A DNA stretch of 64,000 nucleotides. It comes from an uncultured Gaiellales bacterium. GTDB taxonomy: Bacteria > Actinomycetota > Thermoleophilia > RBG-16-64-13. Made by a program: the position numbers and the translations under genes. The notes beneath the pieces were generated by a model. That model did not search any database, was not told the DNA's origin, and saw nothing but the letters and a program-made list of their open reading frames with translations. Positions 1 to 64,000 of the stretch are shown here, piece after piece. The first letter of the stretch is position 1. Every line of letters begins with the position of its first letter. The stretch is taken from positions 63,741 through 127,740 of the forward strand of contig CAYNPL010000006.1 of the NCBI GenBank assembly GCA_964399135.1, given 5' to 3'.

Positions 1-60
1 AGTTGGTAGAGCAGGGGACTCTTAATCCCAAGGTCGAAGGTTCGAATCCTTCCGGGCGCA
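1..60 (+). tRNA. tRNA-Lys(CTT), 5' end cut by the window edge; CCA not encoded
   Basis: D-arm AGTTGGTAGAGC, anticodon arm GGGA-CT-CTT-AA-TCCC, T-arm GAAGG-TTCGAAT-CCTTC, acceptor 3' strand CGGGCGC plus discriminator A at 60. Confidence 0.93.
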
Positions 61-232
61 TCCCCGCATCCCACCATGGACGGACAAGAGCTGCCGCCTC
101 GCTTCTATCAGATCTTCGACTCCTCCGCCTCCCGGCCCTGTCTCGGGGACCGCTCCGGCCTCCGGTGGCTGAACTGGATCGTGGCGGCGGGTCCGAAGCA
201 ACCGGCGGGTCGAAGAGCGTAGGCTGGCAAGG

Positions 233-925
233 ATGCGATGGCTCAAGACAGCATTGGCGGTCCTCGGTGTCGTGCTGGCTCTCGCGGGGGTGGCCTCGGT
301 GACGGCGGGCGGCTTCACCCTCGGTCTGTACCGGCACCCAAGCGCCTCTTCTGGGTTCTTCACCACAGCCGAACAGACCGTCGGCAGCGACGGCTTCGCC
401 CTGACCGTACCCGACATCAACGAACAACTGGCAGGCCGCTGGCAGAGGTGGCTATTGTCAAAGGCGGGAGCCACCGTGCGGGTGACGGGTACCTCCCGGT
501 TGCCGGCGCCCATCTTCTTGGGCGTCGCCTCGACCGCCCAGGTATCGAAGTATCTCTCCGGCGTGCCTCGAGACCGGATCACCGGGATCGATCTGGCCGG
601 GGGATCGGTCCAGTATGAATCGGTGAGCGGCGGAGCCCGGCCGTCTATTCCAGAAGAACAGCCCTTCTGGCTGGCTGAGGTCAGCGGGACTGGCAGCCGG
701 ACGCTCGAATGGACCCTGCGGGAGGGGGACTGGGCGGTGGTGATCATGAACGGGGACGCCAGCGCGCCGGTGGCCGCCGACGTCAGGTTGGGAGCCCGAT
801 TCGGCATCATGTTCCCTCTGATGGCCGGTCTCCTGGGGGGTGGAGTCGCCCTTCTGGCCGTCGGCGCCACCCTCATTGTCGTCGGCCGGCGGGGCAGGTC
901 GGGGCCTGGCCGCCGGTCACTCTGA
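233..925 (+). CDS. Conserved hypothetical membrane-anchored protein with N- and C-terminal TM helices; resembles the extracytoplasmic domain often found with DUF4389
   Basis: 230-aa ORF with hydrophobic ends and motifs VRVTG..PIFLGVA, FW...SGTG..TLEW, WAVVIMN.D. Confidence 0.7.
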   Translation: MRWLKTALAVLGVVLALAGVASVTAGGFTLGLYRHPSASSGFFTTAEQTVGSDGFALTVPDINEQLAGRWQRWLLSKAGATVRVTGTSRLPAPIFLGVASTAQVSKYLSGVPRDRITGIDLAGGSVQYESVSGGARPSIPEEQPFWLAEVSGTGSRTLEWTLREGDWAVVIMNGDASAPVAADVRLGARFGIMFPLMAGLLGGGVALLAVGATLIVVGRRGRSGPGRRSL

Positions 926-1405
926 GGTCGGCTTGGCCGCTGCCAGTTCGAGCACCTTTTCCACCGCGAACCGGATACGCCGTTCGGTGCACTTCTGCAC
1001 TCCGCCGCTCGCGAAGAAGTCGTCCCGCGCCTGCTCGTCCCTGAGCGAAGGGTAGCCGGTGAGATCCGCGCAGAGGATCGACCCCTGGTCGGCGAGCCAC
1101 TCGTCATAGAATCTCTGAGCGGAGGTCTCGACGGACTCCGCGATGCAGCCCGGAGGTTCCTCCCGGCCGGCGTAGAGGGAGAGAGCCACGATACCGGCGC
1201 AGAAGGCTCCGCACGGACCGGCGCTGCCACCGACTCCGCCTCCGAAACCGGCAGCGGCGTACCGGGACGCCGTCCAGGGCAGGGGCAGGTTCACCCGCAG
1301 CAACTCCATGGTGATGTCGGCACAACTGCAGTGAGGCCCGATGTCGATCTCCGCCAGGACCTGTGCCAGAGCCTGGTCGAAGTCGAACGGTTTCGGTTCA
1401 CCCAC
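917..1405 (-). CDS. C-GCAxxG-C-C family putative redox-active protein
   Basis: Motifs HCSCA, GFGGGVG..GPCGAFCAG, ILCADLTG and a terminal C; GTG start with AGGAGGAG RBS upstream. Confidence 0.85.
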   Translation of the reverse strand: MGEPKPFDFDQALAQVLAEIDIGPHCSCADITMELLRVNLPLPWTASRYAAAGFGGGVGGSAGPCGAFCAGIVALSLYAGREEPPGCIAESVETSAQRFYDEWLADQGSILCADLTGYPSLRDEQARDDFFASGGVQKCTERRIRFAVEKVLELAAAKPTSE

Positions 1406-1603
1406 GGTCGCTCCTCCTCCGAGTCGATCGGCCTCCGTCCCTCGTCAGGCCTCCGGTGATGACGTCTCCTTACATTGTATGCCGTTCTTGGGCGGTTCTC
1501 CCGATGGGCGCTCCGCACCGGCTCGTCCTCGCCTCGGAATCACACCGGCGATTCTTGGGTAGAACCCGTGCACATCGGCCGCGAGACGGAAAAGGAGTAG
1601 GCC

Positions 1604-1987
1604 ATGTTGGCGGACGCGAGTGTGGTGGCGGTCATCCCGGTGGGCGATCTGAGGAGAGCCCGGGCGTTCTACGAGAAGATGTTGGGACTCGTCCCCAAGG
1701 AGGTGCACGAGGACCAGAAAGAGGTCACATATCTGCTCAACAACACCTGGTTGCTCGTCTATCAGACCGAAGCTCCCCGGGGGGAGGCGACCAAAGCGGC
1801 GTTCGTGGTGGGTGATCTCGCCCAGGAGATGACCGACCTAAAGAACCACGGAGTGGTCTTTGAGGACTTCGACCTCCCCGGCCTCAAGACCGTGCACGGT
1901 GTTGTCGAGGGCCCTCAGGGAAGGGCGGCCTGGTTCAGGGACCTCGACGGCAACTACATCGGCCTCATGGAGGCGAAGAAGGCTTGA
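1604..1987 (+). CDS. VOC/glyoxalase family protein
   Basis: IPVGDLRRARAFYEKMLGL and AWFRDLDGNYIGL; AAGGAG RBS. Confidence 0.9.
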   Translation: MLADASVVAVIPVGDLRRARAFYEKMLGLVPKEVHEDQKEVTYLLNNTWLLVYQTEAPRGEATKAAFVVGDLAQEMTDLKNHGVVFEDFDLPGLKTVHGVVEGPQGRAAWFRDLDGNYIGLMEAKKA

Positions 1988-2241
1988 GCGACACGCATGA
2001 GTACGAGGAGGTGGTCGTGAGGGCCCTGAGGTCTGTGGCTGAGGGGCCCTGGGCGGCCCCCGACCTGCAGGCGGTCAGAGAGGCGATGGCCGGCGATTGG
2101 TGCAGCACCCACGCTCCGGAGTGTCAGAGCGCGGATGTGCTGATGTGGCTCGATTCTTTGAGTGGCGACGAAAAAGAGGAGCTGCTCTTTCACGCGAACA
2201 CCTTCTGGAACAAGGCCCGTGACCCTTGGGCGCTTGGCTAG
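1984..2241 (+). CDS. Hypothetical protein (85 aa)
   Basis: TTG start overlaps the upstream stop (TTGA); coding-like codon use; no family recognised. Confidence 0.6.
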   Translation: MSDTHEYEEVVVRALRSVAEGPWAAPDLQAVREAMAGDWCSTHAPECQSADVLMWLDSLSGDEKEELLFHANTFWNKARDPWALG

Positions 2242-2268
2242 CGGGACTCCCGGGAGGGCGTTGCGCCC

Positions 2269-2796
2269 GTGGCTCCTGACCCTGTTCTTGTGAGATTCGC
2301 CCCCCTCCTTGAAGACACGGGCGTTGAAGGCCCGGTGCTGGATCTGGCCTGTGGCAGCGGGCAGAACGGTCTCTATCTTGCCGGCCTGGGCCTGCCGGTG
2401 GTGTTGGCCGATCGCTCCGCGGAGGCATTGAAGGCGGCCCGGGAGTCGGCGCGAGAGCGAGGGCTTGCGGTGACCTTCTGGCAGGTCGACCTAGAGGCGG
2501 GGTTGGATCCGCTCGAGCGGGAGCACTACCGGGCCATCCTGGTCTTCCGCTACCTCCATCGCCCGCTCATCCCTTCCATACGAAGGGCCGTCCGTCCCGG
2601 CGGCGTTCTCATCTACGAGACCTTCACAAGCGGGCAGCCCGCGTACGGCCACCCCCACAATCCGGACTACCTGCTGCAGCCGGGGGAGCTGGCCGGGTGG
2701 TTCGCGGACTGGCAGGTGATCCACTATTTCGAAGGTCTTCTGGAAGAGCCGCGGCGGGCCATGGCCCAGATCGTCTGCCGGAAGCCCGGGGTGTGA
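2269..2796 (+). CDS. Class I SAM-dependent methyltransferase (TehB-like)
   Basis: VLDLACGSGQN motif I and FRYLHR..PGGVLIYETF. Confidence 0.88.
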   Translation: MAPDPVLVRFAPLLEDTGVEGPVLDLACGSGQNGLYLAGLGLPVVLADRSAEALKAARESARERGLAVTFWQVDLEAGLDPLEREHYRAILVFRYLHRPLIPSIRRAVRPGGVLIYETFTSGQPAYGHPHNPDYLLQPGELAGWFADWQVIHYFEGLLEEPRRAMAQIVCRKPGV

Positions 2797-2898
2797 ACCC
2801 GCTTCGGCGGCCTCGGCCTACCCGGTGGCGCCCAACGCGCAGTCTGGAGGCGTTCCGGACTGCTTCCGCAGCCACCGCCCGCTGGGTATGATGGCGGC

Positions 2899-3403
2899 GT
2901 GAGATATCGCGTCGGAGCAGATGTCGGGGGGACGTTCACCGATCTGGTGGCCATGGATGAATCGGGCAGGGTCACTGTGGCCAAGGCCCCCGCTACTCCG
3001 GCCGACCAGTCCTACGGGATGCTCGACGCCGTTGCGAAGGCGGGCATCGACCCCTCCTCTGTGGAGTCTTCTCCCACGGCACCACCGTGGGGGTCAACGC
3101 CGTCATCGAGAACAAGGGCGCCCGAGTGGCCGTTATCATCACCGAGGGCTTTCGCGACGCGCTCGAGTTGCGCCGGGGCCAGCGGAGGCAGGCAGCTCGC
3201 TGGACCACATCGTGAAGACCACCATCTACCTTAAGGACGTGAGGGACTACCAACTGATGCGGGATACCGAGTGGGAGTACTGGCAGCAACACGCCCCCGG
3301 GCTCATCGAGGAACCGCCGGCCAGCACCTTCGTGATGCCGGCTTCACTCGCCCGGTCCAGTATGCTGGTGGAGATCGACGTCGTCGCCTGCCTGAAGGAC
3401 TGA
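2899..3403 (+). pseudogene. Chimeric remnant: frameshifted 5' part of a hydantoinase/oxoprolinase A gene joined to the 3' part of a RidA-family gene
   Basis: Frame 1 reads RVGADVGGTFTDLV (2899-3066). After a one-base loss at about 3067 it reads FSHGTTVGVNAVIENKGARVAVIITEGFRDALELRRGQR (3069-3185). A third frame then reads EAGSSLDHIVKTTIYLKD...PPASTFV...LVEIDVVA* (3185-3403). Confidence 0.8.
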
Positions 3404-3454
3404 AACCACGCGAGCCGGCGGCCCCCGGGCGCCGGCGCCGGCGAAGGAGCATGC

Positions 3455-4315
3455 ATGAGCATGAAGCTGTACATCCTCGACTGCGGGCAGATGTGGGTGG
3501 AACGCGGGTTCCTGTGGCACTTCGGTGACGCCGCCCTCACCGATTGTGAGTATCAGGAGGGGCCGTTCGGCATCCGCAACATCCAGTTCTTCATCGACCA
3601 TCCCAAAGCCAAGGTGGTCTTCGACCTGGGATTCACCAGCGAGCTGTTCGATAGGCTGGTGGGGTTCCCCCATCGCAAGGGACCGCACGGCTTCCACCTG
3701 CTCAAGACCCCGGAACAGAACCCCATCTCCCAGCTGGCCCAGATCGGGGTCAAGCCCGACGACATCGATTACGTCATCATCTCGCATCTCATGAGCGAGC
3801 ATGCCGGCTACCTGCCGGAGTTCGCGGGAAAGAAGGCCAAGATCGTGGTGCAGCAAGCCGAGATGGAGTACGCGAGCCGCATCGGGACGCCGCCCCGCCC
3901 GGGTGACGAGCCCGCGGTTGAGCAGTTCCACACCTGGATGTACGTGCGCGAATACTTCGAGAAATCCGGCCTCGATTACTTGTTCATCGACGGGGACTAC
4001 GAGCTGCTGGGCAAGGACGTGGAGATCCTGAGCCTGCCTGGGCATACGCCCGGCTTCCAGAACGTCATGGTGCGGCTGCCCAAGACCGGCCCCGTGTTCC
4101 TGTCGGCCTGTGAGCACCGGGGCATGTACTACGACATCCCCGTGAACGGCTACGCTCCCGGCATACCCCACGCCTTCACCTGGTCGGCGGCGGGCGAGCT
4201 GTGGAGTTTCAAGCGCGTGCGCGACCTGGTGGAGAAGGAGGAGGGCCAGATCTTCTTCGGTCACGACCAGCAGCAGTTCGAGACCCTCAAAGCCTGTCCG
4301 GAGTACTACGAGTAG
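3455..4315 (+). CDS. N-acyl-homoserine-lactonase-like metallo-beta-lactamase-fold hydrolase
   Basis: KLYILDCG, VVFDLG, IISHLMSEHAG (HxHxDH position), LPGHTPG, IFFGHD. Confidence 0.85.
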   Translation: MSMKLYILDCGQMWVERGFLWHFGDAALTDCEYQEGPFGIRNIQFFIDHPKAKVVFDLGFTSELFDRLVGFPHRKGPHGFHLLKTPEQNPISQLAQIGVKPDDIDYVIISHLMSEHAGYLPEFAGKKAKIVVQQAEMEYASRIGTPPRPGDEPAVEQFHTWMYVREYFEKSGLDYLFIDGDYELLGKDVEILSLPGHTPGFQNVMVRLPKTGPVFLSACEHRGMYYDIPVNGYAPGIPHAFTWSAAGELWSFKRVRDLVEKEEGQIFFGHDQQQFETLKACPEYYE

Positions 4316-4327
4316 GCGGGGGAGACC

Positions 4328-5269
4328 ATGCATCGTGTTCTATTGCCCTTCGAGTTCTCCGAGCCGGTCTCGGTGGAGGAGGCGGTGGCGCTCATCGACG
4401 GCGACCGGGTGCGGGCCTTGGCCGGCGGCGTCGATCTGGTGCTCAAGATGCGCCTGCGCGAGATCGTGCCGGAGCGGGTGGTGAGCCTGCAGAAGATCCG
4501 GGGGCTCGACCATGTCCGCCCCGACACCGAAGTCGGCAGCGGCGGGTTGCGCATCGGGGCGCTGGCCACCCTGTACCAGGTGGAGCGATCGGCCGTGGTC
4601 CTGCAGGGGTGGCCGTTGCTGGCCGAGGCCATCGGCAGCATCGTCTCGGTGCAGACCAAGGCGATGGGGACGCTGGTGGGCAACCTGTGCGCCGGCACCC
4701 CTGCTTCGGATGTGGCGCCGGCCCTGTACGCGCTCGGAGCCCGGGTGCGGATAGCGGGGCAGAGCGGCCACCGGGAGATACCGATAGAGGAGTTCTATCT
4801 CGACGCGGGCAAGACGGCGGTGGGCCCGCACGAGATGGTCACCGAGGTGGTGGTGCCGGCGCCGGCCGCAGGCAGCGCCGGCGCCTTTCTCAAGCTGTCC
4901 AAGACCGCCGAGGACATAGCCAAGGTGAACGTGGCCGTAGCGGTGTCGGCCGCCGGCGGGAAGTGCGTGCACGCGCGCATCGCCATCGGGGCGGCGGCGC
5001 CCACTCCGGTCAGGGCTGAGGAGGCTGAGCGGGTGCTGGAGGGGCGTCTTCTGGACGCGGCCGCCGCCGAGGCGGCGGCGGCCGCGGCGGTCCGGGTGGT
5101 GAGTCCCCTCACGGACGTGAGGTCGACGGCTCGCTATCGGGCGGAGATGGTGCGTGTGCTGGTGCGGGACGCGCTGGGGGTGGCGGCCGCCCGGGCGGGC
5201 GCGCCGATAGGCGCCGCCGCGGGCGCGGCCGCCCCTGGGGACCACGGCCCGGCCGGGAAGGAGGGCTGA
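4328..5269 (+). CDS. Xanthine-dehydrogenase-family molybdenum hydroxylase, FAD-binding subunit (CoxM/XdhB-like)
   Basis: ALAGGVDL, IGALATL, GTLVGNLC..TPASD, ARIAIGAAAPTP, SPLTDVRSTARYR. Confidence 0.93.
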   Translation: MHRVLLPFEFSEPVSVEEAVALIDGDRVRALAGGVDLVLKMRLREIVPERVVSLQKIRGLDHVRPDTEVGSGGLRIGALATLYQVERSAVVLQGWPLLAEAIGSIVSVQTKAMGTLVGNLCAGTPASDVAPALYALGARVRIAGQSGHREIPIEEFYLDAGKTAVGPHEMVTEVVVPAPAAGSAGAFLKLSKTAEDIAKVNVAVAVSAAGGKCVHARIAIGAAAPTPVRAEEAERVLEGRLLDAAAAEAAAAAAVRVVSPLTDVRSTARYRAEMVRVLVRDALGVAAARAGAPIGAAAGAAAPGDHGPAGKEG

Positions 5270-5751
5270 TGGCCAAAGAGATCGCCACGTTCCTGGTGAA
5301 CGGCCGGAAGTATGAGGTCATCATCGAGCCGCACATGCTGCTCATCGATGTGTTGCGCGACTCGTTGGGCCTTACCGGCACCAAGTATGCCTGCGGCGCC
5401 GGCGACTGCGGCGCCTGCACCGTCCTCCTCGAGGGCAGGCCGGTGCTCTCCTGCCTCACCCTGGCGGTGACGGCCAAGGGCAAGAGCATCCTCACCATCG
5501 AGGGTCTGGCAGAGGGCGACAGACTGCATCCCATCCAGCAGGCCTTCGTGGACCAGGGCGCGGTGCAGTGCGGATTCTGCACCCCGGGCATGGTGCTCAC
5601 GGCCAAGGCTCTGCTCGACGAGATCCCGGAACCGACCCGCGACGAGATCAAGGCTTCCATCGGCGGCAATCTGTGCCGGTGCACCGGCTATGTGAAGATC
5701 GTGGACGCGGTGGAAGCAGCCGCAGCGGCGATGAGGAAGGGAGGGGCGTGA
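5269..5751 (+). CDS. Xanthine-dehydrogenase-family 2x[2Fe-2S] subunit (CoxS/XdhC-like)
   Basis: GTKYACGAGDCGACTV..SCL and QCGFCTPG...GNLCRCTGY. Confidence 0.95.
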   Translation: MAKEIATFLVNGRKYEVIIEPHMLLIDVLRDSLGLTGTKYACGAGDCGACTVLLEGRPVLSCLTLAVTAKGKSILTIEGLAEGDRLHPIQQAFVDQGAVQCGFCTPGMVLTAKALLDEIPEPTRDEIKASIGGNLCRCTGYVKIVDAVEAAAAAMRKGGA

Positions 5752-8090
5752 TGAGCACCGGTCCGACCACCGACTTCTCCTCGGTCGGGAGGCGGTTGAC
5801 CCGTCCCGACGCAGCCGCAAAGACCACCGGCGCGGCCGTTTACGCCGCCGACATCGCACTGCCCGGCATGCTCGTGGGGCGCATCCTCATGAGCCCCCAC
5901 GCCCACGCCCGCATCGTCGGGATCGACACTTCCAAAGCGAAGGCACTGCCGGGGGTGGAAGCCGTCATCACCTTCGCGGACGTGCCCAAACGTCCGTTCA
6001 CGCGATCGGTGATGGCCGAAGGGCTGCCGCCGTTCGCTTACGAGGGCGAGAACCAGGACCAGTACATCTTGTCCGACAAGGCCCGCTACCAAGGTGACTG
6101 GATCGCCGCGGCGGCGGCCGTCGACGCCTACACGGCCGAGCGCGCTCTCGACCTCATCGAGGTGGAGTACGAGGTGCTGCCGGCGGTGTTCGATATCGAT
6201 GATGCGCTCAAGCCCGGGGCCCCGATCGTCCACGATGCCTGGAAGGACAACGTGGCCGGCGTCATCGAGCACCCGTTCAACCGGGGGGATCTCGAGGCGG
6301 CGCTGACCGCTTCCGCCTACGTGGTGGAGTTCTCCGGCCGCAACTCGCGGCAGAAGCAGGCTCACCTGGAACCCGATGTGGCCGTGGCCGCCTGGGACGC
6401 CGCCGGCCGGCTGACCGTGTGGTCGCCCAACCAGAACGCCCACCTGGCCAAGAAGGCAATGGGGCGGAGGGTGTTCGACATCGGCGAGGGCAACGTCCGC
6501 TGGATCACGCCGGCGGTGGGCGGTGGGTTCGGAGCGCGGCTCAGCTTCGGGGTGGAGCCGGTGGCCGCGATGCTGGCCAAGGTGGCGGGTAGGCCGGTGA
6601 AGGTCATGGTCACCCGGGAGGAGGACTTCAACGGCTGGAACTGTCGCACCGAGCAGCGCCAGACCATCCGGGTCGCGGTGAGCGGAGACGGCACCATCAA
6701 CGCCGTCGAGCAGAACGTGCTGTCCGACGCCGGGGCCTACTTCTCCCACAGCGGCACCATCAGTGCGGTCAACATGCAGTCGACGCTCGGGGTCATGCGC
6801 TCACCGGTGGTGCGCGGCAAGGCCGTCATCGTCTACACCAACAACCCCACCTCCAGCGGGATGCGGGGATACGGCAACCCGGAAGGCTCGTTCATCCTGC
6901 AGCAGGCCCTCGACATGGCCGCAGAGAAGTGCGGCATGGACCCGGTGGAGTTCCGGCTGAAGAATGCCCGCGGTGCCGGCGAGCCCAGCATGTGGGAGCC
7001 GCAGGCCATCACCACCTGCGCACTCCCTGAGTGCATCCGGCGCGGGGCGGAGGCTATCGGCTGGAGGGACAAGTGGCAAGGCTGGGGCGTGAAGAAGGAG
7101 GGCCGCTATCGCCGGGGGGTGGGCATGTCCATCATGACCCATGCCAGCGGGGCGGGCGGATTCTTGCTGGAGCACTCCACGGCCGTGCTGAGGCTGAACG
7201 AAGACGGGACCGCGCAGTTGACGGTGAGCCCGTGCGAGATGGGCCAGGGCATCCTGGGGGTGCTCTCGCAGATCGCGGCCGAAGGGGCGGGGCTGCGCTA
7301 TGCGGACATCCGGGTGGTCACCGGCGACACCGACGTGACCCTGTTTGACATCGGCACCCATGCCAGCCGCTCCACCTATGCCATCGGCAATGCCGCGCTG
7401 GATGCGGCCACAAAGGTCCGGGCGATCGTCCTGGAGCGGGCGGCGCGCCTGCTGGGCGCCGCCCCCCAAGACCTGGATGTCCGCGAAGGCCGCGTCTTCA
7501 AGACCGCCGATCCCTCCACCGGCATCACGGTGGCCGAGGTGGCGCACCAGGGGATCTACGAGTACGGCACCGACGCCCAGCACATCATGGCCACCGGCAA
7601 ACACCAGTGCGTCATGCACTGCCCCAATTTCCAGGCCGGCTTCGCCGAGATAGAGGTAGACGTGGAGACCGGTGTCATCACCGTGATCAAGGTGGTCATT
7701 GCCCACGACATCGGCCGGGCCATCAACCCGTTGACGGTGGAGGGCTGCCTCGAGGGCGGCGCCGCGCAAGGTCTGGGATACGCGCTCACTGAGGACCTGG
7801 TCATCGATCGGACGACCGGGAAGGTGCTGAGCGACAGCTTCGCCACGTACAAGATGCTCTCCGCCTTGGACATGCCCGAGGTGGAGGTGATCTTGGTGGA
7901 GGAGCCCGACCCGACCGGACCCTTTGGGGCAAAGGGGGTCGGCGAGACCGGGATCACCAACGTGGCTCCAGCGGTGGCCAACGCGCTGTACGACGCCGCG
8001 GGGGTGCGGGTCCACTCACTCCCGCTCACCCCGGAGAAGGTGCTGGAGGCCCTGGAGGCGCGGGAGACTGGGCGGGAGTCGGCGATCTGA
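5751..8090 (+). CDS. Xanthine-dehydrogenase-family molybdopterin-binding large subunit; substrate unknown
   Basis: KTTGAAVYAADI, SPHAHARI, VGGGFGAR, MRGYG, EMGQG, GAKGVGE; ATG 5751 overlaps the upstream stop (true start lies inside ORF 5568..8090). Confidence 0.93.
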   Translation: MSTGPTTDFSSVGRRLTRPDAAAKTTGAAVYAADIALPGMLVGRILMSPHAHARIVGIDTSKAKALPGVEAVITFADVPKRPFTRSVMAEGLPPFAYEGENQDQYILSDKARYQGDWIAAAAAVDAYTAERALDLIEVEYEVLPAVFDIDDALKPGAPIVHDAWKDNVAGVIEHPFNRGDLEAALTASAYVVEFSGRNSRQKQAHLEPDVAVAAWDAAGRLTVWSPNQNAHLAKKAMGRRVFDIGEGNVRWITPAVGGGFGARLSFGVEPVAAMLAKVAGRPVKVMVTREEDFNGWNCRTEQRQTIRVAVSGDGTINAVEQNVLSDAGAYFSHSGTISAVNMQSTLGVMRSPVVRGKAVIVYTNNPTSSGMRGYGNPEGSFILQQALDMAAEKCGMDPVEFRLKNARGAGEPSMWEPQAITTCALPECIRRGAEAIGWRDKWQGWGVKKEGRYRRGVGMSIMTHASGAGGFLLEHSTAVLRLNEDGTAQLTVSPCEMGQGILGVLSQIAAEGAGLRYADIRVVTGDTDVTLFDIGTHASRSTYAIGNAALDAATKVRAIVLERAARLLGAAPQDLDVREGRVFKTADPSTGITVAEVAHQGIYEYGTDAQHIMATGKHQCVMHCPNFQAGFAEIEVDVETGVITVIKVVIAHDIGRAINPLTVEGCLEGGAAQGLGYALTEDLVIDRTTGKVLSDSFATYKMLSALDMPEVEVILVEEPDPTGPFGAKGVGETGITNVAPAVANALYDAAGVRVHSLPLTPEKVLEALEARETGRESAI

Positions 8091-8221
8091 GAAACCCAGG
8101 CGACTAACCGGCCGATGGCAAGGGCGGGTGAAGCACCAGTCCAATCGCCTCTGCCACCTGCTACCCTGCAGGAGCACAGCGAAACGGAACGGCACCCGAC
8201 CAGATCCGAAAAGGAGGGATC

Positions 8222-8869
8222 ATGCAGACGCCCGCCCCGCCTTATCCACCCTCGACCGGGTACCCCCTGAGCTTCCGCGTCGACTACCCGGACAAGCCCC
8301 TGAGCCGGCTCACGACCTTTTTCCGCTTCCTATGGATCATCCCGATCGCAGTCATCGCCGCCCTCCTCTCTTCGGGGACCATCAGCATCGAGGGCACCGA
8401 CTACTCCTGGTCGTGGACCACGGCGGGCGTCCTGTTCCTGCCCCTCGTGCTCATGATCCTGTTTCGCAAGAAGTACCCCCGCTGGTGGTTCGACTGGAAC
8501 CTCCAGCTCACCCGCTTCCTCGCGAGAGTGTGGGTCTACGCCGCGCTTCTCCGCGACGAGTACCCCTCCACCGACGAGGAGCAGGCGGTCCATCTCGACT
8601 TCGCCTATCCCGATGCCACGCAGCTCAGCCGGGGGCTTCCGCTGGTCAAGTGGTTCCTAGCCATCCCTCACTACATCGTGCTCTTCTTCTTGTGGATAGG
8701 CGCGGTGGTTTCTGTGGTGATCGCGTGGTTCGCCATCCTCTTCACCGGCAAGTACCCCCGGGCTCTGTTCGACTACGTGGTCGGCGTGCAGCGGTGGTCC
8801 CTGCGGGTGGAGGCCTACGCCATCCTGCTCATCACCGACCAGTACCCGCCTTTCAGCCTTTCCGAATAG
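8222..8869 (+). CDS. DUF4389 domain membrane protein
   Basis: Two repeats of L(S)R.LPLVKW.LAIPH / YP...FD...W..RV..Y...D.YP. Confidence 0.88.
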   Translation: MQTPAPPYPPSTGYPLSFRVDYPDKPLSRLTTFFRFLWIIPIAVIAALLSSGTISIEGTDYSWSWTTAGVLFLPLVLMILFRKKYPRWWFDWNLQLTRFLARVWVYAALLRDEYPSTDEEQAVHLDFAYPDATQLSRGLPLVKWFLAIPHYIVLFFLWIGAVVSVVIAWFAILFTGKYPRALFDYVVGVQRWSLRVEAYAILLITDQYPPFSLSE

Positions 8870-8977
8870 GAGAAGGGCGTCGGAGCGGTGCGCCGGTACC
8901 GGGAGCTTTCCTGACGGTTACCCCATCCCCGTATTGGGAACAAGAAGAGGCACACCATTTACGGGAGGAGGCGCATC

Positions 8978-9277
8978 GTGGCCGTCTATACCTCTGGGGA
9001 CTGGCTGGTGAAGCCGGGCCGTGAGCAAGAGTTCGTGGATGCGTGGCGCGAACTGGCCGAATGGAGCACACGTGAGTACGGCCCCGAAGGGTGGGGCAAG
9101 CTGTTGCGGGATAAGGAGGATCCGGCCCGTTTCAGGAGCGTTGGAGCGTGGCCGAGCGACCATGTGGTCGCGGAGTGGCGGGCGAGCGAGGGTTTCAAGC
9201 AACGTCTGGCTAAGATCCATGAGTTGCTTGACGACGTCACCATCCGCACCTTTGAGCTGGCCGCCGAGGTCGGCTGA
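8978..9277 (+). CDS. Antibiotic-biosynthesis-monooxygenase (ABM) family protein
   Basis: VKPGREQEFVDAW and LLRDKEDPARFRSVGAW; GGAGG RBS. Confidence 0.8.
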   Translation: MAVYTSGDWLVKPGREQEFVDAWRELAEWSTREYGPEGWGKLLRDKEDPARFRSVGAWPSDHVVAEWRASEGFKQRLAKIHELLDDVTIRTFELAAEVG

Positions 9278-9296
9278 TCCTGGCGCGCGCCCCGGC

Positions 9297-10703
9297 TCAC
9301 TCCGGCAGCTTGACCCCCTGCGCTCTCAGCTTCGCCGTTAGTTCTCCGTAGTCGACATGCCGCGGTTGGATGCCGTCCCGCACGGCGAGAGCCGCCGCCG
9401 TGCCCGCGGCCTGGCCGTAGGCGATGCAGTGGGGGATGATGTTGAACCACTGGTTGACGCTCGCCTGCGAGGAGAAGGCACGGCAGGCCACCAACAGCCC
9501 ATCGATCTTGCGGGGCACGAGGCAGCGGTAGGGGATGCAGATGGACGGATGTCTCGCCGAGATCTCGCCGTTGTCGTTGTTGGCCAGCACCACGATGGTG
9601 TCGGAGAACACTTCGTCAGACTCCATGTCGCGCGGAGTGAGGACGTACTCGCCGATGACGCGCCGGCCTCCCTGTGTCCCCAGCTGGGGCGCCGTCTGCA
9701 TGATGAAGCACTTCTCGCAGCCGGGCACGTTCGCGCGCAGGAACTCGTAGGTGGTCATCGCCGCCTTGCGTGCCATCAAGTTCCAGCGGGTGAGCTCCTG
9801 CACGTCCATGGCGTCGGAGGCGGCGACGCCGGCCGGCTTGATGTACATCGGGTGGAACCAGAGCACCCCTTCTTGGTTGCGCAGCAGACCGGTGAAGAAA
9901 AAGGGGTGGCCGCCTTTCTCCGCCAGCCCCTGCATGAGGAGAGCGAACCTGTCCGGATGCGACTTGCGGAAGTGGTGCAGCCGGTGGGTGTCCACGTTCG
10001 CCAGCCAGTAACTGAAGGCGAGGGCGGTGCGGAAGCTGCTCTGGAGCTCGTCGTCGTACTCCGCCCCGGCCGCCACGAAGATGTCGCCATCGCCGGTGGA
10101 GTCGATCACCACCTTAGCCAATATGGCCTGCCGCCCCGCCTTGCTCTCGAAGACGACGCCGGTGGCGGTGTCACCCTCCATGAGGGGACGAGTTCCCCAG
10201 GAATGGAGCAGCAGGTCGACGCCGGCCTCGGCGACCATCTGGTCGAGCTCGGCCTTGAGCACCTCGGGATCCAGGACGGCGGTGTAGAGCAACCTCTCCC
10301 GTCCGCCCAGGTTGGGGTCCCTGCGCACGTAGAACCAGCCCATGTTGGCGTCCAGGTAGTGCTGCAGCACCTGGGGGTCGGTGGAGCCGAAGTCGGCCTC
10401 CGGGGGGCAGAAGGCGGCGTTTCTGGCCTTCATACGGTCGATGATCTCCTGGTTGAGGCCGAAGAGATGCTGCTTCCCGCTGATGTCGCTGAGGTTGGGG
10501 AAGATGTTCACCAGGCCGCCGGTGGCCATGCCGCCCAGGTGGCCGTAGCGCTCGAGGAGGACCGTGTTGGCTCCCGACCGGGCGGCGCACACGGCCGCGG
10601 CGAAGCCGCCGGGGCCGCCGCCCACCACGACGACGTCGGCCTCTCGGGCCACCCGTATCTCTCGGGCCGGCTCGAGGATGGTCTGGGGTGCAGTCTCTGT
10701 CAT
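9297..10703 (-). CDS. FAD-dependent oxidoreductase (PF12831-like)
   Basis: VVVVGGGPGGFAAAVCAARSG, LGGMATGG, VIDSTGDGD, IPYRCLVP..IDGLLVACR; ATG 10703 chosen as start. Confidence 0.88.
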   Translation of the reverse strand: MTETAPQTILEPAREIRVAREADVVVVGGGPGGFAAAVCAARSGANTVLLERYGHLGGMATGGLVNIFPNLSDISGKQHLFGLNQEIIDRMKARNAAFCPPEADFGSTDPQVLQHYLDANMGWFYVRRDPNLGGRERLLYTAVLDPEVLKAELDQMVAEAGVDLLLHSWGTRPLMEGDTATGVVFESKAGRQAILAKVVIDSTGDGDIFVAAGAEYDDELQSSFRTALAFSYWLANVDTHRLHHFRKSHPDRFALLMQGLAEKGGHPFFFTGLLRNQEGVLWFHPMYIKPAGVAASDAMDVQELTRWNLMARKAAMTTYEFLRANVPGCEKCFIMQTAPQLGTQGGRRVIGEYVLTPRDMESDEVFSDTIVVLANNDNGEISARHPSICIPYRCLVPRKIDGLLVACRAFSSQASVNQWFNIIPHCIAYGQAAGTAAALAVRDGIQPRHVDYGELTAKLRAQGVKLPE

Positions 10704-10753
10704 CGCGCGTCCGCCTTCGCCTCGGCTGTCTCTACCTAGCCGTCCGAAGGGCA

Positions 10754-10762
10754 TGCTACCAT
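10754..10762 (+). promoter_or_regulatory. Extended -10 element (TGnTACCAT) of a probably leaderless metF transcript
   Basis: TGCTACCAT lies 8 nt before ATG 10771 with no Shine-Dalgarno between. Confidence 0.5.
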
Positions 10763-10770
10763 CAGCCCCC

Positions 10771-11637
10771 ATGAAGATCTGTGAACTTCTCCAGCGACGA
10801 ATGACCTTCTCGTTCGAGGTCTTCCCGCCGAAGACCGACGAGGGTATGGTTCATCTCCGGGATGCCATCCAGCACTATTACCTTTTCAAGCCCGACTTCA
10901 TCAGCGTCACCTACGGGGCCGGGGGCACCAACGCCGGCCGCAACGTCGAGGTCTGCTCTCTGCTGAAGACCGACGGCGTCACCGAGGTCCTCAACCATTT
11001 CACTTGTATCGGGAACACCCGGGAGCAGATCACGCGGGCCATGGAGGAATACCGCTCGCTCGGGATCGAGAACATCCTGGCCATGCGCGGCGACCTGCCG
11101 GCAGGCTGGGAGGGCACCCACGGGGATTTCAGCAACGCCGACGGGCTCATCAAGTTCATCAAGACGGGTTTTCCCGACTTCTGCATCGCAGCGGCCTGCT
11201 ACCCCGAGAAGCATATAACGGCGCCGTCCTTCGCGGCCGACATCGCCCATCTGCGCAGCAAGCAGAACAACGGCGCCGAGTTCCTCATGTCGCAGCTGTG
11301 CCACGACGTCGGCGCTTTCCGGGCGTTCGTCGAAAGGATCAACGCCGCCGGCGTCACGATCCCGGTGGTGGTGGGCATCATGCCCGTGCTCTACAAGGAC
11401 GCGATCATACGGATGACGCTGAGCAACGGCTGCTCCATCCCAGCGGAGCTGGCTGCGATCATCGGCAAGTACGGTGAAAAGCCCGATGAGTTCAAGAAGG
11501 CCGGCATCGACTACACGATCAATCAGATCTATCGTTTCATGGAGGCCGGAGTGGTGGGGTTGCACATCTACACCCTCAACAAGTGGGAAGACGTGGACAC
11601 CATCGTGACTGAGTCGGGCATCCGCAAGGGCCTATAG
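10771..11637 (+). CDS. metF: 5,10-methylenetetrahydrofolate reductase
   Basis: FSFEVFPPKT, PDFISVTYGAGG, HFTC, ILAMRGD, ACYPEKH, LHIYTLN. Confidence 0.95.
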   Translation: MKICELLQRRMTFSFEVFPPKTDEGMVHLRDAIQHYYLFKPDFISVTYGAGGTNAGRNVEVCSLLKTDGVTEVLNHFTCIGNTREQITRAMEEYRSLGIENILAMRGDLPAGWEGTHGDFSNADGLIKFIKTGFPDFCIAAACYPEKHITAPSFAADIAHLRSKQNNGAEFLMSQLCHDVGAFRAFVERINAAGVTIPVVVGIMPVLYKDAIIRMTLSNGCSIPAELAAIIGKYGEKPDEFKKAGIDYTINQIYRFMEAGVVGLHIYTLNKWEDVDTIVTESGIRKGL

Positions 11638-11730
11638 GGTCTGCGGCACGAACAACGGCCACGCTTCGACGCCGCCTTCCCGGACGGCTGGGTGTAGTCC
11701 GGCGATCCGCACCGCGGTGTCTAGGTCTCG

Positions 11731-12735
11731 CTAGCCCATGAACGGCATGATCACGCCCTTGATATAGCCGGGCCTCAAGCCCAGGTTGTCCTCGAAGGCC
11801 CGGCCGATATCCTCCAGCCGGTAGGTGTGGGTGACCAGCTTGTTCATGGGAAAGATGCCTTTCTCCAGAGCCCACATGGCCCGATCGAGCTCGCTGTGGT
11901 AGTCGGTGGACATGCCGATCCCCTGGGGGCTGTAGATGATGGGGCACTTGATCCAGTTGAACAGCTCGTAGGTGTCGGGGGCCTGGTGCCAGCCCACCAA
12001 GATGACCTTGGCCCGGTTGGTCTTGATGACGTCGCCGGTCATCTTGATGCCGATGGGCTTGCCCACCACCTCGATGGCCACGTCGACGCCCCGGCCCTTG
12101 GTGATCTTCATGACCTCCGCGACGACGTCGACCTTTGACGGATTGAGGGTGACGGTGGCCCCCAGCTCCTCAGCCAACTTCAGGCGGCCGTCGTCGAGGT
12201 CGGCCACGATGTACTCGCGCAGCTTGGGGGAGGCGACGCCGGCGATGATCCCCAGACCCATGAAACCGGCCCCGATCTGAAAGACGTAGTCCCCGCATTC
12301 GGGCGTGGTGGTGCGGGCGATGGACATGCAGCTCATGAGTGGCTCGCCCAGAGCGTGTGCGAAGGGTATGCCGTCGGGGATCTTGGCGATGACGTAGGGG
12401 TGGCCGCGATGGGCGGCGAAATGGGTGGGATCGACGGCCACGTACTCGCAGTAGGCGTCGTCGGCGAAGTAGCCGGTGATGCGGTCGCCCACCTGGAATC
12501 CCTTGACGAGTTTGCCGACCTCCACCACGGTGCCCGCCGGTTCGTGCCCCGCGCGGCGCGGGAAGGGATTGGCCTTTCTCATTTCCTCGCTCCAGGAGTC
12601 CTTGTAGCCGGACATGTCGCTGGAGCAGACCCCGCAGGCCTCTATCTTGACGAGCATCTCGGACTCGGTGATCCGGGGGGTGGGAACCTCGCGTATCTCG
12701 AACGTGCGCGGCGCGACGACGAACGCTGCTCTCAT
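11731..12735 (-). CDS. Medium-chain (Zn-binding) dehydrogenase/reductase
   Basis: ACGVCSSD, GHEPAG.VVEVG, IGAGFMG Rossmann motif; no structural-Zn Cys lobe. Confidence 0.88.
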   Translation of the reverse strand: MRAAFVVAPRTFEIREVPTPRITESEMLVKIEACGVCSSDMSGYKDSWSEEMRKANPFPRRAGHEPAGTVVEVGKLVKGFQVGDRITGYFADDAYCEYVAVDPTHFAAHRGHPYVIAKIPDGIPFAHALGEPLMSCMSIARTTTPECGDYVFQIGAGFMGLGIIAGVASPKLREYIVADLDDGRLKLAEELGATVTLNPSKVDVVAEVMKITKGRGVDVAIEVVGKPIGIKMTGDVIKTNRAKVILVGWHQAPDTYELFNWIKCPIIYSPQGIGMSTDYHSELDRAMWALEKGIFPMNKLVTHTYRLEDIGRAFEDNLGLRPGYIKGVIMPFMG

Positions 12736-12805
12736 CTGTGGTGCCCCCTTCGCGTACTTGGTGCCGGATCAAGAGTAGCGCGCCGGGCGGACGGGGGTTT
12801 GCCAT

Positions 12806-13906
12806 ATGATGAAGGCGGTCGATATCATGGCGGGCGTCCGTCAGAAGATCAGGGAGCCCCGGCAGGGCGTGACCCAGGAGGAAACCGCGACGATCGGGAT
12901 GTTCGACAAGGAGCAGATCCGCGTGAACATACGCGCCGGAGCGGTTTTCGACAGGGCCTACGTGCTCATGAACATCCTGGCGGCCGTCATCGCCAGCTAT
13001 GGGCTTCTCGCGAACAGCCCTGCGGTGGTGATCGGGGCCATGATCGTGGCCATGCTCATCGGCCCCATCACGGGGATCTCCCTCGGGCTGGTTGAGGGCG
13101 AGTACCGCCTGGCGCGTTCAGCTCTACTCTCGCTGCTGGCCGGGATGGTCCTGGTCTATGTGACGGCCTTTGTGGTCGGTCTCATCCACAACGACATCCC
13201 CATCAGCTCCGAGATCATGGCCCGCACAGCCCCCAACTTCCTCGACCTCATGGTCGCCATCGCCGGAGGAGCGGCCGGAGCCTACGCCGCCGTCTCCAGC
13301 AGGCTGAGTGTCTCTCTGGTGGGAGTCGCGGTCGCGACGGCGCTGGTGCCGCCTCTGTGCGCCTCCAGCATCCTGCTGGGCCGGGGTGAGCTCGACCTGG
13401 CGTTCGGTGCTTTCTTGCTTGCCTTTGTCAACATCGTCGCCATCCAGACGGCCTCGGCGGTGGTGCTGTGGTTGGTGGGTTTCCGTGGTGTCACTGAACG
13501 CGGGACGAGCTCTCTGCGCCAATTCCTGGTGCGGACCTCCGCCAGCCTGATCCTGCTGCTGGTGTTGGCCGGTCTCATGGTGTTCAACCTGCACCGCAGC
13601 GTCGAGCAACAGCTCTTTCGCTCGCGGACCGAAGAAGTGTTGCGTCAGGCCGTGGAGGAATGGCCGGGAGCCTACCTCGCCGGGGTGCGTTACGATGACG
13701 CCGACGCCGGCATGATCGTGCGGGCCGTTGTCCGCGCTCCGGCTGCGCCTACGCCCGAAGAGGTCGCACAGGTCGAAGAACTGATACCGCGCGCTCCGGG
13801 CGCGCAGGATGTGAACCTCCGCGTCCGCCATGTCCCGGTGCGGGTGATCACCCCAGACGGGGAGATCTACGCCCCCGAAGAGTTGACCGACTTCGGAGGC
13901 GAATAG
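12806..13906 (+). CDS. DUF389 / TIGR00341 family membrane protein (start uncertain)
   Basis: NSPAVVIGAMIVAMLIGPI, EIMART.P, GVAVATALVPPL. Confidence 0.88.
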   Translation: MMKAVDIMAGVRQKIREPRQGVTQEETATIGMFDKEQIRVNIRAGAVFDRAYVLMNILAAVIASYGLLANSPAVVIGAMIVAMLIGPITGISLGLVEGEYRLARSALLSLLAGMVLVYVTAFVVGLIHNDIPISSEIMARTAPNFLDLMVAIAGGAAGAYAAVSSRLSVSLVGVAVATALVPPLCASSILLGRGELDLAFGAFLLAFVNIVAIQTASAVVLWLVGFRGVTERGTSSLRQFLVRTSASLILLLVLAGLMVFNLHRSVEQQLFRSRTEEVLRQAVEEWPGAYLAGVRYDDADAGMIVRAVVRAPAAPTPEEVAQVEELIPRAPGAQDVNLRVRHVPVRVITPDGEIYAPEELTDFGGE

Positions 13907-13958
13907 AACGCGCGCCACGGGCAGGGGACGCCAAGCTCCCCGGGTTCCCCGTGAAAAA

Positions 13959-15377
13959 CTAAAGTGGCAGGATCCGGCGCATGAGGCTCGCCCTTCGTGA
14001 GGGTCTGCCGGTCTTTTGCTCTACCCGGTCGGCGCTCGCGAAGACGGCCAGAGAGGTACGTACGCCTATCCAGCGCAGGGGCTCCGGCTCCCACTTGGGC
14101 GATTTGTGACCGACCCAGGGGAGACGGCTCAGGTCGCCGTGGCGCCCGGTGATCAGTTCGGCGAGGGTGCGGCCGGCCAGGTTGGAGGCGGCCACCCCGT
14201 CCCCCACGTACCCGCCCGCCCACGCGTAGCCCCGGGCCTTGTCATAGCCGACTCCCGGGAACCAATCACGCGGGATGCCGAGGCTGCCTCCCCAACGATG
14301 GGTGATCTTCGCCTCCCCGGCCGCCGGGAACAGCCGCCTGAGCGTCGCCTCGAGAGTTCTGTGGACCGGCGCGACCCGCTCGTACTCGTCGCGCACCTTG
14401 GAGCGGAGGTGATAGGGGGCGCCGCGCCCGCCGAGGGCGATGCGATCATCCGCGGTCCGCATCGCGTAGATGTAGAGGTGGCGGCCATCGGTGAAGGTCT
14501 CGTAGCCCCGCCAACTCACCTCTTCCCAGAATCCTGCCGGTAGCGGCTCGGTGGCGATCATCAGCGAGTATACGGGGATCATCTCGCGCCGCGCGCGGGG
14601 CAACTGCGGCGTGAATCCCTCGGTGGCACGTACCACGACCGGAGCGCGCACTACGCCGTGGGGGGTGGTCACGCCGCCGGACCAGAGATCCAGCACCGGA
14701 GACCTCTCGTACAAGGCTACGCCCATCCCCTCGACGACCCCTGCCAAGCGGCGCACCAGGCGCGCCGGGTCGAGACACGCGCACTGGCTCAGGTAGGTGG
14801 CGCCCAGGCAGCCGGCGACGACCAGCCTCCGGCGGACTTCATCGGCGTCGAGCCACTTGATCTCCTCTTCGCTCACGCCCCATGAACGGTAGTAGTCGAC
14901 CTCGCCGCGGACCCGGGCGAGCTGCTCGGGGCCGGTCACGAGCGTGAGCACCCCACCCTTCTGATAGCGGGCATCGACGCCCTCGTCCGCGCAGACGCGC
15001 CGAATCTCGTCGACCGTGTCCAGCATCGCGCGCTGCATGAGGACGGCGGCCGCTCGACCATGGGAAGCGGCGATCTTTTCCAGAGACGCCGGAAAGAACG
15101 GCGACACCCAGCCTCCGTTACGTCCGGAGGCCCCGAAGCCCGCTATCTCGCGTTCGAGGATGGCTATGCGGAGAGAGGGATCGGCCTTGGCGAGGTAGTA
15201 CGCCGTCCAGAGACCGGTGAACCCGGCGCCCACGATGGCCACGTCCACGTCTGTGGGCCCCGGCAACGGCGGACGCGGCTCCAGAGGATCCGGAAGCAGG
15301 TCCAGCCACATGCTGCGGCGGCGATAACGGGCGTCCAGGCCGCTGGAAGCAGCAAGCGTTCCAGCGTCGCTCTGCAT
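13959..15377 (-). CDS. FAD-dependent oxidoreductase, DadA/PuuB-like amine oxidase (start uncertain, 15377-15419)
   Basis: VAIVGAGFTGLWTAY, GFGASGRNGG, VVRATEGF, HRWGG..G, GYVGDGVA. Confidence 0.88.
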   Translation of the reverse strand: MQSDAGTLAASSGLDARYRRRSMWLDLLPDPLEPRPPLPGPTDVDVAIVGAGFTGLWTAYYLAKADPSLRIAILEREIAGFGASGRNGGWVSPFFPASLEKIAASHGRAAAVLMQRAMLDTVDEIRRVCADEGVDARYQKGGVLTLVTGPEQLARVRGEVDYYRSWGVSEEEIKWLDADEVRRRLVVAGCLGATYLSQCACLDPARLVRRLAGVVEGMGVALYERSPVLDLWSGGVTTPHGVVRAPVVVRATEGFTPQLPRARREMIPVYSLMIATEPLPAGFWEEVSWRGYETFTDGRHLYIYAMRTADDRIALGGRGAPYHLRSKVRDEYERVAPVHRTLEATLRRLFPAAGEAKITHRWGGSLGIPRDWFPGVGYDKARGYAWAGGYVGDGVAASNLAGRTLAELITGRHGDLSRLPWVGHKSPKWEPEPLRWIGVRTSLAVFASADRVEQKTGRPSRRASLMRRILPL

Positions 15378-15424
15378 CCGATCACTCCGGCGCGTTCTGA
15401 CCGCCTGCGCGGCGTCCAACCTGG

Positions 15425-15826
15425 CTAGAGCCTCTTGGGGTTAGGCTTCCCGACGGCCACCAGCAGACTGGCAACAAGCATGACGAACGCAACGGGAGCC
15501 CAGATGGCCCTTTCTGCTGCGCTCGGTGTGATCAGGTTGAGAAACAGGCTGACCACACCCCAGGCGACGACCACCCATATGGCCCAGCGGGAGACACGTG
15601 ACCACCGGGGAAGGATGACGCCGGCTCGGGAGAGCACCACCAATGCCAACAGTACGAGAACGACGGCCTGTACGACCGCGAGCACGCGTAAGGCAGCCGT
15701 GTATTCCCCCGAGTCGGTACCGCCCATCGCGTACGAACCCCAGGGCGCCCCGAACGCGAGCGCCAATTGGAAGACGACAACACCGGCAGTAAGAACCGCG
15801 TATATGTACCCTGCCGCCCGTTTCAT
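15425..15826 (-). CDS. Hypothetical 4-TM membrane protein
   Basis: 133 aa, hydrophobic helices, LAFGAPWG..MGG and NL.TPS..ER..W motifs. Confidence 0.75.
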   Translation of the reverse strand: MKRAAGYIYAVLTAGVVVFQLALAFGAPWGSYAMGGTDSGEYTAALRVLAVVQAVVLVLLALVVLSRAGVILPRWSRVSRWAIWVVVAWGVVSLFLNLITPSAAERAIWAPVAFVMLVASLLVAVGKPNPKRL

Positions 15827-15977
15827 GGCACCGAGCGCCCTCCTGCGCGGTGAAGCCAGCGACGGAGTTTATCACGGACCCCAGGGTCGCGTGACTCGAC
15901 GGCCTACTCGGGCTCGTCGGCCGCGCCGGCACTCGGCCTATCCCTGTCTCCGCAGCCGCTGGTCGGGCATTCCAGCG

Positions 15978-16640
15978 TCATGCCGTTCTCACGCCAAGAG
16001 CCACAAGGCCGATGGGATTGCTTTGCAGCTTCCAGTCGATCCGGCGGACGTGCGTGACCAGCTTCCTGACCTCGTCGGGGGTGTAGGAAGAGGCGACCGA
16101 GGTGAGGAACCCCTTTCTCATGCTTCGCGGTTTGATCATAGTCCATAGGAACCACCTGACCGGCGCCAACATGTCTCTCCGCAGGTCGGAGACCAGGAGT
16201 ATGCCTCCGGGTCTGAGGACCCGCGCCATCTCCCCGAGTACTTCCGGCGGTTGCGCCCACTCATGCAGAGAGCCGTTGCTGAAGACCCCGTCGAATTGCT
16301 CGTCGGCAAAGGGTAACCTCCGCGCATCGGCAAGGACGTATTCCACCCGGCTGGTCAGACCGTAGGCTTCGGCATTGACCGTGGCACGATCGATCATGTC
16401 CTGGCTCACGTCAACCCCGGTAAGTCGTGTGCCTTCGGTCTTCTTGAGCCATTCCAGCCCCAGATAGCCGGGCCCCGGACCGATCTCCAGGGAGTGTCCC
16501 GCGGTGATGCCGGACTTGATGATGAGATCGGTCTCGATCCACCCACGATCGCGCATGATGCGGTGGAACTCGTCGTAGGTCTGAACGTTGAACTCGCCGA
16601 CGATGCCTTCGTCGGTCTCATGCACCCGAGGTCGTGTCAT
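15978..16640 (-). CDS. Class I SAM-dependent methyltransferase
   Basis: LEIGPGPG, GVDVS, ADARRLPFADEQFD, RVLRPGG; GGAGG RBS. Confidence 0.9.
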   Translation of the reverse strand: MTRPRVHETDEGIVGEFNVQTYDEFHRIMRDRGWIETDLIIKSGITAGHSLEIGPGPGYLGLEWLKKTEGTRLTGVDVSQDMIDRATVNAEAYGLTSRVEYVLADARRLPFADEQFDGVFSNGSLHEWAQPPEVLGEMARVLRPGGILLVSDLRRDMLAPVRWFLWTMIKPRSMRKGFLTSVASSYTPDEVRKLVTHVRRIDWKLQSNPIGLVALGVRTA

Positions 16641-16676
16641 TGCTTCCTCCTGAGGCTTCGTCGAGTTCTTTTCAGG

Positions 16677-16766
16677 CGGAGAGGGGGGGATTCGAACCCC
16701 CGGGACCGCTTGCGCGGCCCAACGGTTTTCGAGACCGCCGCATTAAGCCAGCTCTGCCACCTCTCC
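16677..16766 (-). tRNA. tRNA-Ser(CGA)
   Basis: Minus strand GGAGAGGTGGCAGAG...GCGGT-CT-CGA-AA-ACCGT, long variable arm, GGTTCGAATCC, CCTCTCC-G. Confidence 0.95.
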
Positions 16767-16960
16767 GCGGGGTGGACCTCGCGCGCCAGGGCGCGAGAGC
16801 GCGAAGGGCAGTATAGCGCGACCGTGCCGGCGGATGCGCGCAGGCGCACGTTAAGGATTCTCTCATCCACGCCTCATGGTCTTCTCACCGACGTTGCCGA
16901 GACTAGTGGCATAGGCGGCGAACGGTGACCGCCCTTGACAACCCAGAAAAGGAGTGACGG

Positions 16961-17194
16961 ATGAGGATCATGAGGGTGAAGCGTACCTTGGCTCTGATCG
17001 TGATAGCAGCCTTGCTGGTGCTGGGTCTGGCGACCGTAGCCGTTGCCGCACCGACCCCGGCCGGTCCGGCCGGCCCGGCACCGAACGCGGGCGACGGCGT
17101 TTCCGACGGCAGCGGCCTGGCCTCACCTTTCGGTCCCGGCCTGGGGGGAGCGCCGAACTCGGGCGACGGCGTGTCCGACGGGAGCGGCTTCTAG
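16961..17194 (+). CDS. Small secreted Gly/Pro-rich protein with a duplicated PN(A/S)GDGVSDGSG motif
   Basis: 77 aa; signal peptide ending AVA-A; AAGGAG RBS; two copies of a 12-aa motif. Confidence 0.75.
   Translation: MRIMRVKRTLALIVIAALLVLGLATVAVAAPTPAGPAGPAPNAGDGVSDGSGLASPFGPGLGGAPNSGDGVSDGSGF
17081..17188 (+). repeat. Two imperfect 36-bp direct repeats (17081-17116 and 17153-17188) encoding the duplicated motif
   Basis: CCGAACGCGGGCGACGGCGTTTCCGACGGCAGCGGC vs CCGAACTCGGGCGACGGCGTGTCCGACGGGAGCGGC. Confidence 0.9.
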
Positions 17195-17285
17195 CCGTCC
17201 CGCGCGGCGCGCCCGCGACGGAGGAGACCACGGGGCCACGGCCGCAGGATGCGGCCGTGGCCCCGCTCTATCGCCCGCGAGATAC

Positions 17286-18080
17286 TCAGCGTCTCCGCTC
17301 CAGCCGCTCCAGCGCCTGCCGGGCGGCGTGGCGTACCTTCTCGTCGGCGTCGTCGCGGGCAAGGGCGCGGAGGACGTCGACGGGATACTCCGCCAGCGCG
17401 GCGATCCGCGCCACCAACCGCAACCGGACCGGGGCCGGCAGAGAGGGCAGCTCGCGCCGGGTCAACACCAAGGCGGCGTCGAGGGACCCCTCGGTGGCCT
17501 CCAGCATCCGTTCTACGGCTGGATCGAGTTGGGAGGCCGCGCCGGGCCCAAGGCCGGGCGGCTCTGGTGCTGAGTGCGTTTTGGGCGCGTCGCCCGGGGG
17601 CGCACGGAAGAGGGGCTTCTCGGCCGGGCCCGGCGGGAGGTTGCGGAGGGCGGCGGAGAGGGGCTCCGCCCTGAAGCGCCCGTAAGCACGTGGCCGTTCG
17701 TCGGGCACCGGGCCGCGGCCAAAGGTGGCGGGTGAAAGCCGCTCGCCTGCCGGGGTATCTGCCGGGGAATCCTCTTTGAGGTCGTCATAGAGCGGCTCGT
17801 CGGTGAGCCTGCGCAAACGTTCGGCCGCCAGGTCGGTCTGGGTACGGCCATAGCGGGCCACGAGGTGGTGGACGATGCTCTCGCTCATCAAGTTCTCGTA
17901 GGACACGCCAAAATGCTTCGCCAGCGCCCTCACGGACTCCGCAGAGGGCAGTCGCTCCCCCCGCTCCATCCGCGAGAGCATGGCCACCGAAAGGCCGGTG
18001 CCCTCGGCGACCTGCTCCAGGGTCTCGCCCCGCTCGTAGCGCAATTCCCGTAACAGATAGCCGAAATCGTTCTGCTCCAC
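17286..18080 (-). CDS. XRE-family HTH regulator with a low-complexity linker and a C-terminal helical (HEAT-like) segment
   Basis: LRELRYERGETLEQVAEGTGLSVAMLSRMERGER.PS; C-terminus LARDDADEKVRHAARQALERL; GTG start with GGGAGG RBS. Confidence 0.85.
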   Translation of the reverse strand: MEQNDFGYLLRELRYERGETLEQVAEGTGLSVAMLSRMERGERLPSAESVRALAKHFGVSYENLMSESIVHHLVARYGRTQTDLAAERLRRLTDEPLYDDLKEDSPADTPAGERLSPATFGRGPVPDERPRAYGRFRAEPLSAALRNLPPGPAEKPLFRAPPGDAPKTHSAPEPPGLGPGAASQLDPAVERMLEATEGSLDAALVLTRRELPSLPAPVRLRLVARIAALAEYPVDVLRALARDDADEKVRHAARQALERLERRR

Positions 18081-18109
18081 GCTGGGACCTCCCGCTCCAT
18101 TCTACACCA

Positions 18110-18183
18110 TTGTCAAATGAACGTGACAACGTAGGCAAAGACCGTGTATGCTGCCTTTGACAATTCTGGCAAACCAACTTGCC
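18110..18183. promoter_or_regulatory. Operator-like inverted repeats in the divergent XRE/vWA promoter region
   Basis: TTGTCA-N8-TGACAA (18110-18129), imperfect TTTGACA..TGGCAAA (18156-18173), and GGCAA-N6-TTGCC (18168-18183). Confidence 0.6.
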
Positions 18184-18241
18184 GGCTGGGGCGGATCAGC
18201 GACGGCTGCCGACCGGTGCGGCTGCAAAGGAAGGGGCAAAA

Positions 18242-19012
18242 ATGGACGGCACGCGGCCACTCAAAGAGCAGGAAGAGCGCAGCATCCTCATCAACTTCGT
18301 TCTGGACAAATCCGGCTCCATGGATGCCATTCGGGACGCCACGATCACTGGGTTCAATCAGTTCCTGCGCGAGCAGCAGGAGGAAGGGGGCGCAGCGGCG
18401 CTGACCCTCACCCTGTTCGACACGTCGTTCACCAACGTGGAGCAGGCGACCCCCATCGGTCAAGCGCGTCTACTCGACCGCAGCAGCTATAGGCCCGGGG
18501 GTATGACGGCCTTGTACGATGCCATCGGCCATACCATGCGCATCACCGACGACTATGTGGCCGAGCACAAGCCCGATCAGGTGATCTTCGTGATCATGAC
18601 CGACGGGATGGAGAACTCCAGCCGGGAGTTCGACCGAGCGGCGATCCTCCGGATGATCGAGGAGCGTCAGCAGTCGGCCGGGTACGAGTTCGTCTACTTG
18701 GGGGCCAATCAGGACTCCTACGCGGTCGGTGGCAGCCTGGGCATCCGGGGCGGGCGGACGCTCGATTTCGCCGCGGCGCCGGCGCAGGCGATGGAGACCA
18801 TGCATCGGCTGTCGGTGAACGTGAAGTCGCACCGGCGGAGCGGGCACGCCCGGGCGGCCGACCAGACCTTCTTCTCACCCGAGTTCGAGGCGTTGGGCGA
18901 GCAGGACTACGAGTCGTACAAAGCCGGTCGGGCCAAAGGGCCGCAGCGTCCGAAGCCGACCGAGGCTCCCGGGGACGGGACTGCCCAAGGCCCAAGCGGA
19001 GGGGGCGCGTGA
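18242..19012 (+). CDS. vWA-domain protein
   Basis: MIDAS motif FVLDKSGSM, GMTALYDAIG, VIMTDGMENSS, FVYLGAN. Confidence 0.88.
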   Translation: MDGTRPLKEQEERSILINFVLDKSGSMDAIRDATITGFNQFLREQQEEGGAAALTLTLFDTSFTNVEQATPIGQARLLDRSSYRPGGMTALYDAIGHTMRITDDYVAEHKPDQVIFVIMTDGMENSSREFDRAAILRMIEERQQSAGYEFVYLGANQDSYAVGGSLGIRGGRTLDFAAAPAQAMETMHRLSVNVKSHRRSGHARAADQTFFSPEFEALGEQDYESYKAGRAKGPQRPKPTEAPGDGTAQGPSGGGA

Positions 19013-20018
19013 TGGAATCCGTCATCAGAACGCTTCTCGGGTCGATCCAGTTGGGCGATCCGGTCGGCGACAGAGGTCTGACCATTCTGCCCGTGCTTGG
19101 AGAGTTCACCGGCGTGCCCCCGCTCGTCACCCTGGGGGAGGCGCTCGCCGCCGGCACCTTGACCATCACCGAGGTCTCCCTGGGCGGGTCGGTACCGGAT
19201 CTGAAGGCGCGCAACACCGCGGCTGTGGGGGTGCTCATCGTCGACGGCGAGGAGCTGGCCGGAGCCAAGCAGAACCGGGTGCTCAACACCTCGGTCTACA
19301 TCGGACCGTGGCAGGAAGTCGTCATCCCGGTCAGCTGCACCGAGCACGGCCGCTGGAGCTACCAGTCGACCGCGTTCTCCGATTCGGGCCACCTTTCGGC
19401 GGTGGCGGTGCGGATGGCCGCCCATGACTCGGTCACCCGCAGCGCCCGTCGGGGCGGCGGCTTCCGGTCCGACCAGGGCCGGGTGTGGGAGGAGGTGGCC
19501 TTGTTGCAGGAACGGCATCGCGTGGCCTCCCCCACCGCGGCCGCGCGGGATGTCTATGAGGCTCGTGATGAGACGGTGCGGCGGCGGGAGACGGCCTTCA
19601 CCCGGGTGCCCGGCCAGCTGGGACTGCTCGCCTTGTGGAGCGGCCGGGTGGTCGGACTCGACGTGCTGGGGACCTCCGCCGCCTATGCCCGGCTGCACGA
19701 GCGCTTCGTGCGTTCCTACGCGCTGGATGCGCCCGGGGGCGGCCCGGCCTCGGTCGAGGCCGACCGCCGCACCGCCAAAGAGTGGCTGGCGGGGTTGGCC
19801 GGGTCCACCGTCACCGTGCACGAGTCGCCGGGCAAGGGGTGGCCTACCGCTTCACCGGCTCGAGAGCGGTGGGATCGCTGCTGGCGGTGGATGGGGCGAT
19901 CCTGCATGCTGTCGCTTTCGCCACCGAGGCGCAGGCCCAGGGCCGGTTCCGGGAGCCACGATCCCCGGAGCAGCGTTATCCCGGCTACTTCGAGCGCCGG
20001 GACCGCTTCCCCTGGTAG
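19009..20018 (+). CDS. ARPP-1 family (DUF6569) protein with a one-base frameshift near the 3' end
   Basis: SVPDL...N...LIVDGEELAGAKQNRVLN, IPVSCTEHGRW, S.QGRVW. The family-like C-terminus (GVAYRFTG..AVGSLLAVDGAILHAVAF) continues in another frame after the G-run at 19836-19839 and stops at 20018. Confidence 0.8.
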
Positions 20019-20242
20019 GGCCAGGGGTCTGGGCGGCCCAGGACCCGGGGGCTCGTGAGGCCGCCCGGGCCCTGGGCCGTGAGCGCCAACTCCCTACCAA
20101 GGTCCGAGTCGGTTCGACCGTCATCGGCGATACGCGGGAGGCCTCCGGAGGCTCCACGGGCGAGAACGCCCGGCGTCCCCGGAGGCCGGCGATTCGACGG
20201 GGGTGACGTGGTTGACGGCGGAAGGCCCGGGCCGTATATTGG

Positions 20243-20265
20243 AACCAATATGGTTACCAAATGGT
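20243..20265. promoter_or_regulatory. Antitoxin operator-like palindromes upstream of the Arc/FitA gene
   Basis: AACCA-ATA-TGGTT followed by ACCA-AA-TGGT, just after a TATATT -10-like hexamer (20235-20240). Confidence 0.6.
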
Positions 20266-20276
20266 TGGAGCCGGCC

Positions 20277-20525
20277 ATGCCCACTACACTCACCCTCAAG
20301 AACATCCCAGACGACGTGTATGAGCGGCTGAAGACGGCGGCCAAAGCCCACCGCCGCAGCCTCAACAGCGAGGCGATCGTCTGTCTGGAGGCCGCGCTGA
20401 TGCCCGCACAGCGGATAACTGTCGAGCAGCGGATCGAGAAGATCCGACGCCTGCGCGAGAGCCTACCCGGAGGGGGCTTCAGCCGCGAAGATATCGACGC
20501 CTTCATAGAGGAGGGTCGCCCGTGA
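20277..20525 (+). CDS. Arc/FitA-like ribbon-helix-helix antitoxin
   Basis: LTLKNIPDDVYERLKTAAKAHRRSLNSEAIVCLE. Confidence 0.88.
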   Translation: MPTTLTLKNIPDDVYERLKTAAKAHRRSLNSEAIVCLEAALMPAQRITVEQRIEKIRRLRESLPGGGFSREDIDAFIEEGRP

Positions 20526-20917
20526 TCGTGGTCGACTCCAACATCGTCGCCTATCTCTGCCTTGGACGTGAGTACGGAGCAGCCGCGGCAGCGCTCTTAA
20601 AGAGGGATAGCGAATGGGCGGCTCCCGTCCTCTGGCGGAGCGAAGTGCAAAACGCGATGGCGGGGCATCTGAGACGGGGGGAATTGAAGCCGGCGGAGGC
20701 GAGAGAGCTGATGGCCGAGGTGGAAGATCTTATGAAAGACAACGAATACCAGGTCAACTCCAGTAGCGTCCTTGACCTCGTCCAGGAGTCCGATTGCTCT
20801 GCCTACGACTGCGAGTACGTGGCGCTCGCGATGGCCCTGAGGACCAAGCTGGTCACCATGGACGCACAGATCCTGCGGGCGTTTCCGACAGTAGCCGTTC
20901 CGCTATCCTCTCACTGA
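20522..20917 (+). CDS. vapC: PIN-domain toxin (VapC/FitB family)
   Basis: MIVVDSNIV, WRSEV.N, SAYDCEYVALA, LVTMD; GTGA overlap with the antitoxin gene. Confidence 0.9.
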   Translation: MIVVDSNIVAYLCLGREYGAAAAALLKRDSEWAAPVLWRSEVQNAMAGHLRRGELKPAEARELMAEVEDLMKDNEYQVNSSSVLDLVQESDCSAYDCEYVALAMALRTKLVTMDAQILRAFPTVAVPLSSH

Positions 20918-20979
20918 GGTCGCCCGCCTCGAGTCTTTGGGAGCGACTGCGCCGACCCTACGAGCCTGAAGGAGCTGTC

Positions 20980-22128
20980 ATGTCAACACCCGGGCCGCTC
21001 AGCGGCATCACCGTCGTGGATCTCAGCCGGGTGTTGGCCGGCCCCTACTGCACCATGGTGCTGGCCGACCTGGGGGCACGGGTCATCAAGGTCGAGGCTC
21101 GCGGCGGCGGTGACGACTCCCGCCACTACGGTCCGTTCGTCAAGGGCCGGTCGGCCTACTTCATGTCCCTCAACCGGGGCAAGGAGAGCATCGCCCTTGA
21201 TCTCAAGGCCGAGGGGGATCGGGCGGTGTTCGAGGAGCTGCTCGAGCGGGCCGACGTGCTGGTGGAGAACTTCCGGGCCGGCACCATGGACCGGCTGGGC
21301 TTGGGCTGGGACGCACTGCATGAACGCCATCCTCGCCTGATCTACGCGGCGGTCTCTGGGTTCGGCCGTACCGGCCCCTATTACACCCGTCCCGCCTACG
21401 ACATCATCGTGCAGGCCATGGGCGGGATCATGAGTCTCACCGGGCAGCCGGGCGCGCCCCCCGCCCGGGTGGGGGCATCCATCGGTGACATTGTGGCGGC
21501 GCTCTTCCTGGCGACGGGCATCAACGCCGCCCTCTACCACCGGGAGCGGACCGGCGAGGGCACCCTCATCGACGTGGCCATGCTGGACGCTCAGGTGGCC
21601 ATCCTCGAGAACGCCATCGCCCGCTACACCGCCACAGGCGCGGTGCCGGGGCCGCTCGGAGCCCGCCATCCGTCGATCACCCCGTTCGACGCCTTCGCCG
21701 CCGCCGACGGCTACCTGGTCATCGCCGCCGGTAACGACCAGCTCTTCGGGCGGCTGTGCGCGGTGCTCGACCGGAACGACCTGGCCTCCAACCCCCTCTT
21801 CGCCAGCAACGACCTGCGCACGCAGCACCAGGCGGCGCTCAAGGACGAGCTGGAGTCGGCCCTGCGGCTGCGCCCGGTGGGCCACTGGCTGCAGGTGTTC
21901 GAACAGGCCGGCATCCCCTGCGGCCCCATCAACACCGTGGATCAGGTCTTGGCCGACCCGCAGGTGCTGGCCCGCAACATGGTGGTGACGACCGAGGACC
22001 CGAGGGCGGGGCGGCTGACCACGGCGGGAAACCCCATCAAGTTCTCGGCGTTCCCCGACCCGGTCACCCGTCCCCCGGCTTCAGAGCTCGACGGCGACCG
22101 GGAGCGGATCCTGAGGAGTCTGGGGTAG
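20980..22128 (+). CDS. Family III (CaiB/BaiF) CoA-transferase
   Basis: PLSGITVVDLSRVLAGPYC, LNRGKESIALDLK, DVLVENFR, GASIGDIVAA (catalytic Asp). Confidence 0.93.
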   Translation: MSTPGPLSGITVVDLSRVLAGPYCTMVLADLGARVIKVEARGGGDDSRHYGPFVKGRSAYFMSLNRGKESIALDLKAEGDRAVFEELLERADVLVENFRAGTMDRLGLGWDALHERHPRLIYAAVSGFGRTGPYYTRPAYDIIVQAMGGIMSLTGQPGAPPARVGASIGDIVAALFLATGINAALYHRERTGEGTLIDVAMLDAQVAILENAIARYTATGAVPGPLGARHPSITPFDAFAAADGYLVIAAGNDQLFGRLCAVLDRNDLASNPLFASNDLRTQHQAALKDELESALRLRPVGHWLQVFEQAGIPCGPINTVDQVLADPQVLARNMVVTTEDPRAGRLTTAGNPIKFSAFPDPVTRPPASELDGDRERILRSLG

Positions 22129-22244
22129 GAGCGTGCTTCGGGGCGCCGAGGCGTGTACGCCGACCTGGTGCGTAGCGCGGCTCCGCGACTCACTCCAACG
22201 AAGGTCTTATACGCACCTGCTGCGGGAGAGCTTAGTCTTCCTCC

Positions 22245-22505
22245 ATGGAACGCGGGTCGATCACATTCAGTATTCACGCCCTGGATGTCCTTCACGAGCG
22301 AGCGATCGATCCCAGTTGGGTGGAGCGCGCGGTGGCCGACCCCGATCTCGTGCTCCGCGATGTGGCCGATCCTCAGGTAGTGCACGCTCTCGCCGTGATC
22401 CCTGAGCGGGAAGGCCGAGTTCTACGGGTCGTCTATAATGCAGAAGGTGCTTCCGCGCATGTAGTTACCGCGTTCTTTGATCGTTCCATGAGGGGGAAGC
22501 TATGA
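22245..22505 (+). CDS. DUF4258-like protein (putative toxin)
   Basis: FSIHA.D...ER.I, GRVLRVVYN, VVTAFFDR. Confidence 0.75.
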   Translation: MERGSITFSIHALDVLHERAIDPSWVERAVADPDLVLRDVADPQVVHALAVIPEREGRVLRVVYNAEGASAHVVTAFFDRSMRGKL

Positions 22506-22702
22506 GGGTCCGATTCGACCAACAGGCCGATGCCCTCTATCTGCGCCTCGACGAGTCCACCATCGTCGAGTCTGAGGAAGTCCGGCCGGGTGTTGTACTC
22601 GATCTCGACGAACGGGGTGAGGTCGTTGGTATTGAGATCCTGCGGGTCGCCCGGCGTCTACCCGAGGCCGAACTCAAGCATTTGGAGTTCGACCTGGTCT
22701 AG
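22502..22702 (+). CDS. DUF2283 domain protein (putative antitoxin)
   Basis: FDQQADALYLRL..IVESEEV..GVVLDLD..GEVVGIEIL; ATGA overlap. Confidence 0.85.
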   Translation: MRVRFDQQADALYLRLDESTIVESEEVRPGVVLDLDERGEVVGIEILRVARRLPEAELKHLEFDLV

Positions 22703-22704
22703 TC

Positions 22705-23721
22705 CTAACGACCCGGGTGGTCGCCTGTGTCGCTGCGGCCGGCGCCGACGATGTCGCAGATGCCGGCGCACTCGCCGCCTTCGGTCTCGAGCTCCAGGGT
22801 GGCGTGATTGACCGCGAACTCCCGGGCCAGCATGTCTTTGAGACCGGCCGTGATGGTCCCGGTCTGGGAGAGGGCGGTGTCCGCCACGACCACATGGGCG
22901 GACAGGGCCAGGTCGCTGGAGGAGATCGACCACACGTGTAGGTCGTGGATGCCTTTCACCCCCGGAACGGCCAGCATGTCCCGCTCCAGAGCGGCCAACT
23001 CGATGGTCTCCGGAGTCCCCTCCATGAGCACGTTCACCGCCCGGCGGATGATGAGGACGGCTTCCCGCCCGATCCAGAGCGACACTAGTATCGACACGAT
23101 GGCGTCGGCGTAGTCCCAGCCCCAGAGGTAGACGATCAGACCGCTCAGCATGACCCCGAAGCTGGTGGCGGCGTCACCCACCAAGTGGAGGAAGGCGCTG
23201 CGGAGATTGAGGTCGTGCCCGTGGGAGCGCAGGAGCACCGCGGCGAAGGTGTTGATGACCAGGCCGGCCGCGGCGAAGCCAACCACCCAGAGGCCGTCGA
23301 CCGCCTGCGGCTCCAGGAGACGCCGCACCGCCTCCACGATGATGTACAGCGAAATGGCTGCCAGCACGACTGAGTTGAAGAGGGCCACCAGGATCTCCGC
23401 CCTCTTGTGGGCAAAGGTGCGGGTGGCGGTGGCGGGCCGCCGGCCCAGGCGGACCGCCCACAGACTCAAGCCGAGGGCGACCACGTCGCTGAGGTTGTGG
23501 GCGGCGTCGGAGAGCAGACCCAGGCTGTTGGCGATGATGCCGCCGATCACCTGCATGAGGGTGATCAGCAGATTGAGGACCAGGCTGAGGATCAGGCGGG
23601 CGTCGGGGGCGGCGCCTATGATCGGGGGACGGCCGCGGTCGTGATGATCGTGGCCGCCGGGGGTTCTCTTCGCGTCGAACCGCCCTGCTTCATGCGACCG
23701 GTCCGCAGCCGGGTGGCTCAT
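22705..23721 (-). CDS. Cation diffusion facilitator (CzcD/ZitB-like) metal exporter
   Basis: SLGLLSDAAHNLSD, FLHLVGD, HDLHVWSI; His-rich N-terminus; ATG 23721 overlaps the upstream stop. Confidence 0.92.
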   Translation of the reverse strand: MSHPAADRSHEAGRFDAKRTPGGHDHHDRGRPPIIGAAPDARLILSLVLNLLITLMQVIGGIIANSLGLLSDAAHNLSDVVALGLSLWAVRLGRRPATATRTFAHKRAEILVALFNSVVLAAISLYIIVEAVRRLLEPQAVDGLWVVGFAAAGLVINTFAAVLLRSHGHDLNLRSAFLHLVGDAATSFGVMLSGLIVYLWGWDYADAIVSILVSLWIGREAVLIIRRAVNVLMEGTPETIELAALERDMLAVPGVKGIHDLHVWSISSSDLALSAHVVVADTALSQTGTITAGLKDMLAREFAVNHATLELETEGGECAGICDIVGAGRSDTGDHPGR

Positions 23722-24689
23722 GCCACGGTGATCTCGTCGCCCACCCTGACCGTGCGGCAGCGCTCGCCCAGAGTGCGGTTGAAAAGGTCGAGGCTCCAGT
23801 CGCAGATGTCGTGACCGGAAACGCCCACTACCCCTAGGTCGAGACCGGCGAGCAGCGCCGCCGCCTCCCGGGTCTCGTCGCGGGTGATGCGCTGCCAAGG
23901 CAGCTTGCCGTTGCCGATGATGTTCTGGCCGCCCTTGCCCACCCGGGAGCCCGTGACTGGGAAGTGCAGCCCGCCGACCACGCCGTAGAGGGGAAGGCCG
24001 GTGACTGCCTGAGCCCGAGCCACCAGCCGGCTCACAGTGGGATGGCCGCAGCCGACGATCATCACCACGCCTTTGCCTTCGACGTTCACGAGGAGAGCGT
24101 GTTCGGCTATCGTGCCCATCAGCCAGATGGCCCGCTTGATGGGTCCCGTGCTGGCGATGCCGGCGGCCAGGCGGCGCGGCGCCGTCACCACCTGCACCTG
24201 GGCGGTGGGGTGGGTCATGGAGGTGGGAACGTAGGCCGGGATGCCGGACAGATCGACCGGCTCGGCCGACAGCGAGAAGTAGGCCCGGTCCATCTGCTCC
24301 ACTCCCCCGACATGGTCGAGATGGAGGTGGGAGATGAAGACGGCGTCTAGGTCGGCCGGCGAGACGCCCAGAGCCTCCATGTTCCTGAGCAGCGGCGAAG
24401 GATGCTCCCGGCGCACGTTGCGCCCTACATCGAAGAGGATGGTCTTGTCGCCGGCCTTCACCAGGTACGACACGCCCGGTTCGGTCGCCAGGCCCTCGCG
24501 GGCGGCGTAGAACTCCACCAGGGGCAAGATCGACAGATGGGAGACGGCCCCCAGATCCACCAGCGGCTCCACCTGCGTGTCGGCCCATTCCCGGTCGGCC
24601 TCGTGCCGCTCGCGTAGGAAGGCCTTGGTGGCCCTGGGCTTGGTGATGCCGGCGCAGGCCCAGTAGACCGCCCAGCCCTTGTCATTCAT
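23718..24689 (-). CDS. MBL-fold metallo-hydrolase (MJ0448-like)
   Basis: ILFDVG, FISHLHLDHVGG, IVGCGHP, VVGGLH, SGHDIC. Confidence 0.85.
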   Translation of the reverse strand: MNDKGWAVYWACAGITKPRATKAFLRERHEADREWADTQVEPLVDLGAVSHLSILPLVEFYAAREGLATEPGVSYLVKAGDKTILFDVGRNVRREHPSPLLRNMEALGVSPADLDAVFISHLHLDHVGGVEQMDRAYFSLSAEPVDLSGIPAYVPTSMTHPTAQVQVVTAPRRLAAGIASTGPIKRAIWLMGTIAEHALLVNVEGKGVVMIVGCGHPTVSRLVARAQAVTGLPLYGVVGGLHFPVTGSRVGKGGQNIIGNGKLPWQRITRDETREAAALLAGLDLGVVGVSGHDICDWSLDLFNRTLGERCRTVRVGDEITVA

Positions 24690-25185
24690 CCGAGTGACCT
24701 CCTCCTTGCCGGCGTCGCTCGGCGAAGAACTCGCTCAGCAGCCGCGACGCTTCGATGGCCATGACCCCCGCCCGCACCTCCGGTTGATGGTTGAGGGCGG
24801 GATGGTCGACGATGTTGAAGATGGTCCCCGCCGCTCCGGCTTTGGGGTCGTCGGCACCGTAGACCAGCCGCTTGATCCGCGCCAGCACGATGGCCCCCGC
24901 GCACATGGCGCACGGTTCCAGGGTCACGTAGAGGGTGGCCTCGGGCAGTCTCCATCCGCCGACGATGGCGGCCCCATCACGGAGGACCAGCATCTCGGCG
25001 TGGGCGGTGGGGTCGTGCCGACGCTCCCGCTCGTTGCCGCGGGAGGAGACCACCTCGCCGCCGATCACCAGGACGGCGCCGATGGGCACCTCACCCTGGG
25101 CTGCCGCCCGCTTGGCCTCTTGGATGGCCAGGGCCATGTAGCCGCGGTCGTCCGCGTGGAACTCGGCATAGTGGGAACGGGTCAA
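24682..25185 (-). CDS. tadA: tRNA adenosine(34) deaminase (start TTG 25185 or ATG 25137)
   Basis: GEVPIGAV, DPTAHAEM, TLEPCAMCAGAIVLARI, YGADDPKAGA. Confidence 0.92.
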   Translation of the reverse strand: MTRSHYAEFHADDRGYMALAIQEAKRAAAQGEVPIGAVLVIGGEVVSSRGNERERRHDPTAHAEMLVLRDGAAIVGGWRLPEATLYVTLEPCAMCAGAIVLARIKRLVYGADDPKAGAAGTIFNIVDHPALNHQPEVRAGVMAIEASRLLSEFFAERRRQGGGHSDE

Positions 25186-25463
25186 GCCGCTTCGAGCCCC
25201 TCGTCGGCCGAGGTGGACCTGCGCGTGCACCACTGCACAGAGAGGAGGCTCTCTTTGCGGCCTATGGTGAAGTAGGCCAGCGGACCGATCCAGTTGATGA
25301 ACACGACACCGGCCCAGATGCGCCGGTCGCCGCGTACCTCGTCGGCCGAACGATGGGCCAGGTCCCACAGAGCGGCGGCCAGCAGGCCGAACTGCAGAGC
25401 CCCGCCGATGATCACACCGACCTTCTGACCGTCTGAAAGATCAGACCAGCTCCTCTTGGGCAT
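25182..25463 (-). CDS. PLDc_N (phospholipase D nuclease N-terminal) small membrane protein
   Basis: LAAALWDL..R....VRG.RRIW..V.FINWIGPLAYF..GR. Confidence 0.8.
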   Translation of the reverse strand: MPKRSWSDLSDGQKVGVIIGGALQFGLLAAALWDLAHRSADEVRGDRRIWAGVVFINWIGPLAYFTIGRKESLLSVQWCTRRSTSADEGLEAA

Positions 25464-25737
25464 GACGCCTCCCATCCGTCGCGCCGCCTCGACGATCCGG
25501 CGGTCTGCTTCCATGATACCCCGAGTCCAACCGCCGCAGTTCGCTGCAGGTGCCGTCGGCGTAGTAGATGCGCAGGCTGCGCACTACGTCGTCGTGGATG
25601 TCGAGATGGATGGCGGCGACGCCGTCCTGCGGTGTGCCGAACTCGATCTCCTGCCTGGTGGCCGAGAACTTGCGGAACACAACGTAGGCGACCGGGAGCA
25701 TGAGTGCGATGAATGCCACGACAGCCGGTATGGTCAT
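25441..25737 (-). CDS. Hypothetical protein with an N-terminal TM helix
   Basis: ATG 25737 with GGAGGGG RBS; no family recognised. Confidence 0.4.
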   Translation of the reverse strand: MTIPAVVAFIALMLPVAYVVFRKFSATRQEIEFGTPQDGVAAIHLDIHDDVVRSLRIYYADGTCSELRRLDSGYHGSRPPDRRGGATDGRRHAQEELV

Positions 25738-25832
25738 GAGACCCCTCCGAAGAAGCGGTTGACTCTGGGGTAGAGGATAGCGACGGCGGCGGACAGGAAG
25801 GTGCGTCGAAGGCCGGCGCTCATGTCGCGTGC

Positions 25833-25861
25833 TTGACACGGCACCGTAGTGAGTGTTCACT
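25833..25861 (+). promoter_or_regulatory. TTGACA -35 element followed by an AGTGA-N4-TCACT operator-like palindrome upstream of the CocE/NonD gene
   Basis: TTGACA at 25833-25838; AGTGAGTGTTCACT at 25848-25861. Confidence 0.45.
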
Positions 25862-25944
25862 TTGTGCGGCGGCCCGCGTCCGGGCGCGGCCGCCACCCCG
25901 CCAGGTCAAGCCCAGTCCCGGCCAACCGCACCAGGAGGAAGCGC

Positions 25945-27663
25945 ATGTTCACCGAGATCCTAGTCCCCGAGGTCATGGAGTCGATGATCCCCGCGGGCTT
26001 TCCCTTCGATAAGCTGAGTCAGCCCCACTACAAGGTCACGGTGGAGAAGGACGTCTTCATCGAGATGCGGGACGGGGTGCACGTGGCGGTGGACATCTAC
26101 CGGCCCGATGCCCCCGGGCGGTTCCCTGTGCTCTACGCCTCGTCGCCCTACCAGAAGGACCTGTACTACCTGCCCGCGGTGCCGTCCTTCCACATGCGCG
26201 AGACCAACAAGATCGAGTGGTTCGTCGAGCGCGGCTACGTCTACATCAACCACGACATCCGGGGCAGCGGCAAGTCGGTGGAGGGCCAGTGGCAGTGGCA
26301 CAGCATGCCCGAGCGCTGGGACCACTACGACGTCATCGAGTGGGCGGCCGCTCAGCCCTGGTCCACCGGCAAGGTGGGGATGATCGGCGAGTCCTACTAC
26401 GCCTGGACCCAGTGGATGGCCGCCTCCCTGGCCCCGCCCCACCTGGCCTGCATCGTCCCCTTCGACGGCGGCGCCGACATGTATCGCGACGTGGCCTACC
26501 ACGGGGGCATCCTCGCCAGCGGCTTTCCGGGCAACTGGCACATCACCGAGATCCGCGGCCACTACCGGGTGGGCCGCAAGGGCGAGGACCCCACCCAGGG
26601 CGACTGGGACCTGGCCTGGAACGTCCTCAACCATCAGACCTACGACGAGTTCTGGGAAGACCGCAACCCCGACTTCAAGAACATCAAGTGCCCGGTCTTC
26701 TCCATAGGCATCCTGCACAAGGTGGGCATCCACCTACGCGGCAACCTGCGCGGCTACGAAGAGGTGGAGACCCCCAAGAAGCTCATGCTCTGTCACGGCG
26801 ACTTCGAGGGCGACGAGGTGGCCATCTTCGAGTCCATCGAGATGCGCAACTGGTTGCTCCGCTGGTACGACCACTGGCTCAAGGGCAACGACACCGGGAT
26901 GATGGACGAGCCAGCGCTCAACATCTTCGTGCGCGGCCGTGAGCGCTACCGGCGCGAGCCGGAGTGGCCCCTGGCGCGGACGCAGTACACCAAGCTCTTT
27001 CTTTCGGGGGCTGAATCCGGAGCGGTTGTCTCTCTCAACGACGGCAGTCTCACCTGGGAGCCGCCCACCGCCGCCGAGGCGTGCGTCACCTACTCCTATC
27101 CCGACCCCGACTGGACCGGCTTCTCGGGGGTGGGCACCGCCGTGATGGAACGGGGGATCCTCAACCCCTGCAAGAAGATCCTCACTTTCACCACGCCTCC
27201 GTTCGAGAAAGACACCGAGGTCATCGGCAACATCGTCCTGGTCCTCTACGCCTCGTCCGACCAGCCCGACACCGAATTCCTCTGCCGTATCTGGGACCAG
27301 CTCCCCGATGCGCAGCAGGCGCCGGGCATGCCGCCGGCGGGACGGATCCTCACCCGGGGCTGGCTGAAGGCTTCCCACGCGGTCACCAAGGACGAGACCA
27401 GGAGTCTGCCGTATCGCCCCTACTACCGCCACGACAGGCCGCAGCCGATCGAGCCGGGCAAGGTGTACAAGTACGAGATCGAGATCTGGGGGACCTCGGC
27501 CTGTTTCCTTAAGGGGCATCGCCTGCGCCTCGATCTGGCCAACGGCGACTCCAACGCCCTCGACTTCGGCGGCCACTACTACGGCCTCAAGGTGGGCAGC
27601 GACACCATCTACTTCGATAGGGAGCGTCCGTCACACTTGATCCTGCCGGTGATCCCCGACTAG
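25945..27663 (+). CDS. CocE/NonD family serine hydrolase
   Basis: MRDGVHVAVDIYRP, DIRGSGKS.G, GMIGESYYA nucleophile elbow, HRLRLDL; AGGAGG RBS. Confidence 0.92.
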   Translation: MFTEILVPEVMESMIPAGFPFDKLSQPHYKVTVEKDVFIEMRDGVHVAVDIYRPDAPGRFPVLYASSPYQKDLYYLPAVPSFHMRETNKIEWFVERGYVYINHDIRGSGKSVEGQWQWHSMPERWDHYDVIEWAAAQPWSTGKVGMIGESYYAWTQWMAASLAPPHLACIVPFDGGADMYRDVAYHGGILASGFPGNWHITEIRGHYRVGRKGEDPTQGDWDLAWNVLNHQTYDEFWEDRNPDFKNIKCPVFSIGILHKVGIHLRGNLRGYEEVETPKKLMLCHGDFEGDEVAIFESIEMRNWLLRWYDHWLKGNDTGMMDEPALNIFVRGRERYRREPEWPLARTQYTKLFLSGAESGAVVSLNDGSLTWEPPTAAEACVTYSYPDPDWTGFSGVGTAVMERGILNPCKKILTFTTPPFEKDTEVIGNIVLVLYASSDQPDTEFLCRIWDQLPDAQQAPGMPPAGRILTRGWLKASHAVTKDETRSLPYRPYYRHDRPQPIEPGKVYKYEIEIWGTSACFLKGHRLRLDLANGDSNALDFGGHYYGLKVGSDTIYFDRERPSHLILPVIPD

Positions 27664-27673
27664 CGGGCCGGAT

Positions 27674-27705
27674 GGCGCCGGCGGCGCGGGCGCGCCGCCG
27701 GCGCC
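27674..27705. terminator. GC-rich hairpin with 15-bp inverted-repeat arms after the CocE/NonD gene
   Basis: GGCGCCGGCGGCGCG-GG-CGCGCCGCCGGCGCC; no U-tract. Confidence 0.55.
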
Positions 27706-27839
27706 GCTCTGCATGCTGGAAATGCAACGGCGCGTGGCCGCCTTCGCGCTCCTGCTATCCTTAGGAGCCGCCCGCCCCGACATGCCAGGAGGCCCCCACG
27801 AAACCGCCGTCCGCCAAGACTCTCGACCGCGTCGGGCTG

Positions 27840-27992
27840 GTGATGCTCGGCTGCGGGGTCTTCCTGGTGATCGTGGTGTCCTGGGTGCGGGGACTGTGGA
27901 AGGGGCTCGAGGTCGGGCTGATCGTTCTCGGTTTCGTGCTCGCCGTGGCCGGGCTCTACCTCAACCGGCGTTTCCGCGACAAAGAAGAGTAG
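27840..27992 (+). CDS. Small 2-TM membrane protein (50 aa, absent from the ORF track)
   Basis: VMLGCGVFLVIVVSWVRGLWKGLEVGLIVLGFVLAVAGLYLNRRFRDKEE*, followed by a hairpin. Confidence 0.55.
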   Translation: MMLGCGVFLVIVVSWVRGLWKGLEVGLIVLGFVLAVAGLYLNRRFRDKEE

Positions 27993-28004
27993 GGGAAGAA
28001 GGCG

Positions 28005-28028
28005 GGGGGGCGCCTCGCGGCGCCCCCC
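28005..28028. terminator. 10-bp hairpin between convergent genes
   Basis: GGGGGGCGCC-TCGC-GGCGCCCCCC. Confidence 0.55.
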
Positions 28029-28095
28029 GGGCCCTCGGTCTTGCTGCTCCGGTGCCGTCTTGCGGGTTGGCCCGCGATGACGGCTTTGCCGCGCT

Positions 28096-29535
28096 CTACG
28101 GAGCCGCGATCGGCAGAGGCTTGGCCGGCTGGATGGTCTCGTCCAGCATGTAGGGGGCCGCGGCCTTGTCGATGGGGACCTGGTCGAACGTCCACTTGCC
28201 GCCCTGCATCAGCCACTGGGAACCGCCGAGACCGTGATCGTAGACGTTCTTGGTCTTGCGGCCAGGGCCCGCCGGCCAATCGGCCGGGCCGTCCCCGGTC
28301 TTGGCGATGATGTCGGAGGTGAAGTCGATGGGGCCGATGATGGTGTCGAGCTTCATCGACTCGAGCGCGGCCAGCACGGCATCTTTGTTCTTGGGGTCGG
28401 CGGCGTTCTTCATCGCGTAGATGGCCATCTCACCGCAGACATAGTGCAGAAGCGGGGCGGTCTGCTGCTGTCCGGTCCTCGCCTCGAAGTCGTCGGCCAG
28501 CTGGGCGCAGGTCTCGCCAGTGAGCGACGACACCCAGGGGAAGGTCCGATGCCACCAGAGTTCGGTCATGAGACCGTTGCCCACCTCGCCGAGCGCTTCC
28601 ACAGAACCGGGGAACAGAATGGCCTTGCCGACCAGGCAGGCCTTCACCTGCAGCCCTTGCTGGGCGGCCTGCTTCCAGAAGTTGGTGAAGTCGGGCGGAA
28701 GCATGTTGCCCATGATGAGCTCCACCCCCGCGCTCTTGAAAGCGGTGATCTGCTGGGTGAAGTCCTCGCTGAAGGCCTGATAGTTGGAGGGCATGACCAC
28801 CTGGTAGCCCTTGGCTTCCATGAAGGCGGGGGCGTTGGCGCTGAAGAAGTTGCCGTCGGCGGTGTTGTCGTACATCGCGCCGATGATCTTGTTGGACGGG
28901 ATTTTCTCGTAACACGACCAGTTGATCTCGAAGAAATCCTCGGCACCGAAGAAGGAGTGGTACGACCACTTGTACTCGGTGTTCTGTCCCATGTAGGTCT
29001 GCCAGGGGCAGTCGGTGGAGACGACCGGGCAGCCGTTTGCCTCGCACTGCTCCACCACGGGGGTGACCGTATCCGGGGTGGAGGCGACCATCATGATGTC
29101 GACCTTGGTGTTGTTGATAAGGTCGCCCGCGACTTGGGCGGCCCGGTTGGAGTCGGACTGGCTGTCGGCGACCTCGATCTTGACCGGATGCTTCTTGCCG
29201 TCGCCACACACGATGCCGTCTCCGCAATACTCCCGCCAACGATCGGCGCAGTACTGGTCGGGCACGCCGAACAGCGCTATGGGGCCGGTGATGGGGGCGA
29301 CGAAACCCATCCTGACCTCTTCGCCCATCTCCGCGCCGGTGGCGACGGTGGTAGTGGAACCCGGCGCTGCGGTGGTGGTGGAACCCGCGGCCGCAGTGGT
29401 GGTGGTGGTCTCTTCCTCGCCGCACGCGGCCAGGAGACCGCCCAAGCCGGCGCCCACGCCGATGGTAGCGCCGGCCAGCCCGGCGATCTTGAGAAACTCG
29501 CGTCTGCTGACGGTCCTGCTGTTCGGTTCGTCCAT
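28096..29535 (-). CDS. ABC substrate-binding lipoprotein (LivK/periplasmic-binding-protein type I) with a Tat-like signal
   Basis: SRREFLK, lipobox LAACG, Thr-rich linker, GFVAPITG, DSQSD.NRAAQVA. Confidence 0.9.
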   Translation of the reverse strand: MDEPNSRTVSRREFLKIAGLAGATIGVGAGLGGLLAACGEEETTTTTAAAGSTTTAAPGSTTTVATGAEMGEEVRMGFVAPITGPIALFGVPDQYCADRWREYCGDGIVCGDGKKHPVKIEVADSQSDSNRAAQVAGDLINNTKVDIMMVASTPDTVTPVVEQCEANGCPVVSTDCPWQTYMGQNTEYKWSYHSFFGAEDFFEINWSCYEKIPSNKIIGAMYDNTADGNFFSANAPAFMEAKGYQVVMPSNYQAFSEDFTQQITAFKSAGVELIMGNMLPPDFTNFWKQAAQQGLQVKACLVGKAILFPGSVEALGEVGNGLMTELWWHRTFPWVSSLTGETCAQLADDFEARTGQQQTAPLLHYVCGEMAIYAMKNAADPKNKDAVLAALESMKLDTIIGPIDFTSDIIAKTGDGPADWPAGPGRKTKNVYDHGLGGSQWLMQGGKWTFDQVPIDKAAAPYMLDETIQPAKPLPIAAP

Positions 29536-29659
29536 GATCGCTCAAACCCCCGTGCTCGGTTGACGGACCTGTCTGAAGCCCCATTCTATTCCCCGCCCCG
29601 CGCAGAAAGAAGAGGAACCGACTCTCAAGAGGCACAAATGACCAAACGGAATAGTTTCT

Positions 29660-31054
29660 TTAGTAGCCGAGTTCCTCTTCCACCACGGTGATCGACTCGT
29701 CCATCACGCGCACGATGGTGTCGATCTGTTCGCGGGAGATCACGAAGGGTGGGGCTACCGCGTGACAGTGGCCTCCGCCCAGCAGGCGGACGAACACGCC
29801 CCGCTCGAAGGCGGCGTCGCGCACGCGCGCGGCCGCCCCCACGCTCGCCGGGAACCAGTCCTTGGACTCCTTGCTCTGCACGTATTCGATGCCGGCCACC
29901 AGCCCCAACCCCCGCACGTCTCCCACGATGGGATGCGCGAGCAGCGTCCGCAGGCCTTCCTGCAGGTAGGGCCCCAGCTCGCGGCAGCGGCCCACCAGGT
30001 TCTCCCGCTCGATGATCTCCAGGTTGGCGAGGCCGGCGGCGCAGCAGAGAGGATGGCCGTGGTAGGTGGCGCCGCTCATGAACTGTCTGCCTTCCAGGGG
30101 GTCGCCCAAGAAGGCCTGGTATACGTGTTCGCGGGCCCCCACCGCTCCCAACGGCAGGTAGCCGGAGGACAGGCCCTTGGCCATGGTCACCAAGTCGGGG
30201 TCGGACCCGAACGTCTCGCAGGCGAACCAGGATCCGGTCCGCCCGAATCCGGTGATGACCTCGTCGTTGATCACCAGCACCTCGTGGGCCTTGCAGATCT
30301 CGCACACCAGGGGCCAGTACTCGGGCGGGGGCGGGATGACCCCGCCGGTGCCGATGACCGTCTCTCCCAGCAGGGTCCCCACGTTCTGGGCCCCGTAGAA
30401 AGCGATCTCCTTCTCCACTTGGCGGGCGCACTCCAGGTCACAGTCCCCGTACTCCTTGCCCCAGGAGCAGCGGTAACAGTAGGGGGCGCCCATACGGACG
30501 AAGCCGGGCATGAGCGGCTCGAAGGCGGCGCGGTTGCCGGGCAGCCCTTGGGCGCTGGTGCCCCCCAGGGTGGTGCCGTGATAGGAGCGGTCGCGGAACA
30601 GCACCATGTACTTGCCGCCCCGGCCCTGGTTCTTCCAATACTGGCGGGCCATCTTGAGAGCGGTGTCGACCGAATCGCCGCCGCCCAGGGTGAGGTAGAC
30701 ATGGTCCAGGTCGCCGGGCAGGTGCTCGGCCACCTTGGCCGCCAGCCGGATGCTGGGCTCATTGGCGATGCCGAAGATGTGGTAGCAGGCCATCTCCTCG
30801 GCTTGGGCGTTGATGGCTTCGAGGATCTCCCGGCGGCCGTGCCCGACGTTGACCGTCCACAGGCTGGCGAAGGCGTCGATATACTGGCGGCCGTGCACGT
30901 CGTACACCACGGCGCCCTCGGCCCGCTTCATGATGATGGGTCTGAGGCCGCGGGCCTGGGTGAAGGGCAGCCACAGGTGGTCCCGCATGTCCTGTTGGAG
31001 CAGGTCGGCCGCGACCTGAGCGTCACCCGCCGAGGCAGGCGTGGATCCTGTCAT
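29660..31054 (-). CDS. Class III PLP-dependent aminotransferase
   Basis: YIDAFASLWTVNVGHG, SYHGTT, DEVITGFGRTG, DLVTMAKGLSSGYLPLGA. Confidence 0.93.
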   Translation of the reverse strand: MTGSTPASAGDAQVAADLLQQDMRDHLWLPFTQARGLRPIIMKRAEGAVVYDVHGRQYIDAFASLWTVNVGHGRREILEAINAQAEEMACYHIFGIANEPSIRLAAKVAEHLPGDLDHVYLTLGGGDSVDTALKMARQYWKNQGRGGKYMVLFRDRSYHGTTLGGTSAQGLPGNRAAFEPLMPGFVRMGAPYCYRCSWGKEYGDCDLECARQVEKEIAFYGAQNVGTLLGETVIGTGGVIPPPPEYWPLVCEICKAHEVLVINDEVITGFGRTGSWFACETFGSDPDLVTMAKGLSSGYLPLGAVGAREHVYQAFLGDPLEGRQFMSGATYHGHPLCCAAGLANLEIIERENLVGRCRELGPYLQEGLRTLLAHPIVGDVRGLGLVAGIEYVQSKESKDWFPASVGAAARVRDAAFERGVFVRLLGGGHCHAVAPPFVISREQIDTIVRVMDESITVVEEELGY

Positions 31055-31108
31055 GTCTGCTCCCCCTTCAACACCCAAGGACCGCGTCGAGCGTCGGCTC
31101 CACCGTCT

Positions 31109-32821
31109 TCAGGCCTGGTTCTCGACCATGACCTCGACCAGGCGGGGCGCTCCCGACTCCTCTGCCGCGGCCAAGGCTTCCGCCAGGGCCGGCCCTAGCC
31201 GCCCGGGGGCGTCCACCCGCTCGGCCGCCACCCCCATGGCCCGCGCCAGCGTGCTGAAGTCGGTGGCGGGGTCGTCGATCTCCATGCCGGCGTGCCGCTC
31301 GGTGAGGGGGTAGTCTCCCAGCACGTGCTTGCGCACCAGCTTGACCTGCCGGTAGGTGCCGTTGTTCAGCACCACGAAGGTCACCGGTATTCGGTAACGG
31401 GCCGCCGTCCACAGTCCCTGCATCGACCAAGAGGCGCCGCCGTCACCAAGCACGGCGACCACGCGACGGCCCGGCGCGCCCATCCCGACCCCGAGGGCCA
31501 GCGGGATGCCTCCGCCGATGCTTCCCCCCTTGCGGGAGCGGAGATACGAACCGGGCTGGTCGAAGGCGACGATGTGCCGGAGCATCTCCGACGACGACCA
31601 GCATTCGTCGACCACGATGGTGTGGGGGTCGACCGCGGCTCTGATCTCACCCATGAGGCGGGCGACGGGTATCGGCCCCCCGGTGCGGTCCGCCGGCGTC
31701 TCCAGCGCCGCGAACCTTTGCTCGACCGCGGCCTTCTCTCGGGCGATGTCAGCGATGCGTTCCTGGATGGAGGCCTGATGTTCGGCCGCGCGCAGCCTGT
31801 TCGCCAGCCGGCCTTTGGTGAGGTCGGCCTCCAACGCCGTGTTGATCTCGGCAAGGGCGGTCTTGATGTCGGCCTGGATGCCGCAATCAGTGGCGACGTT
31901 CTTGCCGATCTCCCAGGGGTCGTCATCGATGTGGATGACGTTGATCCCTGGAGGCAGGGGAGAGCCGTCGTTGAAGAACCCTTCGGCGAACAGGGAGCAG
32001 CCCACTCCGATGAGGACGTCGGCACAGCGGAAGACCTCTCTCGCCGCCGGTCCGGTGGGGTCGAGGTCACCCAGGTACTGGGGATGGCTCACCGGAAAGT
32101 TGACGTCGGCCATCCAGGACTGGTAGACGCGGGCGCCGATGAGCTCAGCGAAGCGGACCACCTCTGCAACGGCTCCGCTGCGGGCTACGCCGCTCTCGAC
32201 CATGAGGACCGGCCTCACCGCCCCGCGCAAAATACCGAGGGCCCGTTCCACCGCGTCCTTGTCGGGCCGCAGGCGCGCGTAGACAGCGGTGTTGGGGCGA
32301 AGTTCCAGATCGTACTCTTGGACGAGCACATCCTGCGGGAGCGACACCACCACCGGCCCGGTGGGGGGCTGGACCGCCATCTTGAAGGCGCGCTGGATGA
32401 CAGTGGGGATGTCCTCGGCGTGGACCACCTCGGTGGCCCATTTCCCGTAGAGTCGGCCCGTGCCGACGATGTCTCCGGACAGATGAGGATCGCGCTGAAG
32501 GAGGCGCGAGTCGTTCTGCCCGACGGTGACCACCAGCGGCACCCGGCCGTAGTACGCGTTGTAGAGCAGAGGAAGGGCGGCGGCGATGCCGGGACCGGTG
32601 TGGAGGTTGAGGAAGCCCACCTTGCCCGAGGCGCGGGCGTATCCCTCGGCCATGCCGGCGCAGACGGTCTCGTGCAGCCCCAGCACGTACTGGATATCCG
32701 GGGCTTCCTCCAGCGCGTCCATGAAGTGGATCTCGGTGGCGCCGGGGATACCGAACACGTACTCCACGCCTTCGCGCCGGAGGAGTTCAACGAGGGCACG
32801 CTTGCCGGTGGTCTTCGCCAT
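31109..32821 (-). CDS. ThDP-dependent enzyme, benzoylformate-decarboxylase-like
   Basis: VFGIPGATE, HETVCAGMAEGY, LHTGPG, ThDP motif GDGGASW...VVLNNG.Y. Confidence 0.9.
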   Translation of the reverse strand: MAKTTGKRALVELLRREGVEYVFGIPGATEIHFMDALEEAPDIQYVLGLHETVCAGMAEGYARASGKVGFLNLHTGPGIAAALPLLYNAYYGRVPLVVTVGQNDSRLLQRDPHLSGDIVGTGRLYGKWATEVVHAEDIPTVIQRAFKMAVQPPTGPVVVSLPQDVLVQEYDLELRPNTAVYARLRPDKDAVERALGILRGAVRPVLMVESGVARSGAVAEVVRFAELIGARVYQSWMADVNFPVSHPQYLGDLDPTGPAAREVFRCADVLIGVGCSLFAEGFFNDGSPLPPGINVIHIDDDPWEIGKNVATDCGIQADIKTALAEINTALEADLTKGRLANRLRAAEHQASIQERIADIAREKAAVEQRFAALETPADRTGGPIPVARLMGEIRAAVDPHTIVVDECWSSSEMLRHIVAFDQPGSYLRSRKGGSIGGGIPLALGVGMGAPGRRVVAVLGDGGASWSMQGLWTAARYRIPVTFVVLNNGTYRQVKLVRKHVLGDYPLTERHAGMEIDDPATDFSTLARAMGVAAERVDAPGRLGPALAEALAAAEESGAPRLVEVMVENQA

Positions 32822-32827
32822 GGCGAG

Positions 32828-32833
32828 ACTATA
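32828..32833 (-). promoter_or_regulatory. -10 hexamer TATAGT of a probably leaderless transcript of the ThDP-enzyme gene
   Basis: Minus strand TATAGT-CTCGCC-ATG (6-nt spacer, no SD). Confidence 0.55.
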
Positions 32834-32879
32834 GCGCACCGGCCGGTCGATGGGCGTCGCGTGGATACGGGCGCCGAAC

Positions 32880-34298
32880 CTACCGCACCACGACCTGAAG
32901 GGTGGCGCTGGCAGTCTGGCCGGCGCTGTTGTAGGCCACGGCTTTGAGGGTCCTGGTGCCCGTCCGGGCCGGCTGGAAGTAGACGCTGAACGGGGACGCG
33001 GTGTCGGTCTTGAACAGAGAGCCGTCCAGATAGAAGACCACCTTGACCGTGTTGGAGACGGTGGTGGTGATGTTGTAGGTCGTCCCCAGCTTGAGCACCG
33101 TCCCTTCGGCCATGTCGAACTTGACCGTAGGGGCGCCGGACGGCGGTGGTACCGTCCCGGATCCGGGCAGAAGGGAGTTGACCGGGCCGGTGACCTCAAC
33201 GGCGTCGATGCTGATGTACTTGTAGGCCGTGTTGTAGGGGTCCCGCCATATCTTGACCGTGTGCTCTCCGGCTTGGTCGAAGGTCCTGTTCCAGACGTTC
33301 TGTTGCCGCATCGTGCTGCTGCGGTAGAGGTTCACCGTCTCCTTCGGCCCGCCGTCCAGTGACACGAACGCCCGGCCGAACGAGTAGCCGCAGGTGGCGA
33401 TCCAGGCGAAGTAGCTACCCTTGAACTTGATGGTCACCGAACTCGACCCGCTGTAGGTGCGTTTGTAGCTGGGTCCGGACGAGCCGCTGACGGTGAACGT
33501 CGACCAGGTGCCCGTGTAGTAGAGGTTCTTGTCGGTCTGGTCGTAACGGATGCGGAAATCGGCGGGGTCGATGGGCGGGGAGAGGTAATCCAGCGGGATG
33601 CAGGCGGTGATGGAGTTGAACATGCTCTGGGCATAGGCCTCCCTCTGGGCCTCAGTGTAGGGTACCCCGGCCTCTATCAGCAGCCAGGGAACCTTGGACC
33701 AGAGCTGCACGATGGGCAGGTTCCCCGGGGCCAGGCCCCGGCTGCCCCAACTGGTGTTCACAGTGACCACGACGCTGGAACCCTCGATCTTACGGCGCTC
33801 AGCAAGGAAGATCTGGCCGAACTGGGCAGACAAAGCCGCAGTGCCGGGCAAGTTGAAGTACACCCGCTGACCGTAGATGTTCTCCCGGTAGCTGTTCATC
33901 TTCTGGACGTAAATCTCCCCATACTCGCCGAACACGTGGCCGCTGGTGTGCAGGCTGACGGCCAGGGCCGCGTTGTTGTCATTGGCCAGGTCGACCCGGT
34001 CACGTTTGCAGACCGTGTCGTAGGGGCCGTTCTTGGTGAGAAGCACGGTGTAGCCGGCCGCCTCGAGCTTGGCCTGCAGAAGCAGGGCCACGTCCCAGAC
34101 GTCTTGGTTCTCGGCTCCGTTGTTGTACTCCTCGTCCTGGATCTGGGTCTCTGGGTCGATGGTGGTGAGACTTGACCCGCTGTGACCGGGGTCGAGGACG
34201 ATCACCGGACCTTCGGCCAGGGCGGTGGCGGGCAGCGCCAGCGAGAGGACCAGCACCGCGAACGCGACTGCCAGCAGGTGGAGGGCGGGGCGTTTCAT
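32880..34298 (-). CDS. Secreted N-acetylmuramoyl-L-alanine amidase (Amidase_3) with a central beta-rich domain and a C-terminal Ig-like domain
   Basis: Signal peptide; VLDPGH..E, SLH, LIEAG; C-terminal VVFYLDG..DTASPF..LKAVAYN. Confidence 0.82.
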   Translation of the reverse strand: MKRPALHLLAVAFAVLVLSLALPATALAEGPVIVLDPGHSGSSLTTIDPETQIQDEEYNNGAENQDVWDVALLLQAKLEAAGYTVLLTKNGPYDTVCKRDRVDLANDNNAALAVSLHTSGHVFGEYGEIYVQKMNSYRENIYGQRVYFNLPGTAALSAQFGQIFLAERRKIEGSSVVVTVNTSWGSRGLAPGNLPIVQLWSKVPWLLIEAGVPYTEAQREAYAQSMFNSITACIPLDYLSPPIDPADFRIRYDQTDKNLYYTGTWSTFTVSGSSGPSYKRTYSGSSSVTIKFKGSYFAWIATCGYSFGRAFVSLDGGPKETVNLYRSSTMRQQNVWNRTFDQAGEHTVKIWRDPYNTAYKYISIDAVEVTGPVNSLLPGSGTVPPPSGAPTVKFDMAEGTVLKLGTTYNITTTVSNTVKVVFYLDGSLFKTDTASPFSVYFQPARTGTRTLKAVAYNSAGQTASATLQVVVR

Positions 34299-34412
34299 GA
34301 GGCTGCACTCCCTTCCGCTCGACACCAGAACCCGGTCTGCTCTGCGGAACCGGAGCCAGAGACAGCTGATGGCTGGACCAAGAGTATCAGATCAGCCGAT
34401 CGGCGCTCGCCC

Positions 34413-35426
34413 TCAGGCCCGGATCTCCTCCCGCATAAAGACCACGTATCCGATGGTGAAGAAGAGCAAGGTCACCCCTATCAGAGAGATCACCTGGGGC
34501 CAGATGAGCACCAGGCTTTGGGTGAATCCCAGCGGTGTGGCCAGGGCGCGATCGACTTGAGACGTGAGCACCACCCCCAGCGAGCGCACGTTGGGGTTGA
34601 GCAGGGCGCTGGTGGCCTCACTGTAGAGGGTGATCGGCGAGACGCGTTCGAGCTGAGTGGACAGCCGTTCGTGGCGGACGATCTCGGCCGCCGTGGAGTC
34701 GTCACCCACCGGAGCGACCGCGTTCACGACGAGCCCGACGATGAGGCCGGCGAAGATGGCGAAGAACAACCACACCGCTATCGAGGCGAGAGCCGACGTG
34801 GCCGCCTGTTTGAAGAGCACGGAGAACAACTGGGCCAACGCGAGCCAGAAACCCACGTAGATGGCGGTGACGATGATGAAGACGATCAGCCGTCCCAGCT
34901 CTTCGGGCGAGGGCGGGACCCCTACCAAGAGGATGCCCACTCCTCCCACGATGGCTATGAGTGCCACGAAGGCCAAACCGACGACGCTCAGCCCGGCCAG
35001 GAACTTGCCGTGCAGCACGGCGTCCCGATGGATGGGCTGGGAGATGAGCCGGCTGAGCGTCCCATGTGAGCGCTCGCTGTTAAGGGCGTCGAAGCCGAGG
35101 GCGATGCCCAGGAGAGGGGCGAGGAAGGCGACGAAGTCCACCAGGGAAGGCAGGCTCTCTCCGGAGACCGTGAACAGGCGCAAGAAGGCGAAGGAGACCC
35201 CGGCGGAGAACTGCGACGCCACCTCCTTCACGGCGGAACCGGCTGCGTAGACGGCGGCGACCGAGGCGACCCCGATCAAGATGAGGAGGATGGCGAAGCG
35301 GAGGCCGGAAAGATGATCGGCGAACTCTTTGCGGGCGACCGGTCCCACCCCTACCGGCAGGAGGCGCAGCCGGGGGCGGGGGCCTTGTGCGGACGTCAAG
35401 GTTTCAGGCTGAGACATGGGCTGCAT
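34413..35426 (-). CDS. ABC-2 type transporter permease
   Basis: [42 protein letters not shown]. Confidence 0.9.
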
Positions 35427-36441
35427 CGACCCCCTCTTGGAAGTAGCGGGCGTAGATGTCATCGAGGCCGGCGCCGCGCAGGCGGATGTGGATGGGGATC
35501 AACCCCTGCTGTTCCAGTATCCCGGCGATGTGCGGGCGGACGTCGGCGCCGCTCTTGATCAAGATCATCCCCGCTCGTTCAACCTCCACCTCCTGCACCG
35601 CCGGCAGGGCCGACAAGACTGCGGCCAATCGCTCCCGGGCCTGGCTCTGGGGTTCCCGGCCGTCGGCGGTGAGCACCTGCACCTCGATCTGCACGCCCCC
35701 GGTGGGAGCGAGCTGCCGTTCGAGGTCCTGCACCGGCCCGACCGCGATGAGACGGCCGCCCACGAAGATCCCCACTCGGTCACACACCTCTTGGACCTGG
35801 TGTAACAGGTGAGAGGACAGCAGGATCGTCATGGCCTGCTCGTCCCGAAGCCGGGCCAGCATGGCCAGCAGATCACGCACTCCCTCCGGGTCGATACCGA
35901 TGGTGGGCTCGTCCAGTATGAGCACGCGGGGCTGCTTGACTAGGGCGTCCGCCACGGCCAACCGTTGGCGCATGCCGCGAGAGTAGCTGCCGGCACGCTT
36001 GTCCGCGGCCTCGGTGAGACCGACCTGCTCCAGCAACCCGCTGATGCGGCGCTCGGCCTCCTCGCCCTTCAGGCGGTTGAGGGCGGCCGTGTAGCGGAGG
36101 TTCTGCCGTCCGGTCAGACCGGGGTAGAAGCCTACGTTGTCAGGCAGGTAGCCCACCACCCGCTTGACCTCCAAGGGATCGCGCACGGGGTCCTTGCCCG
36201 TCACCCTCACGGTGCCCGCGGTGGGCTCGGTGAGACCGAGCAGCATCAGGATGGTGGTCGTCTTGCCGGCTCCGTTGGGTCCCAGCAGGCCGAATATCTC
36301 CCCCTCTTCCACGGTGAGGCTGAGATCGTCCACGGCGGTGAACCGCCCGTATCTCTTCGTCAGTCCGCGGGCGACGATCGCCGGTCCCTCCGGGGTGTCC
36401 CCTCCCGGCCGGCTCTCGTAGGCTGGGTGGTCACCGTTCAT
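35404..36441 (-). CDS. ABC transporter ATP-binding protein
   Basis: Walker [18 protein letters not shown], Walker B LILDEPT. Confidence 0.95.
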
Positions 36442-36469
36442 GGCGCCCGTCCCTCTACGCGCAGGCGGC

Positions 36470-37660
36470 TCAGCGGTGGCCGAAACGGCGGAAGATGAGG
36501 CCCAGGATTACCACCGCGGCTACGGCGATGATCACCCCGACCACTCCCCACAGGGTGGAGGTCTTGACCGTCACCCGCAGTTGCTCTTGAGTGGAGGCCT
36601 GGTCGGCCCGGGCACTCACGCTGACCACGTAGTCACCGGCGATGGCGTCCTCAGCGGGCGTGAACACCCCGTACACCGTCTCCTGCTGGTTGGGCGGGAG
36701 GACATCCACCACGGCGGGATCGAAGGACACCTTCCAGCCGCTCGGGGCGGAGGCCGACAGCTTCACTTCCAGCAGGGGACCGGTGCCGCTGTTGGCGATG
36801 ACCAACGGCACCCGGGTGGTGGTGCCGGCCTTGACATCGAAGTTGAGCCGTCCATCGGGAGTGGTGAGGGAAAGGGTATAGGTGCCCGTTATCTCCACCT
36901 GCAGGGGAGCTCCCACCTCCTCACCGGCTCCAGAGGCGGTCACCAAGAGGTCGTAAGCGCCGATGGTCACGTCGGGTCCGGGAGAGACCTCCAAGTTGAG
37001 CCGTTGGGAGCCCTGCCCCTCCACGGTGACGGTGGGGGTTTCTTGGCTGGCGCCCGCCGGCTTGAGAGACAGCTTCCAGTTCTCCGGCCCCACCGCGGAG
37101 AGGTTGTAGGTGCGCGGTTGCTGGCTCTCGTTGCGCAGCGTCAACTGGAACGTGAAGGTGGCGGATGCCGGCCCCTTGAGCGAGCTGTACTCGGCCTCCA
37201 GGCTGGTGGCGGTGCCCGCCACCTTGCTCACCGTCAGGGTGATGGGAAGGGTGGCTGATCCGTCGCCGCTGGTGGCCACGACCTCGATGGTGTAGCTGCT
37301 CTCCGCGGCGTCGGCCGGTATCTCCAGCTTGAGGGATAGGCGGGAGGGTTCATCAGGGTCGACCATCACCGCCGTGACCGGATAGCCCCCGCCTGTGATG
37401 TCGCCCTCCCATCCCGCGGGGATGCCCCTCAAGGCGAGGTCCACTCGCCGGCTGACCGAGTCACTCACTAACAGGTCGAGGTTGACGCTCTGACCGGCCT
37501 GCACCGTAAGGGCGGGATAGGGGGTGGTGACGGAGACCGCCCAGGCCGAGGAGGGCGCGAGCAAGAGCAAGCAGATGAAGGAGAGGGCGAGGGCGGCACC
37601 GGCGTAGCCAAGCACGGCGGATCGACCCCGTAGTCTGGACCGGGTTCCGATGTGGGGCAT
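36470..37660 (-). CDS. NEW3 (NPCBM-associated) domain membrane-anchored protein
   Basis: Signal peptide, repeated Ig-like segments (L.IANSG...L....SAPSGW.V.F.P, A.AGDY.V), C-terminal TM; sits upstream of the ABC pair. Confidence 0.85.
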
Positions 37661-37920
37661 ATCTAGCAACCTCCGGGACAAGACTGCTTTCCACTGCCTC
37701 TGCGGCTGGATGTCAGGGCTCGGGCGACGAACGCGGAGCGCTGCGGGCGGCAGAGTATCGCCGAGGCGATAAGGAGAAGATAGAGTCCCGGCCCGACGTG
37801 GGGCCGGAGAGGAAAGAGGCCCGGCCGGTCGCATCCGCCGCCGGCCTATCGCCCAAAGCCTGTGTACAGCCATGCCTTCCATGGTGCGCAGAGACTCTAG
37901 TCGCGTGCGTTTCTTACAAG

Positions 37921-37994
37921 TGCGCCTGACAGGATTCGAACCTGTGGCCTTTGGTTTCGTAGACCAACGCTCTATCCAACTGAGCTACAGGCGC
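37921..37994 (-). tRNA. tRNA-Arg(ACG)
   Basis: GCGCCTGTAGCTCAGTTGGATAGAGC-TTGGT-CT-ACG-AA-ACCAA...GGTTCGAATCC..CAGGCGC-A. Confidence 0.96.
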
Positions 37995-38001
37995 ATGCTG
38001 G

Positions 38002-38092
38002 CGGAGAAGGAGGGATTCGAACCCTCGAAAGGAGCATTCACTCCTTCACTCGCTTAGCAGGCGAGCGCCTTCAGCCTCTCGGCCACTTCTCC
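38002..38092 (-). tRNA. tRNA-Ser(GCT)
   Basis: GGAGAAGTGGCCGAGAGGCTGAAGGC-CTCGC-CT-GCT-AA-GCGAG, long variable arm, GGTTCGAATCC, CTTCTCC-G. Confidence 0.96.
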
Positions 38093-38178
38093 TCACGGCG
38101 GTGAGGCCGGATGGCTGCTCGCCGCCTCAGCGGGCGCATATTCTACCAGACAGGGGGGCACTCCGGTAATGTGAGGCT

Positions 38179-39027
38179 GTGGCGGTTGCGACGGACGAGC
38201 GGGATGGCATGAGCGACAGCGGAGCCCAGCAGAGACCGGCCGGGAGAGAGGCGCCTTCGGCGCCCGAGGCGGCCGGCCGCTTCACTGCGCCCGCCACCCG
38301 GCCCTCAGCGGGACCCGGCTCCGCTGCGGGGGGCGGCCGGCCCGCCCGGGCGGCTCGGCGGGCCGTCCTCGGTTTGGACGCCGTCTTGTCCCGGCTCTAT
38401 CGGGTGGAGGTCTTCGCCGACGACCCCGAATGCATTCTCAAGGTGGGAGCCGCTCCGGTCACCCTCGCCGCGCCTGTCGGCCTGTCCGACGGCACCCGGT
38501 TCGCCGCAGGGGACCCCATCATCGAGATCCACTTTTGGAACGAGCACCTGCCTCGCATCGAAGAGAGAGGGGCGGACCTGTGGTGGGGGAGGCAGTTCGG
38601 CCGCCGGCTGGCTCACTCCCTGCACCTCTTGGCCGTTGGGCCGGCGGAAGACGCCCGCTACCGGGGATTCGTCGCCCTCCATGGGGTGTTGGGCTTCATC
38701 CCGGAGGACGACGTGGACCTGACCAAGCGGCTGGCATCCCGTTTCGGCTTCACGCTCGAGTTGCGGGCGGCTCCCGGGCTGCGTTTCTGGCGGGGAGCCT
38801 TCTGGGGCGCGCTGTACTCCCGCTGGCTGATGTGGGCGTTCAACCCCCATACCCTGAGACGCAAACCGTTCCGCTCCTCGGCGTTGTGCGACCTGTGGAT
38901 GACCCGGGAGACCCTCCTGGGACGATACGGCGGGGTGCCTTCGCGCGGCCCCAACCGAGGGGCGGGCCCGGTAGGGGCGGGTCCGGTAGGGGCGGGGCTG
39001 GTAGAATCCCGCGGTGGTGATGCTGTG
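38179..39027 (+). CDS. YkoP-like domain protein with no in-frame stop before serC
   Basis: LSDGT...[36 protein letters not shown]; TAATGT 6 nt before GTG 38179. Confidence 0.65.
38959..39003 (+). repeat. Three imperfect 15-bp tandem repeats GGGGCGGG(C/T/G)C(C/T)GGTA
   Basis: GGGGCGGGCCCGGTA / GGGGCGGGTCCGGTA / GGGGCGGGGCTGGTA. Confidence 0.9.
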
Positions 39028-40176
39028 ATGAGACCGACGGTGAGGCCGCACAACCCCTGCTTCTCCTCCGGCCCCTGCGCCAAGCGCCCGGGCTGGACCC
39101 CGGCCGCCCTGGAGGGGGCGCTGGTGGGCCGATCGCATCGGTCCAAGGCAGGACGAGCCCGTATCCAAGAGGTTCTCGACCGCTCCCGCGCCCTGCTCGG
39201 GCTTCCCGACGATTACCGCATCGGCATCGTCCCCGCGTCCGACACCGGTGCCATGGAGATGGCCCTGTGGTCTCTGCTGGGGGCTAGGGGCGTCGACGCG
39301 CTGGCCTGGGAGAGCTTCGGTCAGGGCTGGGTGACCGACATCACCAAGCAGCTGAAGCTCTCCGACGTGCGGGTGTTCGCCGCTGAGTACGGGGACCTGC
39401 CGGACCTGGGCCTGGTGGACTGGACCCGCGATGTGGTGTTCACCTGGAACGGGACCACTTCCGGGGTGCGGGTGCCGGACGGGGACTGGATCCCCAGCGA
39501 GCGCGAAGGTCTCGCCATCTGCGATGCCACCTCGGCCGTCTTCGCCATGGACGTGCCCATCGCCAAGCTGGACGTGGTCACTTATTCCTGGCAGAAAGTG
39601 CTGGGCGGAGAGGGCCAGCACGGTGTGCTCATCCTCAGCCCCCGCGCGATCGAGCGCTTGACGACCTACAGACCTCCCTGGCCGCTGCCCAAGCTGTTCC
39701 GCATGACCAAGGGCGGGGAGTTCATGGAGGCCATCTTCAAAGCCGACACCATCAACACCCCGTCCCTGCTCTGTGTGGAGGACGCCTTAGACGGTCTTCG
39801 CTGGGCGGAAGGCATCGGAGGGCTGCCGGAACTGATACGGCGGAGCGAGGCGAACCTGGCCGCGGTGACTGCCTGGGTGGAGCGGGCCGGCTGGGTGGAC
39901 TTCCTGGCCCGGGACCCGCGCACCCGCTCCTGTACCTCCATCTGCCTCAGTATCGTGGACCCCTGGTTCGCCACCTTGCCGGCGGAAACCCGGGCTCAGG
40001 CGGCGAAGGGGGTGGCCTCTCTGCTGGAGGACGAGGGCGTGGCCTACGACATCGCCCCCTACCGGGAGGCTCCTCCCGGCCTGCGCCTGTGGGGCGGGGC
40101 CACGGTGGAACGTTCCGACCTGGAGGCCCTCTTCCCTTGGCTGGACTGGGCGTGGCGGGAGGTCAAGACCGCCTAG
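39028..40176 (+). CDS. serC: Phosphoserine aminotransferase (Methanosarcina/alphaproteobacterial type)
   Basis: [56 protein letters not shown]-like [17 protein letters not shown]. Confidence 0.93.
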
Positions 40177-42950
40177 CAGGTGGGGGCGGACCTCGCCGCG
40201 CGGTCGCGGCGCCGGCGGATGGCCTTCTCGATCTCGATCACCACGTGGATCAGGAGGGCCGAGCCGAGGATCCATCCCCAGCTGCCCGCCGGGATGGGGG
40301 CGGTCCCGAAGATGCTGTTCATGCCCGGGAGGTAGGTGTACAGCAACTGCAGGGCGAGCATCAGGCCTACTCCCCCCCACAGCAAGGGGTTGGTCCGCAT
40401 GCTCACCCGCCAGGAGGGCAGGTGCAGCGAGCGGCAGTTGAACAGGTAGAACATCTCTCCGAACACGAACACATTGTTGGCCACAGTGCGCGCCTGTTCC
40501 AGGCTGTATCCCAGTGCCTCTTCCATGTACTCGAAGAGGCCGTACGCTGCGATCAACAGTAGTACGCCCACGATCACGATGCGTCCGATGAGCACCCTGT
40601 CGAGGATGGGCGTGTCGGGTGCGCGGGGAGGCCTGAGCATGATCCCCTCCTCCTTGGCCTCGAAGGCGAGCATCAGACCCAGCAGCACGGCCGTGGTCAT
40701 GTTGATCCAGAGTATCTGCACCGGGGTGATGGGCAGCGAGATCCCGGCGAAGATGGCGGCAAGGATGACCAGGCCTTCGCCCAGGTTGGTAGGAAGCGTC
40801 CAGGTGATGAACTTGGTCAGGTTGTCGAAGACCCCGCGGCCCTCCTCCACCGCCGCCTCGATAGAAGCGAAGTTGTCGTCGGTGAGCACCATGTCGGCGG
40901 CCTCCTTGGCCACCTCGGTGCCGGAGACGCCCATGGCCACGCCTATGTCGGCTTGACGCAGGGCCGGGCCGTCGTTGACCCCGTCGCCGGTCATGGCGAC
41001 CACATGACCCCGGCTCTGCAGGGCGGTGACCAGCCGCAGTTTCTGCTCGGGTGTGACCCGGGCGAAGACGAAGGTCTCCTCGGCCACGCGGACCAGGTCT
41101 TCGTCACTGGTCTCGGCCAGTTCGGACCCTGTCACCGGCTGCGACTCGTCGCCGGCGGCGCATCCGGGCCGGCTCAGGTTCAGCTGGGCGGCGATGGCGG
41201 CCGCGGTCAAGGCGTGATCCCCGGTGATCATTTTCACCTGGATCCCGGCCGCGTGGCAGGCTTCGATGGCGGCGAGCGCCTCCCGGCGCGGAGGGTCGAT
41301 CATGCCCTGCAGGCCGAGGAACACCAGTCCCGTGTCGACGCTCTCGTGGGTGATCTCTTCGGTTCCGGGGGGCAGGGTCTTGTATGCGAAAGCGAGGACC
41401 CGCAGGCCCTGCGCCGCCATCTGGGCCGCCGCAGCTTCGATCTCGGCGGTCCGCAGGTCTTGCGTAGAACCGTCGCTTTCGATCTGCGTCGAGCAGCGGG
41501 CGAGCACCTTCTCCACCGCCCCTTTGACGTAGCTCAGGCGCCTCTCTCCGCCGGTGCCGTCCTCGCCGGACGAACGGGCCCGGTGGAGGGTGGCCATGTA
41601 TTGGTGCTCCGACTCGAAAGGCACCGTGTCCAGGCGGGGGAACGAGTGCTCCACCGCGTCCCGGCCCATCCCGGCCTTGGCGGCCGCCACGATGAGCGCT
41701 CCCTCCGTGGGATCACCACTGACGTGCCAGTGGCCCTCCTCTTGATAGACGGAACTGTCGTTGCAGAGGACTCCGGCCCTGAGAACCTCCACCAGGCCCG
41801 GGGGCAAAGCGGAGGGATCGACGGGATCTCCGGAGGGGGCGAGAAGCTCACCTTCGGGCAGGTACCCCACACCGGTCACCGAGAAGACGTCGTCGCTCAC
41901 CGCTATGCGTTGCACCGTCATCTGGTTCTCTGTCAACGTGCCGGTCTTGTCGGAGCAGATGACGGTGGTCGAGCCGAGGGTCTCCACCGCCGGCAGCTTG
42001 CGGATGATCGCCCGCCGCCGGGCCATGCGCGACACCCCGATGGCCAACGTGATGGTCACGGCCGCGGGAAGACCCTCAGGGATCGCTCCCACAGCCAGGG
42101 CCACCGCCGCCATGAACATGTCGACGGGCGACTCACCGCGCGCAATCCCGACCAGAGCGGTGACAACGGCCAACGCCAGGATGACGTACAGCAGGATCTT
42201 GCTGAAGGCGGCGATCTTGCGGGTGAGCGGGGTCTTGAGCTCTTCGGCCTCGGCGATGAGGTGCGAGATGCGGCCCACCTCGGTGTTGTCGCCGGTGGTC
42301 ACCACGACGCCGGTGCCCTGCCCGGCCGCGGTCAGCGTGGAGGCGTACACCATGTTGGAGCGGTCGGCGAGGACTGTGTCCAACGCCAAGGGGTCGGTCT
42401 GCTTCTCCACCGGCAACGATTCTCCGGTGAGGGCGGACTCGTCTACGCGGAGGTCCCTCGAATAGGTGAGCCGGATGTCGGCGGGGATCTTGTCGCCCGC
42501 CTGGATGGCCACCACGTCTCCGGGCACCAGTTGCGAAGCGGGGATCACCGTGCGCTGGCCCTCACGCACCACCGTGGTCTCCACGGTCATCGCCTTGGCG
42601 AGCGCTTCGATGGCCTTGACGGCCTTGGTCTCCTGAAGGTATCCGATGAGCGCGTTGATGATCACCACGCCGAAGATCACAGCAGCGTCCACCCACTCTT
42701 GGAGGAACGCGGTGACCGCACCGGCCACGATCAAGATGAGCACGAGTGGTTGGGTGAACTGCGCGAGCAGCCTTCTAAGGGCGCTGGGGCCCTTGCGCGG
42801 CGTGATGGTGTTCGGGCCGTACCGGGCCAGTCGAGCCTCGACCTCTGCCCGGGTCAGCCCCGAATCGGGGTCGGTGCCGAGGGTGGAGAGGGTCTCGGCG
42901 ATTGTGTACCGGTGCCACTCGGGGCCCGGTCCGGTCTGAGGTCCTGGCAT
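40173..42950 (-). CDS. P-type IIA cation (Ca2+-like) transporting ATPase
   Basis: [35 protein letters not shown]. Confidence 0.95.
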
Positions 42951-43057
42951 TTGCATCCTGCCTGACGTCGCGCGCGCGCGGCGGCACGCTGTGAACACGA
43001 AGCCGGCCGTCCGGCCGGGGTCGAGGGCTCTGCTAACGGCTCCGGTTCAGTCTACGG

Positions 43058-43351
43058 TCAGCTCTGGTCGGCGCCGGTCTTGGTAGCGTCGACCTTGGCT
43101 GCAGTCTCGGCAGGCGCAGGCTCGGTCTTGGTGACCGTCTCCTTGGGCGCGGTGGCGGCGTCACTGTCGACGGTGACGTCGTCCTTCATGGCCGTCTTCA
43201 ACTCTTCCTGGCTCTCTTTGAGGCCTCTCTTGAAGCCGGAGATAGAGCGACCGAGCGAAGAACCGAGATCGGGCAGCTTCTTAGGCCCGAAGATGAGCAG
43301 GGCCAACACCAAGACTATCGCGATCTCCCATGGTCCGATCCAACTGGGCAT
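43058..43351 (-). CDS. tatA: Twin-arginine translocase TatA/TatE
   Basis: IGPWEIAIVLVLALLIFGPKKLPDLGSSLGRSISGFK. Confidence 0.93.
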   Translation of the reverse strand: MPSWIGPWEIAIVLVLALLIFGPKKLPDLGSSLGRSISGFKRGLKESQEELKTAMKDDVTVDSDAATAPKETVTKTEPAPAETAAKVDATKTGADQS

Positions 43352-43509
43352 CAAACACTCTCCTCGTACGAACTCGTGGAATCGGAACTGCGGTATTATC
43401 GCACGCTTCCACCGCGGCCGTCTGAACAGAGCCTGACCAGGGCCGGACGACGGTCTGCTTGACCCTCGGGCCGCCGGCCGGCGCCGGTCTCCGCCCGGTC
43501 GTCACGAGC

Positions 43510-45750
43510 TCACAAGAACTCCTTGAGCCGCCGTCTGATGTCTTCGCTGGTGACCCGGCTCTCCGCACCGAAGTCCGCGAGCGGCTTTGACCCGGCCGAG
43601 TCGGTCCACGGCTGCGTGCACGCGGCCTGAGACTGTTCGAAAAGGCCGCGCACATCTTCGGGGAGGAAGCGGGTGACCTGGGCGTAGCCGTGCACATCGC
43701 TGAAGGTGCGCGGGTAGGAGTAATAGCGGAGGGGATGGTAGACGTAGAGCCAGTCCTTGGCCCGGGTCAGCGCCACGTAGAACAGGCGGCGCTCCTCCTC
43801 GATCTCCTCCAGCCGGCCGGTGGCCATGTCGGAAGGGATGTTGCCGTCGGCCGCGTGAATGACATACACCACCTCCCATTCCAATCCCTTGGCCGAGTGC
43901 ATGGTGGACAGGATGAGGTAGTCCTCGTCGAGCAGGGGCGGGCCGGCCAGGTCTTCGGAATAGGCGGGAGGATCAAGGGCGATCTCGGCCAGGAAGCGGG
44001 ATCTGTCGGGGAAGCGGGTGGCCAGCTGCTCCAGTTGTTGCAGGTCCATGAGGCGGGCGCGGGCATTGTCGTAGAGACGCTCAAGAAGCGGCGCATAGAA
44101 GAGCCTGATGCGTTGGATCTGCGAAGCGAGGTCGCCTGGGCTGCGCCCCCCGATGCCGGACATGAGCGACAGGAACCCCGGCCACGCGCCCGCCGCCGCG
44201 GGAGAGGGCGCGGGACAGTCCGCCCAGGCGGCGAAGCCACTGCTGGCAGCTGCGGCCTGGGACGTTCCCTCGGCCCTGTCCCGCCGGTCGGCCGGCATCG
44301 CCGCCGGACCGGCGGCCGCTGACCGGTCCATGAGGGCCCTGGCCTTCTTGGGGCCCACGCCGGGCAGCAGCATCAGCACCCGCGTACCCGCCATCAGGTC
44401 GCGGGGGTTCTCCGCCAGCCGCAGGAAAGCGAGCAGGTCCTTGACATGAGCGGTCTCGATGAAGCGGAGGCCGCCGTACTTGCGGAAGGGGATGTTGCGC
44501 CGGGCCAGCTCCAGTTCCAGGGCCAGGCTGTGATGGGAGGCGCGGAAAAGCACGGCCTGACGGCGCAGGGCCAAGCCGGCCTCCCGGTGTTCGAGGACAC
44601 GACGGATGACGGCCTCGGTCTGCTCGTCCTCGTCTTCGCAACAGACCACCTGTGGCTTGGCCCCGTCCTTGCGCTGGGACCACAAGTGTTTGGCGTGGCG
44701 TTCGGCCGCCTGGGCGATGACCGCATTGGTGGCATCGAGGAGGGGCTGGGTGCTGCGGTAGTTCTGTTCGAGGGTGATGACGGTGGTGCCGGGGAAGTGG
44801 CGGGGGAAGTCGAGGATGTTCCTGACCGTGGCCGCCCGGAAGGAGTAGATGGCCTGAGCGTCGTCTCCCACGACGGTGAGACCTCGGCCTTGAGGCCGCA
44901 GCATCTGCAGGATCTCGGCCTGCAACGCGTTGGTGTCCTGGTACTCGTCCACCAGGACGCAGTCGAAGCGGCGGCGGATGGAGGCTCCCGCTCTGGGATC
45001 GGCCAGCAAGCCATGCCAGAACAGAAGCAGGTCGTCATAGTCGAGCACGTTCTGCGCCCCTTTGCGGTCGACGTAGGCGGAGAAGAGCCGGCGCAGGTCT
45101 TCCACCTCGTCCCGACACCAGGGGAAATGCTTCTCCACGGCTTCGTCGACGGGTTCGCGGGCGTTGACACAGCGGCTGTAGATCTCGATGCAGGTGCCCT
45201 TGAGTGGGAAACGGCGGTCGCTCTTGGCCAAGCCAAGCTCGGTGCGAAGCACGCCCATGAGGTCTTCGGCATCACCGCGGTCGAGGATCGTGAAGGCGGG
45301 GTCGAGGCCGATGGCGCGTCCGTGCAGGCGCAGCAGCCGGGTGGCGGTCGCGTGGAACGTGCCGCCCCACACTCTGCCCGCCACCCTGCCGGGGACCGCC
45401 CGGGCCGCGGCGCCCGCGTGGCCGGGCCCCGGTGGGCGGGGCTCCAGGGCGGCGGCGTCGCCGGCTCCGCCGGACTCCGCCGCCGCCCGCGACTCTAGCT
45501 CCAGGCGGCGCAGGATTCCCTCCACCCGGCGCAACATCTCCGCCGCCGCCCGCCGGGTGAAGGTGAGCAAGAGGATGCGGCTGGGATCGGTGCCGGTGGC
45601 GATGCGGTAGGCCACGCGATGGGCCAGGGTGGCGGTCTTGCCGGTGCCGGCCCCGGCCACGACCAAGAGAGGCTCGTCGCCGTGGCGGACCGCGAGCCGC
45701 TGCTGCTCGTTGAGGTCGGCGAGGATGGTGTCGATGGGGGCGGCCGGCAT
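43510..45750 (-). CDS. UvrD/Rep-family ATP-dependent helicase
   Basis: LVVAGAGTGKT, LLTFTRRAA, TFHA, LVDEYQD, GDDAQAIYSFR, QNYRS, STMHSAKGLEW, EERRLFYVALTRA. Confidence 0.95.
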   Translation of the reverse strand: MPAAPIDTILADLNEQQRLAVRHGDEPLLVVAGAGTGKTATLAHRVAYRIATGTDPSRILLLTFTRRAAAEMLRRVEGILRRLELESRAAAESGGAGDAAALEPRPPGPGHAGAAARAVPGRVAGRVWGGTFHATATRLLRLHGRAIGLDPAFTILDRGDAEDLMGVLRTELGLAKSDRRFPLKGTCIEIYSRCVNAREPVDEAVEKHFPWCRDEVEDLRRLFSAYVDRKGAQNVLDYDDLLLFWHGLLADPRAGASIRRRFDCVLVDEYQDTNALQAEILQMLRPQGRGLTVVGDDAQAIYSFRAATVRNILDFPRHFPGTTVITLEQNYRSTQPLLDATNAVIAQAAERHAKHLWSQRKDGAKPQVVCCEDEDEQTEAVIRRVLEHREAGLALRRQAVLFRASHHSLALELELARRNIPFRKYGGLRFIETAHVKDLLAFLRLAENPRDLMAGTRVLMLLPGVGPKKARALMDRSAAAGPAAMPADRRDRAEGTSQAAAASSGFAAWADCPAPSPAAAGAWPGFLSLMSGIGGRSPGDLASQIQRIRLFYAPLLERLYDNARARLMDLQQLEQLATRFPDRSRFLAEIALDPPAYSEDLAGPPLLDEDYLILSTMHSAKGLEWEVVYVIHAADGNIPSDMATGRLEEIEEERRLFYVALTRAKDWLYVYHPLRYYSYPRTFSDVHGYAQVTRFLPEDVRGLFEQSQAACTQPWTDSAGSKPLADFGAESRVTSEDIRRRLKEFL

Positions 45751-45775
45751 GGTAGCTCCAAGCATACAGGCCCGG

Positions 45776-45805
45776 GCGGACGGGGTCCGCGCGGACCCCG
45801 TCCGC
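45776..45805. repeat. Perfect 30-bp palindrome between the MFS stop codon and the helicase promoter
   Basis: GCGGACGGGGTCCGC|GCGGACCCCGTCCGC. Confidence 0.9.
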
Positions 45806-45869
45806 GGACCGGCCCGCCCGGCCCAGGGGCGGCCGCGCCGCGGCGCCCGGCCGTCGCGGCGCCCGGCCG

Positions 45870-47147
45870 CTACATCGGGGGCGCCACCACCTGCGCGTCC
45901 GGGGTGCACGCTTCCACCCCAGCCCGCCTTCCCGGCTTGCCCGGCGCCCAGCGCAGCAGCAGCATCCCGATCGCGCCCAGGAAGGCCACGCCGGCGGCCA
46001 TCAAGTAGCTGGTAGTGAACGTGGGCAGAGCGTCGGCCAGCCTGCCGGCGACGTACGGTCCGGCCGCCTGTCCGAAACCATGGAACACGGTGAGGAAGCC
46101 GTAGGCGGCCGGAGCCATGAGCGGACCCACGATGTCGCCGCAGGCGACGGCCATGATGGCGGGGATGCCCCAGGCGGTGAGGCCGAACAGTACGGCGGAG
46201 AGGGTGAGGCCGGCGGTGTCGGTCCAGACCGCGAAGAGCGCATACGAGACCGATTGGATGAAGAGGATGATCATCATCGCCCACTTGCGGCCGATGGCGT
46301 CGGCGGTCCACCCCCAGAGCACCCCGCAGACCAGGCTCGACCAGCCAAGGACCATGAACATGGTGCCGGCGCTCTCCGGACTGTAGCCCACGTCGGCGAT
46401 GAGCCTCTTGGTGAAGAAGGTCATGTAGGCCATGTAGGCGAAACCGAACATGAAGTAGACGATGCCCAGGTGCCAGAGCCGGCCCGAGAGGTAGATCCTC
46501 TTCCAATCGCCCGCCCTCTTGGTCGTCACGGGGCCGTGGTCGTCAGGCCGGTATCCGGGGCGGTCGCGTATGACCAAGAAGCTGACGATGGCGACGACGC
46601 CGACCACGGCCGCCAGTATCAACCAGGCCATGCGCCAGCCGTCCTCGCCGAACTGATTGATGATGAACGGCACCAGCGGGCCCACCAGAACCAACCCCAC
46701 CGAACACCCGGTGGCCACCACACCCGTGACGATGCCGCGCCGCCGCTGCGTGAACCATAGCGCGACCAAGGTATGGGCGGGGACGTTCGAGCCTGCCGCT
46801 CCGACGCCCGACAGGAACCGTCCGCCCAAGGCCTGCGGGTAGTTCGCGGCGAGTCCCGTGATCACCATGCCCAGGCAGGCCAGCAGCAACCCCCCGGCGA
46901 TGACCCGGCGGGGGCCGAACCGCGAAGCGAGCGCACCTCCCACCAGGGCCATGGCCATGTAGCCGGCCAGGTTGGCGGTGGCCAGACCACCGGCCTGGGT
47001 GTTGCTGAGGCTCAGCCCTTCCTGCATCGAAGGCAGGATCGAGGTATAGCTGAAGCGGGAGAGGCCGAGGGCCGCGAAGACGACCAGTGCGGCCGTGCCC
47101 AGGATCGCCCATCGGTAGCGGGGGCCGGGACCTGCTGCGGCTTCCAT
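45870..47147 (-). CDS. MFS transporter (YbfB/YjiJ family)
   Basis: GLSRFSYT.ILP.MQ..L.LS..QAG.LA.AN.AGY; about 12 TM helices. Confidence 0.9.
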   Translation of the reverse strand: MEAAAGPGPRYRWAILGTAALVVFAALGLSRFSYTSILPSMQEGLSLSNTQAGGLATANLAGYMAMALVGGALASRFGPRRVIAGGLLLACLGMVITGLAANYPQALGGRFLSGVGAAGSNVPAHTLVALWFTQRRRGIVTGVVATGCSVGLVLVGPLVPFIINQFGEDGWRMAWLILAAVVGVVAIVSFLVIRDRPGYRPDDHGPVTTKRAGDWKRIYLSGRLWHLGIVYFMFGFAYMAYMTFFTKRLIADVGYSPESAGTMFMVLGWSSLVCGVLWGWTADAIGRKWAMMIILFIQSVSYALFAVWTDTAGLTLSAVLFGLTAWGIPAIMAVACGDIVGPLMAPAAYGFLTVFHGFGQAAGPYVAGRLADALPTFTTSYLMAAGVAFLGAIGMLLLRWAPGKPGRRAGVEACTPDAQVVAPPM

Positions 47148-47295
47148 CCACGCCCTTTCGTGTCGGTGGCGCCGGGTGGCGCCCTTCCCCACGAGGGCGC
47201 GAAACCTCCGCCTTAGGATACTACGACGGTTTGGCGACCGGGAGTCTGGGTACGTCTGGAGCAACGCAGTGCGAGCCGGTCAGGAGGTCTCGGCC

Positions 47296-48102
47296 GTGAA
47301 GATGATCTGGAAAGGCGCCGTCTCCTTCGGTCTCATCACCATCCCCGTGCGTCTCTATCCCGCCGTCCAGGAGAAGACCGTCGCCTTCCATCAACTCCAC
47401 GACCGGGACGGTGGCCGTATCTTCTACACCCGGACCTGCTCCTTGTGTGGGGAAGAGGTCCCCTACGACCACGTCGTCCGCGGTTATGAATACGAAAAAG
47501 GACGGTACGTCGCTCTGAGCGACCAGGACCTGCTCGCGGTACGGGCCCGCTCCTCTCGTACCATCGACCTTATCCAGTTCGTCGACCTGGCCTCCGTCGA
47601 CCCCGTCTACTTCCAGAAGCCCTACTACCTGGAGCCGGAGGAAGTGGGCCTGAAGGCGTACCAGTTGCTGCGGCAGGCCATGGAGGCGGCCGGCAAGGTG
47701 GCGGTGGGCAAGCTGGCGCTCCACGCCAAGGAGCACCTGGTGAGCATCCGTCCCTACCGAGAGCTGCTCGTGCTCGAGACCATGAACTGGCCCGACGAGA
47801 TCAGAGAGGCCGGTTTCCCCGTCCTGGCCCAAGAGCCCGGGGTGCGGCCACAGGAGCTGGTGATGGCCAAGACTCTGGTGGAGAGCCTCTCGGCCGAGTG
47901 GCGACCGGAGGACCTCCGCGACGAGTACCGGGACGCTCTCCTCACGCTCATCGCTGAGAAGGTGGCCGGACTGCCGGTGGAGGTGGAGGAGGAGCCGGCG
48001 CCGGCCGCAGGCCGGCCCGGCGAGGTGGTCGATTTCATGGCCGCTCTGCAGGCCAGCATCGCTGCGGCCAAAGCGCGGACTGCGGGCGGCGGCGCGGGCT
48101 GA
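47296..48102 (+). CDS. ku: Prokaryotic Ku (NHEJ DNA end-binding protein)
   Basis: IWKGAVSFGLITIPVRLY, VRGYEYEKG.YV, PYYL.P, D.YR..L..LI..K, VVDFMAAL.ASI; GTG start with AGGAGG RBS. Confidence 0.95.
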   Translation: MKMIWKGAVSFGLITIPVRLYPAVQEKTVAFHQLHDRDGGRIFYTRTCSLCGEEVPYDHVVRGYEYEKGRYVALSDQDLLAVRARSSRTIDLIQFVDLASVDPVYFQKPYYLEPEEVGLKAYQLLRQAMEAAGKVAVGKLALHAKEHLVSIRPYRELLVLETMNWPDEIREAGFPVLAQEPGVRPQELVMAKTLVESLSAEWRPEDLRDEYRDALLTLIAEKVAGLPVEVEEEPAPAAGRPGEVVDFMAALQASIAAAKARTAGGGAG

Positions 48103-48158
48103 GAGTGCCCCTTCGGGGCCGCCGGGGTCCTCGTGCGGTCCGCCTCAGCCGCCCCGGC

Positions 48159-49643
48159 TCAGCGCCGGGTGGCCGCGACGATCAGCAGGACGATCAGCGC
48201 GATGAACGCCGCCCCCGCCACGGCGAAGGCGACGACGGGCCAGAGCGGCCAGCCGGAGTCCGCGCCTGCCGTGCCGGCGGACCCGGGATCAGTGCCGTCC
48301 GGACTGGCGGTGGAGGGGGGCGGAGAGACGGAAGTCGGGACCTCCGTCGCCGAGGTGGTGTCGAAGCCGATGAGCTCGGCGAAGGGGGCGAACGCAGGGG
48401 CCGGGCTCGTGCCGAAGCTCACCTCGGAGATGTAGACTTCCCCGCCGGCGCTCCCGGGATAGACGTCCAGGATCTCGACCCGGGCCCATTCCGCCGTTCC
48501 CTCCAGGGGGAACCTCTGCACCGAGGGCTCGTCGGCCAGGGCGAAGGTCTTGGTCGCGCCGTCGGAGAGGGTTACGCGCACCGTCTTCGGCCTGCTGTAC
48601 TCGCCGAACGACGTCAGGGTGTCGTTCCTGCCGGTCACGATGCGGAACTCCCTGATGTTCCGATCGCCCTCTATCCGCAGCTGCACCCGCGCCTCCTTCC
48701 CCTCACCCAGCGCCCAGGCGCTGAGAGGGGACCCGTCGGCTACCTCCCAGCCGGTCATACCGCCCTCGGCGGTGTCATCGGGGAAGACCACGGCCCCGAA
48801 AGCAGGGGGTAAGGAGGGCATCGTCTCCGCGCTGAGGAAGGGGGCGGTGAAAGCCAGCATGATATCGTGGTCCTTGGTCGGCTCCAGATCGCGGAACTCC
48901 CACAGGTAGGTACGGCCGTCCGGCTTGACGTGCGTCTCGGGGCGGGTGGTCCAGGGCCAGCCCTCCACGGAGCCTGCTTGGCCGGCAGTGACGTCGACCG
49001 CCCAGCCGTCGAAGTCGTCCGCCAGACTGTAGCGGACCACGGCCTTGCCGATCGTGCCCGCCCAGGTCGCCCCGGTGTGCAGCCAGTAATCGTGGCGCCC
49101 GGCCAGCCCGGTCACCCCGGGGACCTTCATCTCCGGCGGCATGAGCTCCTCGAGGCGGTTGCTCGAGACCCAGGTGGGATTGCTCAAGTAGCTCACGGTG
49201 ATCATGGTCTCCCCGGTGGGGAAGGTGGCCTGGTGGAGGAAGTAGCCCTGCTCGTCGGTGCCGTCGCCGCCCTCGCCGATGCTGACCGCCAGGGGCATGC
49301 CGTTCTGCCAGGCTCGAAAGGAGATGGGGATGGTGCCGTTGCCTTCCGGTCCCACCGGCAGGTAGGGGAAGCCCAGCATGAGGGTCTGCGGTCCTCCGGA
49401 GTTCACGAACTTGAAGTCGACGCGGTACTCGGCGAAGCGCCGGTAACAGACGGCTTGGACCGTCTCCGCCTCCAGCCGGATATCGGTACTCTCCAGCGGA
49501 TAGAGGTCGCCCCCCATGCCTCCGACCGAGGTGTCGTTGGCGAAGGCGGGCGGAGTCGACCCCAGCAGGGACACGGTCGCCGCCAGGGCGACGCCCAGGA
49601 GCAGGACGAAGAGAACGAGGAAGGGCGATCCCCGGAGCTTCAC
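48159..49643 (-). CDS. Secreted, C-terminally anchored DUF4424-like protein with a discoidin/NADase-type glycan-binding-like domain
   Basis: Signal peptide, NDTSV.G.GG.L, YWLHTGATW.GTIG, YSRPK.V...EIL.VYPG...ISEV, Thr/Pro linker and TM. Confidence 0.7.
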   Translation of the reverse strand: MKLRGSPFLVLFVLLLGVALAATVSLLGSTPPAFANDTSVGGMGGDLYPLESTDIRLEAETVQAVCYRRFAEYRVDFKFVNSGGPQTLMLGFPYLPVGPEGNGTIPISFRAWQNGMPLAVSIGEGGDGTDEQGYFLHQATFPTGETMITVSYLSNPTWVSSNRLEELMPPEMKVPGVTGLAGRHDYWLHTGATWAGTIGKAVVRYSLADDFDGWAVDVTAGQAGSVEGWPWTTRPETHVKPDGRTYLWEFRDLEPTKDHDIMLAFTAPFLSAETMPSLPPAFGAVVFPDDTAEGGMTGWEVADGSPLSAWALGEGKEARVQLRIEGDRNIREFRIVTGRNDTLTSFGEYSRPKTVRVTLSDGATKTFALADEPSVQRFPLEGTAEWARVEILDVYPGSAGGEVYISEVSFGTSPAPAFAPFAELIGFDTTSATEVPTSVSPPPSTASPDGTDPGSAGTAGADSGWPLWPVVAFAVAGAAFIALIVLLIVAATRR

Positions 49644-49711
49644 GTCTCCTCACCTTTACAGAACGGGTGCCACCAAAGCCAGTATACGCGCAGGCGACCG
49701 ACTCGCAGGCG

Positions 49712-50986
49712 TCAGGCCGGGCCCGCGGCCCCCGGTGACCGCCCGCCCTGGCCGAGGACCTCCTGGAGCTCCATGCCCTGAGGCCGCTCCAGCTGATCCA
49801 TGGTGCACTGGCGGGGATCCTTGTCGGGCCGCCAGCGCTCGAAACGGGTGGCATGGCGGAAGCGGTCTCCGGTGAGCTGGTCGTAGCTCACTTCGATGAC
49901 GAGAAGCGGCGCCACAGGGACGAAGTCCTCGCCCGGTCCCGCCCCCTTCGCGGGGAGGCCCGCGTCCGCGCTGGCGCGGACGCGGGCCCCGCTCCACCGA
50001 CTGGGGGCGCCCGGGTGGCGCGCGTGTTCACCGAAACCGGCGGGTGGGCCCAGGCCGGCAGCCTCCGACCCCGGGCGGAGCGACTGGAGGGCCTCCAATA
50101 GGGCGGCCGCCTCCCGGTCGGAGAACGAGGAGCAGTGGCCGATGAAGTGAAGCTCGCCGCTGGAGTCGTACAGGCCCAGCAGGAGAGAGCCCACCCGACG
50201 GCCATCCTTGTGCAGCCGGTAGCCGCCCACCACGCAGTCCACCGTGCGCCGATGCTTGACCTTGACCATCTCGCGCCGGCCCTCGGCGTAGGGCCTGTCC
50301 AGAGCTTTCGCCACGATGCCGTCAAAGCCGGCGGGTTCGAAATCCCGGAACCAACGGCGGGCCGTCTCCAAATCAGTGGTGGCGGGGGAAAGCAGCCAGG
50401 GACCGGCCGTGGTCGGCCCGGGGACCACTGCGGCCTGCACCGCGGAGCGGGTGTCCGCCGGACCGGTGAGCCTCACTCCGGTGGGATCCGTGCCGGCGGC
50501 GTCCAGCATCGCGGCCAGTCGTTCAAGGGCGGCGCGGCGCTCGCTGAAGGGTCGGTCGCGCAGGTCGCTGCCCTCCAGCGCCAAGAGATCGAACAACACG
50601 AGCGAAGCCGGGGTCTCGCGGGCGAGGCGGGCAACCCGGCTCGCGGCGGGATGGACGCGGTTCTGTAGAGCGTCGAAGTCAAGCCTTCCCGCGGTGGCGA
50701 CGACCACCTCGCCGTCGACGACGGTGCCGGGGGGGAGTTGGGCCAGCGCCGGCCTGAGTTCAGGGAAGTAGCGCAGCAACGGCCTGCCGTTGCGGCTGTC
50801 CAGGCGGGGACCGGCGGATGCGGACGCGTCCGCCGCAGGGCTCCACATGACCACCCGGAAGCCGTCCCACTTCGGCTCGTACGACCAGGCGGGTCCGGAG
50901 GGGAGTTCGTCCGCCACCCGGGCCTCCATGGGAGCGATGGGCGGGGTGAAGGGCCAGGCGGGCCCGGTGCCGGCGGGCGCGCTCAC
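49712..50986 (-). CDS. ligC: Stand-alone ATP-dependent DNA ligase (LigC-like)
   Basis: PPIAPMEA, YEPKWDGFR, YFPEL, VDGEVV, LFDLLA, DGIVAK, R.M.KVKH.RT.DCVVGG, RFRH..F.RWRPDK.P..C; GTG start overlaps the upstream TGA. Confidence 0.88.
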   Translation of the reverse strand: MSAPAGTGPAWPFTPPIAPMEARVADELPSGPAWSYEPKWDGFRVVMWSPAADASASAGPRLDSRNGRPLLRYFPELRPALAQLPPGTVVDGEVVVATAGRLDFDALQNRVHPAASRVARLARETPASLVLFDLLALEGSDLRDRPFSERRAALERLAAMLDAAGTDPTGVRLTGPADTRSAVQAAVVPGPTTAGPWLLSPATTDLETARRWFRDFEPAGFDGIVAKALDRPYAEGRREMVKVKHRRTVDCVVGGYRLHKDGRRVGSLLLGLYDSSGELHFIGHCSSFSDREAAALLEALQSLRPGSEAAGLGPPAGFGEHARHPGAPSRWSGARVRASADAGLPAKGAGPGEDFVPVAPLLVIEVSYDQLTGDRFRHATRFERWRPDKDPRQCTMDQLERPQGMELQEVLGQGGRSPGAAGPA

Positions 50987-52617
50987 TTCGAAAGCAGCCC
51001 GGTCTGCTCCACCGAGCGGACCCTGATGGCAACTTCGTTCGCCACCGGGCAGTTGTACTGGCAGACCCCGCAGCCTATGCAGCGCTCCGGCACCACGCGG
51101 GGGAGCTTGACGCCGGCCTCGTTCTGTCCCGCCGCCTCCCCGGCCCCGCCTCCCCGGGCCTGTCCGGCTCCCCGGCCCTGGCCCCCGGCCCCAGTGGTGA
51201 AGATTATGGCCTTCTCGGGGACAGGGCACAGTTCCTGGCACACCAGGCAATCGCGCCCCTCCGACCAGGGAATGCAGGTGTTGTGGTCGATATAGGCGCG
51301 GCCGATGACCTTCAGCCGTTTCTCTTCCAGGCTGAGCTGCCGGATGGCCTGGGTAGGGCAGACCTTGCCGCACTCGTTACAGCTCCAGTCGCAGTAGCCG
51401 CGGCGATAGTCCATCTGCGGAGTAAAGAAGCCCTCGAGGCCGGCGTCGAAGACCGCCGGCTGGATCACGTTGGTGGGGCAGACCTTCATGCACTGGGCGC
51501 ACCGCGCGCAGGTGGCCATGAAGTCCAGTTCGCTGCGTGACCCTGGCGGCCGGATGAGGAAGACGTACCGTTGGATGCGCCCCAGACCGGTGAACAGGAA
51601 GAAACCGCCCAGGAAGGCCAGCCCGCCGGCCTTGAGGAGGGCCCTGCGGCTGGGGTCGTGCACGTGCTGCTTGCGGGGACGGCGGCCCCAGCGGATGGCT
51701 CCGTGGGAGCAGGCGTCCGCACACTCCAGGCCGGCCTCGCAGCGGGAGCAGTCAGTCGATCGCCCGCCGTCGCGCACAGCGTCCATGGGGCAGGCGGCCG
51801 TGCAGGCTTCGCACGCGGCGCAGACGTGGTCGTCGATCACGCGGCCATAGAGGGCCCCGCGGCCCACCAGGCCCAGGAGTGCCCCCAACGGGCACAGGTG
51901 CCGGCACCACAGACGCCGCTCCACGTATGAGACGGCGAGGATTCCCACGAACATCGCGAACATCACCAGCTGGAGCTTGTAGGCGAGTCCGTTGGCGAAG
52001 ACCAGACGGCCGGTGAGGACCTCGGTGACCGAGTCGACCCCGCCGCGCAGCGGCGGTGCCTGGTACAGCACGTCACCGGCCAGGCGCAGACCTCTGTCGA
52101 CCGCCGGATAGACGAGGGTGGTCGCCGTGCGGGTGAAGAGCGACAGGGGGTCGAAGACCAGGAACACGGCACTGCCGAAGAGGATGAGGAAGAGCACCGT
52201 CACCAGCACGAAGGACGGCATCTTCCGCAGCACACCCCGGGCCTTGGGCCCGGGATGCCGCTCCTTGCGGGGCCCGAACAGCTCGACCATGAACCCCATT
52301 GGGCACACGTAACCGCAGAAGGCCCGCCCGATGAAGAGGGGGCTGAGCAGGACCGGCACCGCCAACAGCAGCTCCCACGTGATCACTCCATTCGCCACCG
52401 AGTTGATCGCCAGCAGCGGGTCGGCCAGCAGGAACCCTCCGAGGAAGACGGTCCCCAGGGGCCAGAAGGTCAAGGTCAGGAGGACGAAGAAGGCCACCAA
52501 GAAGAAGACCTGGAAGTAGCGGCGGTACCGGTGAAGGCCGCGCCGGCGGCCGGCGGCCCGCCGACGCCCGCCCGCCCCGCGGTCCCGCTCGGCTGTGCTT
52601 GCAGGCGCCTCGGTCAT
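50983..52617 (-). CDS. Membrane polyferredoxin (NapH/MauN-like N-terminal part fused to a NapG/MauM-like part)
   Basis: GRAFCGYVCPMG, WCRHLCPLG, multiple CxxCxxCxxxCP motifs, internal RRALL, IRPPG. Confidence 0.88.
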   Translation of the reverse strand: MTEAPASTAERDRGAGGRRRAAGRRRGLHRYRRYFQVFFLVAFFVLLTLTFWPLGTVFLGGFLLADPLLAINSVANGVITWELLLAVPVLLSPLFIGRAFCGYVCPMGFMVELFGPRKERHPGPKARGVLRKMPSFVLVTVLFLILFGSAVFLVFDPLSLFTRTATTLVYPAVDRGLRLAGDVLYQAPPLRGGVDSVTEVLTGRLVFANGLAYKLQLVMFAMFVGILAVSYVERRLWCRHLCPLGALLGLVGRGALYGRVIDDHVCAACEACTAACPMDAVRDGGRSTDCSRCEAGLECADACSHGAIRWGRRPRKQHVHDPSRRALLKAGGLAFLGGFFLFTGLGRIQRYVFLIRPPGSRSELDFMATCARCAQCMKVCPTNVIQPAVFDAGLEGFFTPQMDYRRGYCDWSCNECGKVCPTQAIRQLSLEEKRLKVIGRAYIDHNTCIPWSEGRDCLVCQELCPVPEKAIIFTTGAGGQGRGAGQARGGGAGEAAGQNEAGVKLPRVVPERCIGCGVCQYNCPVANEVAIRVRSVEQTGLLSK

Positions 52618-52645
52618 CCGCTGCCGGCTGTCGCACCGCCCGACA

Positions 52646-53725
52646 TCAGGCCGTGCCCTCGAAGATGGTGTACTTACCCAGATCGATCGCTCCCAGCCCG
52701 CGCCTGTTCGCCTCTACCAGGCTGGGCAGGTCGGAAGGCCGCCAGCCCATGATGGTGCAGCCGTAGGCATCGACCGCCACCGGGCTGGTGCCGGCCACCA
52801 CGGTCTTGGGCATGGCCACGTCCTTGAGATTCCCGCCGGTGGGTCCGTTGCGGGTGAGGACGCGGTGGGCGTCGAGGATCACCAGGTGCTGCGTCACTCG
52901 GGTGTTGACATCGGTGATCTTGGGGGGATAGTCCACATGTATACGGCCCCGAGGATCGCCCATGATGCCCATGAGGTTCTTCATGGCCAGGGTCAACCCG
53001 GCCAGGCCGTGGGTCTTGCCGATGGGAACGTTGATGAGGGTGTCGGCCTCGAGGGCGTCGGTCACCAGGGGCCAGGAATCGATGGCCACTCCCTCGGGGA
53101 TGTCCACCCTCTCGAAATTGCGGTTGCTCAGGTACTTGACGGTGCCACCGGCCTCTTCCACCGCCTGGGCTATTCCCGATTCTTGAAAGGCGGCCCGGGG
53201 GCTGCTGGTGGGATAGTCGAGGACCGTCACTTGGGCCGCTCCCGCCTCCAGGCACATGCGCACGATCGCCGCCACCACCAAGGGGTTGGTCGTGGTGGCG
53301 TACTCGGGCGGCCTCCCGGTGAGGACGTTGGGCTTGACCACCACCTTGGCGTCCCGCTTGACGAAACGCTCCATGCCGCCCAGGCGGGCCACGGCCTCGC
53401 GTACGTTCTTGTCGGGCGTATCGCCTCGGATCACGGCGAGGTCAGGAGGGGAGGGGGCCGTGCCGGGGGTGGTGGAGGTGGAAGTGGAGGTGGCCTCCGG
53501 TTGGCTGGAAGAGGTGGTGGCTTTCGGCTCGGTGGTCTCGGGGCCGGTCATCGTGGTGGTGGTTGCCGAGACAGACGGCTGGTCCCCCGCAGTCCTGCCT
53601 TGCGACTCCGACCACCGCAGGGCGTGGGCGCAACCCGAGACCGCGGGAGAGACGCCGACCGCGCCGGCCAACAGCAGCCAGCGACCGGTGGAGAGCAGGA
53701 AGGTCTTTCGGTCCATGTCCGACAT
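52646..53725 (-). CDS. DUF362 domain protein with a Tat-like signal and a Thr-rich linker
   Basis: DRKTFL, VVVKPNV, TTNP.VV, INVPI.KTH, T.AMKNLMG, P.AVDA. Confidence 0.9.
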   Translation of the reverse strand: MSDMDRKTFLLSTGRWLLLAGAVGVSPAVSGCAHALRWSESQGRTAGDQPSVSATTTTMTGPETTEPKATTSSSQPEATSTSTSTTPGTAPSPPDLAVIRGDTPDKNVREAVARLGGMERFVKRDAKVVVKPNVLTGRPPEYATTTNPLVVAAIVRMCLEAGAAQVTVLDYPTSSPRAAFQESGIAQAVEEAGGTVKYLSNRNFERVDIPEGVAIDSWPLVTDALEADTLINVPIGKTHGLAGLTLAMKNLMGIMGDPRGRIHVDYPPKITDVNTRVTQHLVILDAHRVLTRNGPTGGNLKDVAMPKTVVAGTSPVAVDAYGCTIMGWRPSDLPSLVEANRRGLGAIDLGKYTIFEGTA

Positions 53726-53811
53726 GTCATGACCTTTCTACTAGACGGGCGGGAGAACCATTCCCCTGCCGGCTCCGTCCCAGTTTCGCTTTGTAGGATA
53801 CTGGATATGGT

Positions 53812-54465
53812 ATGTCCATGAGTGACGGCGGCGAAAAACACATAGGCAGGCGCGCATTCCTGGGACTGGTCGTCGCCGGGGTAGCCGCCCTCCTGCTGGG
53901 CAAAGAGGTGGTGCCACGCCTGCCCTCCAGCGGAGGCGCTTCCGAGGGCACCGCCGGCTTCCGCATCAACACAGTGGCGCCCGGCGCCGCCTTCGATCCG
54001 GCCACCTGGCGGCTGACCGTGGACGGCTTGGTCCGCCGGCCTCTCGAGCTCACATTCGACCAGTTCAAAGACCTGCCCCAGGTCACCTTCACTCGGGACT
54101 TCGTGTGTGTCGAAGGCTGGGGCGTCGAGGACGTGGAGTGGAAGGGGGTCTCGACCAGGGAGATCATGAGGCAGGCCGACATCGACCCGCGGGCCACCCA
54201 TCTGGTGTTCGAATCGAGCGACGGCGTGTACACCGATTCGCTCACCCTGGAAGAGGCCATGCGCCCTGACAGCATGCTGGCATACCAGGTGAACGGGGAG
54301 TTCCTGCCCGCCAAGATGGGCCAGCCTCTTCGCCTCATCCTTCCGGGGAGTTACGCCTACAAGAACGTCAAGTGGGTGATCAGGGTCGAGGCCATCGCGG
54401 CCGGGCCGGAAGGCTACCAGGGCTATTGGGAGCAACGTGGCTACCCGGCCGACGCCACCATCTGA
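53812..54465 (+). CDS. Sulfite-oxidase/MsrP-like molybdopterin oxidoreductase (Moco domain only)
   Basis: RRAFL signal, WRLTVDGLV, DFVCVEGW (Mo-Cys), GQPLRL.LP..YAYKNVKW, GYWEQRGY. Confidence 0.88.
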   Translation: MSMSDGGEKHIGRRAFLGLVVAGVAALLLGKEVVPRLPSSGGASEGTAGFRINTVAPGAAFDPATWRLTVDGLVRRPLELTFDQFKDLPQVTFTRDFVCVEGWGVEDVEWKGVSTREIMRQADIDPRATHLVFESSDGVYTDSLTLEEAMRPDSMLAYQVNGEFLPAKMGQPLRLILPGSYAYKNVKWVIRVEAIAAGPEGYQGYWEQRGYPADATI

Positions 54466-55294
54466 GGTTGCGGCCTCCGGCACGGGCGCGCCGCCGCCGG
54501 CCGGCGGCGGCGCGTACCAGGCCCCGTCCGGCTCCGTCCCTCCCGAGGGGCGTGGAGGTTTGCTGCAACGGTTCGTTTTGGCCGAGCGGTTGGCCCACTG
54601 GCTATATGCCCTGTTCTTCCTCGTCGCGTTCGTCAGTGGGGTGCTGATGTGGCTGCCGGCCACCCGGGAGTGGATGGGGGGGACGCGCTTCACCGTCTCC
54701 CGCTACCATGCCGCCATCGGCCTGGCCATGGTCTTGGTCCCCCTGCTGGTCATGGTCGTGCTCGACCGCCGGCGCCTGCGGGCCGACCTCCGCGAAGTGG
54801 ACCTGTGGGACGGCGACGACCGCCGCTGGTTCGGCCTGGCTCTGCGCGGCTACACGCTGCGCGGACGGGCGATGCCGGCTCAGGGCCGGCTGAACGCCGG
54901 ACAGAAGGCCAATGTCGTTCTGGTGGCGGCCATGGCCGTGGGCTTCGCGGTCACCGGGGGCATCCTCATGCACAAGGACGGCCTGCCCGCCTGGCTGGTG
55001 TCCCGGGCTCTGTGGTTGCACGGGTTCCTGGCCATCGCCTCCGTCGCCCTCTTTCTCGGCCATCTGGCCCACGTGTTCTTGACCAAGCATGGGCGCGTGT
55101 ACCTGGGCGCGATGGTCAGGGGCACCCTCCCCGAGGGACTGGCCCGGGAGCGTCACCGCCGCTGGTGGGAAGAGATGACCGCGGCGCGGCGGCAAGAGGC
55201 CGGTCCACCGGCCGGGGCTGCCGCCACCGGCCTGCCCCTGCCCTCCGGGCAGACTGAGAGCGCCCCACACCCCGACCGGGACGCCCAGGTGTAG
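54437..55294 (+). CDS. Di-heme cytochrome b (FdnI-like) membrane subunit; start uncertain
   Basis: ERLAHW, RYH, NAGQK, WLH...GHLAH heme-ligand pattern. Confidence 0.85.
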   Translation: MATRPTPPSEVAASGTGAPPPAGGGAYQAPSGSVPPEGRGGLLQRFVLAERLAHWLYALFFLVAFVSGVLMWLPATREWMGGTRFTVSRYHAAIGLAMVLVPLLVMVVLDRRRLRADLREVDLWDGDDRRWFGLALRGYTLRGRAMPAQGRLNAGQKANVVLVAAMAVGFAVTGGILMHKDGLPAWLVSRALWLHGFLAIASVALFLGHLAHVFLTKHGRVYLGAMVRGTLPEGLARERHRRWWEEMTAARRQEAGPPAGAAATGLPLPSGQTESAPHPDRDAQV

Positions 55295-55349
55295 TAAGCT
55301 ACTGATTCTCTGTGATCGGCTGACAGACCAACAAGAAGGGATGTTCCCC

Positions 55350-55820
55350 ATGCAGGCCACTCGCGGCGCCATCGTCTCCCTCAACTACACCCTCAAGGAC
55401 GACGAGGGCGTGACCATCGATTCCAACGAGGGACGTCCCCCCCTCGTCTATCTCCACGGATACGACAACCTCATCTCCGGTCTGGAAGCAGCCTTGGAGG
55501 GCACCTCCGCCGGCTACCGCTCCACGGTGGTCGTCGAGCCCGCCGACGCGTACGGGGAGTTCGACAAAGAGGCGGTCTTCGAGGTCCCTTTGAGCGAGTT
55601 CCCGGAGGGCATGCCCCTGGCGCCCGGCCTCCAGCTGGCGGCCGAGACACCTGGCGGGGACATCTCGGTGGTGGTGGTCGAGGTGGGCGAAGAGGCGGTG
55701 TTGCTCGACGCCAACCATCCCCTGGCCGGCAAACGGCTGCACTTCGACATCGAGGTGGTCGACGTGCGGGCGGCGTCCGCGGAAGAACTGGAGATGGGAT
55801 ACCCGGAGTGTGGCGTATAG
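55350..55820 (+). CDS. slyD: SlyD-like FKBP peptidyl-prolyl isomerase lacking the His-rich tail
   Basis: VSLNYTL, PLVYLHG..NLISGLE.AL, P.DAYG, DANHPLAGKRLHFDIEV.DVR.A..EEL. Confidence 0.88.
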   Translation: MQATRGAIVSLNYTLKDDEGVTIDSNEGRPPLVYLHGYDNLISGLEAALEGTSAGYRSTVVVEPADAYGEFDKEAVFEVPLSEFPEGMPLAPGLQLAAETPGGDISVVVVEVGEEAVLLDANHPLAGKRLHFDIEVVDVRAASAEELEMGYPECGV

Positions 55821-55882
55821 TAGGCGGAGGGCTGTCCGGCCCGGTGGCCGCCGGGTACGACGAGGAGCGGAGACCTTAGTCC

Positions 55883-56353
55883 ATGGCGATCGTTCACACC
55901 TCGCGCATAACCATCGTTCGGGAGAACGGGCCCACCCGCAAGGCCACCATCGAGGGCTTCGCCGAACCCATCTACTACGGTGTCCATGGGGGGATCAAGA
56001 AGTTCTACAAGGTCGATCCCGAGGTCGAGCACGCGGCCACCCTCGACCACATCGTGGGTGCGGTGGGCGGCTGAATGATGGGCACACTGGCCACGGCGCT
56101 GGCCGGCAGGAAGATCCCCACTCACACCGACCGCTATCAAGCCTGTGTCGAGGGGGACGTCGAAGACGTCGACGGGGTATTGCGCATAACCCGCATCCGG
56201 GTGGACTACACGCTCAAGGTACCCCGGGGCAAGACCGAGGAGGCTCGCGACGTGTTCGCCGGCTATCTGAAGGGCTGCCCGGCGGCCATGAGTGTCATCG
56301 GCTGCATCGAGATCAGCGACAGCCTGGAGATCACCGAGCTGGACGATCGCTGA
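55883..56353 (+). CDS. OsmC-like protein with an in-frame TGA at codon 64; probable selenoprotein (156 aa)
   Basis: ORFs 55883..56074 and 56075..56353 are in one frame joined by TGA 56072-56074 in DHIVGAVGG-U-MMGTL, the OsmC catalytic Cys position; second Cys in KGCPAAMSV; hairpin just downstream. Confidence 0.8.
56087..56106 (+). promoter_or_regulatory. Candidate bacterial SECIS hairpin
   Basis: CTGGCCA-CGGCGC-TGGCCGG: 7-bp stem with one G-U pair and a G-containing loop, starting 13 nt after the TGA. Confidence 0.55.
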
Positions 56354-56363
56354 GAGGGAGACG

Positions 56364-57965
56364 ATGACGCGGTCACGTTGGTCCTTGCCCGCCGTGACGG
56401 TAATGCTGGCATGTGCTCTGGCCGCCGTTCTGTCGGTGACGGCCGCCTGTGGCGGCACCCAGACCTCCCTGAACCGGGTCGTTCTCGACAGTGGGCCTAT
56501 CTTGGGGGTGCAGGAGGCGGGCATATGGGTGTTCAAGGGCATCCCCTACGCTGCGCCACCCGTGGGTGACCTGCGCTGGCGGCCGCCCCAGCCGGTGACC
56601 CCTTGGCAGGATGTGCGGCAGTGTGTCGAGCCCGGTCCTTCCTGCCCCCAGCCCGCGGCGGGCGGGGTGTTCTACCTCGACGTGGGCGAAACGGACGAGG
56701 ATTGCCTGTACCTGAACGTATGGTCTCCGGCCGAGTCGAGCGCAGAGCGGCTCCCCGTCATGGTCTGGATCCACGGGGGCAGTTTCGTCACCGGCTCAGG
56801 TTCGATGGCGGTGTATGACGGCGCCAACCTGGCGGCCGAAGGGGTGGTGGTGGTCACCATTAACTACCGGCTGGGGCCGCTGGGGTTCCTCGCCCATCCG
56901 GCTCTCGCGGCGGAGTCGGCCGAAGGGACATCGGGTGACTACGGGTTGCTCGACCAGATCGCCGCCCTGCGCTGGGTGCAGAGGAACATCGCCGCCTTCG
57001 GAGGCGACCCGGGGCGGGTGACGGTCTTCGGAGAGTCCGCCGGGGCCATCAGTATCCTGGACCTGTTGGTGAGCCCCCTCGCCGAAGGGCTTTTCCAGCG
57101 CGCCATCGCCCAGAGCGGCATTCTCCTCGACACGGGCTTCGGGGTGTCGACGGCTGCCGCCAAGGCCCAGGCCGAGGCGGCCGGGGAAGAGTTCGTCAAG
57201 AGGCTCGGCGTCGACCCCTCTGGCGACGCGCTCGCCCAGATGCGGGCTCTGAGCGCGGCGGAACTGCTGGCGGCAGGAGGCTCCGGAGAAGATCTCATGG
57301 ACCAGGGTCTCACCTGGAAACCGGTGGCCGACGGTTACGTGCTATCGGATCTTCCCACCGACCTATGGCTCGCGGGCAGGCAGGCGAAGGTGCCCCTGCT
57401 GATCGGGTCCAACGCCGACGAAGGCAACGCCTTCCTGGCCGGCCTGACCGGGTCAACAGACGAATTCCGGCTGCAGATGGGGAGGATCTTCGGCCCCTAC
57501 GTGGACGAGGCGTTAGCGCTCTATCCGGTCGCGAGCCCGGCCGACATCACCCCGGCCTTCAGCCGCATGCTGACCGAGGTAGGGTTCGCTTCCACCGCCC
57601 GTTTCGCGGCCGCCGCCATGAGCGCGGTCGCGCCGGCCTACCTCTACCAGTTCACGCGGGTCCCTCTGGGGAATCCCCTGGGCGCGTTCCACGGGGTTGA
57701 GATCCCCTACGTGTTCGGCAACGCCGGCCTGTTCACGGCCCTCGGCGATATACAGCAGGCCGACTACGACCTGTCCGGGGCCATGATGGGCTACTGGGTC
57801 CGCTTTGCCGCCACCGGCGACCCCAACGGCGACGGTGCCGTGCCCTGGCCCGAATATGACAGCACCACCGACCGGCATCTGGAGCTGGGCGACACCATCG
57901 GCACCAAGGCAGGTCTGTACAAAGAGGCCTGCGACCTGGCCGACCGTATGCGCAAGGGGGAGTAG
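56364..57965 (+). CDS. Type-B carboxylesterase/lipase family lipoprotein
   Basis: FKGIPYAAPPVGDLRWRPP, EDCLYLNVW, WIHGGSF, GESAGA, FHGVEIPYVFG; lipobox TAACG. Confidence 0.93.
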   Translation: MTRSRWSLPAVTVMLACALAAVLSVTAACGGTQTSLNRVVLDSGPILGVQEAGIWVFKGIPYAAPPVGDLRWRPPQPVTPWQDVRQCVEPGPSCPQPAAGGVFYLDVGETDEDCLYLNVWSPAESSAERLPVMVWIHGGSFVTGSGSMAVYDGANLAAEGVVVVTINYRLGPLGFLAHPALAAESAEGTSGDYGLLDQIAALRWVQRNIAAFGGDPGRVTVFGESAGAISILDLLVSPLAEGLFQRAIAQSGILLDTGFGVSTAAAKAQAEAAGEEFVKRLGVDPSGDALAQMRALSAAELLAAGGSGEDLMDQGLTWKPVADGYVLSDLPTDLWLAGRQAKVPLLIGSNADEGNAFLAGLTGSTDEFRLQMGRIFGPYVDEALALYPVASPADITPAFSRMLTEVGFASTARFAAAAMSAVAPAYLYQFTRVPLGNPLGAFHGVEIPYVFGNAGLFTALGDIQQADYDLSGAMMGYWVRFAATGDPNGDGAVPWPEYDSTTDRHLELGDTIGTKAGLYKEACDLADRMRKGE

Positions 57966-58145
57966 ACCTGGCGCACCGCCTGCTCCACCGCCTCTAGTCG
58001 AGGCTGAAGGGCGAACACTCGTCGGTGGTCAGCAGCAGCGCGTCGCGTATGGGAACGTTCCCCGTCCGCCCGGGGTCACCATGTTGACAAGACCACTCCC
58101 GTATAATGGGCGGACGCGTAGGGACTTTCGACGAGGCTCGACTGC

Positions 58146-59342
58146 ATGGCTTTCGAACGCATACGCAATCTCCGCCCGGTGAAGCGCTACGGCTCCGAGC
58201 GGTACGTGCTCATCTCCCTGGTCACCTTCGCGCTGAGCGTGGTGACCCTCAGGGGTGTTCTTCGCCTCACCGGGTACGCGCAGATCGGCAACGACACAGT
58301 CCACATCGCCCACGTTCTGTGGGGTGGGCTGGCCCTGTTCGCGGCTGCTCTGTTGCTGCTCACGGTTGCCAACCGCTGGGCCCTGGTGCTCGGCGCCGTC
58401 CTCAGCGGGGGAGGAGTGGGGCTCTTCATCGACGAGGTGGGCAAGTTCGTCACTCAGAGCAACGACTACTTCACCCCGGCGGCGGCCCCCATCATCTACG
58501 CTCTGTTCCTGGCCACGGTCCTGGTGTATCTGCGGGTCCGCCGGCCTCCGGGGCGGGACGCCCGCGGAGAGATGTACCGGGCCCTCGAGCAGATGACGGG
58601 CGTGCTCGACCGCGAGATGAGCCGGCACGATCTGAACGTCCTGGCCCAGCGGCTGTCGCAGCTGCAGACCACGGCGAAGGACGAGCCGGCCCGGCGCTTG
58701 GCTGCGGCCATGGCCGACTATGTGGAGGCGGAGCGGCCTCTCATCGTCGAACCGCCGCCCGGGCGGGTGCAGCTGGTGCTCACGGCCGTGCGGTCCTGGG
58801 CCCGCCGAGTGTTCACCCGGCCGCGGCTGCGGGTGTTTCTCATCTTCGCGCTACTGGCGGGAGGAGTGTACGCGGTCCTGGACATGGCCCTGCTGGCGTT
58901 CTTGGCCATCGCCCCGGCCTCCTCCGTCACCGAGTTCTTGCGGTCGCTGGTGTCACCGGGGGAGCTCGCCGCCCTCGGTGACAAGATCTGGTTCTCGGTG
59001 CGGGCCGTCTTGGAAGGCGGGGTGGGCGCGGCCATGCTGGCCGGTGGCGTCCTCATCGCTCTGCGCCGCGAGGCGAGGGGTCTGAGCATCGCCGTCGCCG
59101 CCCTGATCGTCGACCTGACCGTTGTCAATCTGCTGGTGTTCTACCAGGACCAGAACAAGGCGCTCATCGGCACCGCCCTGCAGTACGTCGTGCTCGTGGC
59201 GGCCTTCTCCTACAGGCGGATTTACCTGGAAGGCGCGGACGGGGATGCAGGCGAGGCCCGGGCCGCGGCCGCACGCGTCCCGGCCCTCACTCTGCAGGAG
59301 GTGGCCTCTGAGGAGACCTCCTTGACGGCGGAGGCGTCATGA
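58146..59342 (+). CDS. Conserved hypothetical multi-pass membrane protein
   Basis: HIAHVLWGGL, GLFIDEVGKF.T..NDYF; about 9 hydrophobic segments. Confidence 0.75.
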   Translation: MAFERIRNLRPVKRYGSERYVLISLVTFALSVVTLRGVLRLTGYAQIGNDTVHIAHVLWGGLALFAAALLLLTVANRWALVLGAVLSGGGVGLFIDEVGKFVTQSNDYFTPAAAPIIYALFLATVLVYLRVRRPPGRDARGEMYRALEQMTGVLDREMSRHDLNVLAQRLSQLQTTAKDEPARRLAAAMADYVEAERPLIVEPPPGRVQLVLTAVRSWARRVFTRPRLRVFLIFALLAGGVYAVLDMALLAFLAIAPASSVTEFLRSLVSPGELAALGDKIWFSVRAVLEGGVGAAMLAGGVLIALRREARGLSIAVAALIVDLTVVNLLVFYQDQNKALIGTALQYVVLVAAFSYRRIYLEGADGDAGEARAAAARVPALTLQEVASEETSLTAEAS

Positions 59343-59497
59343 CCGCGGAGCGGGTCTCGGTCCCGGCCATGAACGATTATTGGACCGACGACCGGGCGCC
59401 GGTGGAGTGGACAACCGACCGCATGATCATCGTCTACGGTGTGAGCGGCAAGGACCGGGGAGAGCAGATGCGGCCCACCCATCCCTCCGGGGGTTGA
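59339..59497 (+). CDS. Putative 52-aa small protein (absent from the ORF track)
   Basis: ATGA overlap with the upstream gene; stop lies 1 nt before the next start; MTAERVSVPAMNDYWTDDRAPVEWTTDRMIIVYGVSGKDRGEQMRPTHPSGG*. Confidence 0.45.
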   Translation: MTAERVSVPAMNDYWTDDRAPVEWTTDRMIIVYGVSGKDRGEQMRPTHPSGG

Positions 59498-59498
59498 G

Positions 59499-60461
59499 GT
59501 GGCCGCCGCTTCTGCCGCCGCCGCCCGAGGGGCTGCCCCCGACCTGACCGCGGCCCTGCGCCGGGCCCTGGACGACGCCGGGTTCGCCCACCGGCTGGCG
59601 GACGTGGCGGTGGCGGACGAGCTGGCCGGAATCCTGGCCGGACTCCAGGAGCGGGGGGAGGTGAGCGCCGAGCTCCTGGAGGAGTACCGGGAGAGTCTGG
59701 CCTTCTCCTGCCCGGAAGAGGTGGGGGAGCCGCGGGCCCTAATCGTGGTGGCTGCCCGCTCCCCGGTGGTCAAGCTCCGCTTCGAGTTCGACGACGGCCC
59801 CTTCGAGGCGGTCGTGCCGTCTACGTATATCTCCACCTCGATCCGCGAACGGACACTCGAGGTCATGCGGTCGGTGCTCGGCCCGGCCGGATTCCGGGTG
59901 GCGCGCTGCCGGCTCCCGGTGAAGCTCCTCGCGGTGCGGACCGGGCTGGCGCAGTACGGCCGCAACAACGTGGCCTACGTGCGCAACATGGGCTCTTTCG
60001 TCCGCCTGGACGCGTACTGCACCGACGCCCCTCTCGAGGTGGTGGACCACAGGAGCAAGGGTAGCTGGCGCCTGACCAATTGCCCCCCTTGCCGCAATTG
60101 CCACCACGTGTGCCCCACCGGCTGCATCCCCTACGATGGCACCGTGATAGAGGCCACCCGCTGCCTCACCTATCTCAACGAGCACGAAGGCGAATGGCCC
60201 GACTGGCTCGATCCCAAGAGCCACAACGCCCTGGTGGGCTGCGTGCGCTGTCAGGAGCTGTGCCCGGCGAACCGGGTCCACCTGCGCATCCCCAAGGTGG
60301 TGGCCGAGTTCGACCGTGAAGAGACGGAGTGGATCCTGCGCGACCTGACGCCCGAGCAGCTGCCGGCAGGCGTGCGCGAGAAGCTGCGCCTCCTCGATCT
60401 GGACGAGTACTCCCCCGTGCTGGGGCGGAACCTGCGGGCGCTGCGGGCGGCAGGCGCCTAA
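59499..60461 (+). CDS. QueG/reductive-dehalogenase-like 4Fe-4S double-cluster protein
   Basis: PVKLLAVRTGLAQYGRNN, GSFVRL, CPPCRNCHHVCPTG, CLTYLNE, GCVRCQELCP.N. Confidence 0.78.
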   Translation: MAAASAAAARGAAPDLTAALRRALDDAGFAHRLADVAVADELAGILAGLQERGEVSAELLEEYRESLAFSCPEEVGEPRALIVVAARSPVVKLRFEFDDGPFEAVVPSTYISTSIRERTLEVMRSVLGPAGFRVARCRLPVKLLAVRTGLAQYGRNNVAYVRNMGSFVRLDAYCTDAPLEVVDHRSKGSWRLTNCPPCRNCHHVCPTGCIPYDGTVIEATRCLTYLNEHEGEWPDWLDPKSHNALVGCVRCQELCPANRVHLRIPKVVAEFDREETEWILRDLTPEQLPAGVREKLRLLDLDEYSPVLGRNLRALRAAGA

Positions 60462-60523
60462 GGCGGCCTGCCGCCCCACCCTGGGGCCGCGGCCGCGGGG
60501 CCGCGGCCGGGCGGCGGGGTCGC

Positions 60524-61030
60524 CTACGATCCCGCCGCCAGCCGGGCCGCCGCCTTCTTCTCCACCTCTTGGGTCAACGTGTTGGGATCACCCTGCTTGA
60601 GCGCCTTGGTGGGGCAGGCCCGCACGCAGGCCGGTTCGAGGCCGGCCTCCAGCCGGACGGCGCACAGGTCGCATTTCTGCATGCGCCCGTCTTTGCCGAA
60701 GCGGGGCACCCCGAAGGGGCAGGCGATGGAGCAGCTGTGGCAGCCGATGCAGAGATCGGCGGTGACGACGACGGCGCGGGTGCCGGTATCCCGGGCGATG
60801 GCCCCGGTGGGACAGGCCATGATGCAAGGAGCGTCCTCACAGTGCATGCAGGCGAGGGACACGTAGCGCAGCCGGGCCTCCGGGCCTGAGCCGGTCTCGA
60901 TGGTGAACACCTGGCGCCAGGCGGTGGGTTCGGGGCCGCTCACCTCCAGGTCGTTCTGGTCCATGCAGGCCACGGCGCACGTGAAGCACCCGGTGCAGCG
61001 GTCGAGGTCCAAGTAGAAGGCGTGGCTCAT
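60524..61030 (-). CDS. 4x[4Fe-4S] ferredoxin subunit (DmsB-like)
   Basis: DLDRCTGCFTCAVAC, CMHCEDAPCIMACPTGA, CIGCHSCSIACPFG, KCDLC, PACVRACP. Confidence 0.93.
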   Translation of the reverse strand: MSHAFYLDLDRCTGCFTCAVACMDQNDLEVSGPEPTAWRQVFTIETGSGPEARLRYVSLACMHCEDAPCIMACPTGAIARDTGTRAVVVTADLCIGCHSCSIACPFGVPRFGKDGRMQKCDLCAVRLEAGLEPACVRACPTKALKQGDPNTLTQEVEKKAAARLAAGS

Positions 61031-63264
61031 CGCGTCACCTCCTGCGCTCCGGCGGTCCCAGGCGCGATCTTCTTGACGGCGCACAGCGAGGCCTTGAAGC
61101 CGGGGAAACCGGAGATGGGGTCAAGGTAGTCACCGGACAGCAGGGTGTTGACGTCGGCCTCGGGATAGTCGTGGAACATGTGGGCCACGCCCACGCCGGC
61201 CAACTCGGTGATGTTGGCCTTGACCTGAATGGCGCCATAGGGGGTGGACAGCTCGACCAGGTCACCCTGGGCGATGCCGTACTTGCCGGCGTCGATCGGG
61301 TTGAGGTCGACCATGGCCTCGCGGCGGAGGCTGCGGGTCCAGGGCAGCCGGAACGTCCGGGAATGGATGAACATGGGCAGGCGGGTGCCGGTGCCCAACA
61401 CCAGGGGGAATCCCGCGGCCACGTCGGGCGTCGACAGCGGGCTGAGCTTGGGCTCGTTGTAGACCGGCAGACCGTCGATGCCCTCTCGGTCAGCGTGCTT
61501 CTCGGTGATGGAGGAGACGAACTCCATCTTGCCGCTCGGGGTGGCGAAACCGTTTTTCTCGTACTTCTTGAAGGTGATGGGGATCGGGTTCGGCACCGGC
61601 ATCCCGGCAGGATGCTCCCTGATCTGGGCCACGGTCATGCCGCTGGGCGCGAGGATCCAGTCCAGAGCCGCGTCGAAAGCGTCGCCGAAATCGGGAGCGC
61701 CGTTGGGCAGGAACCCGCCCAGATCGGCCGGGGGGGTCGCCCCGCCGGCCGCGGCCCCATCGTAGTCCTGGTAAGGCAGTCCCAGCTTCTGGGCCAGGCC
61801 GAAGACAATGTCGGTGTCGGAACGGGATTCACCGATGGGTTCGATGACCGGTTTCGTGGCGATGACGTACTTCTGCGGGTATGCCCGCACCTCGCTCCGC
61901 TCCACCGAGCTGCAGGCCGGCAGCACGATGTCGGCGTACTTGGCGGTATCGGTGGCGAAGAGGTCGGTGATGCAGATGAAGTCGAGCTTCTGCACGGCTG
62001 CGAGCCAATCCTTCGAACCGGGGAACATCCGGTAGTTGACGCCGAAGCCCAGGAAACCCCGCAGCGGGTAGGGATCGCCGCTGTTGATGTGCCGGGGAAG
62101 GTCCATGGCCTGGCCCTGATCGATCATCTCGGTCCATACCGGGAAACGTGCGGCTCCCACCCGGGGAGGCAGGTCGCTCCAGGGGCGCGGCATCTTGAAG
62201 GCGTGGTCGCGGGAGGGGAAGCCGCCTCCGGGGACCTCGAGCCAGGCCAAGGGCTGGACCACGTTGCCGCCGGGGACGTCGAAGTTGCCGGTAAGCCCCA
62301 CCAACATGGCCGCCGCCCGCTGGTTCTGCACCCCGTTGGTGTGATGGACGACCGGGGTGGAGCTGGGCATCATGGCGGCCGGCTTGGTGGTGGCGTAGAG
62401 CACCGCCGCTTCCCGGATAAGGGCGGCGGGCACGCCGGTGATCTCCTCCGCCCGCTCCAGGGTGAAGGTGGAGGCGTACGCCCGGTACTTGTCGAACCCA
62501 CGGGTCCATTCGGAGACGAACTCCCGGTCGTAGAGCCCCTCGGAGATGATGACGTTGGCCATGGCCAGCGCGAGGGCGCCGTCGGTACCGGGGCGGAGCT
62601 TCAGGTGCAGGTCGGCCAGGGCGGCGATGGGGGAGTTGCGGGGATCGACGACGATGAACTTGACCCCCCGCTCCTTCGCGTCCATGAGCTTGCGGGCGTT
62701 GGGGGTCCCGGCCCACAAGGGGTTGCCCGTCCACACGAAGAGCAACTTGGTGTGGGCCAGGTCGGGACCCGCCATCGCTCCGTAGACCAGCCGCCAAGCC
62801 ATAGCCATGGCCGTGAAGCAGGTGCTCGACTCGGTGCAGTAGTTGGGGGACCCGAAGAGGAAGGCCAGGCGCTGGACGAACGGCCTCATCTGCTTGGGAT
62901 ACCCGCAGTAGAAGACCACCGACTCGGGGCCGCTTTCGGCCTTGAGGCGCTGCAGGTTCTCGGTGACGGTGTCGAGGGCCTCGCTCCAGGAGATGGACAC
63001 CATCTCACCGGAGCCGCGGGGGCCCACCCGCTTGAGGGGCGTGCGGAGTCTTTCCTCGTGGTATATCCACTGGCGCTGAGCGGCTCCCTTGGCGCAGAGG
63101 GTGCCGCCGCTGTGCGGGTTCTCCAGTGTTCCCTCCACCTTGATGATGCGGCCGTCTCTGACATAGCAGTCGAGGCCGCACTGTGTCTGCGGGTCGCAGA
63201 TCGTGCAGATCGACTTGCGGACCTCGATCCCGGTGGCTTCGCCCGGGATCTTGCCCTTGCTCAT
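61027..63264 (-). CDS. Mo/W-bisPGD (DMSO-reductase superfamily) catalytic subunit without a Tat signal
   Basis: CTICDPQTQCGL..H..TLCAKG, ERLRTPLKR, SWSEAL, TESSTCF, VVDPR, PGTDGALA, ADIVLPA; ATG 63264 overlaps the upstream stop. Confidence 0.92.
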   Translation of the reverse strand: MSKGKIPGEATGIEVRKSICTICDPQTQCGLDCYVRDGRIIKVEGTLENPHSGGTLCAKGAAQRQWIYHEERLRTPLKRVGPRGSGEMVSISWSEALDTVTENLQRLKAESGPESVVFYCGYPKQMRPFVQRLAFLFGSPNYCTESSTCFTAMAMAWRLVYGAMAGPDLAHTKLLFVWTGNPLWAGTPNARKLMDAKERGVKFIVVDPRNSPIAALADLHLKLRPGTDGALALAMANVIISEGLYDREFVSEWTRGFDKYRAYASTFTLERAEEITGVPAALIREAAVLYATTKPAAMMPSSTPVVHHTNGVQNQRAAAMLVGLTGNFDVPGGNVVQPLAWLEVPGGGFPSRDHAFKMPRPWSDLPPRVGAARFPVWTEMIDQGQAMDLPRHINSGDPYPLRGFLGFGVNYRMFPGSKDWLAAVQKLDFICITDLFATDTAKYADIVLPACSSVERSEVRAYPQKYVIATKPVIEPIGESRSDTDIVFGLAQKLGLPYQDYDGAAAGGATPPADLGGFLPNGAPDFGDAFDAALDWILAPSGMTVAQIREHPAGMPVPNPIPITFKKYEKNGFATPSGKMEFVSSITEKHADREGIDGLPVYNEPKLSPLSTPDVAAGFPLVLGTGTRLPMFIHSRTFRLPWTRSLRREAMVDLNPIDAGKYGIAQGDLVELSTPYGAIQVKANITELAGVGVAHMFHDYPEADVNTLLSGDYLDPISGFPGFKASLCAVKKIAPGTAGAQEVTR

Positions 63265-64000
63265 CCGTTGAAGCTTGTCCACGTCGCCTCCGTCTCGTTC
63301 GTCGCGCCTATCGCGGCTTTCAGCAGGGCCTGCTTGGTGACCCCGGCCGACAGGCAGCAGTCAAGCAGATTGACCCCGGCCAGCCGCCCGTCGAGCCAGA
63401 CGCGGAACTGGTGAGAGTCGCCTTCGCTGCATACGACCATCGTGTCGTACTCGTTCACACAGCCCACGGCGGCGAACAGCATGCGGCCGACGTGGGTGAT
63501 GTTGTGCGGCACTCCGCCTCGGTAGACCGAGGGGGCGCCGGCGAGACTGCGTCCCGCGGCCCGCCCTTGGTAGCGGGCGCTCGACCACAGACCGATTATC
63601 TCATGCCGTCCCGACAGCAGGTTCTTGCCCTGGGCCACGTCGCCGGCCGCGTAAAGGGTGGGCAGACTCGAACGCATCTGTTCGTCCACCAGGATGCCGT
63701 TGCCGGTGGCCACCTGCCCGGGGCGGAGGAACGACAGCGCCGGACGCGTGCCCGTGCAGACCACCACCAGGTCGACGACCTCCTGGGTGGATGACTCATC
63801 GCAGGCGGTGCCGCCGGCCCCTCCGGGGTCGGCGGCACCGGGCAGCGCGCCGAAGTCCAGGCGTACACCGGGCCGGCCGGCCTCGGTGACGGCGTCTGTG
63901 ATCACCCCGGTGAGAGCCGCGCCCAGGCGCAACTCGTAGCCCTCCCCCAAGAGGTGGTCTTCCATGATGCGGGCGCAGTCCGGGTGCGCCGCCAGGGGAA
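63261..64000 (-). CDS. FAD/NAD(P)-dependent pyridine nucleotide-disulfide oxidoreductase (NirB/rubredoxin-reductase-like), 5' end outside the window
   Basis: VVVCTGTRP, GILVDEQMRSS.P.LYAAGDVA, W..A..QGR.AG. Confidence 0.85.
   Translation of the reverse strand, partial: PLAAHPDCARIMEDHLLGEGYELRLGAALTGVITDAVTEAGRPGVRLDFGALPGAADPGGAGGTACDESSTQEVVDLVVVCTGTRPALSFLRPGQVATGNGILVDEQMRSSLPTLYAAGDVAQGKNLLSGRHEIIGLWSSARYQGRAAGRSLAGAPSVYRGGVPHNITHVGRMLFAAVGCVNEYDTMVVCSEGDSHQFRVWLDGRLAGVNLLDCCLSAGVTKQALLKAAIGATNETEATWTSFNG

Follow-up and report, generated by a model that had tools for sequence, protein, structure and literature searches.

A divergent XRE repressor gene and a translationally coupled vWA/ARPP-1 operon in an uncultured Gaiellales bacterium

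Results

The window, as we call the whole stretch of DNA analysed here, comprises 64,000 nucleotides (64 kb) of a contig from an uncultured Gaiellales bacterium. Within it, an XRE-family repressor gene (17286–18080, minus strand, 264 aa) is read divergently from a translationally coupled pair on the opposite, plus strand: a vWA gene (18242–19012, 256 aa) and an ARPP-1 (PF20208) gene (19012–20018), which is frameshifted in this copy. An earlier sequence-only reading had named these three domains, and Pfam, the MIDAS residues and fold matches for the vWA show the assignments to be correct. The coupling that it described was likewise confirmed, the start of ARPP-1 overlapping the vWA stop in the sequence GCG-TGA-TGG, which permits either a GTG start at 19009 (GTGA overlap) or an ATG start at 19012 (1-nt overlap). 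The gene call on a near-identical contig, L001, uses the ATG, and the two genes are also tightly coupled in relatives, 2 nt separating them in L083 and L084. A tRNA-Ser(CGA) gene (16675–16766, minus strand) lies on one side of the trio; on the other, a FitA-type RHH gene (20277–20525) is followed by a PIN gene (20522–20917), both recognised by Pfam.

The XRE protein consists of an N-terminal helix-turn-helix (HTH, residues 1–65; Pfam HTH_3, E=1.1e-12; HTH_31, E=4.9e-12), a disordered linker and HEAT-like C-terminal helices (DADEKVRHAARQALERL). Alignment of 14 XRE proteins from loci with and without ARPP-1 revealed a conserved helix, LMSExI...RYG, and, within a linker that is otherwise variable, a short conserved acidic motif (consensus SYGxFxEMDIxxAL, present as AYGRFRAEPLSAAL in the window). 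Pfam recognised no ligand-sensor domain in this protein, nor a Nudix or WYL domain. Its best match in PADLOC is CapH (E=1.5e-11), and all its PADLOC matches (CapH, RmrA and control proteins) are to the generic HTH alone. Low-complexity words dominated a homologue search with the XRE, which gave only 4 matches.

The mechanical open reading frame of the vWA spans 18179–19012, but its true start is likely to be the ATG at 18242, judging from AAAGGAAGGGG (18226–18236) before it. The product is a stand-alone cytoplasmic protein with a complete MIDAS, whose residues D22-x-S24-x-S26, T89 and D121 occupy invariant columns of the vWA alignment (mean 55% identity, 70 invariant columns). The Pfam VWA match is weak (E=0.008, 16.9 bits, below the gathering cut-off of 23.8). 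In parallel, an AF2 model of P0155, a homologue with 59% identity (pLDDT 87.8), matched 292 PDB vWA or I-domain chains at E<=1e-3 in Foldseek, with probability 1.0 and TM 0.66–0.69 (normalised by target) against integrin I-domains and TRAP. Sequence searches of the PDB with the vWA and ARPP-1 alignments gave no matches, and NCBIfam scans of both proteins gave nothing useful. The vWA family is large, with 3,949 clusters at 50% identity (E<=1e-30). It includes homologues of about 40% identity in 217 phage records, and distant members found in an AAA/Macro/vWA/ARG operon (L164, L148) or adjoining Macro genes, seven loci in all. No XRE gene lies beside these distant members or the phage homologues, suggesting that the vWA has roles independent of an XRE.

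The protein encoded from 19009 that bears GAKQNR had been taken for ARPP-1, and HMM searches support this identification well above the curated PF20208 threshold of 27 bits. As it stands, the ORF at 19009–20058 matches model positions 2–271 (E=3.7e-76, 256.7 bits); with the frame corrected by one shift near 19830–19839, the match covers the full model (2–297/297; E=2.1e-82, 277.2 bits). GAKQNR is encoded at 19261–19278 and an invariant cysteine by the codon at 19336–19338. These residues, Q87 (GAKQNR) and C109 (IPVSCTE), are invariant in 22 aligned relatives, in which the motifs DGEELxGAKQNRxLN, IPVSCxExGRW and SDQxxVW are also invariant. The alignment and an AF2 model of ARPP-1 (pLDDT 87.7, pTM 0.86) place the invariant polar residues in a cluster within the β-rich N-terminal half. 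At the level of secondary structure, the model is β-rich at residues 12–128, with hairpins at 202–219 and a meander at 266–304. A fold search of the PDB and BFVD returned nothing at E<=1e-3 (TM <= 0.17), so no function can be assigned from the fold, and RefSeq annotates the protein as ‘DUF6569 family protein’. At least 596 ARPP-1 loci are present when one genome is taken per GTDB species; a search for phage homologues found none. The C-terminal tail of the window protein (RYPGYFERRDRFPW) is specific to its clade, RYPGFFERRxxFPW being shared by all complete ARPP-1 proteins of the main clade linked to a vWA and by 0 of 72 unlinked ones. A role for this tail in docking to the vWA was considered and rejected: a different tail occurs in L102, from the second vWA-linked branch, which rules out a general docking peptide, and the signal is confounded with phylogeny.

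The copy of the operon in this genome appears damaged, with changes at two positions. The ARPP-1 gene lacks one C in a CC run at 19828–19829, which reads CCC in L001 and L002, two 99.2%-identical metagenome contigs with an intact 335-aa ARPP-1; the intact protein, P0001, is found in JGI and Logan data. The original frame (19012–19829) encodes residues 1–272, and the 3′ part (19830–20018), encoding residues 274–335, the last β-meander and the tail, is now out of frame, displacing the last 62 residues. In addition, the −35 element of the operon promoter carries a T>G change, with G at 18123 in the window and T in all 16 other loci compared. Both features are intact in L001. A comparison of the window with L001 over 16 kb found 5 indel events, of which 4 are intergenic and the frameshift is the sole coding one, and we therefore judged random sequencing noise to be an unlikely cause, although a single assembly error is possible. 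Taken together, the deletion and the promoter mutation suggest that this copy is probably decaying, and the term ‘frame-corrected operon’, as previously proposed for experiments, understates the damage.

The region between the XRE and vWA genes contains repeated operator-like sites, as would be expected of the dedicated regulator with operators that had been proposed. Next to the XRE start, the block CATTCTACAC (18098–18107) includes ATTCTAC, invariant in all 17 aligned intergenic regions, vWA-only loci among them; its reverse complement contains TAGAAT, which we infer to be a −10-like hexamer for the XRE transcript. A repeat search identified an operator-like half-site, ATTGTCAAA (18109–18117), that forms a perfect 9-nt inverted repeat with 18156–18164 and a 6-nt inverted repeat with 18124–18129, and its TTGkCAAA motif is conserved in the 17 loci. 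Direct repeats, a promoter scan and alignment define the site O1 (GTGACAACGTAGGCAAA, 18123–18139, plus strand), and this site overlaps the −35 hexamer of the promoter driving the vWA operon. The −10-like hexamer of this promoter, TATGCT (18147–18152, plus strand), follows after a spacer of 18 nt, and TAtnnT is conserved there in relatives; the scan found 2 sites in the region against 0.3 expected. A second site, O2 (TTGACAATTCTGGCAAA, 18157–18173, plus strand), lies just downstream of the −10, 34 nt from O1. O1 and O2 share the consensus TTGACA-N5-TGGCAA and are the sole two matches to the motif in the window. The whole block, a sigma-70-like promoter embedded in repeated operator-like sites, is conserved across the 17 loci, even those with only a vWA. 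A search of the vWA leader for structured RNA gave no Rfam match at gathering thresholds.

The trio recurs in eight other Actinomycetota genomes, namely seven at GTDB species level (L003–L009) and L084, and on six metagenome contigs, some of them partial (L092, L099, L102, L103, L105 and L119); such recurrence of one gene order is not attributable to chance. About 14 independent loci carry the trio, and all carriers are uncultured MAGs. The triad is thus conserved across genomes, as had been supposed, but it is not the unit of conservation, since the XRE/vWA dyad is much more widespread and usually lacks ARPP-1. Where the sequence continues far enough past the vWA, amounting to about 19 of the 36 close vWA loci, the dyad stands without ARPP-1; these pairs reach the Coriobacteriia and have no other recurrent third gene. 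These comparisons identify the dyad as the conserved core, for whose function ARPP-1 appears to be dispensable. ARPP-1 has been gained or lost between close vWA lineages, and tblastn (E<=1) found no ARPP-1 pseudogene remnants in the vWA-only loci. Conversely, at 73 of the 80 closest ARPP-1 loci no vWA of this family lies within 8 kb, and the family is confined to one or two sub-branches of ARPP-1. Two vWA-linked sub-branches are only 47–50% identical to each other, which argues for a functional link over chance adjacency.

This pattern raises the possibility that the dyad is a self-contained, ancient Actinomycetota switch in which the MIDAS binds the XRE linker motif and the vWA, perhaps a sensor of a metal or ligand, serves as a co- or anti-repressor. 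In that case ARPP-1 would be a lineage-specific passenger or output, and ADP-ribose chemistry would not be needed. Besides the ARPP-1-less loci, the extreme conservation of the vWA, the HTH and the operators across classes, the retention of the acidic motif in a variable linker and the conserved chromosomal synteny of the locus are what such a switch would predict. The stop/start overlap, conserved in two divergent branches, nevertheless ties ARPP-1 to the vWA, and the distant and phage vWA homologues manage without an XRE; we regard a self-contained switch as possible but rather unlikely.

Other relatives of ARPP-1 adjoin different partners. Twelve of the 80 loci carry an ADP-ribosylglycohydrolase (ARG) and 17 a WYL-WCX regulator, ARPP-1 is fused to a DSP-PTPase phosphatase in L070, and four Thermoleophilia-type ARPP-1 loci are flanked by fused XRE-M78 regulators. 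None of these partner enzymes accompanies the trio here. The earlier reading had reported no ARG, phosphatase or AAA+ gene, which is supported by tblastn, finding no ARG, Macro, DSP-phosphatase or WYL homologue anywhere in the window, and by the Pfam annotation of L001, a syntenic contig, which lists no AAA+ gene and no phosphatase family. The locus itself has no ARG, Macro, phosphatase, Nudix or WYL gene; no AAA+ gene, MoxR-type or other, occurs at any triad or dyad locus examined, and the triad and dyad neighbourhood tables contain no PP2C phosphatase, Ser/Thr kinase or Ter genes.

The tRNA-Ser(CGA) and VapBC, which the earlier reading had placed beside the pair, are neighbours only. The RHH/PIN pair (FitA-like RHH, E=1.5e-11; PIN, E=5.4e-8; 4-nt overlap at 20522–20525) has its own promoter-like site (20212–20240) and is absent from the otherwise syntenic triad locus L083, so it was rejected as a core component and represents a separate module. 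RHH/PIN pairs recur downstream in L084, L095 and L096. The tRNA is the integration site of a different island: in L001 an extra 5-kb island lies 3′ of the tRNA, away from the triad, which excludes the triad from a tRNA-borne island, and an integrase fragment is also nearby in that contig. Toxin-antitoxin pairs and an Mrr/integrase island also occur nearby. A small secreted-peptide ORF (16961–17194) was discarded as a fourth member, being confined to the same species, as was ferritin as a recurrent neighbour, being present at two loci only.

These neighbours bear on two further explanations. The module could be what is left of a prophage immunity region, with a CI-like XRE repressor, a phage-derived vWA and no current cellular role, as a divergent repressor with operators, the vWA homologues in phages and, in L001, the nearby tRNA gene and integrase fragment might suggest. 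However, no locus contains any other phage gene, ARPP-1 has no phage homologue, the tRNA separates the L001 island from the trio and purifying selection on the dyad is strong across classes, making this origin very improbable.

Alternatively, the module could act in abortive infection, with ARPP-1 as a growth-arresting, toxin-like effector, the vWA as a sensor of phage proteins and the XRE as silencer; costly copies would be quickly lost, as the frameshift and promoter mutation in this strain and the gain and loss of ARPP-1 between close vWA lineages might indicate. The resemblance of the XRE to CapH-type defence regulators, the WYL and XRE-M78 (IrrE-like) regulators of ARPP-1 relatives, typical of defence or DNA-damage regulons, the nearby toxin-antitoxin and Mrr/integrase genes and the occurrence of vWA homologues in phages are all compatible with such a role. 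Yet vWA and ARPP-1 matched 0 families in PADLOC-DB 2.0 at E<=0.1, and the triad is inherited vertically between conserved, syntenic housekeeping genes and not in a defence island. The very strong conservation of the vWA is also unlike that of a fast-evolving immune sensor or of typical immune components, and we consider a defence function improbable.

Discussion

In our preferred reading, to which we assign a probability of about 50%, the locus encodes a repressor-gated module of an adaptor and an enzyme, which would be a reduced offshoot, under XRE control, of the predicted ARG-centred ADP-ribose-processing systems (Iyer et al., 2022). The origin of ARPP in predicted ADP-ribose conflict systems, as stated in the earlier reading, agrees with the text of that paper (Viruses 14:1977, PMC9503650), in which Iyer, Burroughs, Anantharaman and Aravind propose that the vWA is a chaperone that binds peptides and that ARPP acts on ribose by way of a conserved Cys, the Cys and Gln being absolutely conserved. 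As described in its text, an ARG-centred system has a central ARG, a coupled phosphatase (R-P, calcineurin-like, HD or HAD) and a negative Nudix- or WYL-HTH regulator, with the vWA chaperone and ARPP as accessories. The locus resembles these systems in combining ARPP and a vWA ‘chaperone’ with a negative HTH regulator, and relatives of its ARPP-1 adjoin ARG, WYL and R-P phosphatase genes. It departs from them in lacking ARG, phosphatase and Macro/NADAR genes and in having an XRE regulator without a Nudix or WYL sensor. Moreover, the vWA is the conserved anchor here and ARPP is variable, the reverse of the published description, which is itself a prediction (PMC9503650).

The same text describes two-gene ARPP neighbourhoods with a WYL regulator, HIRAN or a PF01522 deacetylase. 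Our locus is similarly a small ARPP cassette that has its own transcription factor and does not belong to an ARG operon; its partners, a MIDAS vWA and an XRE, fall outside those three. The XRE-vWA-ARPP-1 trio is not described in the text of this ARPP-defining paper, searches for ARPP-1, PF20208 or DUF6569 found no literature beyond it, and no description of an XRE/vWA regulatory pair was found in the searchable literature.

Other vWA and XRE systems offer partial parallels. Like the TerY/YegL proteins (COG4245), the vWA is short and cytoplasmic and keeps its MIDAS intact, and JGI names some of its close relatives ‘YegL’. The TerY-P triad reportedly unites, in the 2012 account of Anantharaman, Iyer and Aravind, a vWA, a PP2C phosphatase and a Ser/Thr kinase; here the partner is an XRE repressor, PP2C, kinase and Ter genes are missing and the Pfam VWA match is weak. 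As in vWA-MoxR pairs, the vWA adaptor shares an operon with its working partner, but no AAA+ gene is present, and the AAA gene upstream of the distant vWA relative L164 is of the classic AAA type (PF00004), unlike MoxR. Finally, the CapH match recalls CapH/CapP and XRE-M78 (IrrE/ImmA-like) control of defence operons; since the locus encodes no peptidase partner, release must work by another mechanism.

For the repressor-gated module we envisage the following sequence of events. The XRE would bind the operator-like repeats overlapping the −35 and just after the −10, keeping the operon off and probably repressing its own gene as well, until a signal relieves repression. The MIDAS metal site of the vWA would then grip an acidic residue of a protein partner, which might be a modified target or ARPP-1, or else the repressor itself through its acidic linker motif. 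ARPP-1, with its invariant Cys, Gln and Glu/Arg-Trp cluster and a fold not seen in the PDB, may be an enzyme acting on a ribose-linked, ADP-ribose-derived adduct. As there is no ARG, Macro, phosphatase, Nudix or WYL gene nearby, the link to ADP-ribose is second-hand. A bolder combination is conceivable, if improbable, in which XRE and vWA form an undescribed ancient Actinomycetota sensor-repressor switch, the MIDAS gripping the acidic linker motif, with ARPP-1 as an optional, Cys-centred output of unseen fold that would process ADP-ribose-derived adducts on proteins or DNA.

ARPP-1 is a widespread family for which no structure has been solved or matched. A compact vWA/ARPP-1 operon that is self-regulated and free of confounding enzymes offers a simple handle for testing its role. 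The vWA family reaches into phages and Macro/ARG operons, its actinobacterial branch being locked to an XRE repressor. If the link to ADP-ribose is true, the repressor-gated module would be a minimal member of the proposed host systems that reverse ADP-ribosylation.

Gene content of the XRE/vWA/ARPP-1 locus

The sequence-only reading had placed a regulator gene of the XRE family beside a divergent, translationally coupled pair encoding vWA and ARPP-1 proteins, as a candidate stress or conflict system. ORF analysis and Pfam matches confirmed three adjacent genes at 17286-20018, in DNA of ~67% GC that is most closely related to uncultured Actinomycetota MAGs, of which one carries the label Gaiellales. 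The XRE gene (17286-18080, minus strand) encodes 264 aa with an HTH_3 match (E=1.1e-12), and the vWA gene (plus strand, likely start ATG 18242) encodes 256 aa with a full MIDAS (D22-x-S24-x-S26, T89, D121). The proposed overlap of the vWA stop with the ARPP-1 start was found as GCG-TGA-TGG, both GTG 19009 and ATG 19012 being possible starts of the plus-strand ARPP-1 gene, which runs to 20018. The identity of its product was upheld by the PF20208 profile, which matched the unaltered ORF at E=3.7e-76 and, once the frame was corrected at one point, was covered completely at E=2.1e-82. The GAKQNR motif occupies 19261-19278, and the codon at 19336-19338 encodes the invariant Cys. For the vWA protein the Pfam check was less clear-cut, since the VWA score (E=0.008) falls under the curated cut-off, but the MIDAS is complete and the fold is supported by the AF2 model of P0155, a 59%-identical homologue (pLDDT 87.8), which matched 292 PDB chains at E<=1e-3, with TRAP and integrin I-domains as top matches in the fold search. 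The vWA fold, as modelled on this homologue, is considered secure despite the weak Pfam score.

In the AF2 model of ARPP-1, which is confident (pLDDT 87.7, pTM 0.86), DGEELxGAKQNRxLN and IPVSCxExGRW, both invariant motifs, fall in a beta-rich N-terminal half; SDQxxVW lies in the helical middle, and the model also has two beta-hairpin/meander units. Compared with PDB and BFVD, the model gave nothing at E<=1e-3 (TM <= 0.17), consistent with the literature, where the domain is described as having no relationship to characterised folds; no sequence relative was found in PDB.

A conserved promoter/operator region

The XRE and vWA genes are separated by 161 bp, within which a sigma-70-like promoter lies at 18123-18152 on the plus strand (GTGACA, 18 nt, TATGCT); a promoter scan of the 4-kb region returned 2 sites against 0.3 expected by chance. 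The intergenic region also contains two copies of TGACAA-N4-GGCAAA at a spacing of 34 nt and a perfect 9-nt inverted repeat (ATTGTCAAA/TTTGACAAT), and the operator-like motif had no further matches in the 64-kb window outside it. No Rfam family matched the vWA leader. When 17 loci were aligned, some with vWA proteins just 57-60% identical to that of the window, TTGkCAAA, TTGACA-N5-TGGCAA (twice) and TAtnnT were conserved in register, as was an invariant ATTCTAC inside the CATTCTACAC block, where TAGAAT may be the -10 element of the XRE strand. Such deep conservation of non-coding sequence argues strongly for a dedicated repressor whose operators overlap the promoter; the binding itself we infer.

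Conservation of the triad and of the XRE/vWA pair

An ARPP-1 alignment scan, with one genome per GTDB species, gave at least 596 loci, and the closest 80 among the matches listed were fetched. The triad is real and recurrent, its order being found in seven Actinomycetota MAGs (ARPP-1 59-69% identical to that of the window), in an eighth genome (L084), and at six metagenome loci (L092, L099, L102, L103, L105 and L119) from a vWA-alignment scan. In L083 and L084 a gap of 2 nt separates the vWA stop from the ARPP-1 start.

There are 1,499 close relatives of the vWA protein in the databases, and they are much alike (mean column identity 55%; 70 invariant columns of ~245). In the set of 36 close metagenome vWA loci, XRE was found in every one that has upstream sequence; ARPP-1 lies downstream in only six, and no other downstream gene recurs among the 36. 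ARPP-1 remnants were not detectable in the vWA-only loci. Four loci from Coriobacteriia and other Actinomycetota (L086-L089) have a divergent XRE gene and the same intergenic block, and ARPP-1 was not found in their neighbourhoods. In the vWA tree, the ARPP-1-linked loci fall into a single main clade, apart from scattered members (L004 and L092) placed among unlinked loci, and ARPP-1 of the L092/L102 branch is just 47-50% identical to that of the main clade. The link is therefore either old with repeated losses or of more than one origin, and in either case it argues for a functional connection between vWA and ARPP-1. Judged from these comparisons, the conserved core is the XRE/vWA dyad and ARPP-1 is an optional add-on, so that the triad does not stand as the conserved unit.

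This distribution bears on a reading in which XRE and vWA form a self-contained switch and ARPP-1 is cargo. XRE has no known sensor domain; its C-terminus is HEAT-like, and its linker carries a short acidic motif (consensus SYGxFxEMDIxxAL) surrounded by variable sequence. This motif is a candidate MIDAS ligand, in which case vWA would itself belong to the switch. We regard the self-contained switch as a tentative and rather unlikely alternative.

In one Coriobacteriia MAG (L086, 6936-10650; also L087), genes for an unknown protein of 138 aa and a TIR_2-WD40 protein of 1035 aa come after XRE/vWA on the same strand, an arrangement seen in this lineage only. TIR domains consume NAD+ in many immune systems.

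A probably damaged copy in the window

An intact 335-aa ARPP-1 (P0001) is encoded on metagenome contigs L001 (94 kb, JGI 3300037851) and L002, which, from the tRNA rightwards, match the window at 99.2% identity. Relative to this allele, the window is one C short in the run at 19828-19829, and a G/A difference at 19832 leaves the encoded residue unchanged when read in the correct frame. The 1-nt deletion puts the last 62 residues out of frame; they make up the last beta-meander plus the C-terminal tail. Over the ~16 kb compared with L001 there were five indel events, four of them intergenic and that in ARPP-1 the sole coding one. Since random sequencing errors would mostly hit genes, these indels appear to be true polymorphisms, and the frameshift is probably genuine rather than a single assembly error. 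Moreover, position 18123, the first base of the operon -35 hexamer (GTGACA), is G in the window and T in L001 and all 15 other aligned loci. Together, the two changes suggest that the triad copy of this strain is decaying.

At another triad locus (L009, 6218-8139), the XRE and vWA genes are each broken by frameshifts into several overlapping ORFs, reflecting either assembly errors or another decaying copy.

Chromosomal setting

Ordinary chromosomal genes flank the triad; the window, L001 and L083 share the order CDF transporter, MBL-fold protein, dCMP deaminase and S15 peptidase. The tRNA-Ser(CGA) gene (16675-16766) does adjoin the triad, as had been pointed out; it is an integration site, and a hotspot. 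On its side facing away from the triad, L001 (2640-7666) carries an extra ~5-kb island, missing from the window, with an Mrr restriction enzyme, an integrase fragment and four unknown genes, flanked by the repeat GGAGAGGG at the tRNA 3' end. Left of the tRNA the window and L001 share 97.0% identity, against 99.2% to its right, a step suggestive of a recombination boundary. A prophage remnant is a very improbable reading of the triad.

VapBC, which the sequence-only reading had noted after the vWA/ARPP-1 pair, was ruled out as a component and is treated as a neighbour, because it has its own promoter-like site (20212-20240, at VapB) and is absent from L083; a CoA-transferase is likewise missing from L083, whereas it and VapBC are both found in the window and L084. 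RHH/PIN (VapBC-type) pairs lie directly downstream of vWA or ARPP-1 in the window (20212-20917), L084 (8248-8888) and L095 (1352-2579, with an added AbrB/MazE-like ORF), and L096 has a PIN-like ORF alone (7103-7510); this may be a hotspot for toxin-antitoxin insertion, or the association may be a loose one.

Several other features were recorded in the window. A 77-aa ORF at 16961-17194 (plus strand), whose N-terminus resembles a signal peptide and which contains two PN(A/S)GDGVSDGSG(L/F) repeats, could encode a small peptide that is secreted or serves as a precursor; gene calls include it in L001 and L002, and it was not found at other triad loci. A toxin-antitoxin-like DUF4258/DUF2283 pair with a 4-nt overlap (22245-22702, plus strand) is also present in L001, with only the DUF2283 gene in L084 and neither in L083. 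The 323-aa MBL-fold protein (23718-24689, minus strand) has Pfam matches that include Anti-Pycsar_Apyc1, a cyclic-nucleotide phosphodiesterase family, and its gene adjoins a dCMP/MafB19-type deaminase gene, the pair being syntenic in L001 and L083. A tRNA gene (1-60, plus strand; Rfam tRNA, model positions 14-71) is cut by the window start.

Proposed links to ADP-ribose chemistry

In 73 of the closest 80 ARPP-1 loci (best 80 of at least 596), no vWA of the window's family was found within 8 kb. Recurrent neighbours in this set are WYL-WCX transcription factors (17/80), ADP-ribosylglycohydrolases (12/80), archaeal response-regulator receiver proteins (7/80) and fused XRE-M78 regulators (4/80; L045, L073, L078 and L082). 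At these last four loci, of Thermoleophilia type, a ~514-aa regulator consisting of an XRE HTH fused to an M78/IrrE-like metallopeptidase, a DNA-damage-type switch, is divergent and upstream of ARPP-1. In L070 ARPP-1 is fused at its C-terminus to a DSP-PTPase. Homologues of ARPP-1 were not found in phages, and three weak plasmid matches are annotated 'DUF6569 family protein'.

These neighbours reproduce the contexts behind the family name (Iyer et al. 2022, PMC9503650). That paper predicts that ARPP works on ribose moieties via a conserved Cys, that vWA proteins are peptide-binding chaperones of ARG-centred operons, and that such operons oppose viral ADP-ribosylation. The other ARPP partners named in its text are HIRAN, WYL and PF01522, the XRE/vWA combination not being among them, whereas ARPP-1 of the window is partnered by XRE and vWA.

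In a vWA profile search of 1.84 billion representatives, 3,949 clusters matched at E<=1e-30 and 17,263 did so at E<=1e-3. The XRE-linked actinobacterial branch is thus a small part of a large family of stand-alone vWA proteins, 200-250 aa in length. Its distant members, at 35-45% identity, are without XRE, and in 7 of ~48 distant loci a Macro-domain gene lies next to or near vWA. One of these, a low-GC metagenome contig (L164, 1644-6417; L148 near-identical), encodes an AAA ATPase, a 156-aa protein, a Macro protein with a C-terminal extension, a vWA protein 35% identical to the query family and an ADP-ribosylglycohydrolase, and looks like an uncharacterised ADP-ribose-processing cassette. The Macro/ARG contexts provide an independent, if thin, second line tying the vWA family to ADP-ribose chemistry.

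Phage records with vWA homologues at ~40% identity number 217. They belong mostly to large phages of Streptomyces, Microbacterium and Pseudomonas, and the homologues carry the annotation hypothetical. Many carriers are lytic actinophages or Pseudomonas phages; in Streptomyces phage Teutsch, gp98 (L170, 4019-4624) lies between terminase/HNH and a tRNA cluster. PADLOC models gave no match for vWA or ARPP-1. An abortive-infection-type module seems to us an unlikely reading of the triad.

Discussion

Starting from the established gene identities, coupling, conserved promoter/operator block and recurrence of the triad, we give roughly even odds (about 0.5) to a repressor-gated adaptor and enzyme module acting on an ADP-ribose-type substrate. 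XRE would repress the operon and itself via the repeated TTGACA/TGGCAA sites until a signal releases it; the MIDAS vWA would bind an acidic residue of a partner, and ARPP-1 would process a ribose-linked adduct.

The suggestion of a minimal, uncharacterised system holds in that the system is real and uncharacterised, but it is a contextual variant of an already described, so far predicted-only family network and not a new kind of system. To the earlier reading the analysis adds that the XRE/vWA dyad is more widespread and its operators are conserved, that the vWA family has links to Macro/ARG genes and to phages, and that there is evidence of damage in the window's own copy of the triad.

Follow-up and report, generated by a model that had tools for sequence, protein, structure and literature searches.

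Selenoproteins of the OsmC-like kind have been known since the Sargasso Sea survey of 2005, in which Zhang, Fomenko and Gladyshev reported three sequences belonging to COG1765 and carrying a UxxT motif (PMC1088965). The GOS counts of 2008 listed five OsmC-like proteins with selenocysteine (Sec) against 161 with cysteine (PMC2398784), and the group is still present in reviews of 2022 and 2026 (PMC9312934, PMC13188914). The published model of the bacterial SECIS element comprises a stem of 4-16 bp and a loop of 3-9 nt with a G within its first two positions, typically of the form N1-G-[G/U]-N-N2. The loop lies 16-37 nt from the UGA, and the minimum free energy (MFE) of the fold does not exceed -7.5 kcal/mol (PMC13188914). 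The Sec trait itself occurs in Actinobacteria (PMC5029168 Table 2; PMC13449736).

Here we discuss an interrupted gene found in an uncultured Actinomycetota genome, within a stretch of 64 kb with a G+C content of 67% that was analysed as a whole and is called the window below. We conclude that positions 55883-56353 very likely form one gene for a 156-residue selenoprotein of the OsmC/Ohr fold, in which UGA is read as selenocysteine at the catalytic site. The original prediction for this locus, made from the letters of the window, had related it to OsmC-like selenoproteins predicted from metagenomes and had called these little characterised. The first part agrees with the literature (PMC1088965, PMC2398784); the novelty was put too high, as the family is an established one (PMC13188914), although the present clade is a distant one.

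A single reading frame across an in-frame TGA

The open reading frame (ORF) track of the window shows an ORF of 63 amino acids (55883..56074) that terminates at the TGA 56072-56074, and another of 92 amino acids (56075..56353) that begins on the very next base with the frame unchanged. These coordinates agree with the original prediction, which had described two contiguous halves in the same frame. In translation, the junction between the two ORFs reads HIVGAVGG-[TGA]-MMGTLATALAG, and the peptide around residue 64 of the joined product would be GAVGG-U-MMGTLATALAGR. The features of the proposed gene are as follows.

55862..55872, + strand: Shine-Dalgarno-like purine tract GAGGAG..GGAG, 10 nt 5' of ATG 55883, read from the sequence
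55883..56353, + strand: predicted OsmC/Ohr-family selenoprotein gene of 156 codons, with ATG at 55883, Sec codon 64 and terminal TGA at 56351-56353
56072..56074, + strand: in-frame TGA, predicted Sec residue 64, at the peroxidatic Cys column; the TGA is conserved and Cys forms have TGC or TGT
56276..56278, + strand: codon TGC of Cys132 in K-G-C132-P133 (C-P motif), presumed resolving cysteine; Cys in 81/81 relatives

The purine tract upstream of the gene is made of GAGGAG (55862-55867) and GGAG (55869-55872) and constitutes a better Shine-Dalgarno (SD) sequence for ATG 55883 than does GGTGGG for ATG 56075. The latter is a weak SD-like sequence lying 8-13 nt 5' of this ATG; its presence means that the downstream ATG codons, said in the original prediction to have no SD, are not strictly devoid of one.

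Family assignment, fold and active site

When Cys is substituted for Sec, the joined product scores 29.9 bits against the Pfam OsmC model PF02566, whose gathering score is 27.5. This match is marginal; the precomputed Pfam matches of most full-length homologues agree with OsmC. No NCBIfam model covers the clade, and the OsmC model of that collection gave 12 bits for a cut-off of 85.8. The AF2 model of the protein has a pLDDT of 81 and a pTM of 0.76, and the top 50 PDB matches returned by Foldseek for this model are all OsmC/Ohr proteins, with E values of ~1e-6 and TM scores of 0.45-0.60. Residues 64 and 132 each coincide with a break in a helix of this model.

The alignment of the family profile with Ohr 6d9n is weak (E = 0.035) and spans residues 60-146; it places the Sec column at the ACF Cys of Ohr and Cys132-Pro133 at its CP motif. 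In Ohr, the former Cys is the peroxidatic and the latter the resolving cysteine. The assignment of the TGA to the peroxidatic Cys column of OsmC/Ohr proteins, proposed at the outset, is thus corroborated by the alignment of the Sec position to the Ohr ACF Cys as well as to the selenocysteine of the Sargasso protein AACY01145085, and the partner Cys claimed to be retained is present in C132-P133, encoded by TGC 56276-56278.

The residues R19 and E49 are invariant or nearly so and are at best tentative counterparts of the catalytic Arg and Glu of Ohr: their spacing to Sec64 is unlike that in Ohr, and the alignment to 6d9n spans residues 60-146. The clade also has invariant residues of its own, namely H35 in YYGVHGG, D55-H56 in LDHI, E49, E90, E94 and Y128, and a different substrate would therefore be possible. 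A bolder reading can be built for the whole clade, whose carriers are bacteria of soil, sediment and groundwater with at least 572 genomes at the species level. It would be a separate, Sec-dominated OsmC branch whose invariant residues form an active site other than that of Ohr/OsmC, with a substrate or chemistry near-obligate for selenium, instead of a routine Sec thiol peroxidase. We regard this proposal as unlikely.

Conservation of the TGA among relatives

A search with the joined protein retrieved 444 relatives, of which ~16 are full-length and more than 100 are exactly 92 amino acids long, the length of the piece located 3' of the TGA. The full-length relatives carry either Cys or 'W' at the Sec column. 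Among the 120 best protein matches, ~10 are Cys forms, the others being TGA-split or 'W' forms. Two of the 'W' proteins, P0002 and P0003 (L081 833-1303 and L082 578-1048), have TGA in their DNA and were translated by a gene caller using an alternative code. Because their DNA reads TGA, the full-length 'W' proteins are gene-call artefacts, and artefacts of this kind conceal selenoproteins in protein databases.

Scanning species-representative genomes, one genome per species, yielded at least 572 stretches encoding the protein, of which the best 80 loci were analysed. All of these best 80 of at least 572 loci have TGA at codon 64 and a protein conserved on either side of it; the internal codon is TGA in 81/81 sequences. 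The terminal stop of the same loci, which serves as an internal control, is distributed over TGA (34), TAG (29) and TAA (17). According to the record titles, the best 80 loci span at least six phyla: Actinomycetota, Acidobacteriota, many delta-proteobacterial lineages, Nitrospirota, Methylomirabilota and Gemmatimonadota. The Actinomycetota among them include Gaiellales and Thermoleophilia, and Acidobacteriota/Thermoanaerobaculia are also named in these titles.

The Cys-form homologues (n=8) use TGC or TGT at codon 64, as verified in their DNA. In an exhaustive library clustered at 50% identity, the best 150 clusters comprise 41 that end exactly before the Sec column, 29 that start exactly after it and 48 that span it; Cys occupies this column in 28 of the 37 spanning representative clusters examined. 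Within the Actinomycetota clade, at dS values of ~0.5-2, dN/dS amounts to 0.03-0.19 for the N-terminal half (residues 3-63) and to 0.09-0.32 for the C-terminal half (residues 81-153). Translation and strong purifying selection thus extend over both halves.

The exact 92-residue product of the window was found on 8 independently assembled contigs originating from several samples. TGA is present in all four places that were read among these contigs, two of which are sequence variants of the gene of the window. The original prediction had called for an alignment of homologues at codon 64, expecting Cys or TGA, and had counted TGC or TGT in the reads as an outcome against it. The homologues do carry Cys (TGC/TGT) or TGA at this codon, and the independent assemblies have TGA instead of TGC/TGT.

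A group of distant full-length relatives (P0165, P0172, P0176, P0179, P0180, P0226, P0263 and P0202) carry Ala, Asp, Ser or Gly in place of the catalytic residue, and the C-P cysteine is missing as well from part of them. These proteins are possibly non-redox members of the family or, for those with Gly, the product of another code artefact.

A SECIS-type hairpin downstream of the TGA

The sequence following the TGA can fold into a stem-loop, to which an outer helix may be added.

56087..56106, + strand: putative SECIS upper stem-loop, with 5' arm CUGGCCA (56087-56093), loop CGGCGC (56094-56099) and 3' arm UGGCCGG (56100-56106); agrees with the bSECIS criteria and has frozen synonymous sites
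56079..56120, + strand: possible outer SECIS helix pairing 56079-56084 with 56115-56120; weak evidence, partly formed in the window

The stem of the upper hairpin counts 7 bp, one of them a G-U pair, and its first base is the 13th nucleotide past the UGA. The loop counts 6 nt and is located 19 nt from the UGA, with a G at position 2 followed by another G, and the MFE is -10.4 kcal/mol. These values agree with all four published bSECIS criteria, the loop bases C-G-G-C-G fitting N1-G-[G/U]-N-N2. A 7-bp hairpin with a G-containing loop beginning 13 nt after the UGA, and a geometry compatible with bacterial SECIS elements, had both been announced from the sequence of the window; the coordinates 56087-56106 confirm the former, and the published criteria together with the frozen synonymous sites described below bear out the latter.

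Among the UGA-form sequences, 80/81 fold within the energy cut-off, and the loop pattern is present in 77/81. Only 2/8 Cys forms pass the same cut-off (Fisher p = 3e-7), the other six having lost the hairpin. The Leu-Ala...Leu-Ala coding of this region (CTG GCC, with its self-complementary GGCC) favours a hairpin, which accounts for two Cys forms that still fold. These are the TGC forms L094 501-980 and L095 501-962, with energies of -11.1 and -8.7 kcal/mol, and their hairpins may be relic SECIS elements from recent Sec-to-Cys switches.

Taken alone, the window folds no better than shuffled sequences (z = 0.24). Since one sequence by itself carries no significance, a comparison across relatives was needed, resting on the TGA in 81/81 sequences and on frozen synonymous sites. 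The same hairpin recurs in the same register across the relatives, with 98.2% of the cells of the upper helix paired over 70 distinct sequences. Compensatory covariation is almost absent from these 70 sequences; covariation is little informative here because the upper helix is nearly invariant, and the suppression of synonymous variation was relied on instead. Codon entropy, computed for residues with four- and six-fold degeneracy, is 0.35 bits for codons 68-74 versus 1.64 bits for the rest of the gene (Mann-Whitney p = 4e-9). Leu69 is encoded by CTG in 78/81 sequences, Ala70 by GCC in 79/81 and Thr68 by ACA in 72/81, whereas outside the element CTG accounts for 37% of Leu codons, GCC for 41% of Ala codons and ACA for 9% of Thr codons. 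The codons of the hairpin are moreover unchanged in 16 low-GC genomes (GC3 0.36-0.60). Codon bias was considered as a cause of the hairpin and was rejected on account of the usage elsewhere in the gene and of these low-GC genomes. As judged from such sequence comparisons, selection acts on the hairpin as RNA.

The codon of Thr68 (56084-56086) supplies the unpaired bases situated just 5' of the SECIS stem, and its preference for ACA (72/81 versus 9% elsewhere) suggests a sequence-specific constraint beyond base pairing. The consensus of the element is very uniform in the clade and can be written ACA-CUGGCCA-CGGYGC-UGGCCRG. For the possible outer helix, 88.3% of the cells are paired, and in the window GGC/ATC leaves a C-C mismatch. 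One of its pairs changes between GC, AU and UA at two synonymous third positions, a covariation that may only track genomic GC content. A search of the hairpin against Rfam at a relaxed threshold matched no family, and a scan for promoters and terminators gave nothing useful.

Selenocysteine machinery, other candidate sites and gene neighbourhood

The Sec machinery was sought in the window and 86 loci with ARAGORN, with Rfam and by tblastn with E. coli SelA, SelB and SelD. None of selA, selB, selD and tRNA-Sec was found in the 64 kb of the window or in ~1.3 Mb of sequence flanking the relatives, a result that is uninformative for a sample of this kind. The 3' part of a tRNA truncated by the window edge is visible at positions 1-60; it is of ordinary length and does not correspond to tRNA-Sec. 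Two GC3-based scans detected no second selenoprotein in the window. Their sole other candidate, the TGA at 3401-3403, is coding-like on both sides and was discarded as the ordinary stop of a RidA-like gene; a gene of the MBL fold (metallo-beta-lactamase) starts in frame at 3455.

Directly 5' of the selenoprotein gene are found genes for an MsrP-like molybdopterin oxidoreductase (53812-54465), a cytochrome of the b561 type (~54560-55294) and a SlyD-like FKBP (55341-55820). On its 3' side, a carboxylesterase gene (56364-57965) starts 10 nt past the selenoprotein stop and encodes a lipoprotein-like signal (…VTAACGG); gene callers differ on its start, placed at 56364 or at 56403. The order MsrP-like, cytochrome b, FKBP and esterase is syntenic only in ~13 Actinomycetota relatives. 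No neighbour recurs across phyla, and no dedicated partner gene is conserved beside the selenoprotein gene. Elsewhere in the window, a Ku gene (47176-48102, + strand) and an ATP-dependent DNA ligase gene (49712-50929, - strand) form a non-homologous end-joining pair. Another molybdopterin oxidoreductase is encoded at 61030-63282, and its tblastn matches in several long-read MAGs (L001, L004 and L006) are split into adjacent pieces, the splits being probably indel errors.

Alternative explanations

The locus could be taken for a truly split gene, the TGA being a real stop and the products of 63 and 92 residues being made through TGA-ATG translational coupling before they assemble. The two ATG codons placed directly after the stop, the weak GGTGGG tract upstream of them and the fact that gene callers everywhere report two ORFs would all suit this scheme. 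The break, however, falls exactly on the catalytic Cys and would remove it, and the internal stop is TGA in every one of the 81 sequences, yet the terminal stop uses all three codons. The Met-Met pair is also present in the contiguous Cys forms, which makes it a feature of the protein and not a start signal, and the split gene leaves aside the RNA-level selection acting on a SECIS-type hairpin. We hold such an arrangement to be extremely unlikely. The UGA might otherwise be read through without selenium, for instance by near-cognate Trp or Cys, in a lineage lacking or having lost the Sec machinery. The absence of this machinery from the window and from the ~1.3 Mb flanking the relatives goes in this direction, but the hairpin, which fits the model of SelB-bound SECIS elements, is kept as strictly in the Actinomycetota relatives as in the selenoprotein-rich delta-proteobacterial lineages, and the lineages that gave up Sec have TGC or TGT and a hairpin that has mostly decayed. 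The Sec trait being on record for Actinobacteria, readthrough of this kind appears very unlikely.

The idea of a pseudogene, or of a TGC/TGT codon misread in sequencing or assembly, has nothing in its favour but the stop itself. Against it stand the 92-residue product carried by 8 independent contigs with TGA in the four places read, the TGA of 80 other species and dN/dS values of 0.03-0.32 taken over both sides; independent contigs with TGA and with sequence variants rule out error or pseudogene for all practical purposes, and the probability left to this explanation is negligible. We give just as little credence to the idea that TGA is reassigned to Trp or Gly throughout the genome (code 4 or 25). 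It would agree with the W present at the Sec column in some public gene calls, but these W residues are artefacts of the chosen code, the phyla concerned have the standard code, and TGA terminates many Pfam-supported genes of the window, including the present one at 56351-56353.

Proposed mechanism and significance

The interpretation as a single selenoprotein gene makes it very probable that UGA is decoded as selenocysteine in this uncultured Actinomycetota lineage of high GC content. SelB carrying Sec-tRNA(Sec) would bind the hairpin when the ribosome arrives at the UGA and would insert selenocysteine, after which translation would run on into the C-terminal part of 92 residues. By analogy with what is known of the family, Sec64 would reduce a hydroperoxide and be converted to a selenenic acid, which Cys132 would attack to form an intramolecular selenenylsulfide. 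A thiol or dithiol donor could then recycle the enzyme; with Ohr/OsmC, this donor is a lipoylated protein or thioredoxin.

Public annotation nearly always presents this widespread clade as a 63-residue orphan accompanied by a 92-residue fragment labelled 'hypothetical' or 'OsmC/OhrA', or as a Trp artefact. With a curated model and the uniform SECIS element, the annotation of hundreds of genomes could be corrected. The clade also offers a clean natural set of Sec/Cys pairs in which the contribution of selenium to an active site of the OsmC/Ohr type could be studied. The finding leaves the knowledge of recoding unchanged and will not surprise the specialist.

Comparison with known systems

The two-Cys hydroperoxide reductases Ohr and OsmC (PDB 6d9n, 1qwi, 1n2f and 6ebg) share the predicted fold of the window protein and have equivalents of both catalytic columns. 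They differ from it by a Cys in place of the predicted Sec and by a sequence similarity that is marginal (E = 0.035). The hairpin resembles the bacterial SECIS elements summarised in the consensus of Zhang and Gladyshev (PMC13188914 Fig. 2), whose prototype is E. coli fdhF, in that it likewise lies in the coding sequence directly 3' of the UGA. As for the curated RNA families of Rfam, it has no resemblance to them in primary sequence.

The OsmC-like selenoproteins of the Sargasso and GOS data belong to the same Pfam family (PF02566); their Sec occupies the homologous column, their second Cys corresponds in position to Cys132 further downstream, and the SECIS elements of the Sargasso proteins are similar to that of the window, with a spacer of 12-13 nt, a 7-bp stem, a small loop containing G and an outer helix. 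The sequences are nevertheless far apart. The Sargasso protein used for comparison (AACY01145085, taken from the supplement) is only ~25% identical to the window protein over 81-102 residues. The published clade is of the COG1765/YhfA type with a UxxT motif (GF-U-LLT), whereas the window protein has UMMGT, with its Thr at +4 instead of +3; with this motif and 25% identity, it falls outside that clade. The invariant motifs YYGVHGG and LDHI are the window clade's own. In the published clade, Sec forms are rare beside Cys forms, while in that of the window most close relatives, considered over the 120 best matches, are predicted Sec forms. On sequence grounds, the window protein is of the same kind as the published OsmC-like selenoproteins, with its predicted Sec at the same site, but it belongs to a different and distant clade.
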